Below, piece after piece: positions 1-64,000 of a DNA stretch of 64,000 nucleotides. How positions within the stretch are numbered: position 1 is the first letter of the stretch; the number at the start of each line of letters is the position of its first letter. The position numbers were made by a program, and so were the translations under genes. This DNA comes from an uncultured Oscillospiraceae bacterium (GTDB lineage Bacteria > Bacillota > Clostridia > Oscillospirales > Ruminococcaceae), in the NCBI GenBank assembly GCA_964370765.1, contig CAYJKW010000004.1, positions 2,995 to 66,994 on the forward strand, in the 5' to 3' direction. The notes under the pieces are model-generated. The model was not told the origin of the DNA. It saw only the letters and a program-made list of their open reading frames with translations, and did not search any database.

Positions 1-432
1 GCCGCAGTTGAGGAAGGCATTGTAGCCGGTGGTGGTGTTGCACCTCTTAACACCATTAAGGCCGTTAAGGATGTAGCCGCTACACTTACAGGTGACCAGG
101 CAACTGGTGCTGCAATAGTGCTAAAAGCCTTAGAGGCACCTATTCGCCAGATATCTGCAAATGCAGGCATCGAAGGCTCGGTAATTCTTGATAAAATCTT
201 AACCTCTAACAAGGTTAACTACGGTTTTGATGCACAAAAAGAGGAATATGTGGATATGATTAAGGCCGGAATCGTTGACCCTGCTAAGGTTACACGTAGT
301 GCACTTCAAAATGCAGTTTCGGTTGCATCTATGGTTCTTACAACCGAGGCCCTTGTTTCGGACGAGCCGGAGCAAACCCCTGCACCTGCAATGCCAAATC
401 CTGGTATGGGCGGCATGGGCGGCATGTACTAA
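1..432 (+). CDS. groL: Chaperonin GroEL, C-terminal fragment (5' end lies outside the window)
   Basis: Frame 1 is open from base 1 ([13 protein letters not shown]...). The protein ends in the GroEL-typical Gly-Met tail [11 protein letters not shown] hairpin terminator follows. Confidence 0.95.
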
Positions 433-488
433 GGCATAAATAGATGCTTTAAAACCGCTACCATAGCTTAGTGTTATTACCAAAGAAA

Positions 489-527
489 AACAACCCTATT
501 ACCTAAAGGTGATAGGGTTGTTTTTTG
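489..527. terminator. Bidirectional intrinsic terminator between groL and the convergent small membrane protein gene
   Basis: Perfect 11-bp stem aacaaccctat (489-499) / atagggttgtt (512-522). It is flanked by an A-run upstream and a T-run downstream. Confidence 0.7.
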
Positions 528-538
528 TATTATTAATA

Positions 539-817
539 TTATCTGCTTTTTATAAGGGTAATGCCATTTATCAATACAGAAATTACTACTAACCCCCATA
601 GCATTCCGGACATTGTAGGCATAACATCCATCAATGCCGACCAATCCTCTGTAACGACCCGTTCAGCTTCCATACTGTACAGGGTACATACAGTTAAGGC
701 AGTTAGGGATATACTTGCAAACCTAAAAACTTCAGATTTTTTAGACTTCGTCCACCACACTAAATTAAGTACAGCCATTATAATAGCACCAAGGCCAAAT
801 ATCATCCACATAATCAT
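539..817 (-). CDS. Small hydrophobic membrane protein (about 3 TM), unknown function
   Basis: 92-aa ORF with a GAGGA Shine-Dalgarno just upstream of the ATG and three hydrophobic segments. I recognise no family. Confidence 0.5.
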   Translation of the reverse strand: MIMWMIFGLGAIIMAVLNLVWWTKSKKSEVFRFASISLTALTVCTLYSMEAERVVTEDWSALMDVMPTMSGMLWGLVVISVLINGITLIKSR

Positions 818-1169
818 ATCCTCAAAACTAAATTATTATATAATGTAAATATTTTCAACTTATCTGTAAACCATTACTGTCAAAAGTTTGTTTTATTACC
901 TTCTTTGTAAGATGAATAACGATAATATATAAGAAAAGTTATATTGCTACAAGTACAATAACTAATCCACCCATAATTCCAAACTGCTCAAAACATTATT
1001 CGGTTAAATATAATTAATTTTCAATTATTATAGCATGTTTCAAGATAAAAGTCTACAAAAAAAATCATAAATTATCACAATAATACATTAAGCATAGTTA
1101 CTAATAGTTGTTTTAAAACTTATAATATGATATAGTGTTGATAAACATTTTATTGACAGGGCAGATAGC

Positions 1170-2015
1170 ATGACAGAATTTATTGTAGATAAAGAATCAT
1201 CATTAGAGCGGTTTGTTAGGGCTCGTTCGTTTGGAATGGGTTTTGGTCGCTATGCTGGTTATATTAAGCAGAACAAGATAAAGCTAAATGGCAAGAAAGC
1301 AAAATTGACCGATAAGGTCAAACAAGGCGATTCTATAAAGCTATTTTTTGAGTTACACAATCCACCTATAGAAATAGTATATAACGACAATCAACTCGTC
1401 ATAATAGATAAACCACAGGGGCTACCAAGTGTTGGGAACTATTACTTCACTGCCGAAAAGGCTATGCTAAAGCTATTTCCTGATGCAAAAATCTGTCATC
1501 GGCTTGATACCGGTACCTGTGGGTTGTTAATTTTTGCATTGACCGAATCGGTTTATGAGTTTATTCTTAGTATGCAAAAGATCCAAGGCTTCAAAAAATT
1601 TTATAGGACTGTAGTATCAGGAAAACCAGAAAAAAATGATTTTACGTTTTTGACACATCATTTAGTAAAAAGTAGTTTAGAGTCCCGCGTAAGGGTGTAT
1701 GATAATTCTGTCCGAGATAGTCAAGAGTGTAAGCTGGTATACCGTGTTGTAAAAAACAACAGTTCGCTGGCACTTTTGGACATTCAACTGTTCACCGGAA
1801 GAACCCATCAGATCCGTGCGCAACTTGACCACTGTGGTTTACCTATCGTTGGTGACGATAAATATGGTGATCGTGCTGTAAATAAGCATTATAGGGTGTT
1901 TGGGCCTATATTACAGGCATATAAGTTAGACTTTAGCGAAACAAAGGGTGATTACACCTTCTGTGGAAAGGTAATCACCCTTGAAGAACCGGAGTTCATT
2001 AAAAATATTATCTAA
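1170..2015 (+). CDS. RluA-family 23S rRNA/tRNA pseudouridine synthase
   Basis: Catalytic-Asp motif ICHRLDTGTCGLL and the conserved FTGRTHQIRAQL motif. The N-terminal region is S4-like. Confidence 0.9.
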   Translation: MTEFIVDKESSLERFVRARSFGMGFGRYAGYIKQNKIKLNGKKAKLTDKVKQGDSIKLFFELHNPPIEIVYNDNQLVIIDKPQGLPSVGNYYFTAEKAMLKLFPDAKICHRLDTGTCGLLIFALTESVYEFILSMQKIQGFKKFYRTVVSGKPEKNDFTFLTHHLVKSSLESRVRVYDNSVRDSQECKLVYRVVKNNSSLALLDIQLFTGRTHQIRAQLDHCGLPIVGDDKYGDRAVNKHYRVFGPILQAYKLDFSETKGDYTFCGKVITLEEPEFIKNII

Positions 2016-2583
2016 TCATGGCCTTCAATTGATCAATCGTTAGCATATATGGTAATAACCTACACATTGACCTTGTACTTAACCGACTTGGCAACCCGAG
2101 CTCCTCCAGTAAGGCCCTGCGCTTTGTGGCACTATCAGCCTTTCCGTTAAGACCTAATGTGTATAGTAGCGCCACATTAAATTCTTCACGATTTTCACAG
2201 TCTTTGTTAGCTACCGATAATATAGCTTTTAGAATATCTTCCTCCCCCACTGACTCTACACCTAGCAGTCCAGCCTTAGAAGATATACGTTTTCTTTTTT
2301 CTACACCGGATATTTCCGGTATATATGCATGTTTTACCTGTTGCGGTGGTATAAGTTGCGCTACAAATGCTCTTATTTTAAAGCCTGCTGCATCACTATC
2401 TGTCAAGATGATTATCCCCTGTTTCTTTGCAAAGTTAATTATCATACTTTGTATCGATTTATCATTAAAAACCGCAAAACCACCGGTTTCAATAACTGCA
2501 GATGATATAAAACCCCTTAATCGCTCTACATCGTAGTGGCCTTCTACAACAATTGCTTCCTTAATATTAATCTTCTCCATCAT
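2008..2583 (-). CDS. rnmV: Toprim-domain ribonuclease M5-like protein
   Basis: IVVEGHYD...IETGG...IIILTDSDAAGFKIR matches the Toprim core of RNase M5. The stop overlaps the convergent rluA-like gene by 8 nt. Confidence 0.75.
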   Translation of the reverse strand: MMEKINIKEAIVVEGHYDVERLRGFISSAVIETGGFAVFNDKSIQSMIINFAKKQGIIILTDSDAAGFKIRAFVAQLIPPQQVKHAYIPEISGVEKRKRISSKAGLLGVESVGEEDILKAILSVANKDCENREEFNVALLYTLGLNGKADSATKRRALLEELGLPSRLSTRSMCRLLPYMLTIDQLKAMIR

Positions 2584-3584
2584 CTTTTCCTTGTTAATCT
2601 ACCTATCTTTATCAGATAACTGTACAGAATAATTTCCCGCTGTGCAGCGGTGGATTTTAATTTAAGATCTGCATTAAGTAGTAGGCCCATTATTGCTTTA
2701 ATGGCTTTAATATTAATCTTTCCTGCTATCTCATTAGCCTTCTTTAAGCGATAATCACTGCCGTTATATCCAAAATCTTTAAAAACAGTGCCGTATCTTT
2801 TTCCATAGTTCGATGCTAACTTCACCCTATAAATATCTACAAACGATCCTGTAATTGCTGCAAGTATGGCTATCGGTTCCTGTCCTTGTTCTAATAAAAT
2901 CGATAAGCGTGAAAAACATTGTCCTTGATTTCCGGATACCAAGGCAGATATCATTAAAAATATGTCGGTAGAAAGAATTGTCGTGCTTATCTCATCTACA
3001 TTTTTTGTTGTAATATTTTTATAGCCACTGACTGCAGCAACCTTTTGCAGCTCGTTATTTAGTAGGAAAATATCATTGGAAAATTTATTGACCATAAGGT
3101 CTACAGCATCAGGGTCAATAGTACAGTTTAGCATCTTTATATCTGCATTAATCTTCTTTTTTATGCGCTCCCCTGTTAAATTTGCAATGAATTTATAACT
3201 ACCTATCTCATTAAACAGGCTAATTGTCTGTTTAACTCGTTTACTCTCCGCTACGTATTTATCCTGAAAAAGCATAAAAACAGCAACTCTACAGCTTTCA
3301 CAAAGTTCTATAGACTCAAAAAGAAGATCAAAGTCTTCATCAGTAAATTTTTTTACTTCGGTTATATTTATAATTACAACTCTCTTGCTACTGAGAAATG
3401 ATATAATCCCTAAATCCCCTATTATCTCGGATACATCGAACGAACCCTGTTCATAACGAATCATTTCTTCTGCACTGTTTTCCTTAACATATTCTGTTTG
3501 GGCTAAACGCAACAGCGAATTATCTTCAGAGGCATATAAAATAAAGTCTCTTTTGTTGTCCTTAACAGTTGTGATTTGATTCAT
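2580..3584 (-). CDS. holA: DNA polymerase III delta subunit
   Basis: 334 aa, the expected size. It sits in the conserved position downstream of comEC, and the sequence pattern looks delta-subunit-like by eye. Confidence 0.8.
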   Translation of the reverse strand: MNQITTVKDNKRDFILYASEDNSLLRLAQTEYVKENSAEEMIRYEQGSFDVSEIIGDLGIISFLSSKRVVIINITEVKKFTDEDFDLLFESIELCESCRVAVFMLFQDKYVAESKRVKQTISLFNEIGSYKFIANLTGERIKKKINADIKMLNCTIDPDAVDLMVNKFSNDIFLLNNELQKVAAVSGYKNITTKNVDEISTTILSTDIFLMISALVSGNQGQCFSRLSILLEQGQEPIAILAAITGSFVDIYRVKLASNYGKRYGTVFKDFGYNGSDYRLKKANEIAGKINIKAIKAIMGLLLNADLKLKSTAAQREIILYSYLIKIGRLTRKR

Positions 3585-3585
3585 T

Positions 3586-5634
3586 TTAATCCTCTATTAT
3601 ATACGATACCTGTGGCCTAACCCAGACCATTGAAATATTATCCGATTGCAAAATCTCATCGGCGGCAAAATCAATACAGACCGAGGGTTTTCGACTAACA
3701 AGTGTTTGTGTGTCTATATTATACTGTTTTGCAGATCCCGCTACAACTAAGTCTTGAATACAATAGCCTTCATAATCTGCTTCACCACTTGATATAGCAA
3801 TATTGTAACCCGATACATCAACTAGGCAGATATTGGAATTATTTTGCTTTCTTAGCTGAATGTTTATATCTTCCATTACTGTAAAGCTATCGGAATAATA
3901 GTCTAGATTTTCAAAGTTATATGTATTATCACTAAGCAATGTTAAGCTACTTTCTGCGTGAGAAATATCAATAATCTCATCAATATCCCTAATATTTCTT
4001 TTAGCAAGAAATCGCTCAATCTCATTATTGTTGCTTTTTGTCCCCCTATATATTACAGCTGCATTATTGTTTTTAGTTATAACAACAACCGGATTTAGTG
4101 TTTGCCCTATCACCGCAACATGTATTGTGTTATAATCTATGACCGCAAAGGTTATGATTCCCGATAATATAACAATTGCACCTGACAGTACTGCAAGTTT
4201 AGGTTTTTCGAAAATTATATTTAATATTATTGCAATAAATGCAACAATTAATAACAAAAATGGATAACTTCCAAAGAAGTGTATAAATTGCCATTCTATC
4301 TGGGCGACAAAGTTTGAAAGATTAATTAAAACTTCTATTAGAAATTCATCCAACGATAGAATAAAGGATGTAACCAGAGGTATAGGAAGCACAGTGGTTA
4401 CTAATGCCACAAGGGTAATACAGATAATTGGTGTAGCCATTAAAACGGCTATAAGATTAGCCGGTATTGCAAGAAGTGATACGCCATCACCAAGTGCAGC
4501 AAAAACGGGCATAGTGGCAACAATAGCACAGGCTGAGGTTATTGTTGCCGATATAACATAGGCTAACGGCCTATTAAAGTTTTTTATCTTCTCGTGTAAT
4601 GGGCTGTAAATCTCGTTACCAAATAATATTCCAATAGTTGCAAAAAGTGATAGTAGCAACGATAGATCGATGCTACTGTAGGGGTTTAAAAGTGTAACAA
4701 CCAACACAGCAAACCCAAGCGAAGTATACGTATCGGAGCGTCTACCAACCAACCTTGATAGCGAAAGCATAACAACGACAAAGGCTGCACGAATTACAGA
4801 AAGTCTTACTCCGCAAAGCAAGGTGTAAAGTATTACCACAACTATCAATACAGGATAGATAACAAACTTATTGTCTGATAACTTTTGTAGTGAGACCAAG
4901 AATAGACCCGATAAAATAGATAGGTGCAAGCCGGAAACAACAAGTATGTGTGAAAGCCCGGATTTACTAAAATTTGCCATTTGTTCATAACTTAGACCTG
5001 ATCGGTCACCATAAGTCATTGCAGCTGCAATACCGATACTGTCTTCACCTAAATATGGATTTAAGCGCGCTGTAAGTTTAGCCTGAATCTCTTTAAAAAA
5101 GTAGCTTACACCGTTCCCCTCGCTTATTATTGATAGACCTCCGGTATATATTGAGGATAAAAACACACCATCAATATACATCTCCAATGCATCTGTACCG
5201 GCATCAACAATCATAACATTGCAAGAAATCTTTTGTCCCTGCAATACATCCGGTGCTTCTGTAATGCCTATCAGCCTACCGGTTGGCAGGCTGTCAGATT
5301 CGGTAATTCTAAGTTGTAGTGTGTTTGTATCGTATATTGTTCCTCTGGCATCCTCTACCACACCTACAAGACTATGCTGTCCGGTAGGCTGGTTGCTCTC
5401 CCATTCTATAACAACCATATTGAAAAAAATTAGATATAGCTGTGCAATTACAGATGAAGTAGCAATGACCACCATAGTTATCGCCGTTGTTTTTCTTTTA
5501 TTTCTTAAGAACCATGCTGATAATAATAGGCACGTCACTACAATAAGCACAAACCAAAGTCCGACATCGGTCAATATAGTAATTATCAACGAAAATAGAA
5601 AGCTAAAGCCAAAATAGGCTAAAGGCCTTCTCAT
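3586..5634 (-). CDS. comEC: DNA internalization competence protein ComEC/Rec2 (C-terminal beta-lactamase-like domain degenerate)
   Basis: 682 aa and polytopic. The competence-domain pattern is present (SGLSHILVVSGLHLS..., RAAFVV...). It lies in comEC-holA synteny. Confidence 0.85.
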   Translation of the reverse strand: MRRPLAYFGFSFLFSLIITILTDVGLWFVLIVVTCLLLSAWFLRNKRKTTAITMVVIATSSVIAQLYLIFFNMVVIEWESNQPTGQHSLVGVVEDARGTIYDTNTLQLRITESDSLPTGRLIGITEAPDVLQGQKISCNVMIVDAGTDALEMYIDGVFLSSIYTGGLSIISEGNGVSYFFKEIQAKLTARLNPYLGEDSIGIAAAMTYGDRSGLSYEQMANFSKSGLSHILVVSGLHLSILSGLFLVSLQKLSDNKFVIYPVLIVVVILYTLLCGVRLSVIRAAFVVVMLSLSRLVGRRSDTYTSLGFAVLVVTLLNPYSSIDLSLLLSLFATIGILFGNEIYSPLHEKIKNFNRPLAYVISATITSACAIVATMPVFAALGDGVSLLAIPANLIAVLMATPIICITLVALVTTVLPIPLVTSFILSLDEFLIEVLINLSNFVAQIEWQFIHFFGSYPFLLLIVAFIAIILNIIFEKPKLAVLSGAIVILSGIITFAVIDYNTIHVAVIGQTLNPVVVITKNNNAAVIYRGTKSNNNEIERFLAKRNIRDIDEIIDISHAESSLTLLSDNTYNFENLDYYSDSFTVMEDINIQLRKQNNSNICLVDVSGYNIAISSGEADYEGYCIQDLVVAGSAKQYNIDTQTLVSRKPSVCIDFAADEILQSDNISMVWVRPQVSYIIED

Positions 5635-5637
5635 AAA

Positions 5638-6177
5638 CTATTTAAAAAACAGAGGAAGTGGTGCAAGATATGTCAAATCGTCCCTCTCAATTGCTTCTCC
5701 CTCGGCTAATACTGCCGCCTTACAAACAACAGTAGCGGATGCAGTTTCTACTATCCGTTCAAGTGCATACAGTGATCCACCTGTACTAATTACATCGTCT
5801 ACAATAAATATACGTTTACCTTTCATTAGGCTTAGATCATCGCTATCCATTACAAGGTGCTGTTCCCTGTCGGTTGTTATGCTGCGAACATTAAACAACT
5901 GTGGATCGTTCATATATAATTTGGTACCCTTACGAGCTACTATGTAAGGCTTGTTGGCATTTCTTGCCATCTCGTATACTAAAGGAATACTTTTTGCCTC
6001 GGCAGTAAATAGTATGTCAAAGTCAGGAGCTAGTTTCAGTAGCTCCTCGGCACAGGCAATCGTAAGCTCTACATCATTAAACATATTAAATGCAGCAATA
6101 GATAGCTTATCGTCTACCCTACATATCGGAAGTTTCCTTGTTAATCCTGCAATATTAATTTCATGATATTCTGCCAT
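5638..6177 (-). CDS. Phosphoribosyltransferase family protein (purine PRT-like)
   Basis: PRPP-binding loop RIFIVDDVISTGGSL. 179 aa. Confidence 0.75.
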   Translation of the reverse strand: MAEYHEINIAGLTRKLPICRVDDKLSIAAFNMFNDVELTIACAEELLKLAPDFDILFTAEAKSIPLVYEMARNANKPYIVARKGTKLYMNDPQLFNVRSITTDREQHLVMDSDDLSLMKGKRIFIVDDVISTGGSLYALERIVETASATVVCKAAVLAEGEAIERDDLTYLAPLPLFFK

Positions 6178-6191
6178 AATAACTCCTTAAT

Positions 6192-6527
6192 TTATAGTTC
6201 AGGCCAACTTAAGGCCTTGCCACCTAGAAGATGAAAATGTAGATGCATAACCGATTGACCGGCCTCCTTACCAACATTTGTAATAAGCCTATAACCGTTT
6301 TCCAACCCTTGTTGTTTGGCGACTGTGTCAGCAACATAGAAAATCTTTTCACTTAGTTCCTGCTTAGAAACAAGCTCTGAAGCATTTTTAAGATGCTCCT
6401 TCGGAATTATTAAAAGGTGGACCGGCGCCACAGGAGCTATGTCTTTTATTACAAAGCAAAAATCATCTTCATATACAGCATTAAATGGAATCTCCCCCTT
6501 TTGCATAGAACAAAATAAACAGTCCAT
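6192..6527 (-). CDS. HIT (histidine triad) family nucleotide hydrolase
   Basis: Histidine triad HLHFHLLGG near the C-terminus. 111 aa. Confidence 0.9.
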   Translation of the reverse strand: MDCLFCSMQKGEIPFNAVYEDDFCFVIKDIAPVAPVHLLIIPKEHLKNASELVSKQELSEKIFYVADTVAKQQGLENGYRLITNVGKEAGQSVMHLHFHLLGGKALSWPEL

Positions 6528-6535
6528 ACCCTCTC

Positions 6536-9178
6536 CTATAATATATCTGTAATGCTATCAATAACAGATGTAAGCTCTTTATCCGACTTTAATCCACCCA
6601 TTGCAATATCAGGCTTTCCGCCACCACTACCATTAAATTTAGATGCAACAGCCTTAATTATTGATCCGGCAGAACTACCTGCCGCAATAGCCGACTTTCC
6701 ACAGGCAGCAACCATGGACACCTTACCATTTGAAGATCCTAAAAGAAAAACAATGCTATCATCACTGCGGCTTTTCAGGTTAACAGCACATTCCCTTAAT
6801 GTGTTCGCATCAACATCTACAAGAATGCCTGAGTAAAGTATTCCTTTATTATGTTGTTTTGAATCAGCTATTATCTTAGTTAACTGTTCATCTGCTGCAG
6901 CTGATTTTAATGAGGCAATAACAGCATCTTTTTCCTTTAGCTCACTAACCATTGCAGTAATTTTTGACATAAGTTCTGAAGGGTTATTTAGCTTTATCAC
7001 ATCAGCACAACCCGATAGAAGTTCATCCTTTTCTTTAATATAGCCAAGTACACCCATTCCGGTTGTTGCTTCAATTCGTCTTACACCGGCAGCTACAGAA
7101 TTCTCGGACAAAATTTTAAAACAACCTATCTCTGATGTGTTTGAAACATGACAGCCACCACAAAACTCAACTGAATAGTCCCCTGCCGCAACAACCCTTA
7201 CAACATCGCCATACTTCTCACCAAACAAAGCCTGTGCTCCAAGCTGCTTGGCCTTTTCAATAGGCATCTGTTCAGCAGTAACTGTAAGATTATTAAAAAT
7301 TGCTTCATTTACCTTCTGCTCAACAAGGCTTAGTTCCTCTTTAGTAGTTTGAGCAAAATGTGTGAAGTCAAAGCGCACGCGTTTTTCATCTACAAAAGAC
7401 CCAGCCTGATGAACATGGTCACCAAGCACATCAATAAGTGCTTTTTGTAGTAGATGTGCTGATGTATGGTTACGCTTTATAGAGTCTCTGCGACCCTTGT
7501 TGACCTTAGCAGTCAAAGCGTCGCCGGTTTTAATTGATCCGTTGACCAATTTGCATTTGTGTAAAAATAAACCACCTGAAATTTTGACAGTATCAACTAC
7601 CTCAGCTTTAAAGGTGTCGGTATAAAGAACCCCGCTGTCACCTACCTCACCACCGCCTTCGGCATAAAAAGGTGTTTTTTCAAGAATAATTGCGATATCA
7701 TTCTTCTGGTCATTATCCAGCGACTCATTGACCGCCTCGGTAAGTTCTCCCCCAACGGCTAACGCCAACACTTTTGAGTCTGTAGAAAGATTTTCATACC
7801 CACAAAACTCGGTTGCTACTAAGTTTTTTTCAGAGAAAATCTCTTCTACCCAGCTTGCATCGCCCTGTTTTGCGCGGGCTTTACGTGCCTTATTTTTTTG
7901 TTCTTGTAACAGAGCTTTAAAGCCATCCTCGTCTAACTCAAGGTTCTGTTCCGATAGAATTTCTTTAGTCAAATCAAGAGGAAATCCAAATGTATCACTA
8001 AGCTTAAAGGCTATGTCCCCGCCTAGTACCTTTGCTCCGGATTTATTAAGCTTTTCTATCTCATCCATGAGCAGTGATGAACCACTGTCGATAGTTTTAG
8101 CAAAACGCTCTTCCTCTACACCGATAACTTTTTTAATATAATCGGCATTTTCTGATAATTCGGGATAGGACTTTAGATTTAAGCTAATTACAGTTTCACA
8201 TAATTTTTGTAAAAAAGCACCTTTTATACCTAATAACCGTCCATGTCTCGCTGCACGGCGAAGTAGGCGACGTAATACATAACCACGCCCCTCGTTACTT
8301 GGCAGCACCCCATCACCAACTAAAAATACGGTACTACGAATATGGTCAGTAATAACTCTTACTGATATGTCCTTACGTTTCTCTTCCTTATAGCTATATC
8401 CTGAAAGTTTCTCTATCTCATTAATTATTGATTGCATTGTGTCAACCTCGAAAAGGTTGTCCACACCCTGCAATACACAGGCAAGGCGTTCTAATCCCAT
8501 ACCGGTATCTATATTTCCGTGTTGCATCTTTTCGTAGTTACCCTTTCCATCCGAAATGAACTGGGTAAAAACAAGGTTCCATACTTCTATATAGCGATCA
8601 CATTCACAGCCAACCTTACAGTCAGGCTTGCCACAGCCATGCTTAATACCACGATCAAAATATATTTCACTACATGGACCGCATGGGCCGGCACCAATTT
8701 CCCAAAAGTTATCTTCTTTTCCAAATCGAACCATGCGCTCAGGCGGAATTTTAAGCTGCTTTGTCCATATATCAAATGCTTCATCATCTTCTTCGTAAAC
8801 AGAGAAATATAAAAGCTCAAGTGGGATATCAAGCTCGTTTATAAAAAAATCATAAGCAAATTTTATCGCCTCTTCCTTAAAATATGCCGCAAAGGAAAAA
8901 TTACCAAGCATTTCAAAAAAGGTGCCATGTCGTGCTGTTATTCCTACACTCTCAATATCTGGTGTACGAATACATTTTTGGCAGGATGTGGCCATGTTTC
9001 CGGGTACAAATTCCTGTAATAGGAAATATTTTTTAAGCGGTGCCATTCCGCTATTAATTAATAGTAAACTCTTGTCATCTGCCGGAACAAGAGGAAAGCT
9101 ACCGAACCTGTAGTGACCACGTTGCTCAAAAAAGGTTAAAAACCTTTCCCGTAGTTCATTTAGTCCAGTCCATTTCAT
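6536..9178 (-). CDS. alaS: Alanine--tRNA ligase
   Basis: 880 aa. The class II AlaRS N-terminus is present (FLTFFEQRGH, FTNAGM-like SGMAPLKKYF). The editing-domain HxxxH/CxxxH region is present (HTSAHLL ... CGGCHV), as is a C-terminal DHHA1-like end. Confidence 0.97.
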   Translation of the reverse strand: MKWTGLNELRERFLTFFEQRGHYRFGSFPLVPADDKSLLLINSGMAPLKKYFLLQEFVPGNMATSCQKCIRTPDIESVGITARHGTFFEMLGNFSFAAYFKEEAIKFAYDFFINELDIPLELLYFSVYEEDDEAFDIWTKQLKIPPERMVRFGKEDNFWEIGAGPCGPCSEIYFDRGIKHGCGKPDCKVGCECDRYIEVWNLVFTQFISDGKGNYEKMQHGNIDTGMGLERLACVLQGVDNLFEVDTMQSIINEIEKLSGYSYKEEKRKDISVRVITDHIRSTVFLVGDGVLPSNEGRGYVLRRLLRRAARHGRLLGIKGAFLQKLCETVISLNLKSYPELSENADYIKKVIGVEEERFAKTIDSGSSLLMDEIEKLNKSGAKVLGGDIAFKLSDTFGFPLDLTKEILSEQNLELDEDGFKALLQEQKNKARKARAKQGDASWVEEIFSEKNLVATEFCGYENLSTDSKVLALAVGGELTEAVNESLDNDQKNDIAIILEKTPFYAEGGGEVGDSGVLYTDTFKAEVVDTVKISGGLFLHKCKLVNGSIKTGDALTAKVNKGRRDSIKRNHTSAHLLQKALIDVLGDHVHQAGSFVDEKRVRFDFTHFAQTTKEELSLVEQKVNEAIFNNLTVTAEQMPIEKAKQLGAQALFGEKYGDVVRVVAAGDYSVEFCGGCHVSNTSEIGCFKILSENSVAAGVRRIEATTGMGVLGYIKEKDELLSGCADVIKLNNPSELMSKITAMVSELKEKDAVIASLKSAAADEQLTKIIADSKQHNKGILYSGILVDVDANTLRECAVNLKSRSDDSIVFLLGSSNGKVSMVAACGKSAIAAGSSAGSIIKAVASKFNGSGGGKPDIAMGGLKSDKELTSVIDSITDIL

Positions 9179-9342
9179 TCTTCACCTCATAGTTAATCTT
9201 TATTGCTAATTATATATCTAGTAAGGTTTTTTGTCAATATTTACTGATTAATGTATTATTAATCATGCTACTATATAATAGAACATTCTGATATTTATAT
9301 AGCTATTTACAATTATTGCCTTAATTACTGTTTATTGTGCCA

Positions 9343-9378
9343 ATTAATATGATATTTCATTGCTAATATCATATTAAT
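9343..9378. repeat. Perfect 13-bp inverted repeat (attaatatgatat N10 atatcatattaat) upstream of the Spo0A-like gene
   Basis: Read directly. The arms at 9343-9355 and 9366-9378 are exact reverse complements. Function is unknown; an operator or an RNA hairpin are both possible. Confidence 0.8.
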
Positions 9379-9423
9379 ATGTTAAAATGTAACAAACAAA
9401 ATATTTTTGAAAGGTTTGCTTAT

Positions 9424-10224
9424 ATGAATAATAAGCCATTCAAAATATTATTAAATAACTCTGCTTGTATATCTTCGTCAAGGTGTTGTAAGCTGCTTGA
9501 AAAAATGAATATGTTGGTAACTTTATGCGATTTAACCGGCAATGAGCTACTACACAGGCTATACGACGAGGATTATGATGCAGTAGTTACTGATGTTTTT
9601 ATTTCGGGCATTGATGCAATAAGGTTATCGCAACTTTATTTTTCAAATCGCTCCTACCCTACTAGCTTTTATGGGTTGTTACATAGTAATAATCCTAGTA
9701 TAGAAAAGGCTATTATTGCTGCAAATTTTTCCTACTATTTTGTAAACCCTAACGATGAACAGTTTGTATGTAATACAATTAGTGAGCAACTTACAGATTT
9801 TTCAGGTAATTTCTGTAGCGATATGAACAATGAGCAACTAGTAGGCTTAATGCTTAAAGATTTAAACTTTTCTGCTGAATTAGTTGGCCATACCTACCTG
9901 CGTGAGGCTGTTCTTATTTATTCTAATACAGCGGATGTATCTCCCTCTGTTACAAAGGTTATCTACCCTTTAATAGCTAAGATGTATAACACAACATGTT
10001 GCTGTGTTGAAAAAACTATACGACTATCAATCGATATTGCGTGGAAAGCCGGTAACCCAATATATCAAAAGAAATATTTCGGATATTGTAAAGATGATGC
10101 TAATGTAAAAAGGCCTACTAACTTAAAGTTCATAGCAACCATTTCAAACAATTTACTTCTACATGAAAAAGAACATTCCAGATTATTAGATATGACAATT
10201 TTTAAGCAAAATTCTTATGTATAA
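9424..10224 (+). CDS. Spo0A-like transcription regulator with degenerate (pseudo-)receiver domain
   Basis: The C-terminal half aligns by eye to the Spo0A DNA-binding domain (GHTYLREAV...TKVIYPLIAKMYNTT...VEKTIRLSIDIAWKAGN...KRPTNLKFIA). The N-terminal half is receiver-like but has NN where the DD acidic pair should be. The start was moved to the internal ATG (MNNKPFKILL); an alternative start is at 9379. Confidence 0.75.
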   Translation: MNNKPFKILLNNSACISSSRCCKLLEKMNMLVTLCDLTGNELLHRLYDEDYDAVVTDVFISGIDAIRLSQLYFSNRSYPTSFYGLLHSNNPSIEKAIIAANFSYYFVNPNDEQFVCNTISEQLTDFSGNFCSDMNNEQLVGLMLKDLNFSAELVGHTYLREAVLIYSNTADVSPSVTKVIYPLIAKMYNTTCCCVEKTIRLSIDIAWKAGNPIYQKKYFGYCKDDANVKRPTNLKFIATISNNLLLHEKEHSRLLDMTIFKQNSYV

Positions 10225-10254
10225 TCTCAACAGCTATTTTGGAGGTGCTGACTA

Positions 10255-10956
10255 TTGTTCTCTACAGGGCATATATTATCAATAATAGCATCTGCTATAA
10301 GCATATTGTTTTTTTTAACATTATTAAAAAAATACGACATCACCGTATCCACGAAAATTCTAAAAATTATTGCTATTATTCTTTTTATGCTAAACCCGCT
10401 AAACTGGGCATATGAGATTATTATATTCAAAGAAATAGACTACACTTTAAATCTTCCTTTACATCTGTGCTCTATATTTTGGGCACTGTTTCCGTTTGCA
10501 ATTTTTCTTAAAAAGAATAGTACTTTTAGGCAAATTTCACTTGCAAGCTGCGCCACAATTGGGATAATTGGCGGAATTTTAGGTTTATTATTAAATTCAC
10601 ACCTGTCATTAAATCCTTTTTTCTCTTTTCCGGTAATTAGAAGTATGATTTTTCATTACCTAATGATATTTGCAGCATTACTATTGTGGACATCTAAGAT
10701 ATATAAGCCACAAAAAAAAGATGTTTACCTGAATTTTATTCCGATTGTAATTTTAGCTTTCATCAGTATAATCGTTGAGGCAAAATACGGGTATGAGTAT
10801 TGCTATGTTAGGGATGGCGCTGGCACTCCACTAACGATTATTAGTGATATACTTCCAAGACCAATCTACATTTTAGTGGTATATTCTGCTCTATTTATGA
10901 GCATTAAATTAATATTTTATAACAAACTAATATTTAAATACACAGAGTGTCGTTAA
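10255..10956 (+). CDS. Polytopic membrane protein (YwaF/TMEM164-like, provisional)
   Basis: 233 aa with about 7 hydrophobic helices. TTG start with a GGAGGTG RBS 7 nt upstream. Confidence 0.6.
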   Translation: MFSTGHILSIIASAISILFFLTLLKKYDITVSTKILKIIAIILFMLNPLNWAYEIIIFKEIDYTLNLPLHLCSIFWALFPFAIFLKKNSTFRQISLASCATIGIIGGILGLLLNSHLSLNPFFSFPVIRSMIFHYLMIFAALLLWTSKIYKPQKKDVYLNFIPIVILAFISIIVEAKYGYEYCYVRDGAGTPLTIISDILPRPIYILVVYSALFMSIKLIFYNKLIFKYTECR

Positions 10957-10971
10957 AATTTCGGAGAATAT

Positions 10972-11595
10972 ATGGATTTTGGATTTGATGCAATGACAGC
11001 AGGAGTTAAGCCAGGCGGGCTTAATTCAAAGCATACTATAAGAGTTTTACTTTGTTACGTAATTAACTCGGTCAATAAGCCTATAACACAGGAACAATTA
11101 CATAGAGCGATCGTCGCTACAGAACTTGCAAATCTGTTTGAATTTGGGGATGCACTATCACGTTTAGAGCTGGGTAATCTTATTAATAAGGACGAAGTTG
11201 GAGGGTATACTATTACCAACGATGGCAAAACAGTTGCTGAGACACTACATACAGAAATCCCTATAACAGTTAGGGAACAAGCATATAATGCTGCAATTAA
11301 TTGTCTTGAATACTCTAAACTTTTGAAAGATTCGGTCGTAGATATTAAGAGGACACAAAATGGTGATTATGCTGTAAGTTGCAAGTTATTTGACAACGAC
11401 AATGAAATAATGTCGCTTACACTTGGTGTAGCCGAACCCGAACTAGCTGAGTATATTAAAAAGCGCATATTTAATAATAGCAAAAAACTATATAGTTGTA
11501 TGTTGGCTGCACTCACGGGAAGTCCCGGACTTTTTAAAGAGGCGGTTGAAAAATTAAATGAAGCAGATATTTTATTAGGAGATGAATATGAATAG
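10972..11595 (+). CDS. Cytoplasmic protein, DUF4364-like (provisional)
   Basis: 207-aa soluble ORF with a GGAGAA RBS. The family name comes from memory of the N-terminal pattern only. Confidence 0.5.
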   Translation: MDFGFDAMTAGVKPGGLNSKHTIRVLLCYVINSVNKPITQEQLHRAIVATELANLFEFGDALSRLELGNLINKDEVGGYTITNDGKTVAETLHTEIPITVREQAYNAAINCLEYSKLLKDSVVDIKRTQNGDYAVSCKLFDNDNEIMSLTLGVAEPELAEYIKKRIFNNSKKLYSCMLAALTGSPGLFKEAVEKLNEADILLGDEYE

Positions 11596-13441
11596 CATTG
11601 ATATTTGGGCAAAGTTACGGTACAGGTTCGATAACATAATGGCAAAGGGTGCTATTGCACTTGTTGGCGTATTGTTTTTAATTACTGCTGCCGTGATTAT
11701 AGTCGCCGGTTTTATTGCGTTTTTACTTGGGAATGGGTCAGTTTCACAAAATATATGGGCAAGTATAATGCATACCATTGACGCCGGCACAATTACCGGT
11801 ACCGAGACAGCAAATATCCCTTTCCTAATAATAATGTCTATCGTAACATTATGCGGACTTTTTGTTACAAGTATATTAATCGGTATTATTACAACAGGAT
11901 TTGAAGAAAAGCTTCAAACACTTAAAAAAGGTAATTCACGTGTAATTGAAAAAAACCACACCCTTATACTTGGTTTTAATGACAGTATCTATACCATTAT
12001 TTCTGAACTAATATTAGCAAATGAAAATCAAAAAGATGGCTGTATTGTTGTACTTGCACCGGAAGATAAAGAAACGATGGAAACAATGATTGCGGAGCAA
12101 ATCTCAGACTTTAAAACAACTCGTATTATCTGCCGAACTGGAAATATTACTGATTTTTATATGTTAAAAAAATGTTCTGTTGATAGCTGCCGTTCAATAA
12201 TAATAAACGAAAACCAAGATTTCATTACTACTAAGGCAATTCTTGCGATAAATACATATATTAACGAACTTGATGACAGTGTAAAAAAACCACATATAGT
12301 TGCAATGGTAAGTGATTCGAAAAATTTTGAAGCTGCTGAAATTGCTGGTGAAGGAAACGTTGAGTTAATTCTGGTACATGATGCTGTATCAAGAATAATT
12401 GCACAGACATGCAGACAGCCCGGCCTTTCCAATGTGCTTGTTGAGCTTTTCGATTATAGTGGCAACGAACTTTATTTTGAGAATTTTCCTGAACTATCCG
12501 GAAAAAGCTTTGGGGATGTATTGTGTTTCTTTGAATACGCTGTAGTTTTCGGGTATAAACGTAATGGTGATATACACCTTAACCCTCCTAAAGATATACT
12601 GTTAACTAAGGATGACGAACTTATTCTTATGGTTGAAGATGACGGTATGTCTAAGCCACTTGATGTCAAACCAGACACAACAGGAGTTGAAAATTTAATC
12701 TCAAAGGTAGCTGTAGAGGAAATCCCAGAAAACATCCTAATAATAGGTGTTAACAGTAAATTACTAAAAATCGTAAGTGAACTTGATGGATACTTTACTA
12801 AGGGTTCTAAGGTTTTAGTGGCAAATGATAATTTTGATCCAGAGTTTAAGGACATAAAAGACAGCCTTAAAAATATAGATATTAAATTTGTTGAGTGTGA
12901 CACCACAGATAGGGCAATACTAGATACGCTTACCGAAAGTGATGTAGATCATGTACTACTACTTAGTGACGAGGACGGTGATGCCGAGACAAGCGATGCT
13001 ATCACTCTATTAAAATTAATTCACCTACGTGATATTGCAAAAAAGGATAACAAACGCTTTAATATAACAAGTGAAATGATGAATGCAACCAACCAACGCC
13101 TTGCAAAGGTTGCCCATGTAAATGATCTTGTTATCGGCTCTAATATTGTTAACTTAATCTTAACTCAAATATCTGAAAATCGTGATCTATCAACTATATT
13201 TAAAGAGTTATTGCATTCTTACGGCTCTGAAATTTATATTAGAAGTGCTAAAAACTATGTAAAACTTAATACAGAAATTGACTTCTATCAATTAACTGAA
13301 ATTGTAGGAAAGTCTAACGAGATTGCAATCGGCTATAAAATACAAAAAGGTAATACATTTGAAATAATAAACTGCCCTCCAAAGTCACAAAAGATAACTT
13401 TTAAAGAGCAGGATTGTGTAATTGTCCTTGCAGATGATTAG
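11582..13441 (+). CDS. CASTOR/POLLUX-type ion channel with tandem RCK/TrkA-N-like domains
   Basis: There are two TM helices flanking a pore-loop-like MHTIDAGTITGTE. Two Rossmann-like blocks follow (HTLILGFNDSIY...; NILIIGVNSKLL...). The ATG overlaps the upstream gene by 14 nt. Confidence 0.7.
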   Translation: MNMNSIDIWAKLRYRFDNIMAKGAIALVGVLFLITAAVIIVAGFIAFLLGNGSVSQNIWASIMHTIDAGTITGTETANIPFLIIMSIVTLCGLFVTSILIGIITTGFEEKLQTLKKGNSRVIEKNHTLILGFNDSIYTIISELILANENQKDGCIVVLAPEDKETMETMIAEQISDFKTTRIICRTGNITDFYMLKKCSVDSCRSIIINENQDFITTKAILAINTYINELDDSVKKPHIVAMVSDSKNFEAAEIAGEGNVELILVHDAVSRIIAQTCRQPGLSNVLVELFDYSGNELYFENFPELSGKSFGDVLCFFEYAVVFGYKRNGDIHLNPPKDILLTKDDELILMVEDDGMSKPLDVKPDTTGVENLISKVAVEEIPENILIIGVNSKLLKIVSELDGYFTKGSKVLVANDNFDPEFKDIKDSLKNIDIKFVECDTTDRAILDTLTESDVDHVLLLSDEDGDAETSDAITLLKLIHLRDIAKKDNKRFNITSEMMNATNQRLAKVAHVNDLVIGSNIVNLILTQISENRDLSTIFKELLHSYGSEIYIRSAKNYVKLNTEIDFYQLTEIVGKSNEIAIGYKIQKGNTFEIINCPPKSQKITFKEQDCVIVLADD

Positions 13442-13476
13442 GCTAAATTTATAATGGTCAAGGGGATTAGGTTAAA

Positions 13477-14289
13477 CTATTCGTTGTTTTTTAAAAAATA
13501 AATTACCTCATCCCTAAACCCAACTGCTTCGTAGTATAGTCCATGTTTAATATGTTTGTATATGTGCAACATACTTCCCGGTATTCTTTGTGCAATTTCA
13601 AACGCAGAATCTTGCCCCACAACGGTGTCCTTACCGCCACCGACGATTAGTGTGGGGCATTTTATTTTTTCAACTATACCCTCTGCATCAAACTTTAGAC
13701 AAGCAGTTGCTTGAACAACAAATTTTCTTTTATTAATAAACATATTGGATAGCGATAAAGCTGGGTATAATCCCCTCATTTTTTTAAGTGTTTTTTCTTT
13801 ATATGTTTTTTCCGATATATCTATTAATACACTTTTAATGTCACCCCTGCTTGCTTGGTCTCTCCATCTACCGATAACACTTTTTGTATTTTCATTCTGT
13901 TTGCAAATTGTTACAACAAGCACTAGTTTTTCGACAAGATTAGGATAGAAAGCAGCAAGGCACTGAGAAATCATTCCACCTTGGGAAATTCCTATTACAT
14001 ACGCTTTTTCTATCCCAAGTTTATTCATGGCATCGGCCTGATCCTTTGCCATACATTCAATACTATAATCTTTTTCACAGGTGTTTTTTCTACTAAAGAT
14101 ATACACCTTAAATTCCTGTGCAAATTTATGATTCATTATTGAAAGTGGAATTGATAGTCCATGAACATTTTTTATGGAATCCCCAAGCCCAGGGATAATA
14201 ACCAGTGTTTTGGTACCACTACCAAAGGTTACGTACTCCATGTAGCTGCGTCCAATCTTTATCTTTGCGCCTCTTGCATTGTGAAACAC
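13477..14289 (-). CDS. Alpha/beta-fold serine hydrolase
   Basis: Nucleophile elbow GISQGG, IIPGLGD oxyanion region and a late His (HIKHG). GTG start with an AAAGGAG RBS 9 nt upstream. Confidence 0.8.
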   Translation of the reverse strand: MFHNARGAKIKIGRSYMEYVTFGSGTKTLVIIPGLGDSIKNVHGLSIPLSIMNHKFAQEFKVYIFSRKNTCEKDYSIECMAKDQADAMNKLGIEKAYVIGISQGGMISQCLAAFYPNLVEKLVLVVTICKQNENTKSVIGRWRDQASRGDIKSVLIDISEKTYKEKTLKKMRGLYPALSLSNMFINKRKFVVQATACLKFDAEGIVEKIKCPTLIVGGGKDTVVGQDSAFEIAQRIPGSMLHIYKHIKHGLYYEAVGFRDEVIYFLKNNE

Positions 14290-14320
14290 CTTGAATTGCT
14301 CCTTTAATTAATAATATTAT

Positions 14321-14998
14321 TTAACGATGAAATCGCTTTGCTATCTCTTTTTTAAGAGCTTTATCGGCAAAAAGAAATAGTCCTATCGTAATAATTACAC
14401 CGGTGATTACCGAAACAAACATCCCCCACACCTCGGTGTAAAAGCCAAATAAAAAAATTGGAATTGGTATAAGACTCATTGCAATTACAGCCATTATATA
14501 GCCGAAATACTCTGAAAAAAGTCGTTTGCTCCTCATTGCCAGAACTGTTAAATATACCGTAGTAGAAAGTGTTAAGAACGGGAAAACATAGTTAGTTGAC
14601 CAAAAAAGCATCCCAGTAGTGTAATCCAAAGTAAACAAAAGTAAGCTTACGAATATATAGCTTAATAATATTTTGGCACCAAAACGTTTAGTGGTGGTTT
14701 TTACAACCCAAAGCTCAACATTTGTAAATATAAGTGCTGCTGTAACAATTACAGACCACAAAATCCTTCCATCTCTATGGGTAAATATATTTATATAGAT
14801 ACATATCAACATTGCTGTTATCGACACAAATAAAGGAAGGTTACGTAAAGGGGAACGGTTTTTAAGTATATCCTCGTAAAGTGGGTATCTTATAGCGTTG
14901 TCGGTTGCATTATCATCACTGTTTATTTCGTTATGACAAAGTGGGCATTTTTTTTCGGTACCACAGATATTAACGTTACAATTGTTGCACCTATTCAT
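14321..14998 (-). CDS. Membrane protein with N-terminal CxxC...CxxC zinc ribbon (DUF6320-like, provisional)
   Basis: MNRCNNCNVNICGTEKKCPLCHN followed by about 5 TM helices. The ATG at 14998 overlaps the upstream gene stop by 8 nt (ATGAATAG). Confidence 0.6.
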   Translation of the reverse strand: MNRCNNCNVNICGTEKKCPLCHNEINSDDNATDNAIRYPLYEDILKNRSPLRNLPLFVSITAMLICIYINIFTHRDGRILWSVIVTAALIFTNVELWVVKTTTKRFGAKILLSYIFVSLLLFTLDYTTGMLFWSTNYVFPFLTLSTTVYLTVLAMRSKRLFSEYFGYIMAVIAMSLIPIPIFLFGFYTEVWGMFVSVITGVIITIGLFLFADKALKKEIAKRFHR

Positions 14999-16289
14999 CT
15001 GCTCCACCCCAGCTATTAGAATATACGGTTACATCTATACCTGCATATTTTACAATAGATGTAAAAAACTCTCTTATAATTAAGGTATCCGTTACAGCAC
15101 TTGTAAAGCTTATTACAAGCTTATCTTCAAAAGAACATACCCCACAGTTAACAATACTCCGCTGTGTTGGGTATAGCAAAAGCTCAGCATGTTTTATATA
15201 ATGGGTCGCTCCTGTTGGAAAGTCTATTTTACCAATATTTGATATCGTTATTGTCTTTTTCCTCTCTCCTATGATGTTAAAACCCACAGGAATTACTACA
15301 TTTTTTAAGACTAATGGTAGATGCTTTGAAAAAACATTGTCTGACATGCTAAGTGTTTTTTTAGATTTTTCTTCAAGTTGTTCTGCATCTAACGCCATAC
15401 TAAGCTGCTTCGTAACAGACATTAAAATATCATCAAAGGACGCTTCGCCTTTTACAGTATATCCAATATTAACCACACCGAAGAAATTTTTCATGGTGTC
15501 AGAACCAAAAACTTTGCGTAAATTCACAGGTACTGCTATAACAACAGGGCTATCATCCTTCGAAAATTGCTGTTTCACTGTGTATATACAATATATCATA
15601 TTGGCTATCAGCAATGCTGTAATTGTACAGTTATTGTCTTTACAGCATTTTTTTAGTTGTTCGATTGATATTATTCCACTTATTACCCGATGTCCACCCT
15701 CTCTAAACTTTTTGCCTTTTATTCTAAATGCAGTGTCCTGTTTTTTTTCTATTTTAGATTTTACAGTACTAGATTTTCTAAAGTTTTTTACAAAACTGTC
15801 CTCGTCATTCTTTTTACCAACCTCATCATATAGTAATATCTTACCTTCACTATCAATAGCGCCATGCTTTATCACAATATAGTAGTATACTAAGGATTTA
15901 ATAAACTCTACAATACCACTACCATCGGTGATTGCATGAAAAGCTTCCACCGAAATTCTGTTTCCAAAATATAGCACTTTAATAATATACCCCTTGTTTT
16001 CGTTAGAAATAATAGCAGAACACGGGGTACTACTCTCCTCTTCTACAGTAAAGTGTATATGATTTGTGTCAAAATAATTCCAAAAAAAGCCCTTCCTTAG
16101 CCTGCAAAAAAACATGTTATACCGTTCGTAAATCATATTTACTGCAAGTTGCAAGGTTAAGGGGTCAATTTGTTCGTTTAAAATTACTGCGACTCTGTAG
16201 ACAGATGAATTGTTTTTACTTGTTACAGATGGAAATAATTTTGCCGCAGCATCCAATCTGTTAAAATTATCCACTTTGTAATGCTCCAA
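14991..16289 (-). CDS. Condensation-domain / alcohol-acyltransferase-like HxxxD acyltransferase
   Basis: The FHAITDGSG motif (HxxxDG) sits about 120 aa from the N-terminus. At about 430 aa the size is typical of free-standing C-domain-like transferases. The start is uncertain: TTG at 16289, or GTG at 16274 with GGAG 9 nt upstream. Confidence 0.65.
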   Translation of the reverse strand: MEHYKVDNFNRLDAAAKLFPSVTSKNNSSVYRVAVILNEQIDPLTLQLAVNMIYERYNMFFCRLRKGFFWNYFDTNHIHFTVEEESSTPCSAIISNENKGYIIKVLYFGNRISVEAFHAITDGSGIVEFIKSLVYYYIVIKHGAIDSEGKILLYDEVGKKNDEDSFVKNFRKSSTVKSKIEKKQDTAFRIKGKKFREGGHRVISGIISIEQLKKCCKDNNCTITALLIANMIYCIYTVKQQFSKDDSPVVIAVPVNLRKVFGSDTMKNFFGVVNIGYTVKGEASFDDILMSVTKQLSMALDAEQLEEKSKKTLSMSDNVFSKHLPLVLKNVVIPVGFNIIGERKKTITISNIGKIDFPTGATHYIKHAELLLYPTQRSIVNCGVCSFEDKLVISFTSAVTDTLIIREFFTSIVKYAGIDVTVYSNSWGGADE

Positions 16290-16308
16290 TATATATGATA
16301 AGAGGGTA

Positions 16309-16347
16309 TGTAGGTAGTTACCTGTAACAATCAGCTAACCACCTACA
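16309..16347 (-). terminator. Long imperfect hairpin downstream of the transketolase genes (no clear U-tract)
   Basis: The arms tgtaggtagttacctg (16309-16324) and cagctaaccacctaca (16332-16347) pair over 16 positions, with one wobble and one mismatch. Confidence 0.45.
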
Positions 16348-16365
16348 GATTAAAGGTTTATTCCA

Positions 16366-17295
16366 TTATTTTACAAATTCGCTGATTTTATTCACAATGC
16401 TATCTTTATCCAGCCCATATTCTTTAAGAAGCTCGTTAGGTGATCCTGACTGTCCAAACAGGTCATTAACACCAATTTTTATCATCGTAACGTCTGGAAT
16501 CGCAGTAACTACATCTGCTACAGCATCACCTAAACCACCAATTACACTATGCTCCTCTACAGTTACTATTTTTTTACAGGAATTTGCATATTTTTCCACA
16601 CACTGTCTATCAAGTGGCTTTATAGTATGCATATTTATTACAGCTGCAGATATACCCTTTGTCGCAAGCTCTTCTGCCGCATCCATTGCGGTTTTAACCA
16701 TTAGGCCATGTGCAAATATTGCAACATCGCTACCCTCTGCCATAACATTAGCCTTACCAATTTCAAACGGCATATCACCATCAAACACATGACTTGCAGG
16801 GCGGTATAACCTTAAATATGCAGGTCCATTGTATTCTGCAAGTGCAAACACAGCCTTTTGTGCTTCATTTGCATCGCAAGGACTAATTACAACCATACCG
16901 GGGATGACTCTCATCAAGGCAATGTCCTCAATAGACTGATGACTACCGCCATCCTCACCAACTGTTAGTCCTGCATGAGTCATGCAAAGCTTTACATTTA
17001 GCTTTGGATATGCAATACTGTTACGAATCATCTCATAGGCACGTCCGGCACCAAATATTGCAAAAGTGCTACAAAAAGGAATCAAACCCATTGTAGAAAG
17101 CCCTGCAGCCATGTCTACCATGTTTGCCTCGGCTATACCGGCATTAAAAAATCTTTCAGGATATTTTTTCGAAAAACCTACGGTCATTGTTGCATGCGCA
17201 AGATCTGCATCCAGTACGACTACCTTATCATTAACGGCACCTAGTTCGCAAAGAGCATCGCCGTAACCGTTTCTTGTTGCCTTTGTATTACTCAT
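16366..17295 (-). CDS. Transketolase, C-terminal (pyrimidine-binding) subunit
   Basis: RNGYGDAL...GIAEANMV...EDGGSHQ motifs. The ATG at 17295 forms an ATGA overlap with the stop of the N-terminal subunit gene. The longer ORF-track start at 17361 is rejected. Confidence 0.93.
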   Translation of the reverse strand: MSNTKATRNGYGDALCELGAVNDKVVVLDADLAHATMTVGFSKKYPERFFNAGIAEANMVDMAAGLSTMGLIPFCSTFAIFGAGRAYEMIRNSIAYPKLNVKLCMTHAGLTVGEDGGSHQSIEDIALMRVIPGMVVISPCDANEAQKAVFALAEYNGPAYLRLYRPASHVFDGDMPFEIGKANVMAEGSDVAIFAHGLMVKTAMDAAEELATKGISAAVINMHTIKPLDRQCVEKYANSCKKIVTVEEHSVIGGLGDAVADVVTAIPDVTMIKIGVNDLFGQSGSPNELLKEYGLDKDSIVNKISEFVK

Positions 17296-18113
17296 TTTAC
17301 ACCTCCAAGCTCTGCTATTGCTTTTTCTTTTTCCTCGGCAGACGGAGCTTTTCCGTGCCAACCTGCCTCATTCTCCATAAAGGAAATTCCCTTACCTTTG
17401 ACGCTGTGAGATACAATACATTTAGGCTTACCTGTGGCAGTATTTTTGTCAAGTGCTGCAATCATCTGCTCAATGTCGTTACCGTCTTCAACCGATATTA
17501 CATCGAATCCAAACGCCTCAAACTTACCCTCGATGCTACCTAGCGACATAACCTCGCTATTAGAGCCATCGATCTGTAGTCCGTTATTATCGATAATCAC
17601 GGTAAGGTTGTCCAGCTTGTAATGTGCTGCTGCTGTGGCAGCCTCCCAGCAAAGGCCTTCTTGAAGTTCCCCGTCTCCTAGCAATGTATAGACATTCACA
17701 CCGCTTTTCTGTGCTTTTGCACCAAGCGCCATACCTACAGCAATAGACACACCCTGTCCAAGTGATCCGGTTGATACATCTACACCCGGTAGCTTTTTGG
17801 AATCGGGATGCCCCTGTAATGGGCTATGTAGCTTACGAAGTGTTGGGTATAGTTCATCCTTATTAAAGTATCCCTTCTCCCCTAGTACAGAGTATAAAAG
17901 AGGTGCAGCGTGCCCCTTACTTAGTACAAATCTATCACGATTTTCGTCCTTAGGGTTTTGGGGGTCTACATTCATTTTATAAAAATATAGTGCCACTAAC
18001 GCCTCAACACCGGACAAAGAGCCGCCCGGATGACCACTTTTAGCCTCGGAAACCATCTGAATGATTCCTTTTCTGACCTCTGTACAGGTTGCTTTTAGTT
18101 GATTTATCTCCAT
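17292..18113 (-). CDS. Transketolase, N-terminal (TPP-binding) subunit
   Basis: SGHPGGSLS, LSKGHAAP and GDGELQEG thiamine-diphosphate motifs. 273 aa. Confidence 0.93.
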   Translation of the reverse strand: MEINQLKATCTEVRKGIIQMVSEAKSGHPGGSLSGVEALVALYFYKMNVDPQNPKDENRDRFVLSKGHAAPLLYSVLGEKGYFNKDELYPTLRKLHSPLQGHPDSKKLPGVDVSTGSLGQGVSIAVGMALGAKAQKSGVNVYTLLGDGELQEGLCWEAATAAAHYKLDNLTVIIDNNGLQIDGSNSEVMSLGSIEGKFEAFGFDVISVEDGNDIEQMIAALDKNTATGKPKCIVSHSVKGKGISFMENEAGWHGKAPSAEEKEKAIAELGGVK

Positions 18114-18132
18114 TTATTACCTCCTTGATTTA

Positions 18133-18720
18133 TTAATTTCTTACCGATGATGTACCATGCTCTAACAGGTAGGTTGCCTTAAGATCTGCAATATGAAGTT
18201 TAACTGCTATAGGATATTGATCATATGCAGCGCTTATTGAGTAACTCCCACCTTTTACCGATTCATCATAGCCTCCCATATGCCACCTTATCGCCATTGC
18301 TTCTGATGGGCTTAGTTTCATAAATCGTTCAATCAGATAGACACTTTTTTCACCATGACCATAGGGGAACTCATCCTCGATAAAGTAATACGGAACCTTT
18401 TCCCAAGCACCGGTCTGTTCATTCTTAACATTTCTTGTACTAACTTTATAAAAGTTCACCTTGCATAGATCGTGAAGTAGCCCGCATATTGCTATACTCT
18501 CGTCACTCTCTGTTTCCTTTAACTCTTGCATACAGTTATAGACATTAATGCTATGCATTACAAGACCACATTCACACGCACCATGATAGCGGGTAGATGC
18601 TGGTGCTGTAAAGTAATCAGTTTTACAAAGCCAATCTAAAAGTTCGGCTGATCCTTTTCTGCTAATTTTATCAGTATATATTTTAGTAAACTCTTCTATG
18701 TACCTTTGCTTTTCGTCCAT
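18133..18720 (-). CDS. HD-domain metal-dependent phosphohydrolase
   Basis: H...HD signature (RYHGA ... GLLHDLCK). 195 aa. Confidence 0.8.
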   Translation of the reverse strand: MDEKQRYIEEFTKIYTDKISRKGSAELLDWLCKTDYFTAPASTRYHGACECGLVMHSINVYNCMQELKETESDESIAICGLLHDLCKVNFYKVSTRNVKNEQTGAWEKVPYYFIEDEFPYGHGEKSVYLIERFMKLSPSEAMAIRWHMGGYDESVKGGSYSISAAYDQYPIAVKLHIADLKATYLLEHGTSSVRN

Positions 18721-18721
18721 A

Positions 18722-18943
18722 CTAAACCTCTAAGTCTGCAATCACATCCTTAAGTATTGCAAGTTCATCGGCTGTAAGTGATATACCCTTCCCCATCTTT
18801 GCGTGATCCGGCGACCAATCCCTAATATCAAACTTAGGTTCTCTTTCATTCCAGCTTACCATATTTAGTTCGCGTTGCCAACCATTATTCCCCTCTGATA
18901 AAACTGCTATGTTCTCTGTAATCTCATACTTAAACTCTGCCAT
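18722..18943 (-). CDS. Small PC4/YdbC-like nucleic-acid-binding protein (provisional)
   Basis: 73 aa. The pattern WQRELNMVSWNEREPKFDIRDW resembles the YdbC/PC4 family (call made from memory). Confidence 0.6.
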   Translation of the reverse strand: MAEFKYEITENIAVLSEGNNGWQRELNMVSWNEREPKFDIRDWSPDHAKMGKGISLTADELAILKDVIADLEV

Positions 18944-18961
18944 AACTTCTTCCTTTCTTTA

Positions 18962-20401
18962 TTATAATGAATTTAACTTATCGGTTAAAAGCTCGGTAAA
19001 AATTTTAGGGTTACCTTTTCCTTTACTAAGCTTCATACACTGTCCAACAAAAAATCCCAGTGCATTTGTTTTGCCGTTTTTATAATCCTCAACGACCTTC
19101 TCGTTATTCTGTATTACCGTTGTAACAATTTCTGCAAGTGCATCACTATCGTTAATCTGAATTAAGTTTTTATCCTTTGCAACCTGTTGTGGATCTGCAT
19201 CCTGTTCTAACAAAACCTCCAGTACAGTTTTGCCGGCGGTATTGCTTATTGAGCCGTTTTCTATAAGCTGAACCATCTCTTTTAACCTTTGTGGTTTTAA
19301 AGCAGTTTCCTCAATAGATTTTCTCGTTTTTGCAAGGTAGGCAGCAATGTCCCCTATTATCCAGTTGCAGATTGATTTTGCAGACTTTGTGTCTTCCTGT
19401 ACTGCACTTTCAAAAAATTCGGCACGTGTACGATTTTCGGCAAGCAGAACAGCATCAGCAACCGGCAATCGATAATTCTGCATATACCTTTTTGCTTTTG
19501 CCACCGGAAGTTCCGGCATAAGTGATTTCATCTCCTCTATAGTATCTAAGGATACCGTAAATCCAAGCAGATCGGGCTCTGGAAAATAGCGATAATCGTG
19601 TGCATCCTCTTTACTTCTTAACAGTACACTTTCACCCTTTTGGTCATCCCAGCGCCTTGTCTGTTGTTCGATTATCTCACCGGCATCAAGCATCTTTGTC
19701 TGCCTTTTCACCTCGTATAGTATGCCACGATACACAGCCCCAAAGCTATTTACGTTTTTCATTTCACATCGTGTGCCAAATTCCTTTGCACCCACAGGTC
19801 TAAGCGAAACATTTACGTCACAACGTACATTACCTTCCTGCATCTTAGCATCACTAATGCCTATGTAAAGCAGTATGGCGTGTATAGTTTCAAGATAGGC
19901 TTTAGCCTCCTCTGCACTGCGCATATCCGGCTCAGATACAATCTCGATAAGTGGAACCCCACATCGATTATAATCAGCAAGTGTTCCCTCTATCCCATCA
20001 ACACGGACTATCTTACCCGCATCTTCTTCGATATGTATTCGGGTGATACCTATGGTTTTGGTCTGCTCGCCTACTAAAATATCCAGCTTTCCATGCTCAC
20101 ACAACGGGACATCAAATTGCGAAATTTGGTATCCTTTAGGCAAATCCGGGTAAAAATAGTTTTTCCTATCCTGCTTTGATACCCTGTTTATACTACATCC
20201 AAGTGCAATACCCATCTTAACGCAGTAATCCACAACCGAGCTATTAAGAGTTGGCAAAGTTCCCGGCATTCCTGTGCATATGGGGCAGGTCAATGTATTA
20301 ACCTCACGTCCGAATTCATTTTTGCATCCACAGTAAATTTTTGTATTTGTATTCAGCTCAGCATGAACCTCAAGGCCTATGACAGTTTCGTATTTTGACA
20401 T
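18962..20401 (-). CDS. gatB: Asp/Glu-tRNA(Asn/Gln) amidotransferase subunit B (copy 1)
   Basis: IGLEVHAEL, QDRKNYFYPDLPKGYQISQ and GITRIHIEEDAGK motifs, with a C-terminal YqeY-like tail. The start overlaps the gatA stop by 1 nt. Confidence 0.95.
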   Translation of the reverse strand: MSKYETVIGLEVHAELNTNTKIYCGCKNEFGREVNTLTCPICTGMPGTLPTLNSSVVDYCVKMGIALGCSINRVSKQDRKNYFYPDLPKGYQISQFDVPLCEHGKLDILVGEQTKTIGITRIHIEEDAGKIVRVDGIEGTLADYNRCGVPLIEIVSEPDMRSAEEAKAYLETIHAILLYIGISDAKMQEGNVRCDVNVSLRPVGAKEFGTRCEMKNVNSFGAVYRGILYEVKRQTKMLDAGEIIEQQTRRWDDQKGESVLLRSKEDAHDYRYFPEPDLLGFTVSLDTIEEMKSLMPELPVAKAKRYMQNYRLPVADAVLLAENRTRAEFFESAVQEDTKSAKSICNWIIGDIAAYLAKTRKSIEETALKPQRLKEMVQLIENGSISNTAGKTVLEVLLEQDADPQQVAKDKNLIQINDSDALAEIVTTVIQNNEKVVEDYKNGKTNALGFFVGQCMKLSKGKGNPKIFTELLTDKLNSL

Positions 20402-21852
20402 TATTTCACCTCCGGGGCTGCAAACCCACCAACCAACTTCTCGTACTGTGCACCAACCGAAAGCAGTGAATAATCATCAGAATGTCGTCCTATCAGTTGT
20501 AAGCCTATCGGCAATCCATCCTTTGAAAGTCCGGCTGGTAATGCAAGCGCCGGTAATCCAGCAAGATTAACCGTTACTGTACAGCTATCACCTGCATACA
20601 TCTTTATCGGATCGGTGTTTCGTTCACCTATCTTGAAGGCTGGGGAGGGCGCAATAGGCGTAAGCAACATATCACACTGTGATAAAACCGAGTCAAACTC
20701 TGCCGCAAATCGACGTTGTAAAAGCTTAGCTCTTTTGTAATAAGCATCGTAGTATCCACTTGATAGCACATATGTACCTAATAAAATACGCCGTTTAACC
20801 TCATCACCAAATCCTTCGGTTCTTGTTTTTTTGTACAGTTCATCAAGGTTATCGGTTTCTACACGCATTCCATATTTTACACCATCGTAACGAGCAAGGT
20901 TTGAAGATGCCTCAGCCGATGATATTATATAATAGGCAGACAACGAATAGCCGGTGCTCGGTATCGAAACATCCTTAATTATTGCACCTGCTTTCTCCAT
21001 TTCCTTAGCTGCAGCAAGCACTTTTTCTTTAGTTTCATCCTCGATTCCGTCAGAAAAATATTCCTTTGGTAGCCCTACTACTGTTCCTTTAAGCGATCTT
21101 TCATGCTTTACTAATTCTTTATCAATCGATGTTGCATCCATCCTATCGTGTCCGTGGATTACATCAAACACCGCCTTAACATCATCTACCGAACGACCAA
21201 GTGGCCCGATCTGATCTAAAGAGGAGGCGAAGGCAACCAGCCCATACCTTGACACCGTACCGTAAGACGGCTTAAACCCTACAACACCACAAAGTCCGGC
21301 CGGTTGGCGAATAGATCCGCCGGTATCCGATCCAAGTGTAACCATCCCTTCACAGGCGGCGATCGCCGCTGCACTACCGCCGGAAGATCCACCCGGTACA
21401 CAGGCAGTGTTAAAGGGATTACGAGTAGTTTTAAAATACGAATTCTCACAAGATGAACCCATAGCAAACTCATCCATATTAAGTTTGCCAAGCAATATAC
21501 CTCCAGCCTTTTCCATTCGATCAAAGGCGGTTGCATTGTATGGTGGCACAAAATTTTCAAGCATCCTTGATGCACAGCTTGTAGCTATCCCCTTTGTACA
21601 GATATTATCTTTAACAGCGTATGGGATTCCATCAAGCGGGCCAATGGTTTCGCCTTTTTTACGGCGCTCATCTGACTTTTTTGCATCCTGCATAGCTTTC
21701 TCGGCCGTTACGGTAATATATGCAGCTACCTTATCCTCAACATCATCAATTCGATCAAGACAGGCCTGTGTAAGTTCAGCGGAGGTAACCTCACCTGTTC
21801 TAAGTAGCGACCCTGCCTTTTTTGCGGTTAATTCATATAGTTTATTCATCAT
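20401..21852 (-). CDS. gatA: Glutamyl-tRNA(Gln)/aspartyl-tRNA(Asn) amidotransferase subunit A (copy 1)
   Basis: Amidase signature [12 protein letters not shown]...[12 protein letters not shown]. Confidence 0.95.
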   Translation of the reverse strand: MMNKLYELTAKKAGSLLRTGEVTSAELTQACLDRIDDVEDKVAAYITVTAEKAMQDAKKSDERRKKGETIGPLDGIPYAVKDNICTKGIATSCASRMLENFVPPYNATAFDRMEKAGGILLGKLNMDEFAMGSSCENSYFKTTRNPFNTACVPGGSSGGSAAAIAACEGMVTLGSDTGGSIRQPAGLCGVVGFKPSYGTVSRYGLVAFASSLDQIGPLGRSVDDVKAVFDVIHGHDRMDATSIDKELVKHERSLKGTVVGLPKEYFSDGIEDETKEKVLAAAKEMEKAGAIIKDVSIPSTGYSLSAYYIISSAEASSNLARYDGVKYGMRVETDNLDELYKKTRTEGFGDEVKRRILLGTYVLSSGYYDAYYKRAKLLQRRFAAEFDSVLSQCDMLLTPIAPSPAFKIGERNTDPIKMYAGDSCTVTVNLAGLPALALPAGLSKDGLPIGLQLIGRHSDDYSLLSVGAQYEKLVGGFAAPEVK

Positions 21853-21858
21853 CGCCCC

Positions 21859-22131
21859 CTAATTCTTTAATGTGGGTAACAATATACACCCTGCTTCGGT
21901 TTTAGGGACTACCGATAAAAACTCATCTCTGGTAAGTGATGCAGTAATTACATCTTCACGTAGTGTCATCTGACCAATCCCATCAATGGGATCCGATATG
22001 TCTGCTATATCGGGCAGATGCTCCACCATGCTTAATATATCATTCATCTGCGCCATAAAACGTTCCTCTTGCTGTGGCGCAAGTTCCAGCTGTGAGAGTT
22101 CACACAGCCTTTTAAAGTCCTTTTTTTCCAT
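21859..22131 (-). CDS. gatC: Amidotransferase subunit C (copy 1, divergent)
   Basis: 90 aa, in the canonical position upstream of gatA. It shows a GatC-like pattern (...LSQLELAPQQEE...M..ILS.V..L). The start overlaps the ligA stop by 1 nt (TAATG). Confidence 0.8.
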   Translation of the reverse strand: MEKKDFKRLCELSQLELAPQQEERFMAQMNDILSMVEHLPDIADISDPIDGIGQMTLREDVITASLTRDEFLSVVPKTEAGCILLPTLKN

Positions 22132-24101
22132 TAGTTCCCCTCAATCATTAATAGTAGTTCGTCCATCGATATTACCCTAACACCTGCATCGACGGCTTTT
22201 TTAAGTTTGCTACCTGCATCCTCACCGCAAAGCAGAAAGTCTGTCTTTTTTGAAACGCTTGCGGTAACCTTACCGCCATGTTTTTGTATAATCACCTTAG
22301 CTTCATCTCTGCTGTAGCCCGGTATTGTCCCTGTAACAACAAAGCTCCTGCCCTCTAAATAGGCTGAAACAGTACCACTTTGGTAGTTAGTGTTAACTCC
22401 ATAGCTCTTTAAGCTTGCTACTGTATTCATGGCCTGCTGTGTTAAAAAATAGTTGCACATACTTTGAGCTATAATAGGGCCGATACCATCTATCTCACAA
22501 ACCGCTTGCACCTCTGCAATAGCTATGGCATCAAGGGTCTTAAAGTGTTCACAGATAAGGGTAGCGGCACGTGCGCCGACATTCTTTATTCCAAAAGCAA
22601 ATACTAGCCTGTCAAGATTTTGTTTTTTTGATTCCGATATTGCATTAATCAAGTTTTCTGCCGAACGTTGAGCAAAGCCCTCAAGCTCTAAAAGCTGATC
22701 TGTTGTTAATGCATATATGTCCTCAACATTTTTTACAAGTCCAGCTAATACAAGTTGATGTGCAACGGCATCTCCAAGCCCCTCAATGTCCATCGCAGAA
22801 CGTGATGCATAGTGTATTATTCCGCGTAGTCGTTGTTCAGGGCAGTTAGGATTAACACAGCGCAGTGCAACCTCCTCCCCATTATCAACAAGGTCAGCTT
22901 TACAGGACGGGCACTCGCTTGGAAACTCATAGGGTATACTACTATCATCATGAGCGATCACCCTCACAATCTCCGGAATAATATCGCCCGCCTTTCGAAC
23001 TAAAACGGTGTCCCCTATTCGTATGTCCTTATCTGCGATAAAGTCACGATTATGCAGTGCCGCCCTTGCTACAGTTGTGCCGGCAAGTATTACCGGTTCT
23101 AAATCTGCAGTAGGGATAATTGCACCGGTTCTACCAACCGATATGGAAACTCCGATAAGCTTAGTGATTTTTTCTTCCGGTGGGTATTTAAATGCTGCGG
23201 CCCAACGTGGAAACTTAGATGTGCTACCAAGCAAAGGACGAAGCTCAATATTATCAAGCTTTACAACGGCACCATCAATATCAAAATCAAAATCCTTGCG
23301 CTGCTTGGCAATATTATCAATCACCTCTATGGCCTTATCAATATTATCCACATGTTTCGAACACGGCGGTGTAATAAACCCCATCTCGGCAAGTATACTT
23401 ATAGTCTCCTCATGGGAGCTTGAGGTTATGTCTCCCTGCTGTAGATTGAATATAATCAACTCCAGATTACGCTCTGCGGTAACCCTGCTATCCTTTTGAC
23501 GTAAAGAACCAGCCGCCGCATTACGCGGGTTCTTAAAGGGTTGCTCACCTGCCTGCTCCTGTTCAAGGGCAATTCTATTAAACACATCGCGAGGCATGTA
23601 AACTTCGCCTCTTACAGTAATATTAATCGGTTTTGGCAATGTTTTTGGCACCGATTTTATGGTTAAAATATTGGCAGTTACATCCTCACCTATCTCACCG
23701 TTCCCTCTTGTTACGCCTTTTAATAGGATACCATTTTCATAGACAAGTGATACCGAAAGTCCATCTATCTTAGGCTCTACAACATAGCTTGGAGAATCAA
23801 CCTTTTGCCTTATTCTGCTATCAAAATCCCGTAACGAATCAAACGAAAAAACATCCTGTAGGCTTTCCATCTTTACTGCATGGGCAACCTTTTCAAACTG
23901 TTCGTCCGCAACGCCCCCCACCCTATTTGTTGGGGAGTTTTCATCGTTATATTCAGGGTATTGTGTTTCTATGTTGCGCAGTTCTGTCATAAGTGCGTCA
24001 TACTCATAATCGTCTATTGATGAATTATTAAGCTGATAATACTCATGATTATGAATTCTTATTTTGCTGCGCAGTATATCAATTTTTTTCTTAATGTCCA
24101 A
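22131..24101 (-). CDS. ligA: NAD-dependent DNA ligase
   Basis: Adenylation motif VEPKIDGLS, Zn finger CPSCKADLV...CVNPNCP, HhH repeats and a C-terminal BRCT domain. 656 aa. Confidence 0.97.
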   Translation of the reverse strand: MDIKKKIDILRSKIRIHNHEYYQLNNSSIDDYEYDALMTELRNIETQYPEYNDENSPTNRVGGVADEQFEKVAHAVKMESLQDVFSFDSLRDFDSRIRQKVDSPSYVVEPKIDGLSVSLVYENGILLKGVTRGNGEIGEDVTANILTIKSVPKTLPKPINITVRGEVYMPRDVFNRIALEQEQAGEQPFKNPRNAAAGSLRQKDSRVTAERNLELIIFNLQQGDITSSSHEETISILAEMGFITPPCSKHVDNIDKAIEVIDNIAKQRKDFDFDIDGAVVKLDNIELRPLLGSTSKFPRWAAAFKYPPEEKITKLIGVSISVGRTGAIIPTADLEPVILAGTTVARAALHNRDFIADKDIRIGDTVLVRKAGDIIPEIVRVIAHDDSSIPYEFPSECPSCKADLVDNGEEVALRCVNPNCPEQRLRGIIHYASRSAMDIEGLGDAVAHQLVLAGLVKNVEDIYALTTDQLLELEGFAQRSAENLINAISESKKQNLDRLVFAFGIKNVGARAATLICEHFKTLDAIAIAEVQAVCEIDGIGPIIAQSMCNYFLTQQAMNTVASLKSYGVNTNYQSGTVSAYLEGRSFVVTGTIPGYSRDEAKVIIQKHGGKVTASVSKKTDFLLCGEDAGSKLKKAVDAGVRVISMDELLLMIEGN

Positions 24102-24228
24102 ACAAACCTCATTAATTCTTTAAGATAGTATAACATAAATTAATAATAAAAAGCAATTATATTTTTATTAAAAAAGCACTCAAAAGTTGCCGTAATCTGT
24201 CATTACTCACAATCAATTGCTGCCACGT

Positions 24229-24257
24229 TTGACATTTATTACAATTTGTTATATAAT
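24229..24257 (+). promoter_or_regulatory. Sigma-A-type promoter for the yibE/F-like gene
   Basis: TTGACA (24229-24234), a 17-nt spacer, then TATAAT (24252-24257). Both hexamers match consensus exactly. Confidence 0.55.
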
Positions 24258-24274
24258 AATTAGACGACATTAAA

Positions 24275-24320
24275 ACGTATCATTAAATGAGTTCCATGTT
24301 AATGATATGTTTTTTATTTT
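24275..24320 (+). terminator. Terminator-like hairpin inside the 5' leader of the yibE/F-like gene (possible attenuator)
   Basis: acgtatcattaa (24275-24286) pairs with ttaatgatatgt (24299-24310), including one G-U. TTTTTTATTTT follows. The hairpin lies between the promoter and the ATG at 24341. Confidence 0.4.
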
Positions 24321-24340
24321 AATCTTAAGGAAAATAAGTA

Positions 24341-25582
24341 ATGAAATTGAAAGTAAACAAGTTCAATTTAGTTATTTCTGCTATTATCGTTTTGGCTTCG
24401 ATCCTGTTCTTCTATATATATAATAGTATGATTAGCTATAATACACAGTATACCGGGCAGGAATTTCAAGCAGCAGAGGTAATAACCATCTCCAACTCTG
24501 AGGTTCAAGAGTCTGTGTTGTCTGATGGTAGCGGATATGGTGAAATCTTGCTAACTACATTTGTAGCAAGGATAACTTCGTCCGGAGAATTTGAGAATGA
24601 GACGGTTACTGCTGTGCAGTACTATGACAGTTACCTTTATGAAACATTAAGACCTGTTGAGGTTGGTGATAAGATAATATTATCCAAAACAACATCCGGT
24701 GATGCCATGGCGGACACATGGTATTTTTCAAATGTGGATCGTTCGGCAGGAATTGTAATCGCTATCTTAATATTCTTGGCAATTGTACTTTTAATTGGCC
24801 GAGGAAAAGGCTTTGCTGCAATTATCTCGTTAACCTTCACAATAGCTGCTATTTTTATAGTCTATGTTCCTTCAATACTATCAGGACTTAACATCTATCT
24901 TGTTACCGCAGGTGTAGCACTTTATATTGTAATTATGAGTTTATTGCTTCTTAACGGCCCTAACAGCAAAACATTTTGTGCCATTGCCGGCAATGTTATT
25001 GGAGTTTGCATTGCGGCTGTACTTGGTATTGTCGTAAGCAATATATTCATGATAAGTGGAGTTGTTAGTAACGAGCATATTACATTGGCCTACTATGGTA
25101 AAGAGGTCGGATTTGGACTTCACGAGATTATCTGGAGCGGAATGGTTATCGGTGCACTTGGAGCGATTATGGATGTCTCCATGTCGTTATCCTCTGCAAT
25201 GAAGGAGCTTGCCGATAATATAGAAAAACCAACAATTTTCACCCTTGTAAAGAGTGGCCTTAATATCGGACATGATATTATAGGTACAATGATGAACACC
25301 CTTATACTTGCCTATATTGGATCATCACTTGTGTCGGTACTATTGCTGACAATATTTAACGATAACTTTTTAACTATCTTTAACTCAGAGCTTGTTTTAG
25401 TTGAAATAATGCAGGCATTAGTCGGAAGTACAGGTATACTTCTTACTGTTCCTTTTACAGTCATTGTTTGTAGCTATGTATTTCTACGTAAACCAGCAGA
25501 TAAAAAGACATATCAAATAAATAATGATGACTATCTTTTTGATATCAAGCCACCAAACTCGGATGAAAACAAACAAGATTAA
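24341..25582 (+). CDS. YibE/F-family polytopic membrane protein
   Basis: 413 aa. An N-terminal TM helix and an extracytoplasmic domain are followed by about 7 TM helices with a YibE/F-like pattern (by eye). Confidence 0.75.
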   Translation: MKLKVNKFNLVISAIIVLASILFFYIYNSMISYNTQYTGQEFQAAEVITISNSEVQESVLSDGSGYGEILLTTFVARITSSGEFENETVTAVQYYDSYLYETLRPVEVGDKIILSKTTSGDAMADTWYFSNVDRSAGIVIAILIFLAIVLLIGRGKGFAAIISLTFTIAAIFIVYVPSILSGLNIYLVTAGVALYIVIMSLLLLNGPNSKTFCAIAGNVIGVCIAAVLGIVVSNIFMISGVVSNEHITLAYYGKEVGFGLHEIIWSGMVIGALGAIMDVSMSLSSAMKELADNIEKPTIFTLVKSGLNIGHDIIGTMMNTLILAYIGSSLVSVLLLTIFNDNFLTIFNSELVLVEIMQALVGSTGILLTVPFTVIVCSYVFLRKPADKKTYQINNDDYLFDIKPPNSDENKQD

Positions 25583-25655
25583 AACAACTTTTCTGACTAT
25601 TTTTTATATTTTAGGGTAAAATATAAATATTAATAAACATATATGGAGTGCTTAT

Positions 25656-26339
25656 ATGAAATTTGGAAAAATTTTGTCTACTATATTAGTATTTACACTT
25701 TTCACCGGATGTACCAACGACACTATTGCCGATATTTCTTCTATATCGTTGCAGGAGGAACCAGCGTTCCCTGCACCTGACCAGAGTGTAGCTATCGTTT
25801 TAAACGCACTTAAAGACGGTGACATCGAAACACTTAATTTATACGTAGAGAATGATGGCTATTCCATTGATACCCTAAATTTTGAAATACCTCAGTTTAG
25901 CGAGACAGACTATGAAAACGTTAGCACCATCGTTTCTGACATCAGCACAAAGCTATATAAAAACCTTGAATATGAAATAGTTGATAGTGATATAAGTGGC
26001 GATACAGCAATCGTAACTACTACACTTATAACGCCTAACGGGGAAGAACTGGTTAACACACTTGTAGCGGATATTGCTGTTGAATACACCAAAAACATGT
26101 TTAGCGGAGATGCAACTGAGGAAAACATCGCTATGAGTGCAGTCGAAATTTTATCAGATCATCTCGATTCCCCTAATATTGAGATGATCGAGGCTACAAC
26201 CGAGATAAAGCTAAAAAAAGGTGATGAGTACTGGATAATCGTTGCAGACGAGGAATTGTATGATACAATTACAGGTGGTACAATCTCTGCATCTAAAGAC
26301 CTTATACAGATGGTAGATATGTTTGTACCCGGACAATAA
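25656..26339 (+). CDS. Lipoprotein, acidic extracytoplasmic domain of unknown function
   Basis: Signal peptide with lipobox LFTGC (Cys about residue 19). GGAG RBS. Confidence 0.7.
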   Translation: MKFGKILSTILVFTLFTGCTNDTIADISSISLQEEPAFPAPDQSVAIVLNALKDGDIETLNLYVENDGYSIDTLNFEIPQFSETDYENVSTIVSDISTKLYKNLEYEIVDSDISGDTAIVTTTLITPNGEELVNTLVADIAVEYTKNMFSGDATEENIAMSAVEILSDHLDSPNIEMIEATTEIKLKKGDEYWIIVADEELYDTITGGTISASKDLIQMVDMFVPGQ

Positions 26340-26347
26340 CAAAGCTA

Positions 26348-26382
26348 AAACGGAGATGCACATTATAGTTGCATCTCCGTTT
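26348..26382. terminator. Bidirectional hairpin terminator overlapping the 3' end of the LysR gene
   Basis: 13-bp perfect stem aaacggagatgca / tgcatctccgttt with a 9-nt loop, followed by a T-rich run. Confidence 0.7.
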
Positions 26383-27286
26383 TATTTTGGCTTTTTATAA
26401 GTTTTACAAAGCTGGCCGCAGCTTTCGAAAGCGGTATATTAGAAGAATGAGCCATAGCTATATACCTATCCATTATAGGTGGGTTAAGATTAATCTCAAA
26501 CAGCTCACCCGAGTTTAGATAATGCATAGAAAATTCTTTTATAACACAGGATACCCCAAGCCCTATCTTAGAAAACTCAAGCAACAAATCATGTGACCCC
26601 AACTCTATTTCCGGCTGCAAGGTTACAGAGTGTTCTAAAAAATAACTATCAATATATCTGCGGCTGTTAGACTTTTGTTCAAGTAAGATAAGAGGAAGTT
26701 TTGATAGTTCTTGTGCCGATAGAACCGTACCTTTTATATTGTTGTATTTTTGACCTGCCACAAAAATATCATGTACATTTAAAAACGGGGTGACTACAAA
26801 ACCATCTTCATTATCAATAGGAAGATTTATAAAGGCTATATCTGCCGACGATGTATTTAGTAAATCTATACACTCCCTTGTGGTTCTATTAATCACACTT
26901 ATATTTATGTGTGGATACATCTCGTTAAACTGCTCTAACGATGGAATTAAAAGATGTTTTGATATCGTGTCGGCAGCTGCAATTTTAACCTCTCCCCTTT
27001 CAAGTTTAATCAACTCCTTAATCTTACTCTCACCACTTTTAATTAAATTAAGTGCAGGCTCTATATAACAAAAAAGCTCCTGCCCCTCTCTTGTTAATCT
27101 AACGCCTTTAGAATTTCTTGAAAAAAGCTTTATCCCAAGGTTTTTCTCTAATGTGTTTATCGTTTGGCTTACTGCCGGCTGGGTGATGTATAATGATTCT
27201 GCAGCGGCAGAAAAAGACAGCCTATTTGCCACTTCATAAAACACTTTGTAGTATTCAATATTAATATTTGAATTTTTTTGTTCCAT
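26363..27286 (-). CDS. LysR-family transcriptional regulator
   Basis: N-terminal wHTH (FSAAAESLYITQPAVSQTINTLEKNLGIKLF) plus a substrate-binding domain. 307 aa. Confidence 0.92.
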   Translation of the reverse strand: MEQKNSNINIEYYKVFYEVANRLSFSAAAESLYITQPAVSQTINTLEKNLGIKLFSRNSKGVRLTREGQELFCYIEPALNLIKSGESKIKELIKLERGEVKIAAADTISKHLLIPSLEQFNEMYPHINISVINRTTRECIDLLNTSSADIAFINLPIDNEDGFVVTPFLNVHDIFVAGQKYNNIKGTVLSAQELSKLPLILLEQKSNSRRYIDSYFLEHSVTLQPEIELGSHDLLLEFSKIGLGVSCVIKEFSMHYLNSGELFEINLNPPIMDRYIAMAHSSNIPLSKAAASFVKLIKSQNKTEMQL

Positions 27287-27338
27287 AATTCTTTCTTATA
27301 TCAACGATAATAAATAATAATTTTACTAATGATTAGAA

Positions 27339-27377
27339 TTATTGTATATTATATAAGGTAGAATGTCAATACAATAA
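27339..27377. promoter_or_regulatory. 9-bp inverted repeat TTATTGTAT-N21-ATACAATAA in the LysR/CofE-like divergent intergenic region
   Basis: Read directly. It is a candidate LysR operator, but the spacing is not the classic T-N11-A. Confidence 0.3.
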
Positions 27378-27394
27378 TGAATGGAGCTGAATAT

Positions 27395-28594
27395 ATGTCA
27401 AGAATGGTTGGAACTGTTTCACGAGGAATAAGAGCCCCTATTATCCGCGATGGTGATAACATTAAGGATATAGTAGTTAAAAGTGTAATGGATGCAGCAC
27501 ATGCAGAAAATTTTGCACTACGTGATCGCGATGTTGTAGGAATCACAGAGGCTGTAGTTGCAAGAGCACAGGGTAACTATGTTACAACCGAAATAATCGC
27601 CAAGGATGTTTCTTCAAAGTTTTCCGGTGGACATATCGGTGTTATCTTCCCTATACTTAGCCGTAACAGGTTTGCAATCTGCCTTCGTGGCATTGCAAAA
27701 GGTGCAAAAAAGGTTACTCTTATGATGAGCTACCCTTCCGACGAGGTTGGTAATCACCTTGTAGATATGGACGAGCTTGATAAGAATAACATAAATCCAT
27801 GGAACGATGTTCTTGATGAAAAGAGATATCGTGATCTATTTGGCTACAAAAAGCACACATTTACAGGTGTTGATTACGTTGAGTATTATACAACATTAAT
27901 ACGTGAAGAAGGTGCAGAGGCCGAGATAATATTTGCTAACGATTGCCGTACAATTTTAAACTACACTAAGGATGTACTGTGCTGTGATATTCATACACGT
28001 GAAAGAACAAAGAGAATTTTAAAACAGGCCGGTGCAAATACGGTATTGGGTCTTGACGATATTATGACTGTTTCGATAGATGGAAGTGGTTGTAACTCCG
28101 AATATGGTTTACTTGGCTCTAATAAAGCGACTGAAGCGACAGTTAAGCTATTCCCTACCGGCTGTGATGAACTTGCTAAAGAGATACAGGATAGCTTTAA
28201 AACATTAACAGGTAAAAATATAGAGGTACTAATCTATGGTGATGGTGCATTTAAGGATCCTGTAGGTAAAATTTGGGAACTTGCTGATCCGGTTGTATCG
28301 CCCGGTCATACCAGTGGACTTAACGGCACGCCAAACGAGCTGAAGTTAAAATATCTTGCCGATAATGATTTTGCAAACCTTAGTGGTGATGAACTTAAAG
28401 AAGCTATCTCCAAAACAATTATCGAAAAGGATAAGAATAATCAAAGTCTTGTAGGTCAGATGGCTACACAGGGTACAACACCACGTAGATTAACAGACCT
28501 TATCGGATCACTTTGTGACCTAACCTCCGGCAGTGGTGACAAGGGTACACCAATCATCCTTGTCCAAGGATATTTTGATAACTATACAGATTAA
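27395..28594 (+). CDS. F420-0:gamma-glutamyl ligase (CofE)-like ligase family protein (provisional)
   Basis: The N-terminal pattern RGIRAPIIRDGDNI...DRDVVGITEAVVARAQGN and the C-terminal ...DLTSGSGDKGTPIILVQGY resemble CofE-type ligases. The start was set at the ATG with GGAG 8 nt upstream. Confidence 0.55.
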   Translation: MSRMVGTVSRGIRAPIIRDGDNIKDIVVKSVMDAAHAENFALRDRDVVGITEAVVARAQGNYVTTEIIAKDVSSKFSGGHIGVIFPILSRNRFAICLRGIAKGAKKVTLMMSYPSDEVGNHLVDMDELDKNNINPWNDVLDEKRYRDLFGYKKHTFTGVDYVEYYTTLIREEGAEAEIIFANDCRTILNYTKDVLCCDIHTRERTKRILKQAGANTVLGLDDIMTVSIDGSGCNSEYGLLGSNKATEATVKLFPTGCDELAKEIQDSFKTLTGKNIEVLIYGDGAFKDPVGKIWELADPVVSPGHTSGLNGTPNELKLKYLADNDFANLSGDELKEAISKTIIEKDKNNQSLVGQMATQGTTPRRLTDLIGSLCDLTSGSGDKGTPIILVQGYFDNYTD

Positions 28595-28609
28595 TTTTTT
28601 ATTAGATCT

Positions 28610-28647
28610 AAAAGCCGCAAGCCCTTATAACGGACTTGCGGCTTTTG
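28610..28647 (+). terminator. Intrinsic terminator after the CofE-like gene
   Basis: 12-bp perfect stem aaaagccgcaag / cttgcggctttt ending in a T-run. Confidence 0.75.
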
Positions 28648-28688
28648 CATAATGTACTTTTGTAACTTGTTAAAGGAGTTCAGTTTTT

Positions 28689-29243
28689 ATGTATATTGAG
28701 GATAGTCAAAGAACGCTTACTATAAAAATGGCTACTGAAGTAGGGTTCGACCATGCCGGTTACGCTGATATAAGCAAGATGGAATTTTTACCGGAGATAC
28801 GTGAAATGTGCAAAGATAACAGGTGTGGTAAATATGGTAAAAGTTGGGCATGTCCTCCGGCTTGCGGCACACTGCATGAGATAAAAAACCGTATCTTGCA
28901 GTATGATTATGGGATGATTTTGCAAGCTACCGAGAAGATGGAAGATGATTACGACTGGGACGCTATACAGCTTGCAATTAGAAGGTGCAAGGATAGTTTA
29001 AGTACACTATCCCAGCGTTTAAGGGACATGGGTAAAGATATAGTAGCAATGGGAATGGACGGTTGTAGCAGGTGCAGTAGCTGTACATATCCCGATTCGC
29101 CCTGTAGATTTCCTGATGAACTTAGCCCAAGCATGGAGGCATGTGGTCTCTTTGTAACAGCTGAATGCGAAAGAGTAGGAATTAGATACAACTATGGTCC
29201 GCAGACAATGACAATAAATGCAACCATATTTATAAAGGAATAG
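28689..29243 (+). CDS. Cys-rich predicted metal-binding protein (DUF2284-like, provisional)
   Basis: CKDNRCGKYGKSWACPPACG plus a second cluster CSRCSSCTYPDSPC. AAAGGAG RBS. Confidence 0.6.
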   Translation: MYIEDSQRTLTIKMATEVGFDHAGYADISKMEFLPEIREMCKDNRCGKYGKSWACPPACGTLHEIKNRILQYDYGMILQATEKMEDDYDWDAIQLAIRRCKDSLSTLSQRLRDMGKDIVAMGMDGCSRCSSCTYPDSPCRFPDELSPSMEACGLFVTAECERVGIRYNYGPQTMTINATIFIKE

Positions 29244-29301
29244 CAAGCGCCCTTCCTATTTACACGTTAGATAAATATTTATAGGTGTAACTAGTAGTAG
29301 C

Positions 29302-30015
29302 TTATTTTTTTATTATTAAATGATTAAAATACGCAATGTTAATGAATTCCGGCTTATCTACGAGCCTTGACTCAATCTCACTCATCTTAGCTACCCAGCT
29401 TAAATCATCCTGCAACTTATCATCATGCAGGCTTGCAACGGTACGCACACCATACACCTTTTCTATAACAGCCTTGCCGGCTAACCAGTCTAACACATCA
29501 TTATTTTCATAATATTTTATAAAACCAAATGCAGAGGAAAAAGAGTGCTCTCCGTCTAATAATTTATGGGCATCATCTATATCATAGTCCTGTACTATAG
29601 CCTGTATGATACGCCCATTACGATTATGTCTGACAAGGGATAAATTTCCGCCTTTTTTTAATACTCGAAGTAGTTCTGCTATCATCTCCCTGGGGTTATC
29701 TACAAACTCCAGCACAAGGTGGCAGATAACAACATCAAATGATTCGTTTTCTATTTCTTTAACTGTATCAATATCCCCATTTAAAAGCTTAAACGATTCA
29801 CTTTTTATTGCAACATCAATTATGTCTTTGTTAACCTCAATCGCAGTTACATCGTTGTTTTTAGCAAGGTAATCCGAGGTAAAGCAAAACCCGCTACCAA
29901 AATCTAAAACCTTACAATTGTTAATATTCTTTAACTGTGACCATACCGTATTATAAAACACCTTTCCAAGCGGTGAAATGGTATAGTCGTAATACAGTTT
30001 CATATCACTATTCAT
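29302..30015 (-). CDS. Class I SAM-dependent methyltransferase
   Basis: Motif I VLDFGSGFC, plus an acidic residue at the end of beta-2 (VTAIEVN). Confidence 0.85.
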   Translation of the reverse strand: MNSDMKLYYDYTISPLGKVFYNTVWSQLKNINNCKVLDFGSGFCFTSDYLAKNNDVTAIEVNKDIIDVAIKSESFKLLNGDIDTVKEIENESFDVVICHLVLEFVDNPREMIAELLRVLKKGGNLSLVRHNRNGRIIQAIVQDYDIDDAHKLLDGEHSFSSAFGFIKYYENNDVLDWLAGKAVIEKVYGVRTVASLHDDKLQDDLSWVAKMSEIESRLVDKPEFINIAYFNHLIIKK

Positions 30016-30115
30016 AGCGGCTCCTTTTATAATTTTAAAATATTACACAACATGGTTAGCGGATATTGCATTATAAAGCTAATGTTGACGTACTTAATAT
30101 ACATGTTATAGATTT

Positions 30116-30151
30116 AAATGCCTACCGATAGATACTTCTCGGTAGGCATTT
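30116..30151 (-). terminator. Hairpin immediately downstream of the GGDEF gene stop
   Basis: 13-bp perfect stem aaatgcctaccga / tcggtaggcattt with a 10-nt loop. The U-tract on the minus strand is weak (TTTAAAT). Confidence 0.55.
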
Positions 30152-30153
30152 TT

Positions 30154-31875
30154 TTATTTATTGTTTTCTTTATCTCTTAATCTCATGTAATCCTCTTTTT
30201 CCTGTGGTTTAAAGCCCGCAGAAAGACTACTTCCGTAAACAGTGTAGGTGTTTTTGCCTATACTTTTCGAGTGGTACATAGCAAGATCTGCTGCATTAAA
30301 TAGTGTTTCAAAATCCTTACCATCTTTTGGTGATACCGATATACCTATGCTACTTGATATCTCAATATCCACCCCGTTTTCGGCATGATACACCTTATTA
30401 ATCTCATCGCAAATTCTCATAGCCATCTTCGCAATTGAGGCCTCCGACATTGCATTTGTTAAAAACACTACAAATTCATCTCCGCCAACGCGCCCGACAA
30501 TATCATCCGATCTAAAGATAGTTAATACCTTTGCATAAACTTCACACAGAACATCATCACCTGCTGAGTGCCCCATGTTATCATTAATTCCCTTAAAGTT
30601 ATCAAGGTCAAACATGTATAGCGCACCACCGTTGCCCTTGCTAATATAGTCGTCTACCTTTGATGCAAAGGTACCCTTATTAAATGCACCTGTAAGCGGG
30701 TCGGTCTCGGCAACCTGTTTTAACCTTAGGGATTCCTTCTTTTCGATATCGATTTCATCTATTGTGCAAACAGAGATAATATCGTTCGTATCCTCCTCAC
30801 GGTGAGTATTTATCTGCATCCTATACCATAGATATTCATCTGCTACCGTAGTGACTCCGGTTTGTGATGCCGATGCCTTTATAGATTTTGAGCGATACTC
30901 TATTACACTTTCATTGATTCCTTTTTCGAAATTATCTATCAACGATTGTGAGCTTAACGTTTTAATATTCTTAATATCATCCGGATGCGTATACTCTTTT
31001 GACTGCGTTTCCAGAAATTCTGAAAATGTTGGAAGATGTTCGGTTGGTCTTTCTGTTGAACCTATTAACAATCTCGTAAGTATATCTTTTGTGCAGTTAA
31101 CCTCTATAATGATTAACGCAAGATTAAATACAGCCGAGGTTAGAACCCTATCCTTATCTATCTTATCCTCTAAAACCTTTGTTTTTTCTCGGTACAAACC
31201 CAAGTTAAAAACTGCAATTAGCATTAATAACATTATATAGAAGAAAAGTAGCATGAAGGCAACAATTACAATCTCCTGTACCGAAAGTATTAATGAATAA
31301 TAATCCACACGGAATATATAGGAGTTAAATATGATATACAGGACTAAAAGCAATGTAAGGGATAAAAGACCTCTATAAAAAGACTTGCTTTCCATTATCT
31401 TCTTTACAGTGCTCATTGGAATTAGAAGAATAAATAGTAGTAATGCGATTATCTGTATCGCAAAGGAACCTAAATTTATATAAGATACATATTCGGCGCT
31501 ATAGTTTATGTCGTGCATAGATATTTTGTAAGCTATTGAGACTGATGGGATAAGAATAGATCGAATCACAAACAGATGTAACAGCGACCCTATTCCAACA
31601 CCGAATATTCCGGTTACTCTACCCTTAAAAAGCAAAAACAACTCAAAGATCAAAAGCCCTACACATGCAAAATAGGGAGTTGCGGTGCTGCTGTGCACCG
31701 ACGATAAAAAAATCGGTGATATTAATCCATTGACTATACAGACAATGAAAATTGAAGCCCTGTGAAACCTAGTGCCATCGCTTAATATATCACACAGTTT
31801 AAAGTTTAAAAAGGAGTGAACCGATATAATTATAAATGCAATAACATAATATGATATGTCAACATTATTAAGCAT
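30154..31875 (-). CDS. Membrane-anchored diguanylate cyclase (GGDEF with intact I-site)
   Basis: About 230 aa of TM helices are followed by a cytoplasmic linker and a GGDEF domain: RSDDIVGRVGGDEFVV (RxxD five residues before GGDEF). The start was set at the ATG at 31875, with an AAGGAG RBS. Confidence 0.9.
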   Translation of the reverse strand: MLNNVDISYYVIAFIIISVHSFLNFKLCDILSDGTRFHRASIFIVCIVNGLISPIFLSSVHSSTATPYFACVGLLIFELFLLFKGRVTGIFGVGIGSLLHLFVIRSILIPSVSIAYKISMHDINYSAEYVSYINLGSFAIQIIALLLFILLIPMSTVKKIMESKSFYRGLLSLTLLLVLYIIFNSYIFRVDYYSLILSVQEIVIVAFMLLFFYIMLLMLIAVFNLGLYREKTKVLEDKIDKDRVLTSAVFNLALIIIEVNCTKDILTRLLIGSTERPTEHLPTFSEFLETQSKEYTHPDDIKNIKTLSSQSLIDNFEKGINESVIEYRSKSIKASASQTGVTTVADEYLWYRMQINTHREEDTNDIISVCTIDEIDIEKKESLRLKQVAETDPLTGAFNKGTFASKVDDYISKGNGGALYMFDLDNFKGINDNMGHSAGDDVLCEVYAKVLTIFRSDDIVGRVGGDEFVVFLTNAMSEASIAKMAMRICDEINKVYHAENGVDIEISSSIGISVSPKDGKDFETLFNAADLAMYHSKSIGKNTYTVYGSSLSAGFKPQEKEDYMRLRDKENNK

Positions 31876-31896
31876 ATAAAGCACTCCTTTCGTGAG

Positions 31897-33324
31897 TTAG
31901 TTTTCCAATAGTTTTGTTATAATCTCGTTAACAACAATAGGGTTTCCTTTTCCAGAGGTCTTGGCCATAACCTGCCCAACTATTGCCTTAAAGGCATTTG
32001 TTTTACCACTTTTATAGTCCGTTACAAGCTTTTCTGATTTTTCCAATACCTCTTTAACATAGGTTGTCAAGATATCCTTATCACTTATCTGTGCCATATC
32101 ATTATCATCTACGTATTCTTTAACGCTACAGCTACCCTTTTCCCATAAGTCTTTAATTAGTCTTTTTCCTACACTGCTATTAACATACCCGGTACCGATA
32201 AGTTCAGCAATTTCACCTATAACATCCTCATCAATATTCGGAGATACATCCTCCCCCTCTACCATCTTTAAAACATCACCTATCATAAGGTTTGCTAATA
32301 TCTTGGTATGGGACGTTTTTTTAGCAGCTGATTCAAAGTAGTTTGCAATATTCATATCATTTGTTAATAGTTCGGCATCATAAGATGTTAATCCGTAACT
32401 CTTAACATATATTTCCTTACGTGCATCAGGCAACATTGGTATTGTAGCACCAATCTCGTCGATTTTTTGTTTTGTGCTCACTATCGGTAGTAAGTCTGGA
32501 TCCGGAAAGTAGCGATAATCGTTTGCATCTTCCTTTTTTCTCATCGAGAAGGTTTTACCGTTAGACTGGTCAAAACGTCGTGTTTCCTGTACTACCTGCT
32601 CACCTTTTTCTACAAGTTCTATCTGCCTTTTATATTCATAGTCAATTGCCTTTAATATAAACTGGAATGAGTTAAGGTTCTTCATCTCGGTACGGGTTCC
32701 AAACTGCTCAGCACCTTTTTTTCTTATCGAAAGATTAACGTCACAGCGAAGTGAACCTTCGTTCATCCTACAGTCGGAAATATCGGTATAAAGTAGAATA
32801 GCACGTAGCTTTTTAAAGTAGGCTACAGCTTCATCTGCACTGCGAATATCCGGCTCTGAAACAATTTCAATAAGTGGCACACCACAGCGGTTGCAGTCTA
32901 TCATTGTACCCTGTTTTTCGTCATGTACCAGTTTACCTGCATCCTCCTCTATATGGATACGGGTTATACCTATGGCTTTTGTGCCTTTATCTGTCTCTAT
33001 CTCCAGCTTACCTTCGTAGCATAACGGCAGATCATACTGTGATATCTGATATGCCTTAGGCAGATCGGGATAAAAGTAGTTTTTTCTATCCTGTTTTGAA
33101 AAGCTGCCAATCTTACAACCTGTTGCAAGGCCGGCCTTTATCGCATAATTAACAACCTGCTCGTTTAAAACCGGTAATGTTCCGGGCATACCCAAACAAA
33201 CAGGGCAAACCTGTGTATTTGGCTCGGCTCCAAATTTTGTAGGGCAACTACAGAAAATTTTTGTTTCGGTGCTAAGCTCACAATGAACCTCAAGGCCTAT
33301 AACCATCTCATAATCTTTAATCAT
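31897..33324 (-). CDS. gatB: Amidotransferase subunit B (copy 2)
   Basis: It carries the same GatB motifs as copy 1 (IGLEVHCEL, QDRKNYFYPDLPKAYQISQ, GITRIHIEEDAGK). By eye it is only roughly 55-60 percent identical to copy 1. Confidence 0.95.
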   Translation of the reverse strand: MIKDYEMVIGLEVHCELSTETKIFCSCPTKFGAEPNTQVCPVCLGMPGTLPVLNEQVVNYAIKAGLATGCKIGSFSKQDRKNYFYPDLPKAYQISQYDLPLCYEGKLEIETDKGTKAIGITRIHIEEDAGKLVHDEKQGTMIDCNRCGVPLIEIVSEPDIRSADEAVAYFKKLRAILLYTDISDCRMNEGSLRCDVNLSIRKKGAEQFGTRTEMKNLNSFQFILKAIDYEYKRQIELVEKGEQVVQETRRFDQSNGKTFSMRKKEDANDYRYFPDPDLLPIVSTKQKIDEIGATIPMLPDARKEIYVKSYGLTSYDAELLTNDMNIANYFESAAKKTSHTKILANLMIGDVLKMVEGEDVSPNIDEDVIGEIAELIGTGYVNSSVGKRLIKDLWEKGSCSVKEYVDDNDMAQISDKDILTTYVKEVLEKSEKLVTDYKSGKTNAFKAIVGQVMAKTSGKGNPIVVNEIITKLLEN

Positions 33325-34796
33325 TATTTAATGCCTCCCTGCACCTTATTAACATGATATATGTCTGTCTCCTGCTCATATGCATTTCCAACCCTATACA
33401 ATGTTGATTCACTGAATGCATCGCCAATAAGTTGCATGCCAAGCGGTAGGCCATCTTTATTCTCACCACAAGGTATTGCGATGGACGGTAAGCCTGCAAT
33501 GTTTACCGGCACTGTGCATATATCGCCCATATACATCTCAAGTGGAGTTTCGGTTTTCTCCCCCAGTTTATAGGATGCTGTCGGTGCAACCGGTGAAAGT
33601 ATGCACTGATAGTCACCAAATACCTTTGCAAAATCATTCATCAGCAAAGTTCTAACCTGCAAGGCTTTCTTGTAATAGGCATCATAGTAGCCGGAACTTA
33701 AGGCAAACGATCCTAACATAATACGCCTTTTAACCTCTTTGCCAAAGCCCTCGCTACGTGATTTTTTGTAAAGCTCCTCTATATCTGCAAAATCATCGGC
33801 GCGATAGCCATAACGTATTCCATCAAATCGTGCAAGGTTTGATGATGCTTCGGCACTGGAAATTACATAATAGGCAGGAAGCGCCAGCTCCAGCGATGGA
33901 ATCGAAACCTCCGTTATGCTTGCGCCAAGTTTTTCATAAACCTTAGCGGCGTTAAGCACGGCAGTGCGCACCTCGTCCGAAATACCCTCGCCGAAATACT
34001 CCTTTGGAAGTGCAATTTTCAAGCCTTTTACTCCAGCGCTAAGCTCGGCTGTAAAATCACCATATTCTCTATTAACAGAGGTGCTATCTTTTTCATCGTA
34101 TCCGGTTATCGCATTTAATACCACAGCATTATCTGCAACGCTCTTTGTTACGGGTCCAATCTGATCAAGGGAGGAGGCAAATGCAATAAGCCCATTTCTA
34201 GATACTGTACCGTAGGTGGGTTTCATTCCTACAACACCGCAAAAGGATGCCGGTTGTCTAATAGAACCGCCGGTATCGGATCCAAGGGTAAACACAGCCT
34301 CATCTGCTGCAACTGCGGCAGCTGAACCACCTGAGCTTCCCCCTGGGACATAATCGGTGTTCCTAGGATTTTTTGTTACCTTAAAGTACGAGTTCTCGGT
34401 GGTGGATCCCATCGCAAACTCGTCCATATTTAGCTTTCCGAGCATCACAATATCCTCGGAATTAAGTCTATCCATTACATGGGCATCATAGGGTGGAATA
34501 AAGTTTTCCAGCATCTTAGATGCACAGCTTGTTCTAACATCCTTTGTACAGATATTATCTTTAATACCACAAGGAATTCCGGCAAGCGAGGGTAGTGTTT
34601 CCCCTGCAGCCCTTTTAGTATCAATCTCTTTTGCCTTACTTATTGCATGATCATATGTGTTGGTTATATAGGCACCAATCACACCATCGTTGGAATTGAT
34701 ATTATTAATGTATGCCTCGGTCAGCTCCTGTGAGGAGATTTCTTTATTCGCTAATTTGCTTTGAAGTTCAATTAGTGTTAATTTAGTTAATTCCAT
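33324..34796 (-). CDS. gatA: Amidotransferase subunit A (copy 2)
   Basis: Amidase signature [12 protein letters not shown]...[12 protein letters not shown]. It has its own RBS (AGGGGTGAG). Its stop overlaps the gatB2 start by 1 nt. Confidence 0.95.
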
Positions 34797-34806
34797 CTAC
34801 TCACCC

Positions 34807-36885
34807 CTACTCTATAACCTTAGGCACAGTAATATAGCCATCAAACTTAGTTGCGGCATTATTTAAAAGTGCTTCTCTATTCTCTTTATTGGTAACAACA
34901 TCTGCCCTGAAAACATTTTCCATCGGGATAACATGCGCTGTAGTATCTACTCCGTCGGTATTGGCTCCGCTTAATTGATTTGCAAAATCAATAATAGCCT
35001 CCATCTCGGGTCCCATTGTCACCTTCTCCTCGGCAGTTAGGGTAAGTCTGGCAAGGTGCGCCACATTCTCAACATCTATATGTTGCTGTGCCTTTTTTTG
35101 CTTTGCTGATATTTCGGCTGCAAGCTCACCGCCTAAAGACAGCTCTAATATTTCAAGTTGTTCGGCATCTACCAAGTTAGGAGCCTCGGTCATCAAGCAG
35201 GATGCATCCTTAACCTTAGGAAATGCAATAACATCTCTAAGTGATTGTGCGCCTACCATTAGCATAACTAAACGATCAAGACCAAAGGCAAATCCTCCGT
35301 GCGGTGGTGTTCCGTAACTAAAAGCATTTACCATGAATCCGAAACGATCTTCTATCTCGGCCTCGTTAAATCCAAGGGCTAAAAACATCTGTTGCTGAAC
35401 ATCCTTATTATAGATACGGATGCTACCGCTACCTAATTCTATACCGTTTAATACAATATCGTAGGCCTGAGCCCTTACTCTACCGGGATCGGAAAACAGG
35501 TACTGTACATCCTCCTCATACGGCATTGTGAAGGGATGATGCATTGCAATAAATCTGTCATCTTCTTCAGAGTATTCGAACTGTGGAAAGTCAGTTACGA
35601 ACAACATCTTAAAGTCATCTTTTTTTCTTAAGCCAAATATGTCTGCTATATCTATACGAAGATTTCCAAGTGTTCTGCGAACCACATTTAATTTATCAGC
35701 ACAAAATAGTATGAAGTCGCCAGGCTTTGCATCCATAGCCTTTAGTATTGCATCCACATCATCCTTCGAGAGGAATTTAGTCAACAATGAGTAAACCTCA
35801 CCGTCAGGACGTATTGCTATCCAGGCCATTCCTTTTGCGCCGTAGGATATAGCTTTTTCGGTAAGTGCTTCAACATCACTACGGTTGTAGTCAGGCCAAT
35901 TCTTAACATTGATACCTCTAACAACGCCACCTGATTTTGTAACATTTTTAAATACGGTAAACTCACATTTTTTTGCGATCTCTGTCAGATCTACTATCGG
36001 TAGATCAAACCTTAAGTCCGGCTTATCACTACCGTATCTGTCCATTGCATCTATCCAGCTTATACGTTGAAATGGTTCTGCAAAGTCAATATTCATAGCC
36101 CCTTTGAAGATATATTTAAACATATTTTCAAGATGGCAAAGTATATCCTCCTGCTCAATAAAGGACATTTCCATATCAACCTGTGTAAACTCCGGTTGGC
36201 GATCTGCCCTTAAATCCTCATCCCTAAAACAACGAGCAACCTGATAGTATTTATCTATTCCACCAACCATAAGAAGCTGTTTGAATATCTGTGGGGATTG
36301 AGGAAGTGCATAGAATGTACCCTTATGAACCCTACTTGGCACAAGGTAATCCCTTGCACCTTCCGGTGTGCTTTTGGTTAGCATGGGGGTTTCTACGGCA
36401 ATAAAGCCATCGTTATCAAGATAGTCCTGTGTAAGTTTTTGAACCTTATGCCTAAACTTTAGATTGTTGTATATTTCCTGCCTACGGATATCTAAGAATC
36501 TATATTTTAATCTTAAATCTTCCCTAACGTTATCCTCATCAAGAGAAAACGGTAGTGTTTGCGCCTGAGATAAAACCTTAATCTCCTCGGCAAACAGCTC
36601 TACTGTGCCAGTAGAAATCTTAGCGTTTACCGTATCATCCGCTCTTAGTTGTACGATGCCTTTAAGCTGTACAACAGATTGGTTTTTTAAACCTTCCACC
36701 TGCAAGAATGCATCACTCTGCATATTTTCGGCATTACAAACCACCTGAAGTGTACCTTCTCTATCCTTTAAGTCGATAAAGATAACACCACCCATGTCCC
36801 GTTTTGTCTGTACCCAACCGGCTACAATTATCTGGGATCCGATATGTTTTTCTCTGATTTCTCCGCAATAAGCAGTTCTTAACAT
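34807..36885 (-). CDS. aspS: Aspartate--tRNA ligase fused in frame to a C-terminal GatC domain
   Basis: Residues 1 to about 585 are a bacterial-type AspRS (motif 2 FRDEDLRADRQPEFTQVD, motif 3 GGFAFGLDRLVMLM, ...AFPKVKDAS). After a linker, the last 90 aa (34810-35079) read IDVENVAHLARLTLTAEEK...DGYITVPKVIE, the full-length GatC pattern. Confidence 0.93.
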   Translation of the reverse strand: MLRTAYCGEIREKHIGSQIIVAGWVQTKRDMGGVIFIDLKDREGTLQVVCNAENMQSDAFLQVEGLKNQSVVQLKGIVQLRADDTVNAKISTGTVELFAEEIKVLSQAQTLPFSLDEDNVREDLRLKYRFLDIRRQEIYNNLKFRHKVQKLTQDYLDNDGFIAVETPMLTKSTPEGARDYLVPSRVHKGTFYALPQSPQIFKQLLMVGGIDKYYQVARCFRDEDLRADRQPEFTQVDMEMSFIEQEDILCHLENMFKYIFKGAMNIDFAEPFQRISWIDAMDRYGSDKPDLRFDLPIVDLTEIAKKCEFTVFKNVTKSGGVVRGINVKNWPDYNRSDVEALTEKAISYGAKGMAWIAIRPDGEVYSLLTKFLSKDDVDAILKAMDAKPGDFILFCADKLNVVRRTLGNLRIDIADIFGLRKKDDFKMLFVTDFPQFEYSEEDDRFIAMHHPFTMPYEEDVQYLFSDPGRVRAQAYDIVLNGIELGSGSIRIYNKDVQQQMFLALGFNEAEIEDRFGFMVNAFSYGTPPHGGFAFGLDRLVMLMVGAQSLRDVIAFPKVKDASCLMTEAPNLVDAEQLEILELSLGGELAAEISAKQKKAQQHIDVENVAHLARLTLTAEEKVTMGPEMEAIIDFANQLSGANTDGVDTTAHVIPMENVFRADVVTNKENREALLNNAATKFDGYITVPKVIE

Positions 36886-36912
36886 TGATTATTCTTCCTT
36901 TCGCCTCTATGC

Positions 36913-36950
36913 AAAAAAAGACCTACGTCCCAAAATATGGGACGAAAGTC
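36913..36950 (-). terminator. Leader terminator (attenuator) upstream of aspS-gatC
   Basis: The minus strand reads GACUUUCGUCCCA-UAUU-UUGGGACGUAGGUC followed by U7. It lies 28 nt upstream of the aspS ATG. Confidence 0.7.
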
Positions 36951-37067
36951 CTGTCATTCCTTCTGGGTGCCGCCCAATAAAGCATATTAATATAACCTAC
37001 AGGTTAGCCGAACAGACATAAACAGCCTTGTAATTATAGGCAAATTCACCATGTCGTCTTTACAGTA
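36951..37067 (-). promoter_or_regulatory. 5' leader RNA with degenerate T-box-like motif (candidate tRNA-sensing or other attenuator)
   Basis: The minus strand reads UUGGGCGGCACCCAG (36977-36963), compared with the T-box core GGGUGGUACCGCG. It precedes CUUUCGUCCC, the usual 5' arm of T-box terminators. A small hairpin UAACC-UGUA-GGUUA lies just upstream, and there is a GGUGAA (GNUGNA-like) element. Stem I would be unusually short. Confidence 0.4.
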
Positions 37068-37096
37068 ATTTTACAACAATTTTGTAGTTATGTCAA
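37068..37096 (-). promoter_or_regulatory. Sigma-A-type promoter for the aspS-gatC operon
   Basis: The minus strand carries TTGACA (37096-37091), a 17-nt spacer, then TAAAAT (37073-37068). Confidence 0.6.
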
Positions 37097-37104
37097 TAGT
37101 TAGC

Positions 37105-38109
37105 CTAACAAATAAACTCACCGCAGATATTTTTTTTCATAAACTCTGATAGTTTTTCACCGCTAAACCCAAGTGTATGTGCAACAACAGCCTTGACATA
37201 TGTCATCTCTGCAGTTAACCCATATACCGATATTGCATTTAATGCATTAGCGCTCTCGTATAAAGGTTTGCCCTCTCTTCTTGGTGTTAATATTACATCC
37301 ACACCGATATTATCACATTGTTTTAAAAATTCAGTGGTAGAGAATGAAGGTTCTGACAACTGTGTGCATGCTGTCTGTGAATGGTAGAGACAGTGAACAA
37401 CAATCTTTACATCATTATTTAGCCTCACTGACGAATAATCTAATCCGACATAAGGTTTAAGCATTATCACACCATTCTTTAGTGTTGGCAGTATATCAAG
37501 GTCAATCGGACTTTTATCAATTTTGTGATTTGGTAAACTATTTCCACAGGTAATATCAGCCATATCATTGCTAAAAAAATCGTCTGTATAGGTATTACAC
37601 TGCTTTAGATGTGCGGCAAGGTGCAGATATATATTATCATCCGAATTTTTGTAAACCACATATGTTCCCGGAGTTATACCGTCACAAACTAGCTCGACCG
37701 ATCGTCTAAAATTAATATTGCCGTTTGCATCATTTGTATCTAGTGGAAGGTTGCTGGACACCAAAAAAACAGGAACATTAACCCCTGAGAGGGCAAGTGA
37801 TAAAAAGCACGCTGTATAAGCAAGTGTATCGGTACCATGTGCGACGATAACACCCTTGTAGTCATCAATGTTAATTTCTTTTAATTTTCTTAATAGCTTG
37901 CTCCAACACTCTATAGTCATATTTTCACTAAGAACCTCCATCACCACCTCTGTCTCAAACTGTTGCTGTGCATGATGCGAGTTTGAGGTTGCAAAATTCT
38001 GAACTAACAGTGTTTTAGCCTTGTTCATATTAACGGATCTATTTAAATTATCAACATCACCGCTTGAACATATAGTCCCACCGGTTAGTAATAAAAGTAT
38101 CTTTTTCAT
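37105..38109 (-). CDS. L-asparaginase/glutaminase family protein (type I-like, divergent C-terminal domain)
   Basis: MKKILLLLTGGTICS (nucleophile Thr motif) and VAHGTDTLAYT (Thr-Asp of the second triad). The start was set at the ATG at 38109 with an AAGGAGAG RBS. Confidence 0.8.
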   Translation of the reverse strand: MKKILLLLTGGTICSSGDVDNLNRSVNMNKAKTLLVQNFATSNSHHAQQQFETEVVMEVLSENMTIECWSKLLRKLKEINIDDYKGVIVAHGTDTLAYTACFLSLALSGVNVPVFLVSSNLPLDTNDANGNINFRRSVELVCDGITPGTYVVYKNSDDNIYLHLAAHLKQCNTYTDDFFSNDMADITCGNSLPNHKIDKSPIDLDILPTLKNGVIMLKPYVGLDYSSVRLNNDVKIVVHCLYHSQTACTQLSEPSFSTTEFLKQCDNIGVDVILTPRREGKPLYESANALNAISVYGLTAEMTYVKAVVAHTLGFSGEKLSEFMKKNICGEFIC

Positions 38110-38194
38110 CAACTCTCTCCTTAGTTTTATTGATAGTATTGACAATACTAATATTATACTATACTATGAAATTAATTATTTATGCAGGAATATT

Positions 38195-39220
38195 ATGAGT
38201 AGTTATGTTTTCTCAAAGGCAAATAGGTTTGAAGATTGCCCTCCGCTTGTGATAGAGTATCTTTCTACACTTGTTTCGGTAAAGGGTCGATCTAAACGCA
38301 CCGTAAACGCCTATTATATTGACCTACGTCTTTTTTTAAGATATATCGTACAAAGTAGATCCGACAGTTTTAGCGGAGAGATCGATAATAAATGTGATAT
38401 AACCCAACTTGATGAAAATTTTTTCGAGGGAATAAAAAAACTTGAGATCCTACGATTTTTAAACTTTCTCGCCTTTGACCGTGACACTGTAGAGTGTAAA
38501 GGCAATGGCCTTAGCGCAACAGCTCGAGCAAGAAAACTATCGGCAATAAAAGGGCTTTACAAATATCTTGTAATCGAAGCCGGACATATAGACACAAATC
38601 CGGCAAAGGATATTGAAACACCAAAGATAAAAAAAACTCTACCAAAACATCTAACGTTAGATGAGAGCAAGCTATTGCTTACAGCAGAGGAAAAACCAGA
38701 TGCACGAGTTTACTGTATGCTTATGCTGTTACTAAACTGCGGAATCAGATTGTCCGAACTGTGTGGAATCAATGTTACCGACATAAAATCAGATCAGATG
38801 CGGGTAGTTGGAAAAGGAGATAAGGAACGCACTGTATATCTAAACAAAGCTTGCATAGTGGCAATCGATAACTATATTGAAGAACGTAAAAAGATTGAAA
38901 ATATTATTGATGATAATGCATTATTTATAAGCCCTAAAACAAGAAAGCGATTAAGCGGCCGACGCATACAACAGATAATCGAAAACTGCTTTAAGCAGGC
39001 TGGTCTTGAAGGGCAAGGCTATTCTGTCCACAAGCTCCGCCATACCGCAGCAACACTACTTTATCGCTATGGCGGTGCAGACATGCTTGCACTTAAAGAA
39101 ATTTTAGGACATGAAAATATCTCGACAACCGAAATTTATACCCATATATCGGATGAACAGCTAAAAAAAGTCGCTGCATCTTCCCCACTTGCCACTTTCG
39201 CACCGCCAAGCAAAACTTAG
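38195..39220 (+). CDS. Tyrosine site-specific recombinase, XerC/XerD-like
   Basis: Catalytic pattern ...GIRLSEL..., HKLRHTAAT, LGHENISTTEIYTH. The start was set at the ATG at 38195 (MSSYVF) with an AGGAA RBS. Confidence 0.85.
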   Translation: MSSYVFSKANRFEDCPPLVIEYLSTLVSVKGRSKRTVNAYYIDLRLFLRYIVQSRSDSFSGEIDNKCDITQLDENFFEGIKKLEILRFLNFLAFDRDTVECKGNGLSATARARKLSAIKGLYKYLVIEAGHIDTNPAKDIETPKIKKTLPKHLTLDESKLLLTAEEKPDARVYCMLMLLLNCGIRLSELCGINVTDIKSDQMRVVGKGDKERTVYLNKACIVAIDNYIEERKKIENIIDDNALFISPKTRKRLSGRRIQQIIENCFKQAGLEGQGYSVHKLRHTAATLLYRYGGADMLALKEILGHENISTTEIYTHISDEQLKKVAASSPLATFAPPSKT

Positions 39221-41103
39221 TCGTCCTCGTCCGCAATCAACTCATCCCACTCGATATATGCAGCGTCGTGCTTTTTGTGTGCATCCTCTATCTGGTTAGA
39301 TATATCAGAAAGCAATTCGTGGTCGGTACATACTTGTGGATCCTGCAACCTTGCCGTAAGCTCCTTTATCAGTAATTCAGTTCTCTCAAGCTCTGCTTCC
39401 ACCTCTTTTAGTCGCTGCCTTGCAGCGGCTCTTTTTTTACGATCCTCCGCCTTATTCTTAACAGGATCCTTACCAACAGGAGCTAGCTCCTGTTGGGCAG
39501 CCGTCTTTACATCCATCCAGTCCAATAATTCCGAAAAATTTTCAAAGCGGTAAAGGTTTTTATTCTTGATATATAAAATGGGGCAGGCAAGCCTTGACAT
39601 CAAATAGCGATCATGAGACACTATTAATAAGGTTCCCTTATATTCACAAAGTGCATTAGTGAGACTTTCCCTTGTAAAAAGATCGAGATGGTTCGTTGGC
39701 TCATCCAACATCAAAAAATTAGATTTTTCCAGAGTCATCTCGGCAAGCCTTAGCCTTGCTGACTCCCCCCCTGAAAGGGTTGAGCAATCGGCAAATACAT
39801 CATCACCTTTAAATAAAAATCGTGCAAGTAGATCTCGGGCCTCCTGATCAGTAAACTTAGGTCTTAATGCCCTTATTGCATCAATAACTCTGCCGCTACG
39901 CAACTGCTGATGTTGCCTAAATATGGACAGTTCACACCCCATACCAAACCTAATAGTTCCGGTAGCTTTATGCTCATGGGCAAGGACTTTAAGCAGTGTA
40001 GATTTTCCGCTTCCGTTCTCCCCTGCAATTATAAACTTTTCATCCTTTAAAACATTAAAACTTGCATCCACTACCAGTTGTTTTTCTCCTGCCGAAATGT
40101 TCAGGTTTTTACAGGTCAAAATGTCTTTATATGGTTCGCTTGTTACATTAAAGCTAAAGCTGAAACGATTTCTCACAACATCTGGTCTTTGTGTTATCGT
40201 TAACTTTGCCAGTTGTTTTTCACGGCTCTTGGCCATCTTTGCGGTGGAGGCACGCACCTTGTTTTTGGCAATATACTCCTCCAACTTTTTAGCAACCTTA
40301 ACATCTGCGTCATGTTGTTTTTGTTGTTGCTCGGCATTGGCTGCCTTTATCTCAAAATAATTTTCAAAGCGACCTTTAAAGGCCTCCATCCTACCTTTTT
40401 CTATCTCCCAGATTATGTTACAGACATTATCTATAAATGCACGATCATGGGTAACCGAAATGACTGCACCTTTAAAACGAGTAAGTTCTTGCTCTAAAAA
40501 GGTAATTGTAGAAAAGTCAAGGTGGTTTGTCGGCTCGTCAAGCAACAGAACATCAGGTGCATTTAAAAGCAGCCGTGCAAGGCGAAGCCTTGTGGCCTCC
40601 CCACCCGATAATATGGAGGTTTTGCGGTCATGGTATTCTTTGCCAAAACCAAATCCGTTTAATATCTTAGCGATATTAAGGTCTGCATTGTAGTAATCAT
40701 ATGCAAGTACAATACGCTCAGCATCATCATGCTTTGTAATAAGTTTATGGTTATCGTGATCATCTACCAGCAGCCGTTCAAGCTTACGCATCTCTTCAAC
40801 CGCATCTTTTGCAGGTCTAAATACAGATTTCATCTCGGATAGGACTGTTCCGCCATCTTCAAAATCATTATGTTGTGAAAGATATCCGATCCTTAGCCCA
40901 GCAGCTATAAAAAGATCTCCGTTATCTTGTTGGTATTCTCCTGCTATTATTTTAAGCAATGTTGTTTTTCCGGCGCCATTACCGCCGATAATGGCAATTC
41001 GATCGCCCGCCGAAATTACTGCCGTTATACCATGCAGTATCTCGTTTGCGCCAAAGCCTTTTTTAATGTTGTTAAGTTGTAGTATCATGTAAATTATGTG
41101 CAT
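39217..41103 (-). CDS. ABC-F family ATPase (two NBDs, no TM domain, C-terminal coiled coil)
   Basis: There are two Walker A sites (GGNGAGKTT, GENGSGKST) and two signature motifs (LSGGEATR, LSGGESAR). A Lys/Arg-rich inter-domain linker is present. An alternative start is at 41088. Confidence 0.9.
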   Translation of the reverse strand: MHIIYMILQLNNIKKGFGANEILHGITAVISAGDRIAIIGGNGAGKTTLLKIIAGEYQQDNGDLFIAAGLRIGYLSQHNDFEDGGTVLSEMKSVFRPAKDAVEEMRKLERLLVDDHDNHKLITKHDDAERIVLAYDYYNADLNIAKILNGFGFGKEYHDRKTSILSGGEATRLRLARLLLNAPDVLLLDEPTNHLDFSTITFLEQELTRFKGAVISVTHDRAFIDNVCNIIWEIEKGRMEAFKGRFENYFEIKAANAEQQQKQHDADVKVAKKLEEYIAKNKVRASTAKMAKSREKQLAKLTITQRPDVVRNRFSFSFNVTSEPYKDILTCKNLNISAGEKQLVVDASFNVLKDEKFIIAGENGSGKSTLLKVLAHEHKATGTIRFGMGCELSIFRQHQQLRSGRVIDAIRALRPKFTDQEARDLLARFLFKGDDVFADCSTLSGGESARLRLAEMTLEKSNFLMLDEPTNHLDLFTRESLTNALCEYKGTLLIVSHDRYLMSRLACPILYIKNKNLYRFENFSELLDWMDVKTAAQQELAPVGKDPVKNKAEDRKKRAAARQRLKEVEAELERTELLIKELTARLQDPQVCTDHELLSDISNQIEDAHKKHDAAYIEWDELIADEDD

Positions 41104-42019
41104 TAAGCCAATCTATCAGCTGTGCAATTACCTCATCTTTATTTATTTCGTTTGTAAGTTCATGTCTTGCCTGTGGGTACAATTTAAGTTGTGTATCGAT
41201 TACACCGGCCTGTTTATAAAGATTATAGGCTTCGGTAACACCAACACCATAAAGACCTACCGGGTCATCCTCGCCACTTATAAAAAGTATAGGCAAATTT
41301 TTTGGTGTTTTGCGAATATTATTTAAAAGATTTGACCTGTAGTTTACAGTAAAAAGTTCGACTAGCGCCGATGTGGTAAACTTAAAGGTACACTTTTTAT
41401 CTGCTACATACCTATCTACAATATCAGTATCACGGGTAAGCCAATCCATCTGGGTTCGCGGTTTCTCTATTCTGTTACAAAAGCTTTTAAACGCAAGATC
41501 GTTAAGCATATCAGAATATCCAAGGGGGCCCTTTATCTTAGTTATAGTGTCGGCTAAATGTATTGCAAACTTTCCGGCAGGGTTTGGGCCTCCGGTGCCA
41601 CTAACAACCAGCCCTGTCGGTAGCTCGTTATAGGTAAAGCAGAACACTCTTGCAAAAAAGCTTCCCATACTATGTCCAAACAAAAAGTACGAAAGACCCT
41701 CATACTCTTTTTTAAACCTATCAAACACAATTTTCATGTCACCAAGCAAAAACTTATAGCTTCCCTTTTCCCCAAAATAACCATCAGATCCCGAATTGTC
41801 AGATGTTTTCCCATGGCCTAGATGATCGTTTCCTACAACAACATATCCTTTATCGCATAGGTTATTGGCAAACGCTTTATATCTATTTATATACTCTGTC
41901 ATTCCATGCGCAATCTGCACAACACCTATGGGCTTTATACCTTTAGGCTCCATCCTATAAACCGCAATGGTATTTTCATTATCGGAAGATGGCATTGAAT
42001 CAATAATAAAATCCTGCAT
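41072..42019 (-). CDS. Alpha/beta hydrolase (lysophospholipase / monoacylglycerol lipase-like)
   Basis: HGMTEY... and the nucleophile elbow GHSMGS. A late Asp/His is present (GEDDPV ... ARHE). Confidence 0.8.
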   Translation of the reverse strand: MQDFIIDSMPSSDNENTIAVYRMEPKGIKPIGVVQIAHGMTEYINRYKAFANNLCDKGYVVVGNDHLGHGKTSDNSGSDGYFGEKGSYKFLLGDMKIVFDRFKKEYEGLSYFLFGHSMGSFFARVFCFTYNELPTGLVVSGTGGPNPAGKFAIHLADTITKIKGPLGYSDMLNDLAFKSFCNRIEKPRTQMDWLTRDTDIVDRYVADKKCTFKFTTSALVELFTVNYRSNLLNNIRKTPKNLPILFISGEDDPVGLYGVGVTEAYNLYKQAGVIDTQLKLYPQARHELTNEINKDEVIAQLIDWLNAHNLHDTTT

Positions 42020-42072
42020 TCTAGCTCCAGTGTATATTATAGTATTTCTACTATCGTATTTTAATTAGCACA

Positions 42073-43320
42073 TTAACCCTCTGTCAATTTATTTTTTACC
42101 ATTTTATCAAACTCATCGAAAATCAAATTGTATTTATCTGTAACCGGTGTGGCTCGTTCTTTTAAAAATTCTTCAATCTCCTTATAGTTATCCTCGACTA
42201 CTGCGACTATACCGGCATCAAGTTTTCCGCCTTCAACCATATCTTTAAAGATTGACAGTGTTTTCTCCCAGCTGTAATGATCTTTATAACTACGTCGCCC
42301 AAGCAGTGCACTGGCAATATCTGCTACTGCCACAATGCGTGAGCTAATCGACAGCTCTTCAGCCTTTAAGCCTCTGGGATAGCCTGTACCATCAAGTTTT
42401 TCATGATGATTAACGGCAATATCTACAGTGTCACTGTCAATCACATCGTACAAAATATTACGTGTTTCGCTGACATGCTCTCTCATTATCTCCATCTGAA
42501 CATCGTTTAATCTTCCATTGTACTCAAGAATCGATGTTGGGGTTGTTATCTTGCCTATATCATGAATCAAAGCTGCTGTATATATTTGAGATAAGCTTCT
42601 ATCGTCAAGTCCCATTTTTTCGCCAATGTATATACTTACCGACGTAGTATTAACCGAATGAAGCATTGTTGCAGGGCTTTTAAAATCAATTGAGTATATC
42701 ATCATCAATAAAAACTCTTCCGCCTGTTTGGTATTCAGCGTAAGTGTCGATAACATACTATCAAGAAAAGCATCAAGCCTATCATTTAAAGTTTCAGCAT
42801 CCTCCTTCAAGACCTGTAAGGCTGCCTCAATATACTCCTTAGTAAATGAGTTGCTTTTTTCGATCAAATAAGATATTTTTTCAAAGGTCATCCCGGTAAT
42901 ATATCCAACATCAATTCTGTCAGCTATATGCAACAGCTTTGCATATTCTGCAACCACAACATCTGTATCATCAGGAATATCGGCGTAGTTGAAATGATGA
43001 TACAATATTGCTTCAGAAAGTGCGCTTAAGGGTGATAAGTGCTTTAAAAATAGATGTCCGTATGCCGAGTGTTCATAAATATTCACGGTTTCGAATTTAA
43101 CCATACTATCGATTTCTTCGGTCTTATATGCTCCAATATCGTGAAACAATGAAAGAAGGTAGATGTTTTGACTATCTAGTTCAATATTACTTAGCTTTTT
43201 TGCAATCTTAGATGCAAAATAAGCAACCCTTGTTCCATGGTCAATCAATCTTATGTCGTTGCATCTTAAAGTTCGTGCACATAGTTTTATGGCATTGTAC
43301 CCATCAATAAGTATTTTCAC
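42073..43320 (-). CDS. HD-GYP domain protein (c-di-GMP phosphodiesterase family) with an extra N-terminal HD-like domain
   Basis: C-terminal IHDIGK ... HHEKLDGTGYPRGL. The N-terminal half has FHDIGAY and LYHHFNY but no GYP. Confidence 0.85.
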   Translation of the reverse strand: MKILIDGYNAIKLCARTLRCNDIRLIDHGTRVAYFASKIAKKLSNIELDSQNIYLLSLFHDIGAYKTEEIDSMVKFETVNIYEHSAYGHLFLKHLSPLSALSEAILYHHFNYADIPDDTDVVVAEYAKLLHIADRIDVGYITGMTFEKISYLIEKSNSFTKEYIEAALQVLKEDAETLNDRLDAFLDSMLSTLTLNTKQAEEFLLMMIYSIDFKSPATMLHSVNTTSVSIYIGEKMGLDDRSLSQIYTAALIHDIGKITTPTSILEYNGRLNDVQMEIMREHVSETRNILYDVIDSDTVDIAVNHHEKLDGTGYPRGLKAEELSISSRIVAVADIASALLGRRSYKDHYSWEKTLSIFKDMVEGGKLDAGIVAVVEDNYKEIEEFLKERATPVTDKYNLIFDEFDKMVKNKLTEG

Positions 43321-43352
43321 TATTTTCCCCTAAAAGTTAATGTAGTCTAGAT

Positions 43353-45728
43353 CTACTTTATTTCTACCACAGTCACCCCATCTTCGCCCTCACCGTATAA
43401 TCCAAGTCGAAACTTTTTTATACTTCTATGAGTTTTAAGATGTTGATGCAATCCTTTTCGTAGTGCTCCTGTTCCCTTTCCGTGCACAAGATAAACCATT
43501 GTCAGACCTGACATTACAGCATTATCTATAAATATATCGGCAAGCATACATGCTTCATCAACATTCTTCCCTATCAACATAAGTTCACTGCTGGCCTTGC
43601 GATCAGCTGTAGAAGTTACTCCCTGCTGCCGCACTCGTCGCAGCTGCTTTTTATCAGGCACTGAGGACCTTGTCGCCTTTGCAAGCCTTGTAAATTGTAC
43701 TGTAGAACGTATGTTGCCGGCAACTATTACCGCAGTTTTTTTCTTTTTGTCGACAGAGAACACAGATACGTTCCTCTGCAGATCAATCGAATAAACGTCA
43801 TCCCCCACATTACAATCAGTTATCGGAGTGATATCCTTATGTTGTTCTTTCTTAGCGATACCTGATAGGCCTTGCTCGGCCTGCCTATGCAACTCTCTTG
43901 CCTTAACTGCCTTTTCGTTGCTACTCATACGCTCTTGTTTTTGCAGTTTTCTTATCTCGTCAGTAAGCTTATGTGCCTCCTCCTCTACAAGAGAAAGGGC
44001 TTTCCTTGCATTCCGCCTTGCCTCTTCCTTTATCTCCTCAGCCTTCTGCCTTGCAAAAAACTGTTCTTTTTTGGCAGATTCTAAGATTGAGGCTGCCTCT
44101 GCTTTTTGACTTTCAATAAAATCATGTTGGTTTTTCATCTCTATCTTTAGATTATCTAGTTCAGCGATAACCTTTTCAAACCTTTTGTTCTCTGCACTTA
44201 GGTGTTTTGTAGCTAGGTCAATCAAATCCTGCTTTAAACCCAACCTTCTGCCTATCAAAAATGCATTTGACCGACCTGGTACTCCTAAGATTATTTTATA
44301 AGTAGGGCGCAAAGTTGCAACATCAAACTCACAACTTGCGTTCTGCACTCCTTGAGTTTCAAGTGCAAATACCTTTAGCTCGGCATAGTGGGTAGTAGCT
44401 ATGGTAGAAGCTCCTGCCTGCATAAGTTCCTCAATAATTGCAGTAGCAAGTGCTGCCCCTTCTGCTGGGTCGGTACCGGAACCAAGTTCATCTAACAGTA
44501 CCAACGAGCTATTGTCTACATTATCGAGGATGTCCTTTATATTAGTAATGTGCGACGAAAAGGTTGACAAGCTTTGCTCAATACTCTGCTCGTCACCTAT
44601 ATCTACAAATATATTATTAAAGCAACACACTACACTGCGTTCTGCTGCCGGTATTAGAAATCCATGCATTGCCATTGTTAACAATAACCCTACTGTTTTA
44701 AGGGTAACGGTTTTACCGCCGGTATTTGGGCCTGTTATGATAAGTGTATTATGATCTTCGATACCAAGCCCTATATCTATAGGCACAACAACATCTTTTG
44801 CTATAAGTGGATGTCTAGCATTTACAAGAGAAAAGGATCTATCGTTTGATATGGCCGGCATGACAGCAAGCTGATTAATTGCAAGCCTTGCCTTTGCAAT
44901 CATTACATCAAGTGCAACCATCGCATCGTAGCCCTTATAAAGCCTGTCAGACAAGGAGGCTACAACGCCGGTAAGGTCGATTAAAATTCGTTCAATCTCC
45001 CTCTGCTCTTCATTTTTAAGCTGCAATATCTTGGCATTTGCCTCCACTACTGCTGCCGGCTCGACAAATATAGTGGAGCCTGATGCCGAAACATCATGAA
45101 TTACACCGCCAAAATCCCCTTTATGCTCCGCCTTAATAGGAACAACATATCTGCCATTTCGCATTGCAACAACATTGTCTTGCAAAAACTTGCCGTTATC
45201 CTGTGATTTGATTGTTTGCTCTAACTTGTTTCTAATAGATGCCTCGGTATTTGCAATGTCTCGCCTTATTCTAAACAGTTCGTTACTTGCCTTATCCGAC
45301 ATCTCGGTTTCGGATATAATAGAGTTTGATAATATTTCGGCAAAATCTTTGTTTTGATATAAAAGGAAAAAATCCTCTTCTAATACTTCGTTAAAGTTCT
45401 CTACACTATCTCTGAATCTCAATAGCCGATAACCATTATTCAACAAACTTAGCACCTTAAGAAGCTCTCCCATGCTAAGCATACCGGAAAGTTCGGCCCT
45501 TTTTATCACAGAGGGCATATCGTCATCTACCGTATAAAGAGATGGTGCTCCCTGCCCCTGACACATAACAGTGATGGCATCTACCTTTGCTAAGCGATAC
45601 CTTATATCCTCGGCATCGACAGATGCTTCGCATTGAAGTATTGCCTGTTTTGCAGCAGGACAGACTGCAAGTTCTGCTGCTTTATCTAATATTATATCAA
45701 ATTCTAAAAGTTTTAAATTTTTATTCAT
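43353..45728 (-). CDS. mutS2: Endonuclease MutS2 (MutS ATPase + C-terminal Smr domain)
   Basis: Walker A ITGPNTGGKT, LLDELGSGTDP and a C-terminal Smr (LVHGKGTGALR). 791 aa. Confidence 0.95.
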   Translation of the reverse strand: MNKNLKLLEFDIILDKAAELAVCPAAKQAILQCEASVDAEDIRYRLAKVDAITVMCQGQGAPSLYTVDDDMPSVIKRAELSGMLSMGELLKVLSLLNNGYRLLRFRDSVENFNEVLEEDFFLLYQNKDFAEILSNSIISETEMSDKASNELFRIRRDIANTEASIRNKLEQTIKSQDNGKFLQDNVVAMRNGRYVVPIKAEHKGDFGGVIHDVSASGSTIFVEPAAVVEANAKILQLKNEEQREIERILIDLTGVVASLSDRLYKGYDAMVALDVMIAKARLAINQLAVMPAISNDRSFSLVNARHPLIAKDVVVPIDIGLGIEDHNTLIITGPNTGGKTVTLKTVGLLLTMAMHGFLIPAAERSVVCCFNNIFVDIGDEQSIEQSLSTFSSHITNIKDILDNVDNSSLVLLDELGSGTDPAEGAALATAIIEELMQAGASTIATTHYAELKVFALETQGVQNASCEFDVATLRPTYKIILGVPGRSNAFLIGRRLGLKQDLIDLATKHLSAENKRFEKVIAELDNLKIEMKNQHDFIESQKAEAASILESAKKEQFFARQKAEEIKEEARRNARKALSLVEEEAHKLTDEIRKLQKQERMSSNEKAVKARELHRQAEQGLSGIAKKEQHKDITPITDCNVGDDVYSIDLQRNVSVFSVDKKKKTAVIVAGNIRSTVQFTRLAKATRSSVPDKKQLRRVRQQGVTSTADRKASSELMLIGKNVDEACMLADIFIDNAVMSGLTMVYLVHGKGTGALRKGLHQHLKTHRSIKKFRLGLYGEGEDGVTVVEIK

Positions 45729-46545
45729 CTTCCTTTACTTCTATAATAGGTTGCTGTTCCTTTGAAAGTTTATAGTAAAAATTAAGTGACTGCGGCTTTT
45801 TATCCAGGTGCCAAAACGTAAATTTTTCTACCTGTTTTACAAGGCCTTTCTGTTTTAGTTTCTTGTGCTCAAAGGAGAATATATGCTTTAAATCTGAAAA
45901 AACAATATGCCTCATTGCGGCTAAGTCGGCCGATGTAATGTTACATTCTATCTTATTATACTGTGCGCACTCGTTGCAAAGTATCTTACCTGATTTATAG
46001 TCAAAATTGTGCGGTGATTCCTTATATTCACAGCAACAGCTACAGGCAACAAGCATCGGCATAAATCCATGGCCGGCCATTGTTCTTAACTCAAAAATAA
46101 CCTTGTATATGTCAAGGTCACGTTGCTTTTTCCCAATAAGATGCAATGTATTTAAAAAAAACGGAAGATGCTGCACTGCCTCCTCCGGGCTTGGCCTTAC
46201 TATACGTATAAGCTCAGCAAGGTATAGAGCTAATGCAACCCCTTCCATAGAGGCGGTGAGTGAAAAAAACGAGTGTAGTGTCTCCGCCTCTTTCACGGTG
46301 AAAACACCCTTACGCTCCGCTATTGTAAACTCACAGTAATGCAGAATCGATAATCCGGAAAAAAGCGCGTTTTTCGTACCTTTGGCATTTCGTGCAAAAC
46401 ACTCTATCACCCCTTTTTTCTCTGTGTAAAGTGTAAGTATACGCTCTGCCTTAACCGTCTCTTTTTCGGATATTACTATACCTTTTGTAACAATATTGGA
46501 TAGATTAACGGTCTGTTCTAAAGCCAAAGTTTTTAAGCTGTACAT
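45721..46545 (-). CDS. recO: DNA repair protein RecO
   Basis: N-terminal OB pattern (KGIVISEKETVKAERILTLYTEKKG) and a zinc finger CSCC...CNEC. It sits in era-recO synteny. The start is uncertain (ATG 46545 or TTG 46527), and both overlap the era 3' end. Confidence 0.8.
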   Translation of the reverse strand: MYSLKTLALEQTVNLSNIVTKGIVISEKETVKAERILTLYTEKKGVIECFARNAKGTKNALFSGLSILHYCEFTIAERKGVFTVKEAETLHSFFSLTASMEGVALALYLAELIRIVRPSPEEAVQHLPFFLNTLHLIGKKQRDLDIYKVIFELRTMAGHGFMPMLVACSCCCEYKESPHNFDYKSGKILCNECAQYNKIECNITSADLAAMRHIVFSDLKHIFSFEHKKLKQKGLVKQVEKFTFWHLDKKPQSLNFYYKLSKEQQPIIEVKEDE

Positions 46546-47392
46546 TGCTATCACGCCAACCCTCACGCACCTTAACAAAACACTTTAGGTTGACCTTTGA
46601 GCCAAACAGCTCCTCCATATCAATTCTTGCAGCGCTGGCGGCTGATTTTAATGTGTTGCCACCCTTGCCAATTATAATACCCTTGTGGGTTTGCTTCTCA
46701 CACACAATATCAACATCAATATCTATGATGCCGGTATTACGCCTTGAAAACCTCTCGCATGTTACTGCAATACCGTGTGGTACCTCGTGCTCAAGCGAAA
46801 GCAGCAACTTTTCGCGCAATAACTCCGCCACAAATGCAGTTTGTGGCATATCGGTAAAACTATCGTCCGGAAAATGATGTACATCCTCCTGTGCATAGGA
46901 AGAAATTTTATCGAGCAATATTTCTGTTCCACGTTCCTCTAGCACCGAGATGCAAAGCACCTCCTCAAAGGCCCCTGTCTGCTCTAAAAGCTTACTCTGC
47001 ATATCAACCTGTTCGGGACTTAATAGGTCACACTTATTAAGTACACCTACAGCAGGTATCTTAGATTTTTTAACTCTTTCAATAAAATCAAGTTCACCCT
47101 GTGATAGTTTTTTAAATGGTGCAAATAGTGCAACAACCACATCCACCTCGGCCAAGGAACGCTTTGCATAGTCTGTCATGCGCTCACCAAGTTTTGTACG
47201 CACATTATGCAACCCTGGCGTATCATAAAATACGTACTGCAGATCACCCTTGGTTACAATTCCGGTAATTTTACTTCTTGTTGTCTGTGGTTTATGGGTA
47301 ACAATTGCTACCTTTTCACCTACAAACAGGTTCACAAGTGAAGATTTTCCGGCATTAGTACGGCCAATAATTGAAACAAATACACTTCGCAT
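46505..47392 (-). CDS. era: GTPase Era
   Basis: G1 GRTNAGKSS, G3 DTPG, G4 NKCD and a C-terminal KH domain. Confidence 0.95.
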   Translation of the reverse strand: MRSVFVSIIGRTNAGKSSLVNLFVGEKVAIVTHKPQTTRSKITGIVTKGDLQYVFYDTPGLHNVRTKLGERMTDYAKRSLAEVDVVVALFAPFKKLSQGELDFIERVKKSKIPAVGVLNKCDLLSPEQVDMQSKLLEQTGAFEEVLCISVLEERGTEILLDKISSYAQEDVHHFPDDSFTDMPQTAFVAELLREKLLLSLEHEVPHGIAVTCERFSRRNTGIIDIDVDIVCEKQTHKGIIIGKGGNTLKSAASAARIDMEELFGSKVNLKCFVKVREGWRDSNVQLKNFGFRTDR

Positions 47393-47844
47393 TATTTTTT
47401 CCTAAAATTAAATATAAATAGATAAGATATTATTAAGCTTATGATAAACATAATCAGAAAGACAGGGGTTTGAATTAGCACAACCCCTATCTTTCCTATC
47501 TTATCAATATCAAAAAACAGAATTAATCCTATTATAACGGCTACAACAGCATTAGTCAATACCGCAGCAGCAGCAATATCCTTTACCAAGCCTACATGCT
47601 CACAGTGGTTTGGTTCAAGCTTTTCCCACGTTAACTCTATTGCAGTGTTAATCAATTCTGAAGATATAACAAGCCCCATGGTTATAACTAACAGCATCCA
47701 TTGTATCTGCGAAAGCTCATACATGAAACCAAGCCAAATAACATAGGCGGATGCAACAAGGTGGAATCTTAAGTTCCGCTCGCCCTTAATACCAGCTAAT
47801 AAACCATCGGTAGCATACGTGAAAGATTTAAAAAACGCTTTCAT
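47392..47844 (-). CDS. dgkA: Diacylglycerol/undecaprenol kinase (DgkA family)
   Basis: 150 aa and 3 TM, with a conserved EL(I/L)NTAIE motif. It sits in ybeY-dgkA-era synteny. Confidence 0.85.
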   Translation of the reverse strand: MKAFFKSFTYATDGLLAGIKGERNLRFHLVASAYVIWLGFMYELSQIQWMLLVITMGLVISSELINTAIELTWEKLEPNHCEHVGLVKDIAAAAVLTNAVVAVIIGLILFFDIDKIGKIGVVLIQTPVFLIMFIISLIISYLFIFNFRKK

Positions 47845-48338
47845 CTATCGGTCTGAAATGCAGTTGTTCGAGGTAGCCCGAGCTGTGTCAATGTAAGCTC
47901 TTCCTTTTCTCTCATCTTTGCGGATTCAAGACCACCCTTTTCATGGTCATAACCTAAAAGGTGATACATGCCATGTACGGTTAAAAATGCAAGTTCACGC
48001 TGTATATCATGACCATATCTATTCGCTTGCTCTACGGCTTTTTCTAAAGAAATAACTATATCCCCAAGTATAGCCGCGCCACTTTCCTTATTAATATCAT
48101 ATTTTCCATCTTCACCCATTGGGAAAGATAGTACGTCGGTTTTATCGTTAATGTTACGGTAATCATTATTGAGCTGTTTTATCTCTGCATTGTTGACAAG
48201 AGATACTGTTACCTCGGCGTCTGACGGAAACCCCTCATTTTTAAGCACAGCTTTACAGCTTCTTCTAATAAGTATCCTTGTGCCTGTTGGGATCTTAATC
48301 TCGTTTTGCCGATCTATAATATAAACCCTGTCTTTCAT
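47841..48338 (-). CDS. ybeY: rRNA maturation endoribonuclease YbeY
   Basis: Zinc motif HGMYHLLGYDH. The start was set at MKDRVYII and overlaps the phoH 3' end. Confidence 0.9.
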   Translation of the reverse strand: MKDRVYIIDRQNEIKIPTGTRILIRRSCKAVLKNEGFPSDAEVTVSLVNNAEIKQLNNDYRNINDKTDVLSFPMGEDGKYDINKESGAAILGDIVISLEKAVEQANRYGHDIQRELAFLTVHGMYHLLGYDHEKGGLESAKMREKEELTLTQLGLPRTTAFQTDR

Positions 48339-49305
48339 TGCCAGCCTTTCTTTTATTCGCTTGTTTTTCATGTTTCTCATATGCAGACACTATAGCTTCC
48401 ACTATATGGTGCCTGACAACATCCTTAGCTGTGAGGATAACCTTCTTAACCCCATCAATATCCTCTGTTACCTTTGCCGCCTGTACGAGACCACTTCTTG
48501 CCTTATCCGGTAAGTCTATCTGGGTAACATCACCGGTAATTATCATCTTTGAGCCATTGCCAAGCCTTGTTAAAAACATCTTCATTTGTTCTGGTGTGGT
48601 GTTTTGTGCCTCATCTAGAATTATAAAGCTATCATCCAGTGTGCGACCTCTCATATAGGCGAGCGGAGCAACCTCGATGGTGCCTTTTTCCAGCATCCTC
48701 GAAAAAACTTCAGATCCGAGCATATCATACAACCCATCGTATAGCGGTCGCAGATACGGATCAACCTTATTTTGCAGATCTCCTGGTAAAAACCCAAGTT
48801 TTTCACCGGCCTCAACAGCTGGACGGGTAAGTATAATTCTTGAAACCTCATGGGCTTTTAGAGATTTTACCGCAAGTGCAACTGCAAGGTAAGTTTTGCC
48901 GGTTCCGGCAGGACCTATTCCAAAGGTTATTGTAGAACTTTTTATTGCCTCAATGTACTGCTTTTGCCCGAGAGTTTTAGGATGAACCGGCTTACCTTTA
49001 ATGGTAACAGCAACCAAATCGCCGGACAACTCTGCTATTTCACCCCCCCTTCCTGCCTTTGCAAGACCTATGCAGTAACGCATTGTTTGTTCGTCCAACA
49101 CACGCCCCTGCGCACGAAGCTGCTGTGCTGCAACTAAAGCATCTTTTGCTACCTTACTGTTTTCGCCAGAAATTTTAAGTTCATCATCACGTGCAACGGC
49201 TGTTATGTTGAGTTCCTTTATAAGCACCAACAGTAGCTCATCACGATGTCCAAGTAGCGCCAACAATTCCTCTGAATTGTTGAGTTCCAGTGTATCCTCT
49301 GCCAT
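48295..49305 (-). CDS. phoH: PhoH-like ATPase
   Basis: Walker A GPAGTGKTYLA and Walker B FIILDEAQN. Confidence 0.93.
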   Translation of the reverse strand: MAEDTLELNNSEELLALLGHRDELLLVLIKELNITAVARDDELKISGENSKVAKDALVAAQQLRAQGRVLDEQTMRYCIGLAKAGRGGEIAELSGDLVAVTIKGKPVHPKTLGQKQYIEAIKSSTITFGIGPAGTGKTYLAVALAVKSLKAHEVSRIILTRPAVEAGEKLGFLPGDLQNKVDPYLRPLYDGLYDMLGSEVFSRMLEKGTIEVAPLAYMRGRTLDDSFIILDEAQNTTPEQMKMFLTRLGNGSKMIITGDVTQIDLPDKARSGLVQAAKVTEDIDGVKKVILTAKDVVRHHIVEAIVSAYEKHEKQANKRKAGNERQGLYYRSAKRD

Positions 49306-49379
49306 CTAACCTCATTAAAATACTAATATTCTTTCTTCACCTATATTATAGCAATAGTAACACAAAAAGTAAATACTTT

Positions 49380-50528
49380 TTACTCAATTTTGATAATATT
49401 TGCTAAAAAAGTATATTCAACATTGGTTATTACATCCATGTCCCTAACCTCATAGCTGATTTTTTTTGACAAAACAGTCAAATCATCATAGTCTTCATAA
49501 AGTTGCCTTTCTATTCGTCTATCAGCTTTTAGTGCCGCCTCCTCAGCTGTAAGTTCTATCTGCGCATAACGTGTTCTGGTAAGCTGTGTTTTTTCAATCG
49601 TCATTGGTAACTTAAACCCTAAAACTGTTAAAGGTTCAATCGATGTCTGTCTGTGATAATTATTATCAAAATTGCCCGAAAACCCGATAGGCACCCTGAA
49701 AGACAAAAAGCGTATAGCATAAAAGCTTTTACTATCGTTTGTCAGTAGTTGTGTAGTTATTTCAAGCGGTTCGGTATGTGTGTAATACGCTTCTCCATAC
49801 CCTATTATCTGCGCCTGCACAGGAGATAACACGATCTCGTTATCTATATTTAAACTCACGTTATCTACAAGCAGTTGACCTTTAGCTACCGACTGATTCA
49901 CCTTCACCATGTTATAGCCTTTATATACCTGTACCGATGAAATAATTCCATCAAATGCAGCAACTAAACGTCCGTCATACTCCTGCACGACATAGTGTAA
50001 TTCGGGAGTTTTTGCCGACACCTCTAACCTTCCTCCAATAAAATTAAGTTTTAAATATGAAAATGTATCGCTTTTGGTAAGGATATTTTGTTCTACCAGT
50101 CTAAGGTGATCACTATCTGCAACACAGCCAGGATAGATACCTTCCGAAAAAAGCAATGCTTTAATCGCAAGTGAATTTTCGCGAGAAAGGGCACCGGTGT
50201 CGATCCTCCAAACCATACAGGTCAACAGATATAGTGTTAAAAAAAACAACGCAGCAGCCGGAATCAAGCTCCATCTGCGGTATACACGCTTAAACAAGAA
50301 AAGCGGCCCTGCTTTTCTTGTAAGATACACCCTACATCCTGTCCCTTTTCTTAGATTATGGATAGCCCTGTAATGCCTTGCCGGCATACTGAAGATAATA
50401 CCAGTTTTTATCCCAACAACCTCCTTAGGAGTAATACCATACATAGAAATTCTATTTAAAAGCAGTTCAGGGTTCCCACCCTCTGCACACACATGTATAG
50501 TATGTGACAAAAACCCGATTATGTTCAT
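49380..50528 (-). CDS. yqfD: Sporulation protein YqfD (stage IV)
   Basis: 382 aa with a single central TM helix. It occupies the conserved position between yqfC and phoH. Confidence 0.8.
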   Translation of the reverse strand: MNIIGFLSHTIHVCAEGGNPELLLNRISMYGITPKEVVGIKTGIIFSMPARHYRAIHNLRKGTGCRVYLTRKAGPLFLFKRVYRRWSLIPAAALFFLTLYLLTCMVWRIDTGALSRENSLAIKALLFSEGIYPGCVADSDHLRLVEQNILTKSDTFSYLKLNFIGGRLEVSAKTPELHYVVQEYDGRLVAAFDGIISSVQVYKGYNMVKVNQSVAKGQLLVDNVSLNIDNEIVLSPVQAQIIGYGEAYYTHTEPLEITTQLLTNDSKSFYAIRFLSFRVPIGFSGNFDNNYHRQTSIEPLTVLGFKLPMTIEKTQLTRTRYAQIELTAEEAALKADRRIERQLYEDYDDLTVLSKKISYEVRDMDVITNVEYTFLANIIKIE

Positions 50529-50812
50529 TTTTTTACCTCATTACGGTCAAGACGGACTGTATGTACCGTACCAGCAAGAAGGGTTCCGCGCCTTGACAGG
50601 TTGATTAATCGCAACTGTTCGCCTGTGAATGTTAGCGAAAGTCTCCCCTGTGTAACTACGAGTAGATTATCGGTAAAGTTTTTTATCCTATCACAGTCCT
50701 CTATAATTATTCTCCCCGACGTATCAATTGTTAAAAAGTTATGTCTACCAACGTGACCTCCCGCAGATGGCAACTTATCCAGCAGTTTATCAAAATACTT
50801 ATTTCTTTTCAT
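50525..50812 (-). CDS. yqfC: YabP/YqfC-family sporulation protein
   Basis: 95 aa with a YabP-like pattern (...LLVVTQGRLSLTFTGEQLRLINL...). Its stop overlaps the yqfD start. Confidence 0.8.
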   Translation of the reverse strand: MKRNKYFDKLLDKLPSAGGHVGRHNFLTIDTSGRIIIEDCDRIKNFTDNLLVVTQGRLSLTFTGEQLRLINLSRRGTLLAGTVHTVRLDRNEVKK

Positions 50813-50878
50813 AATGCCCTCTTTCTAAAAATATGCAACAGTACATATATTAAAATATAGAAATCATCGGGGGGATTT

Positions 50879-51931
50879 ATGCGAATTTTAAGAGGTACAA
50901 CTGAATTTTTGTTTAAGTCGGCCTGCTTTGTTTTGTTGTTTTTACTGCTTTTTAACGCTGACACAGCCATCTATGCATTAAAAAAATCAACCGTCTACGC
51001 AGTTACAACAGTTTCTGTGGCAATTTTTCCGTATATGATCATGGCTTCTTTATTATCTACAGGGCGATCAGCAAAGTTTCTGGGTGCACCTTTTATACCA
51101 ATAAGTCGCTACATTCTTAAAATCCGCTCAGTAAAGGCTGCAACAGTTTTATCTATTGCGCTTATCGGAGGTTTTGCAGCTGCAGGAGTTGTTATATCGA
51201 GATTATTTGCAAAGCAGGTGTTAAGCTTAAACGAAGCAAAACGCCTAGTTATTGCAACATATATCCCTAGCGCTCCTTTTATCATAATTGTGGTTGGAAA
51301 AAACATTTTCGGTAGCTATACTATAGGCATTTATATTGCAATCGCTATAGTTTTAGCAACACTACTTTGTGCCTCTTTGTTAATGGCCGGCAAAAAAATT
51401 GAAAGCCACCATACAACCGATAACGATATTGCTACTCCTATAGGAGCCCACATAAACGAAGCCATTAAAGCCGCTACAATTAATACATTATACATCTGTG
51501 GATTAATATGTTTTTTTGGAATGGTTTGTGAAATGATGTATATTTTTTTTATCGGCAGTGACATAGCAATTATTTTTGCAGGTTTAATGGAGTTCTCGAC
51601 CGCACTTTCATATACTGTGGAAAATGGAATATATTGGACCACTTTCTTCTTGGGCCTGCTTGGCATATGTTCGTATTTTCAACTATCTGTTATTACCGGT
51701 GAAATAACAGAGATAAAAACCTTTGTTTTAAGCCGTTTAATCTCCGCACCTTTAAGCTTATTAATCCTAAAACTTTTATTTGCATTACGCCCGATAGAAA
51801 TCACGGCTATATCCAGCATGGGTAAAATATATATTTTGCCATACCAATATAACATTGAAATGTCAATTTTAGTCTTTTTGATAATAATTATCAGTTTCAC
51901 TGATTTTATAGCAAAAAAAGGTTTACAATAA
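50879..51931 (+). CDS. Polytopic membrane protein (YlbJ / nucleoside-recognition-like, provisional)
   Basis: 350 aa with about 9 TM helices. GGGGGA RBS. It is divergent from yqfC. Confidence 0.5.
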   Translation: MRILRGTTEFLFKSACFVLLFLLLFNADTAIYALKKSTVYAVTTVSVAIFPYMIMASLLSTGRSAKFLGAPFIPISRYILKIRSVKAATVLSIALIGGFAAAGVVISRLFAKQVLSLNEAKRLVIATYIPSAPFIIIVVGKNIFGSYTIGIYIAIAIVLATLLCASLLMAGKKIESHHTTDNDIATPIGAHINEAIKAATINTLYICGLICFFGMVCEMMYIFFIGSDIAIIFAGLMEFSTALSYTVENGIYWTTFFLGLLGICSYFQLSVITGEITEIKTFVLSRLISAPLSLLILKLLFALRPIEITAISSMGKIYILPYQYNIEMSILVFLIIIISFTDFIAKKGLQ

Positions 51932-51957
51932 CGGTAAAAAGGTATATTATATAGTTA

Positions 51958-52209
51958 GTGGAGATGAACGCGTGGAAAGAAATGGCAAAGTACATAAAAT
52001 CTAAATTGTTTGGCGCAAACATCGAGCCGGCTTGCTGTTATTGTGAGCTTGGCAGTTTGGCACAGGACAAAAAAATGATTTTATGTATAAAAAAAGGAAT
52101 AACCTCACCATACTATCATTGTAGAAAATTTATTTATGCTCCGCTTAAAAGAATACCAAACAAAAAACAAAAACTACGGGAATTTTCTCACGATGATTTT
52201 AAATTATAA
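51958..52209 (+). CDS. Small basic Cys-rich protein of unknown function
   Basis: 83-aa ORF with CCYC...C...HC. The start is ambiguous: GTG 51958, ATG 51964 or ATG 51982. It lies directly upstream of iscS. Confidence 0.45.
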   Translation: MEMNAWKEMAKYIKSKLFGANIEPACCYCELGSLAQDKKMILCIKKGITSPYYHCRKFIYAPLKRIPNKKQKLREFSHDDFKL

Positions 52210-52221
52210 AGGAATTGAAAT

Positions 52222-53379
52222 ATGATTTATTTTGATAATGCGGCCACAACACCGTTAAAGAAAGAGGTACTCGATGAGATGCTACCCTATCTTTCAACCG
52301 ATTTTTACAACCCATCAAGTATATATTCCCCGGCACAAAAGGTTCGCTCTGCATTAAATACCGCAAGGGAGATAACAGCTACGGCTATCGGAGCTAAACC
52401 AAGAGAGATTTACTACACATCCTGCGGAACCGAGGCAATTAACTGGGCATTAAAAGGTGCCGCAATGATGATGAAGAAAAAAGGTAAAACCGGAATTCTT
52501 GTTAGCAGCATAGAGCACCATGCCGTTCTACATTGCGCAGAAAAGCTTAAAAAAGATGGCTTTGATGTAACGTTTCTACCGGTAGATGAAAATGGAACTG
52601 TTACTGCACAGACATTAAAGGATGCTATTAACGAGAATGTTGGCCTTTGTAGCATAATGATGGGTAACAACGAGATAGGCACAGTCCAGGAAATAAAGAC
52701 ATTATGCGATATAGCACACGAAAGCAAGATTGTTTTTCATACTGATGCTGTACAGGCTGTAGGTAGCATAAAGGTAGATGTAGCCGAACTTGGTGTTGAT
52801 ATGTTGACCTTCTCGGCTCACAAATTCGGCGGCCCTAAAGGCGTAGGGGCATTATATATCAAAACAGCAACTGCTGTAGAAACATTATTAGATGGTGGTG
52901 CACAGGAAAATAACCGCCGTGCCGGAACAGAAAATGTTGCCGGTATTATCGGCCTTGCAAAAGCTATTGACCTTGCAGTTAAAAGCTTGGATGAGCGCCA
53001 AAAATATGTTGAATCTTTGCGAGAGATGCTAATAGAGGAGATATCACAAAACATCCCAAAGGTTAGATTTAACGGTAACCCCAAAAGCCATCTTCCCGGA
53101 ATAGTTAGTGCTTCTTTTGAGGGTATTGAGGGTGAGGGTATTTTATTAATGTTAGATATGAAAGGCGTTGCCGCATCCTCTGGCTCTGCCTGCGCATCCG
53201 GGTCGCTTGATCCGAGCCATGTGATACTTGCCACCGGCTTATCACACGGCATAGCACAAGGCACCATAAGGTTCTCCTTAAGTGCCGACAACACCGCACA
53301 AGAGGTTAAGACGGTAGCCGGGGAATTAATAGCTATAGTCGAAAGACTACGGTCTATGTCGCCGGTATGGAACGGTTAG
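52222..53379 (+). CDS. iscS: Cysteine desulfurase (NifS/IscS type)
   Basis: PLP-Lys region FSAHKFGGPKG and active-site loop SSGSACASG. Confidence 0.93.
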   Translation: MIYFDNAATTPLKKEVLDEMLPYLSTDFYNPSSIYSPAQKVRSALNTAREITATAIGAKPREIYYTSCGTEAINWALKGAAMMMKKKGKTGILVSSIEHHAVLHCAEKLKKDGFDVTFLPVDENGTVTAQTLKDAINENVGLCSIMMGNNEIGTVQEIKTLCDIAHESKIVFHTDAVQAVGSIKVDVAELGVDMLTFSAHKFGGPKGVGALYIKTATAVETLLDGGAQENNRRAGTENVAGIIGLAKAIDLAVKSLDERQKYVESLREMLIEEISQNIPKVRFNGNPKSHLPGIVSASFEGIEGEGILLMLDMKGVAASSGSACASGSLDPSHVILATGLSHGIAQGTIRFSLSADNTAQEVKTVAGELIAIVERLRSMSPVWNG

Positions 53380-53400
53380 TATAGAAAGGATTTAAGATAG

Positions 53401-53817
53401 ATGTACAGCGATAAAGTAATGGATCATTTTACAAACCCACGTAATATGGGCGATGTAGAGAATGCAAATGCAGTAGGCACTGTTGGTAATGAAAAATGTG
53501 GCGATATAATGAAAATCTCTATGAGAATCGAAAAAGGACTTGTAGAGGATGTAAAGTTTAAAACTTTTGGTTGTGGAGCTGCAGTTGCGACGAGCTCCAT
53601 GGCAACCGAGTTGATAAAAGGTAAAACTATAACAGAGGCTGGCTCGTTAACAAACAAAGCAGTAATGGAGGCGCTTGACGGACTTCCTCCTGCAAAAATA
53701 CACTGTAGCTTACTTGCCGAAGAAGCAGTAAAAGAGGCTCTTGGTAACTACTATATCTCCCAAGGTATAGACCCAACATCAATACTTGGTGATTATAAAA
53801 AACATGAACACGAATAG
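53401..53817 (+). CDS. iscU: Fe-S cluster assembly scaffold (IscU/NifU N-terminal type)
   Basis: Three ligand Cys in GNEKCGD, FGCGAA and HCSLLA contexts. Confidence 0.93.
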   Translation: MYSDKVMDHFTNPRNMGDVENANAVGTVGNEKCGDIMKISMRIEKGLVEDVKFKTFGCGAAVATSSMATELIKGKTITEAGSLTNKAVMEALDGLPPAKIHCSLLAEEAVKEALGNYYISQGIDPTSILGDYKKHEHE

Positions 53818-54838
53818 TAATAAAATATTAGTAGGCTTATCCGGCGGCGTAGATTCTTCTGCCGCCGTTTTGCTTTTGCAAGAAAAGGGGTATGATGTTA
53901 TTACGGCATCCATCCTATTTTCTCAACGACATAAAAAAGATGTACACGCAGCAGCACATCTAGCAGCCGAGCTTAACACAAAGCATTACGAGATAGATAT
54001 GCAGGAAGAGTTTGAGTATAATGTTTTATCCGATTTTTGCGAAAATTATATTAATGGATGCACCCCAAACCCCTGTATACGCTGCAATCCAACTGTTAAG
54101 TTTAAAGCCTTGACAGCACTTGCAGATGAACTCGGGGTCGAAAAAATAGCTACAGGACATTATGCTGAATGCTTACAGGTAGGGGGCGACATTGTTTTGC
54201 TGTCTGCACAAAATAATGCCAAGGATCAAAGTTATATGCTTTATCGGCTACCAACACAAATTTTAAAAAGAGTCATCTTTCCGCTAGCACTATACGACAA
54301 GAAAAACGTAAGAGCGATAGCCAAGCAGCACCTGTTATCATCAGCAGATCGAGCCGATTCTCAAGAACTATGTTTTTGTGATAATTATATAGAGTTCTTA
54401 TCACAAAGAGGTGAGTATGCAAGGCCCGGTAATTTTTTACTTCCGGACGGCACCAGTAGACCACATAACGGTAGCTACCATTACACCATAGGACAACGCA
54501 AAGGCTTGGGGGTTTCATACAAACACCCACTTTATGTAAAAAGCATACAGCCTGATGCAAACATTGTTCTAAGTTGCAAAGAAGAGTTGTTTACAGATAA
54601 GATTAATATAACCGACGTTATTTTTAACACAAGTCTAAGTTTCGACAATCAAAACTTGTTTTGCAAAATAAGAAGCACCGCATCACCTACACTATGTAGC
54701 CTAATAGAATCCGGCAATGATAACTATCTTGTAACTACACATCAAGCAGTTTACGCTCCCGCTAAGGGGCAATCAGTTGTGCTTTACACCAAGATAGATG
54801 ATAGATTGGCCGTAATTGGTGGAGGAATAATAACTTAG
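53804..54838 (+). CDS. mnmA: tRNA-specific 2-thiouridylase MnmA
   Basis: PP-loop GLSGGVDSS, NPCIRCN and KDQSYML motifs. The start was set at the ATG at 53804 and overlaps iscU by 14 nt. Confidence 0.93.
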   Translation: MNTNSNKILVGLSGGVDSSAAVLLLQEKGYDVITASILFSQRHKKDVHAAAHLAAELNTKHYEIDMQEEFEYNVLSDFCENYINGCTPNPCIRCNPTVKFKALTALADELGVEKIATGHYAECLQVGGDIVLLSAQNNAKDQSYMLYRLPTQILKRVIFPLALYDKKNVRAIAKQHLLSSADRADSQELCFCDNYIEFLSQRGEYARPGNFLLPDGTSRPHNGSYHYTIGQRKGLGVSYKHPLYVKSIQPDANIVLSCKEELFTDKINITDVIFNTSLSFDNQNLFCKIRSTASPTLCSLIESGNDNYLVTTHQAVYAPAKGQSVVLYTKIDDRLAVIGGGIIT

Positions 54839-54841
54839 TCT

Positions 54842-56338
54842 ATGAATAAAATTGTCACTACTGATTACAGTCCGCTCGTTACCTCAGCCGAGATGAAAAG
54901 ACTTGACACCAATACCATTGAGTACAAAGGTATATCATCAGCTGAATTAATGCTTGATGCTTCTAGGGCATTATTCACTGTAATTAAAAAAATGCAGTTA
55001 GCTAATAAAAATATATTAATACTCTGTGGCGGCGGTAACAACGGCGGTGACGGGTATGCACTCGCCACTCTCTTAGCCAGCAGCTATAATGACACTTATC
55101 TTGTTAATCTATCAAACAAGGTAGCTTCTAATGATGCAATTTACTACCGTAACCTTGCTGTGGCTAATCCATTAATCAAGGAGATTTGTGTAGATCAAAT
55201 CCCCGATATTATCGAAAGCTGCTCGTTAGTTGTAGATGCCGTTTTCGGTACAGGTTTTAGAGGGAGTTTATCGACTCAAATTACAGACACATTTAGGATT
55301 ATTGATGATTCAAGCGCTGTAAAGCTGGCAGTAGATATCCCTAGCGGAGTATACTGTGACACAGCCGAGGTTGCACCGGGGGCATTTAAGGCAGATATCA
55401 CCGTAACATTTGAATTTTTAAAGCCAGGACTTGTATCATATCCTGCAAGGGATTATTGTGGCAACTTAAAGGTTGTAGACATAGGTTTTCCTCTAAGTAT
55501 TAAGAATGATGTTCGGTTCGATGCAATTCAGCTTAATAGCAGGCAAGTAGCGTCTTACAATAATCGATATTCTAAAAACACTAACAAAGGCAATTACGGT
55601 AAAATTCTATCGGTATGTGGTAGCAAAGGCATGAGTGGTGCCGCATATCTTTCGGCAATGGGTGCTTTGCGTAGTGGGATAGGCTTGTTTTATTTAGCTT
55701 GTGAGGAACAATGTCTTCTTCCCCTGCAGCTAAAGTTAACAGAGCCGATATTTCTGCCCTATAAAGAAAACATAGATGAGATTGGCGAACTATCAAGGTA
55801 TGACTGTATTTTGCATGGTTGTGGTAGCACCACTCAACGACCGGAGATCACCGAATATCTACTAAAAAAATGTCGTAATACTATTATATTGGATGCAGAT
55901 GCACTAAATAACATCGCTAAGCATCCAGAACTATTAAGCTATTTAAGCTGTACCGCTATACTAACACCGCATCCGGGAGAGATGGCAAGACTTACCGGCT
56001 ACACGATTGCCGAGGTTCAGTCTAACAGAATTAGCTGTGCTATAGAATATGCAGCTAAGACAGGGTGTTTCGTTGTGTTAAAGGGCGCTGCAACAATAAT
56101 AGCCGAACCAAACGGCAGATATGCCGTTAATCCTACCGGTAACCCCGGCTTGGCAAAGGGTGGAAGTGGCGATGTGTTAGCAGGGATGATAGCTGCATAC
56201 TGCGTAAATGCCACCGATATATTCATGGCAATCTCTGCCGCAGTATATGAGCACGGTGCGGCAGCCGATAGATGCCTACAACATCGATCAATGCAAAACC
56301 TTCTCCCTAGCGATATAGTAAACGAGATTAATAGATAA
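54842..56338 (+). CDS. nnr: Bifunctional NAD(P)H-hydrate repair enzyme Nnr (epimerase + ADP-dependent dehydratase)
   Basis: N-terminal YjeF_N (CGGGNNGGDG) plus a C-terminal carbohydrate-kinase domain (KGGSGDVLAG). Confidence 0.9.
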   Translation: MNKIVTTDYSPLVTSAEMKRLDTNTIEYKGISSAELMLDASRALFTVIKKMQLANKNILILCGGGNNGGDGYALATLLASSYNDTYLVNLSNKVASNDAIYYRNLAVANPLIKEICVDQIPDIIESCSLVVDAVFGTGFRGSLSTQITDTFRIIDDSSAVKLAVDIPSGVYCDTAEVAPGAFKADITVTFEFLKPGLVSYPARDYCGNLKVVDIGFPLSIKNDVRFDAIQLNSRQVASYNNRYSKNTNKGNYGKILSVCGSKGMSGAAYLSAMGALRSGIGLFYLACEEQCLLPLQLKLTEPIFLPYKENIDEIGELSRYDCILHGCGSTTQRPEITEYLLKKCRNTIILDADALNNIAKHPELLSYLSCTAILTPHPGEMARLTGYTIAEVQSNRISCAIEYAAKTGCFVVLKGAATIIAEPNGRYAVNPTGNPGLAKGGSGDVLAGMIAAYCVNATDIFMAISAAVYEHGAAADRCLQHRSMQNLLPSDIVNEINR

Positions 56339-56342
56339 ATAT

Positions 56343-56378
56343 CATGGTGCAATATGATAGTATTGCACCATGTTTTTG
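56343..56378 (+). terminator. Intrinsic terminator after nnr
   Basis: 12-bp perfect stem catggtgcaata / tattgcaccatg followed by TTTTT. Confidence 0.75.
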
Positions 56379-56462
56379 ATTTATCAAAATTTTTTATATT
56401 AAAGGTAATAGCATTATAAAAATAACATATAATATAGTATTAGCAAGTTTTGGAGACATACT

Positions 56463-56942
56463 ATGTTAGATTATATCAAAAAGAATTGGCTTGGCCTGCT
56501 TGGCTTTATAGTAGCTATAGAGGCTATTGGGGCAATATCCGGTTTTTTCTCCCAAGGATCACCAGAGATATATACAAATCTTATAAAGCCTCCTTTTTCA
56601 CCACCATCGGTGCTATTCGGAATTGTATGGCCTATACTATATGCACTTTTAGGAATCTCTCTTTACAGAATATATAAAACAGCTGCAACCGATAAACGTA
56701 AGATGGCACTTGTAATTTTCTTTATACAACTTGCAGTAAACGTTATATGGCCTTTAACCTTTTTCAGTTTTCAAAATTATATAGTAGCCGCTGTTGTTTT
56801 ATTAATTCTTGATGCGCTTGCTGTTATTATGTATCAAAAATTTTTAGCAATAGACAAGCTATCCAGCCAACTTATTATCCCCTATCTTGCGTGGATAATA
56901 TTTGCAACATATCTTAACATCGGTATTGTAATACTAAATTAA
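56463..56942 (+). CDS. tspO: TspO/MBR tryptophan-rich sensory protein
   Basis: 159 aa and 5 TM. TspO pattern present (KPPFSPP, VWPILY, AWIIFATYLN). Confidence 0.85.
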   Translation: MLDYIKKNWLGLLGFIVAIEAIGAISGFFSQGSPEIYTNLIKPPFSPPSVLFGIVWPILYALLGISLYRIYKTAATDKRKMALVIFFIQLAVNVIWPLTFFSFQNYIVAAVVLLILDALAVIMYQKFLAIDKLSSQLIIPYLAWIIFATYLNIGIVILN

Positions 56943-56948
56943 ACTATC

Positions 56949-56979
56949 AAAGGGCTGTGGTGAAAAATCACAGCCCTTT
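56949..56979. terminator. Bidirectional terminator between tspO and the PBP gene
   Basis: 11-bp perfect stem aaagggctgtg / cacagcccttt. Confidence 0.7.
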
Positions 56980-56986
56980 ATATGCA

Positions 56987-58639
56987 CTATTGCTCTATTA
57001 AATCTTCATCATAAAATCTTAAAGAGTTGCATAGCTGTGAAAAAATCTCACCCATTTCTTCACCAAGAGAGTCGCTACCCTCTTGCATAATGGCAATAGT
57101 GTATTTGGGGTCATCTGCCGGATAATACCCCACAAACCAAGCAACTGTTTCATCCACCTTTTCTTCTGGATTTTCCGGTGTAAAATCAAGTAGCTCGTGT
57201 GGAATATATCTTCCTGTTTGGGCAGTACCGGATTTTCCTGCGGCTGTACCAACAACCGGTTGCGCTTCGTCCGCAGTTCCCACAGTTACAACCGCCTCAA
57301 GCATTGTGCCTACCTGTTGGGCTGTATATGGTGATATTACCTGTCGTATTACCGGCGAATAGAAGCTTTCATCTACCCTGTCGGTAAGCTGATTGTAAAC
57401 CCCCTCGACAATTGTCGGCGATATATATACACCATCATTTGCAAAAATATTTAGCGCAGCTGTCATCTGTATTGGGCTTGCCATAACAAGTCCTTGACCA
57501 AAACTAAAACTTGCACGTTCACCAAAATCTTCAAGTTGTTCTATGGTCGGCATCACTCCAGCCTCACTAACCACGAAGTCATCTGATGTTACCACACTTC
57601 CAAGCCCCACCATCTTTCCAATCTCATATAGTATTTGTGGAGATAGGGTTAACCCCATCTCAATAAAATATCCATTACATGACTCAGCTATCGCCGTTTC
57701 TAAATCAACCTGCCCATGTGCGCGTCCGCCATAGCAGCTGTAGCTATGTCCGTTTACATCTATACTTCCATCGCATTCATATTCTGCAGCTATATTGTGT
57801 TTACCCTCTATCAATACAGCTGCAATGATAGGCTTTATTATTGATCCGATATTATATGCTGTTGCAGTACGATTAATAAATGCGCCATCATTCTCTTCAA
57901 TATTTGTTATTATATCGTTAGGATAAAGCATAGGCGTACTTACAGCTGCTTTTATTCTTCCTGTCTTGCTCTCCATAACCACGATTGCACCTTTTGGAAG
58001 ATATTGCTCAGCTATCCCCTCACCGATGCGTTGTATTGTTTTATCAATTGTTAATATTATCCCCTCCCCTGTGCCATATATATAATCCACCTCCGGTTCG
58101 GTACTCATCATTATCGATCCGAGTGCATCTTTTTCGTATATAATATCTTTGATTACTCCACCCCTTTCAAGCAGGTCGTTATAGGCTTTTTCTATGCCCT
58201 GTGCGCCTGATGCAGTATTGTCGAGATACCCGATTATATTTGGCGCAATCTGTAGATCAAGATATCTACTGCTATCGGTAAATTCAAATGGATTTTCAGA
58301 CAAGAATTCATCAAGCTCTATAAGATAAGGTGTAGTTTGATCATACAACTCATATGCAAGCTGTTTATCCTCATTTGTAAGTCTTCTAAAATACTCGCTA
58401 TAGGCATCCTCACCGGTTACTGCTAATGCATATATCTTTGACGTTGTGGAGGTTAGCGGCTCTAAGTTGCAGTCGAAAATATCCCCCCTACCAGCAGATA
58501 GGCTTAAAACAGCCTCTGACTGCTCAGTGGCAAGTTTTCGTAGTTCAACATTAGATGAAAGCAAGAAAACCGATACCAACAACACAAAAAATCCGGACAT
58601 TAATAATATTACTACTGTTATTAACCTACCCTCATTCAT
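56987..58639 (-). CDS. Class B penicillin-binding protein (SpoVD/FtsI-like transpeptidase)
   Basis: N-terminal TM anchor, SxxK (GSIIKP), SxN (ESCNGYF) and KSGT (GKSGTAQ). The ATG forms an ATGA overlap with the sigG stop. Confidence 0.9.
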   Translation of the reverse strand: MNEGRLITVVILLMSGFFVLLVSVFLLSSNVELRKLATEQSEAVLSLSAGRGDIFDCNLEPLTSTTSKIYALAVTGEDAYSEYFRRLTNEDKQLAYELYDQTTPYLIELDEFLSENPFEFTDSSRYLDLQIAPNIIGYLDNTASGAQGIEKAYNDLLERGGVIKDIIYEKDALGSIMMSTEPEVDYIYGTGEGIILTIDKTIQRIGEGIAEQYLPKGAIVVMESKTGRIKAAVSTPMLYPNDIITNIEENDGAFINRTATAYNIGSIIKPIIAAVLIEGKHNIAAEYECDGSIDVNGHSYSCYGGRAHGQVDLETAIAESCNGYFIEMGLTLSPQILYEIGKMVGLGSVVTSDDFVVSEAGVMPTIEQLEDFGERASFSFGQGLVMASPIQMTAALNIFANDGVYISPTIVEGVYNQLTDRVDESFYSPVIRQVISPYTAQQVGTMLEAVVTVGTADEAQPVVGTAAGKSGTAQTGRYIPHELLDFTPENPEEKVDETVAWFVGYYPADDPKYTIAIMQEGSDSLGEEMGEIFSQLCNSLRFYDEDLIEQ

Positions 58640-59406
58640 AGCTGTCCCTTTATACTATCTATCGTATTTTTTTCTATTCTGCTAACCTGTGCTTGGGAAA
58701 TTCCTATCTCTCTCGATACCTCTATCTGTGTTTTACCAGACAAAAAGCGCAATGCCATTATCTTTTTCTCACGATCCTCAAGGTTCTTTAATGCATCCTT
58801 AAAAGCAATGGATGAAATCCAGCTATCCTCGCTTGAACTGTCTTTAATCTGATCCATAACAAATAATGCATCGTTGTCCGTACCTGCAATAGGTTCATAC
58901 AGCGAAACCGGCTCTACCATCGCTTCAAGTGCGCGTTGAACAGGTAGCTCGCCCACCCCCATTTCGTTTGCTATTTCGGTGTTAGTGGGCTCATGATTTA
59001 GTGTTCGGGTCAAGCGTTCCTTAGTAATTAACGCTTTATAGGCAATATCCTTAACAGATCTTGATACTCGTATAGTGTTATTGTCTCTTAAGTGTCTTTT
59101 TATCTCACCCATTATCATCGGTACAGCATAGGTAGAAAACCTAACGTTGTGTGCACAGTTAAAGTTGTCTATAGCTTTTATAAGTCCAATGCATCCTATC
59201 TGAAAAAGGTCATCTGCCTGTTCTTTGCTGTTATGGAATCGTTGTATTATGCTCAATACAAGCTTTAAATTCCCCTGTATAAGCTCATCCCTTGCAGTCA
59301 TATCGCCATTCTGATATCGCTTTAGTAGTTCAATCTTTTCTTTTTCTTTAAGCACCTTTAGCTCTGATGTGTTAATGCCGCTGACCTTCACTCTATGAAA
59401 ACGCAT
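58636..59406 (-). CDS. sigG: Sporulation sigma factor SigG (SigF/G clade)
   Basis: ...VKVSGINTSELKVLK..., GNLKLVLSIIQRF, FSTYAVPMIMGEIKRHLRDNNTIRVSRSVKD and ISQAQVSRIEK. The start is the ATG at 59406, preceded by GGGGG. Confidence 0.85.
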   Translation of the reverse strand: MRFHRVKVSGINTSELKVLKEKEKIELLKRYQNGDMTARDELIQGNLKLVLSIIQRFHNSKEQADDLFQIGCIGLIKAIDNFNCAHNVRFSTYAVPMIMGEIKRHLRDNNTIRVSRSVKDIAYKALITKERLTRTLNHEPTNTEIANEMGVGELPVQRALEAMVEPVSLYEPIAGTDNDALFVMDQIKDSSSEDSWISSIAFKDALKNLEDREKKIMALRFLSGKTQIEVSREIGISQAQVSRIEKNTIDSIKGQL

Positions 59407-59486
59407 ATGCACCCCCGGTTAAGTTGTGTTAAGTACAGTCAGCCTTTTATAGTATAACCGGATTAGCATTTTTTAAAACACAATAT

Positions 59487-59534
59487 AAAAAAACAACGAA
59501 ACATCCAAACCCAATCGGTCTAAATATTTCGTTG
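59487..59534 (-). terminator. Terminator after the cNMP/DUF2225 gene, upstream of sigG
   Basis: On the minus strand CAACGAAAUAU...AUGUUUCGUUG is followed by U7. The loop is large. Confidence 0.55.
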
Positions 59535-59561
59535 CTTTTGATAATTTTAGCTTAGTAGCTA

Positions 59562-60746
59562 TTACTCGCCATACTTGATATCATCGAAGCGCTTTCTACA
59601 CCTATCCTTATAAACACGGTTGCTACTTTCGCTTTTAAACCCTGCGGATAAGAAATTTAACGCTTGCGCCTTATCGCCTACCCTAATATTAAGCTCGGCT
59701 AGTAGCATAAAGAACTGCTGCTCCTCCTCCGGTGTTTCATATAGCCTTGTTGAATTATAGATATGATTATAACATTCCAATGCCTTTTTGCTGGCATACT
59801 CGCTCATTACTGCATCCCCTACATCCTCATACAACCATACAAGGTTAAGCCAAATATTTGCCTTTATTGCAATATTATCTGCTAATAAGTCACAGCAGAA
59901 CAGTGCGGCATAGTAGGCAACAAAAACATCATCAATGCTACGCTCTTTTTTATAGATATATTGGATGTTTCCGGCTCCTGCATCAGCTAACCTGTTAGCA
60001 ATATTTTTTGCCTCATATCCACCGGTATCTGAAAAGCGCTTTTCGGTATTTGAATATTTGCACTTGGGACAAGAGACTACAGCGTACCACATCGGATCAA
60101 AATCCTGATATAAAACTCTTAAATCCATGTTTGTTTTAACGGTGCGCAGAAGTGACATTAACACCTTTTTTTCACTAAACTTGGTACTACATACCGGGCA
60201 GTTATAGTCAGTAGCATAAAGAAATTTTGCATCGTTAACTATCTTTATACTGTCTTTATAAAGCGAGTGTTGCGAAGGTATTCCAAAGGCTGATTTAGCA
60301 CAATCAAGCCTTTGCTGTAGATCTTGATCCTCGCCCTCGCTAATATTATTAGCTTGTTGTACTGGCGGCAAGGTGATCTCATCGATTCCCTTTTCCTCAG
60401 CTTCCTGCAGTTTTTCCACAACACCCAATATATTTTTTATAGCATAAATAGCCTGATCCGGGCAAAGTTTTACATAATCATTAAGCTTATCACTGCTTAC
60501 CTTTATGTAGCTTGTATCTTTAGCAGTTATTGCTGAGTTGCTATAACATCCACCACGCAAAACCTCCTCAAGCCCAATTGTTGAGGGCGCGCTAACAACC
60601 TCGCTAGTATCACTAAGTAATATGCTTCCACTGACAATAGCATACAATGCATCTGCCTGATCACCTTTATTAAATATGAGCTGCTTAGCAGGAACTTTTA
60701 CTATTTTGTGCTTGACTGCCAGTGCCAAAAATTCATTATTTTTCAT
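59562..60746 (-). CDS. Cyclic-nucleotide-binding-like domain fused to a DUF2225-type zinc-ribbon/TPR-like domain
   Basis: N-terminal CAP-effector-like pattern (IFNKGDQADALYAIVSGSILL), then CPVC...CPKC and a helical C-terminal region. Confidence 0.65.
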   Translation of the reverse strand: MKNNEFLALAVKHKIVKVPAKQLIFNKGDQADALYAIVSGSILLSDTSEVVSAPSTIGLEEVLRGGCYSNSAITAKDTSYIKVSSDKLNDYVKLCPDQAIYAIKNILGVVEKLQEAEEKGIDEITLPPVQQANNISEGEDQDLQQRLDCAKSAFGIPSQHSLYKDSIKIVNDAKFLYATDYNCPVCSTKFSEKKVLMSLLRTVKTNMDLRVLYQDFDPMWYAVVSCPKCKYSNTEKRFSDTGGYEAKNIANRLADAGAGNIQYIYKKERSIDDVFVAYYAALFCCDLLADNIAIKANIWLNLVWLYEDVGDAVMSEYASKKALECYNHIYNSTRLYETPEEEQQFFMLLAELNIRVGDKAQALNFLSAGFKSESSNRVYKDRCRKRFDDIKYGE

Positions 60747-60844
60747 AAAGTTATCTCCTAATTAGGTTTTTTATTATTTTCTATTGTATTTGCAATAAAA
60801 ATTTGGTATGCTATAAACATAAGGATAATGTCGGAGCGATAATT

Positions 60845-61768
60845 ATGTCTGGAATGGAAATAAAACAAAATATATTACTTGAAAGCGGCACAAATGAGAT
60901 AGAGTTAATGGAATTTACTATCGGCAAAAATGTGTTTGGAATTAATGTAGCAAAGGTGACCGAGATCATGATGGCTGCTCCTGTAAAGGTAATGCCACAT
61001 TCCCACCCTGCCATTGAGGGAGTATATAAACCACGTGAGCTTGTACTTACAGTGCTAAACCTTCCAGAGTATCTAGGCCTTGCAGATCACGGTGTAACTA
61101 ACGAACGAGATCTGTTTATTGTTACAAATTTTAATAAGCTACACATTGCGTTTAGGGTCAATGAAGTTGTCGGTATTGACAGAGTCTCTTGGGGGTCAAT
61201 TCAAAAACCTGATAAAACAATCTATGGTCAAGACGATGGTGTTGCTACCGGACTTGTTGAGTTTGAAGGAAGGCTAATTACAATATTAGACTTTGAGAAG
61301 ATTGTTGCAGATATCGCTCCAAACACATCAATTCAGGTTTCGGATATCGACACTCTTGGTACAAGAGAGTTAAATGAGTTACCACTTGTAGTAGCCGAAG
61401 ACTCTATACTACTATCCAAGATGATTTCTGATTCACTTAACAAGGCAGGATTTAGAAATATCACTAAATTTGATAACGGAAAAAGTTGTTGGGATTACCT
61501 TGAGGGTCTTTCTGGTGAAGAAAATATTAACGAGCTTGTTGCCTGTGTTATCACCGATATCGAGATGCCAGCAATGGATGGTCATCGCCTAACAAAAAGT
61601 ATAAAAACTCATCCAACATTAAATAAATTGCCGGTAATAATATTCTCCTCACTAATTACCGAGGAGATGTACAGAAAAGGTCTTGAGATCGGAGCTGATG
61701 AGCAGCTATCAAAACCAGAGATTGCAGGACTTGTAAATGCAATTGATAAGGTAATCAACAAAAATTAG
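60845..61768 (+). CDS. cheV: Chemotaxis coupling protein CheV (CheW domain + receiver)
   Basis: The CheW-like N-terminal half (NEIELMEFTIGKNVFGINVAKV) is followed by a receiver with VVAEDS, ITDIEMPAMDG and SKP. Confidence 0.9.
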   Translation: MSGMEIKQNILLESGTNEIELMEFTIGKNVFGINVAKVTEIMMAAPVKVMPHSHPAIEGVYKPRELVLTVLNLPEYLGLADHGVTNERDLFIVTNFNKLHIAFRVNEVVGIDRVSWGSIQKPDKTIYGQDDGVATGLVEFEGRLITILDFEKIVADIAPNTSIQVSDIDTLGTRELNELPLVVAEDSILLSKMISDSLNKAGFRNITKFDNGKSCWDYLEGLSGEENINELVACVITDIEMPAMDGHRLTKSIKTHPTLNKLPVIIFSSLITEEMYRKGLEIGADEQLSKPEIAGLVNAIDKVINKN

Positions 61769-61783
61769 TTTACAAAATCCGAG

Positions 61784-61836
61784 TAGCTACGTTGTTAAGG
61801 GTAACAGTGGCGACTCGGATTTTTTGTTCGAAAATT
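61784..61836. terminator. Bidirectional terminator between cheV and the DivIVA-like gene
   Basis: 11-bp perfect outer stem aaaatccgagt / actcggatttt with a structured loop, followed by a T-run. Confidence 0.65.
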
Positions 61837-61852
61837 ATATCTATTTTATATT

Positions 61853-62932
61853 TTAGTAGTGCCTTTTGTGTGGGGTAACAATATATTTGGTACCTTTTTG
61901 ACGTCGAATCTTGCTATAGTTCACCGGTGTTGGACGTACAACTTTTGGCGACGAATATTGAGGCACTGCATCGGCACGTCTATGATGATATACCGAATTA
62001 GATTCTGACCCCTGTATATGCATATGCTGATCATCCATATCTACTGATAGGGTAACACCACCGTTAACATCGCTTATATACGAAGCTGACTGTGGCTGTT
62101 GCCAACCAACAGGTGTTGTAGGGCGCTCCATGGGCTGCCAGTAGGTTGGATTTTGATCTACTGTCGGTTGTGGTATCTGTGCCGAAATCCAGCCACCATT
62201 TGTTTGGTAGTCTTGCTGCACAGGGGCATTATTTGTGTTGCTGTAGTAGCCTGAACTTTGAGCTGTCTCGTCCGGCCTACTCCCTGCATTTAATGCAAAT
62301 TCAACTGTTTCAGTAACTGATTTAAGCTGCTTTTCTAGGGAAACTATTGTATCTTTAATGGAGCTTAGCTCCGGCATATTTAGGGTAGGTTCAGGCTTGG
62401 GCGATTGTTTGACTGCCTCGGTCATTATCTTTGAGGCAGCTCTTTGTGCGGTAACAATAATATCATCAGCACATTTCGAGGATTCTTTCGCATCGGAAAG
62501 CCTGTTTTCTAATGTTGTTATTTGTTTTTTAAGTGTTGCAATTTCTGATAACGAAAGATTATGTTCCTGCTCACGTGAAAATAGTTTTGCTTTAAATTCC
62601 TCTACAAGCCTTGTTTGTTCGGCTAAATCCATCTGAAGCTGATCAATCTCGCGTGAGTTTTGAATATGATCTCCCCGCTTTTCTTCCAGTTGATCAACAA
62701 GTAATCTTGTCTTATCAAGTAAAGCTTCATTTTCATCCTGCAGCTCTGTAAGCTTCGCTTCCATATCTGAGATCGTATTATTTAACTGTTTATTTCGTAC
62801 TGCATTGTTGCTCATCATCTGATCAATAAACGCAAGTACTTCATCACGAGCAAAACCAAAAAGGGTCGTTCTAAAACCCTTTTCGGTATTAAGCAGATCT
62901 AAGCTATTATCTGTTTGTGCAAAAACTTCCAC
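61853..62932 (-). CDS. DivIVA-domain coiled-coil protein with Gln/Pro-rich C-terminal tail
   Basis: N-terminal FRTTLFGFARDEVLAFIDQM (DivIVA motif), a long heptad-rich segment, then a QQP/W-rich tail. Confidence 0.7.
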   Translation of the reverse strand: MEVFAQTDNSLDLLNTEKGFRTTLFGFARDEVLAFIDQMMSNNAVRNKQLNNTISDMEAKLTELQDENEALLDKTRLLVDQLEEKRGDHIQNSREIDQLQMDLAEQTRLVEEFKAKLFSREQEHNLSLSEIATLKKQITTLENRLSDAKESSKCADDIIVTAQRAASKIMTEAVKQSPKPEPTLNMPELSSIKDTIVSLEKQLKSVTETVEFALNAGSRPDETAQSSGYYSNTNNAPVQQDYQTNGGWISAQIPQPTVDQNPTYWQPMERPTTPVGWQQPQSASYISDVNGGVTLSVDMDDQHMHIQGSESNSVYHHRRADAVPQYSSPKVVRPTPVNYSKIRRQKGTKYIVTPHKRHY

Positions 62933-62998
62933 TTATACTCCTGACACTCTCTATAATCTATAGTATATCATACCAACAAATAAAAAACAATAATAAAT

Positions 62999-63757
62999 TC
63001 AATTCATAATCAACAATTTTATTGCATCAATCGCTACTTTTATTGCTGATTCGGTATTATGGACCTCATGGTCAATTAATCCTGCATTATGGCGTTCTTG
63101 ATTCCATACACAGCAAAAAACCGATGCTGCTCGCAACCCCAATGTAGCTGCCACAGTGTATAGTGTCGAGGACTCCATCTCAGAAGCCAAACAGCCTGCT
63201 GCTATCCAAGCTTTCCATTTTGCTTTTAGGTCATCTGATATTGGCATCCTGTCGGGTGAGTGTTGGCCATAAAAGCTGTCCTTACTCTGCACAACCCCAA
63301 CATGATATGGTAGCGACATCGCTTTAGCGGCATCTCTAAGGGCACAGGTTAGCTCAAAATTAGATACAGCAGGATATTCTATCGGAAGATACTCCCGGGA
63401 TGTTCCATCCATCCTTATTGATGCATTACCAATTATTATATCCCCTGGTATTACCGATTGCTGCATGCCGCCACAGGTTCCCACCCGAATAAAATTCTCG
63501 ACTCCAAGCATTGCTAGCTCCTCAATAGCAATTGCAGCAGATGGCCCGCCTATACCGGTGGAGGTAACAATAATATTCTGCCCACACAAGCTACCAATAT
63601 AGCTATTATATTCTCTTTTATGTGTGAGCTGCCTCGGATTTTCGAGAAATGCCGCAATCTTCTCTACCCTATCCGGGTCGCCCGGAACTATGGCATATTT
63701 TGCATCTAAAATGTCAGCTTTGCAAAGATTAATATGATACATTCTATCGGTATTCAT
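62999..63757 (-). CDS. udp: Uridine phosphorylase
   Basis: Close by-eye match to E. coli Udp: AIVPGDPDRVEKIAAF, STGIGGPS, EMES. The start is the ATG at 63757 with an AGGAGG RBS. Confidence 0.9.
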   Translation of the reverse strand: MNTDRMYHINLCKADILDAKYAIVPGDPDRVEKIAAFLENPRQLTHKREYNSYIGSLCGQNIIVTSTGIGGPSAAIAIEELAMLGVENFIRVGTCGGMQQSVIPGDIIIGNASIRMDGTSREYLPIEYPAVSNFELTCALRDAAKAMSLPYHVGVVQSKDSFYGQHSPDRMPISDDLKAKWKAWIAAGCLASEMESSTLYTVAATLGLRAASVFCCVWNQERHNAGLIDHEVHNTESAIKVAIDAIKLLIMN

Positions 63758-63770
63758 TATTGTTCCTCCT

Positions 63771-63801
63771 AAAAAAGCGACAGACATAGCCCGTCGCTTT
63801 T
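63771..63801 (-). terminator. Intrinsic terminator between the upstream partial gene and udp
   Basis: The minus strand reads AAAAGCGAC-loop-GUCGCUUUUUU, directly before the udp RBS. Confidence 0.55.
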
Positions 63802-63816
63802 AATTATTTGGTTTTT

Positions 63817-64000
63817 TTATCTTTTATTTAAAAGATTAATTATCTCTTCGAAATAGTCGTTGTTTTCTTTCTCTTCATTCCTTTTACGGAGCTCTGACTC
63901 TACCTGGTCTTGAACTGCCGGTTCAGTCTGAGACTCTACCGGAGCTTCGACTTCAACCTCCTCGGTTGCCGGTGTATTGGTAAATTCAAGCGGAATATCA
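63817..64000 (-). CDS. 3' end of an unidentified gene encoding an acidic tail (5' end outside the window)
   Basis: The minus-strand frame is open from the window edge (DIPLEFTNTPATEEVEVEAPVESQTEPAVQ...YFEEIINLLNKR stop). No family recognised. Confidence 0.45.
   Translation of the reverse strand, partial: DIPLEFTNTPATEEVEVEAPVESQTEPAVQDQVESELRKRNEEKENNDYFEEIINLLNKR

Follow-up and report, generated by a model that had tools for sequence, protein, structure and literature searches.

The assembly of GatA and GatB requires the GatC subunit. In Clostridium acetobutylicum an aspS gene and a gatCAB set reportedly form one operon, which is said to be controlled by a T-box and to respond to tRNA(Asn). 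On this transamidation operon PMC4206432 cites Saad et al. (2012 J Biol Chem 287:20382 and 2013 PNAS 110:12756). In Helicobacter pylori the bacterial-type ND-AspRS shows no association with GatCAB in the absence of tRNA, the complex is dynamic, and AspRS is released from the transamidosome following aspartylation (PMC3367201). Bacterial-type Asn-transamidosomes are transient and tRNA-dependent and hence hard to trap and study. Covalent joins involving parts of the amidotransferase machinery have been described in two other settings. The GlnRS of Deinococcus radiodurans bears a C-terminal YqeY/GatB-tail domain (PMC1865053), and GatC-GatA fusion mutants of Mycobacterium smegmatis, which were selected in the laboratory, show impaired fidelity and more mistranslation (PMC7541841).

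Here we analysed a stretch of 64,000 nucleotides from an uncultured Oscillospiraceae bacterium (hereafter the window), in which one open reading frame encodes AspRS together with GatC, the small subunit of the tRNA amidotransferase, in a single chain (Table 1).

One chain of AspRS and GatC

The initial annotation of this DNA had proposed an in-frame fusion of AspRS with a complete GatC, and the Pfam and NCBIfam profiles agree with it, showing both parts to be complete on one chain of 692 residues. The AspRS part contains an OB-fold anticodon-binding domain (PF01336, tRNA_anti-codon; residues 20-105, E 9.3e-16), which aligns with residues 1-105 of 1EFW and 1EQR, the class II core with motifs 2 and 3 (PF00152, tRNA-synt_2; residues 122-558, E 2.8e-120) and a GAD insertion (PF02938; residues 312-406, E 2.7e-18), this last being the domain that tells the bacterial from the archaeal type of AspRS. 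With the OB domain, the class II core and GAD all present, we assign this part, from its sequence, to the bacterial-type, class IIb enzymes. Its score with the aspartate--tRNA ligase model NF001750 is 816.7 bits over residues 1-583 (cutoff 443) and with TIGR00459 754.9 bits (cutoff 373.85), and the solved bacterial AspRS chains 1EFW and 4WJ3_M match it at 568-586 bits (568 bits for 4WJ3_M). The motifs quoted in the initial annotation lie at residues 220-237 (FRDEDLRADRQPEFTQVD), 530-543 (GGFAFGLDRLVMLM) and 554-569 (AFPKVKDASCLMTEAP), and the residues of motifs 2 and 3 are unchanged in 72 fused homologues. Confidence in the AF2 model of this part is mostly between 85 and 97 (pLDDT).

The last 90 residues do score as GatC, as had been claimed: TIGR00135 (gatC) matches over positions 4-93 of its 93 (81.3 bits within the whole chain, 87.1 bits with the tail alone, cutoff 47.1) and PF02686 matches at residues 616-687 with 58-63 bits against a threshold of 23 (E 1e-15 in the fusion and 3.8e-17 with the tail alone). 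The tail also aligns end to end with the crystallised GatC chains 2DF4_C (8-95 of 100), 4WJ3_C (10-103 of 104) and, likewise, 3H0L_C. In the AF2 model it forms two successive helices, a long extended segment and then a helix and strands; the extended segment (residues 644-665) has low confidence in the monomer, which is consistent with a segment that may become ordered only upon binding of a partner. The GatC part is under purifying selection. When the tail (108 aa) was searched with HMMER against representatives at 50% identity, no protein of about 690 aa appeared among the best 150 matches, presumably because the fusions are clustered with AspRS proteins that have other representatives; the nearest free GatCs in these matches were about 45-52% identical to the tail, and some matches resemble C-terminal fragments of fusions. 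Inspection of the raw DNA between 35060 and 35150, across the junction, found no stop codon and no change of frame.

Table 1. Positions in the window of the fusion gene, its leader and the genes considered with it.
Feature	Coordinates	Strand	Basis or remark
aspS::gatC fusion gene	34807..36885	(-)	692 aa + stop, ATG start, single ORF
AspRS moiety, residues 1-583	35137..36885	(-)	NCBIfam and Pfam matches, AF2
Linker GGELAAEISAKQKKAQQH, residues 585-602, 18 aa	35080..35133	(-)	AF2, alignment of 120 homologues
GatC moiety IDVENVAHLARL..., residues 603-692, full length	34810..35079	(-)	TIGR00135, PF02686; from nt 35079 to the stop
gatA2, 490 aa	33324..34796	(-)	Starts 10 nt past the fusion stop
gatB2, 475 aa	31897..33324	(-)	1-nt overlap with gatA2
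Paralogous canonical gatC (21859-22131, 90 aa), gatA (20401-21852) and gatB (18962-20401)	18962..22131	(-)	NCBIfam equivalog matches
ligA	22131-24101	(-)	Upstream of canonical gatC-gatA-gatB
Fusion operon leader	36886..37104	(-)	Promoter-like site, T-box-derived 3' segment, terminator, RBS
Promoter-like TTGACA-17-TAAAAT	37096-37068	(-)	Best such site in the region, 11/12
T-box-derived 3' segment	~37000-36913	(-)	Aligns with 3' third of relatives' T-boxes, Stem I missing
GGGCGGCACC	36975-36966	(-)	In T-box-derived segment
Terminator hairpin and U-run	36950-36920 and 36919-36913	(-)	Terminator-like site in leader
RBS	~36900-36893	(-)	
Asparaginase-like gene, 334 aa	37105..38109	(-)	Directly upstream of fusion operon; PF00710 E 2.4e-32

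Genomic context and distribution of the fusion

The GatC moiety is encoded together with gatA2 and gatB2, which lie immediately downstream. The product of gatA2 scores 653.4 bits with TIGR00132 (gatA, cutoff 481.1; Pfam Amidase E 1.3e-154) and that of gatB2 643.8 bits with NF004014 and 558 bits with TIGR00133, both over the cutoff, with GatB_N and GatB_Yqey domains. The spacing between the fusion and gatA2 given in the initial annotation holds in the ORF positions, and so does its statement that this operon has no free-standing gatC; a free gatC lies in another operon about 13 kb off (ligA-gatC-gatA-gatB, 24101-18962). The two GatA proteins of the window are 55% identical and the two GatB proteins 50%; between the fused GatC and the free GatC of the window BLASTP detected no pairwise similarity.

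The fusion is common in Clostridia. AspRS domains and PF02686 are present together in all of the best 120 homologue clusters (90% identity clusters, at 65-100% identity to the window protein). A scan with two C-terminal peptide patterns recovered at least 80 loci, 25 of them fused and 55 unfused, and in at least 25 species genomes AspRS and its extension form one uninterrupted frame. Among the carriers are the complete genomes CP117982.1 and OY776489.1. All 25 fused loci have gatA directly after the fusion, followed by gatB where the contig continues, and phmmer matched the extension to GatC in 21 of the 25; none of the 55 unfused aspS genes has gatA, gatB or gatC within 6 kb. No free gatC was present in the fusion operons examined, that of the window included. 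Identity to the AspRS part of the window ranges between 58 and 100% for fused enzymes and between 48 and 56% for truly unfused ones, and the nearest neighbours of every fused AspRS sequence are themselves fused. The fused proteins of Epulopiscium, for example, are 71-72% identical to that of the window, compared with about 52% for unfused proteins, mostly from Lachnospiraceae. An AsnB-type gene lies near the fusion locus in one relative.

In 15 relatives Rfam identifies a T-box above the gathering score immediately upstream of the fusion, and its specifier is AAC (Asn) in all 15, which links the fusion to the supply of Asn-tRNA(Asn). The leader of the window has no match to the T-box family (RF00230) or to any other in Rfam at the gathering score, nor at E<=5. 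Its T-box-derived segment has CGGC in place of UGGU. The last 100 nt of the leader are 89% identical to those of the sister genome L089, as against 43% identity at four-fold sites. Because the window operon has no Stem I with an Asn specifier, the regulatory argument rests on the relatives.

As an observation apart, the window genome and this one sister share the replacement of the T-box by a conserved Stem-I-less derivative that stands beside an asparaginase-like gene. The product of this gene falls under all NCBIfam cutoffs (112 against 260 bits for type I asparaginase, 96 against 310 for GatD). The gene holds the same position in the sister genome; it is absent from the other fusion loci, and more distant members of its family are not near gat genes. 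We considered it as a bacterial analogue of GatD that would be a general feature of these operons and rejected this idea, as its adjacency to the operon is confined to the window and a single sister genome and its product scores far below the GatD cutoffs.

A proposed tethered transamidosome and its alternatives

Taking the fused frame, its gene neighbourhood and its relatives together, we think it probable that the gene encodes a bifunctional chain in which a catalytically intact AspRS is tethered to the GatC of the GatA2/GatB2 amidotransferase, that is, a covalently tethered Asn-transamidosome serving as a dedicated accessory module. Such an arrangement is plausible, being consistent with the linkage to gatA and gatB, with the Asn-specific T-boxes of the relatives and with a linker predicted to be disordered; in this model the chain would charge tRNA(Asn), its GatC would assemble with GatA2 and GatB2, and the mischarged tRNA would be channelled. 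To our knowledge all class IIb AspRS dimerise. The AspRS moiety would do so as well, and a flexible tether, some 18 residues long and rich in Lys, would join each intact, bacterial-type AspRS to a C-terminal GatC that belongs to the co-transcribed amidotransferase and wraps the GatA2-GatB2 interface, giving a particle of composition (AspRS-GatC)2(GatA2)2(GatB2)2. In this tethered Asn-transamidosome the AspRS moiety would aspartylate tRNA(Asn), and the tether would keep AspRS at high local concentration near the transamidation site of GatB yet leave it free to dock and undock. Since AspRS would thus be held beside that site, Asp-tRNA(Asn) would be turned into Asn-tRNA(Asn) before it could reach translation. 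The module would be a dedicated accessory path to asparagine and Asn-tRNA, separate from the housekeeping gatCAB 13 kb off, and in most relatives it would be turned on by uncharged tRNA(Asn) via the T-box.

It is rather unlikely, in our view, that the fusion is instead neutral or only a device for stoichiometry or assembly, in which case the loss of the stop codon between aspS and gatC was tolerated, the GatC tail is an ordinary subunit, AspRS acts independently and channelling gains nothing beyond equimolar co-expression. The linker bears on this alternative from both sides. Its confidence in AF2 is low (pLDDT <50 for residues 579-600), which predicts disorder, and its sequence is free to vary: mean pairwise identity among 120 homologues is 21%, compared with 76% and 57% in the parts on either side (57% being that of GatC). 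It is also established that GatA and GatB need GatC for their assembly whatever its attachment, and bacterial transamidosomes already function without a covalent link. However, the linker is tight in length (16-23 aa among the best 120 homologues and 17-20 aa in 106 of them), conserved in polarity and furnished with a cluster of Lys and Arg next to GatC (at least three among its final ten residues in 114 of the 120), its length and Lys cluster thus being conserved whereas its sequence is not. Besides, the fusion has been kept over about 40% divergence of the AspRS domain and is present in one Anaerolineales MAG, and a split aspS-gatC-gatA-gatB operon, either pre-fusion or reverted, was not found among the 80 loci listed by the two peptide patterns.

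We regard as improbable that the AspRS moiety is the housekeeping, discriminating AspRS and that its GatC tail serves the synthesis of Gln-tRNA, with no special link to asparagine. Such a role would fit the fact that the AspRS part scores above the cutoffs of the generic aspartate--tRNA ligase equivalogs, that it scores slightly higher against the discriminating AspRS1 of T. thermophilus than against the ND-AspRS 4WJ3_M, and that the window ORFs scanned include no second aspS. The anticodon-domain loop LRADDTVNAKISTGT resembles that of discriminating enzymes (1EFW, 1EQR) and that of a non-discriminating one (4WJ3_M) to the same degree, and the whole AspRS part is about equally similar to the solved enzymes of both kinds. 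What argues against a housekeeping role is that the T-box specifier of the 15 relatives is that of asparagine rather than GAC (Asp) or CAA/CAG (Gln), that the fused AspRS form a lineage of their own, apart from the unfused enzymes in related families, and that the window has a separate, canonical gatCAB operon. These T-boxes and the strict linkage to gatA and gatB would also speak, if indirectly, for an AspRS of the non-discriminating kind.

Very improbable, too, is that the true product is free GatC, arising by proteolysis of the linker or by internal initiation in this A/G-rich region, with the fused chain a mere precursor. The AAA/AAG runs that encode the Lys-rich linker do resemble an SD-like motif or an A-rich enhancer, and the predicted disorder of the linker would make it accessible to proteases. 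In a comparison of 18 loci, however, the start codons ATG, GTG and TTG have no conserved in-frame position around the beginning of the GatC part (7 loci at most at any position), the Val codons in this region drift between GTT, GTG, GTA and GTC, and there is no consistently placed SD-like motif. As no start codon is conserved, we reject internal initiation of a free GatC and conclude that selection acts on the fused chain as the product; moreover, had free GatC sufficed, selection would not keep the frame open across all lineages. Finally, a sequencing or assembly artefact (missed stop, frameshift or chimeric join), which has in its favour the general possibility in a metagenome-assembled contig and nothing more, can be dismissed because the same fused frame is conserved in other genomes, with identical architecture in independent assemblies of many projects at 58-92% protein identity, in the complete 3.28-Mb Epulopiscium chromosome and in isolates of Ligaoa zhengdingensis.

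The tethered Asn-transamidosome can be extended into a wider reading that we advance tentatively and hold to be doubtful as a whole. The complex would be constitutive and independent of tRNA, and its GatC would have diverged so far from the housekeeping GatC, with which it shares no BLASTP similarity, that neither amidotransferase set assembles with parts of the other, which would insulate on-demand asparagine synthesis from the housekeeping enzyme for Gln and Asn. The tether, through its Lys cluster, may help to bind tRNA. In the sub-lineage of the window, the ancestral tRNA(Asn)-sensing T-box would have been remodelled to a conserved Stem-I-less leader coupled to the asparaginase-like gene; if true, this leader would point to regulation by some signal other than tRNA(Asn) sensed through codon-anticodon pairing.

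Relation to known systems

Several elements of this locus are already on record, namely the partnership of AspRS and GatCAB, the regulation of operons of this type by a T-box, and the joining of AspRS to GatC in one chain. The initial annotation had known of no characterised example, and our literature search indeed found no paper that describes or characterises an AspRS-GatC fusion, but the architecture is common (all of the best 120 clusters and at least 25 species genomes) and catalogued in NCBIfam and UniProt. Taken as a Rosetta-stone fusion for AspRS and GatCAB, as was also put forward, it only predicts once more an interaction that solved transamidosome structures had shown, and it reveals no new interaction and no new kind of system.

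A natural tethered version in the cultured Ligaoa zhengdingensis (WP_249281795.1), whose homologue is named 'Multifunctional fusion protein' in UniProt, would offer a stable complex for structural work and could serve to test how far channelling protects the genetic code by preventing Asp-for-Asn mistranslation. The fusion goes unseen in automated annotation: as RefSeq names the fusion clade plain 'aspartate--tRNA ligase', reconstructions for many gut and rumen Clostridia can be expected to report a second amidotransferase without GatC.

The closest catalogued family is NF009460 / PRK12820 ('bifunctional aspartyl-tRNA synthetase/aspartyl/glutamyl-tRNA amidotransferase subunit C'), which has the same AspRS-linker-GatC order as the window protein. 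Divergent fused relatives align over nearly the whole 723-position model (23-719, for example), but the window protein scores 620.7 bits, below the cutoff of 1379, and none of five divergent relatives reaches it either (240-642 bits), the model representing a different, narrower lineage than the fusion clade of the window. The operon of C. acetobutylicum is reported to place a dedicated AspRS and one of two amidotransferase sets under a tRNA(Asn) T-box, and the relatives of the window follow the same logic with their AAC specifiers; in the window, GatC is fused and the T-box lacks Stem I.

The D. radiodurans GlnRS (PMC1865053) resembles the window protein in that a synthetase carries at its C-terminus a domain related by descent to tRNA-dependent amidotransferases, but that domain is a tRNA-binding GatB-tail paralogue that acts in the direct pathway and not a subunit recruiting a whole amidotransferase. 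The M. smegmatis mutants resemble it in that a lost stop codon left GatC covalently attached to a second polypeptide of the same pathway. Their lesion is at the C-terminal end of GatC, whereas in the window the N-terminus of GatC is tethered and its C-terminus free, an arrangement that selection has conserved; the impaired fidelity of those mutants indicates that covalent attachment of GatC is not automatically benign, although it concerns the other end of the subunit.

The P. aeruginosa complex of ND-AspRS, GatCAB and tRNA(Asn) (4WJ3/4WJ4) and that of H. pylori (PMC3367201) have the same three enzymatic components as the window, whose AspRS is of the bacterial type with GAD (568 bits to 4WJ3_M) and whose tail aligns over the whole GatC of 4WJ3_C. 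In the known Asn-transamidosomes, however, separate chains are held by tRNA, whereas the window protein links AspRS to GatC covalently, and their association should therefore not depend on tRNA. In H. pylori the association of AspRS with GatCAB was not seen without tRNA and is dynamic, and the tether would change exactly that property.

The fused gene, its domains and its tether

The initial annotation had proposed that an aspartyl-tRNA synthetase (AspRS) is naturally fused to a GatC subunit, and profile-HMM searches with the 692-aa protein did indeed place both families above cutoff on one frame. The ORF list and direct translation gave a single unbroken frame, and the raw sequence across the junction (...LSLGGELAAEISAKQKKAQQH followed by IDVENVAHLARL...) contains neither a stop nor a change of frame between the two parts. 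The aspartate--tRNA ligase equivalog of NCBIfam matched residues 1-583 with 816.7 bits (cutoff 443), and the GatC equivalog TIGR00135 matched residues 603-692 with 81.3 bits, or 87.1 when the tail was scored by itself (cutoff 47.1). The match spans positions 4-93 of the 93 in the model, so that the last 90 aa are recognised as GatC over the full span. The tail also aligned end to end with the crystallised GatC chains of S. aureus, P. aeruginosa and A. aeolicus. The sequence details quoted earlier for this gene all proved correct against the ORF list, translation, junction DNA, Pfam and NCBIfam. The gene gatA2 starts 10 nt after the fusion stop and overlaps gatB2 by one base, both being above their NCBIfam equivalog cutoffs. 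Only 12 nt separate gatB2 from a same-strand gene whose 576-aa product is a multi-pass membrane protein ending in a GGDEF diguanylate cyclase domain; this gene was not seen at other loci and may be co-transcribed with the fusion operon.

Positions of the features discussed (L-numbers are loci of relatives in other genomes)
Feature	Position	Strand	Remark
aspS::gatC fusion gene	window 36885-34807	-	
OB anticodon-binding domain	residues 20-105		Pfam
Class II core	residues 122-558		Pfam, E 2.8e-120
Bacterial GAD insertion	residues 312-406		Pfam
GatC domain	residues 616-687		Pfam, E 1e-15
gatA2	window 33324-34796	-	
gatB2	window 31897-33324	-	
GGDEF membrane protein gene	window 30154-31884	-	
Canonical ligA-gatC-gatA-gatB operon	window 18962-24101	-	
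Leader of fusion operon	window 36886-37104	-	219 nt
Sister leader	L089:5512-5728		same leader as window
Asparaginase-family gene	window 37105-38109	-	
XerC/D-like recombinase gene	window ~38021-39220	+	
Second T-box	L010:2870-3103	-	
AsnB-type gene	L007:3904-5742		
PDDEXK_2 gene	L003:8080-9018		
Short gatA call	L089:7808-9340		
ZMP/ZTP riboswitch	L001:11116-11196		
Anaerolineales fusion gene	L052:3-1478		

We compared the tether, the segment from the last AspRS helix to the GatC start, over 120 homologues. It measures 16-23 residues (17-20 in 106 of the 120) and consists largely of Lys (21%), Ala (18%), Ser (10%), Glu (10%) and Gly (9%), with a mean pairwise identity of 21%, against 76% in the adjacent AspRS C-terminus and 57% in GatC. 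Its sequence is thus unconstrained and its layout conserved, the first half being mildly acidic and the last ten residues including a cluster of at least three K/R in 114 homologues. No conserved in-frame start codon or SD-like motif was found at the AspRS/GatC boundary, which argues that the fused chain is the selected product. In the AF2 model (72-sequence alignment, mean pLDDT 78.9) the AspRS body is confident, pLDDT falls below 50 over residues 579-600, and the tail comprises helices at 605-611 and 618-639 (pLDDT ~70-75), an extended low-confidence stretch at 644-665 and then a helix with short strands, a layout as would be expected of a GatC belt that orders only on GatA/GatB.

Distribution and lineage of the fusion

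The fusion is not an artefact, the same architecture being present across homologues and independent assemblies, among them an Epulopiscium chromosome complete at 3.28 Mb and isolates of Ligaoa zhengdingensis, a species in culture. PF02686 and the AspRS domains occur together in all of the best 120 matches in a collection of 5.8 billion proteins (identity 100% down to 65%, length 686-771 aa). Scanning species-representative genomes by tblastn with a 160-aa junction-spanning query, which yields lower bounds, at least 25 loci matched the whole or almost the whole query, spanning Oscillospiraceae, Christensenellales, Clostridiaceae, Mageeibacillus, Ca. Limiplasma, unclassified Clostridia and one Anaerolineales MAG. 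ORF analysis of the 25 listed fused loci gave in every case one frame running from AspRS into a ~100-aa C-terminal extension, directly followed by gatA, with gatB after it in the 21 whose contig reaches far enough. For 21 of these loci, single-sequence phmmer matched the extension to the GatC tail of the window; in L029-L032 it is covered by the tblastn match alone. The Anaerolineales gene, incomplete at the contig end, is an AspRS-GatC fusion outside Bacillota. Its spacer is longer, at about 45 aa, and gatA and gatB come next after the gene, which reflects either horizontal transfer or independent fusion.

The conserved entity is the three-gene unit aspS::gatC, gatA, gatB, the flanking genes varying between genomes. 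The other 55 listed loci comprise 54 genuinely unfused aspS genes and one fused gene cut by a contig end (L083), and none has a gatA, gatB or gatC within 6 kb; among the loci listed, linkage of the fused aspS to gat genes is therefore exclusive. Fused proteins have AspRS moieties that share 58-100% identity with the window's, against 48-56% for genuinely unfused ones, and among the loci compared the nearest neighbours of each fused AspRS are fused, without exception. Epulopiscium fused proteins are 71-72% identical to the window's whereas unfused AspRS, mostly from Lachnospiraceae, have a median of 52%, so that the fused AspRS forms a lineage of its own and is not simply the housekeeping enzyme of each family.

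Single loci present further peculiarities. In Ca. Epulopiscium viviparus (CP117982.1, L003) a PDDEXK_2 (transposase-like nuclease) gene lies between the fusion gene and gatA. In the sister genome (L089) gatA is called at just 295 aa after a 645-nt gap behind the fusion gene, which may come from a frameshift or an assembly error or mean that gatA is decaying. The ZMP/ZTP riboswitch just downstream of the L001 operon precedes a formate-tetrahydrofolate ligase gene, an expected pairing unrelated to the fusion.

Leaders of the fusion operon

At 15 loci the fusion gene is immediately preceded by a T-box leader above the Rfam gathering score, those of the relatives at 83% and 80% identity scoring 128 and 131 bits. 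The specifier is AAC, an Asn codon, in all 15 (usual context GAAGAACA), which predicts that uncharged tRNA(Asn) induces the operon in most of the family. This predicted control is the best available evidence for an AspRS moiety serving Asn-tRNA(Asn) synthesis. Sequence comparison does not decide the specificity of the enzyme, whose similarity to solved AspRS is about the same for discriminating as for non-discriminating ones and whose anticodon-domain loop is likewise uninformative. No T-box was detected upstream in Ca. Epulopiscium viviparus. In one relative (L010) the opposite strand bears a further strong T-box (124 bits), which lies ~1 kb upstream of the operon's own.

Rfam found no T-box in the window itself. 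Its leader opens with the region's best promoter-like site (TTGACA-17-TAAAAT, 11/12 matches), which lies 10 nt beyond the stop codon of an asparaginase-like gene, and ends in a predicted terminator formed by a strong hairpin and U7. Alignment with relatives indicates that the ancestral Asn T-box has been cut down to its 3' third, Stem I and the specifier being gone and the tRNA-acceptor-binding sequence GGGUGGUACC having become GGGCGGCACC; the terminator is intact and the promoter is new. Relatives at 85% and 80% identity keep the canonical T-box sequence, and the latter (L093) also retains a GAAGAACA specifier context. The sister genome, whose fusion protein is 92% identical, has the gene order and leader in common with the window. 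Four-fold degenerate sites have reached saturation between the two (43% identical in the fusion gene and 41% in the asparaginase-like gene), yet the leader retains 79% identity overall, 84% in the promoter and 89% in its final 100 nt, a pattern that argues for a Stem-I-less T-box derivative under purifying selection.

The divergent asparaginase-family gene directly upstream matches PF00710 only, carries TGGT and HGTDT motifs and reaches neither the type I asparaginase cutoff nor that of GatD; remoter members of its family lie away from gat genes. A XerC/D-like tyrosine recombinase gene adjoins it. This arrangement is common to the window and the sister genome only, and may mark the rearrangement that removed Stem I.

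The second gat operon, a proposed tethered transamidosome and known systems

With genes for ComEC, AlaRS, HolA, LigA, MutS2, YqfD, PhoH, a class V aminotransferase and MnmA, the window is ordinary chromosome of a spore-forming Bacillota organism, whose closest sequenced relatives among the matches listed are uncultured Eubacteriales MAGs. A canonical gat operon lies 13 kb from the fusion operon. Pairwise BLASTP within the window detected no similarity between its free GatC and the fused one, and gave only 55% identity between its GatA and GatA2 and 50% between its GatB and GatB2. The two sets are old paralogues, and these values suggest that the two amidotransferases would assemble orthogonally. 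Neither asnS, a second aspS nor an asparagine synthetase is present among the scanned ORFs of the 64-kb window. In a relative with 83% identity (L007) an AsnB-type glutamine-dependent asparagine synthetase gene lies ~2 kb upstream of the T-box-controlled fusion operon, so that at least some carriers may own both asparagine routes.

We infer that the fusion quite probably yields a tethered Asn-transamidosome, the most likely mechanism. An AspRS dimer would bear two GatC tails, each nucleating a GatA2/GatB2 pair, and the flexible tether would hold AspRS beside the amidotransferase with undocking still possible, favouring the hand-over of Asp-tRNA(Asn) and securing a 1:1 supply of GatC. The main rival holds the fusion to be a mere convenience of assembly and stoichiometry without kinetic effect; the constrained linker length and the retention of the fusion over deep divergence both argue mildly against it. 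The fusion would be of moderate interest as a tethered transamidosome that occurs naturally in a host open to cultivation, and no surprise to a specialist.

The initial annotation knew of no characterised example. The novelty of the architecture falls in part, since it is common and already catalogued: the NCBIfam model NF009460 (PRK12820), named 'bifunctional aspartyl-tRNA synthetase/aspartyl/glutamyl-tRNA amidotransferase subunit C', describes the same architecture and UniProt names the Ligaoa protein 'Multifunctional fusion protein', RefSeq calling window-type fusions plainly 'aspartate--tRNA ligase'. What stands is that no description or characterisation of an AspRS-GatC fusion was found in full-text literature searches, several subscription papers being outside reach. 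Alignment along NF009460 gives the window protein and five divergent relatives 240-642 bits, below its cutoff of 1379; they share its architecture but represent a different lineage. Among characterised systems the closest is the aspS-gatCAB operon of C. acetobutylicum, reportedly under T-box control and cited in PMC4206432. In protein stoichiometry the particle proposed here would equal the P. aeruginosa Asn-transamidosome (4WJ3). In H. pylori, with separate chains, association requires tRNA and AspRS departs after aspartylation (PMC3367201), whereas in the window AspRS and GatC are tethered on one chain.
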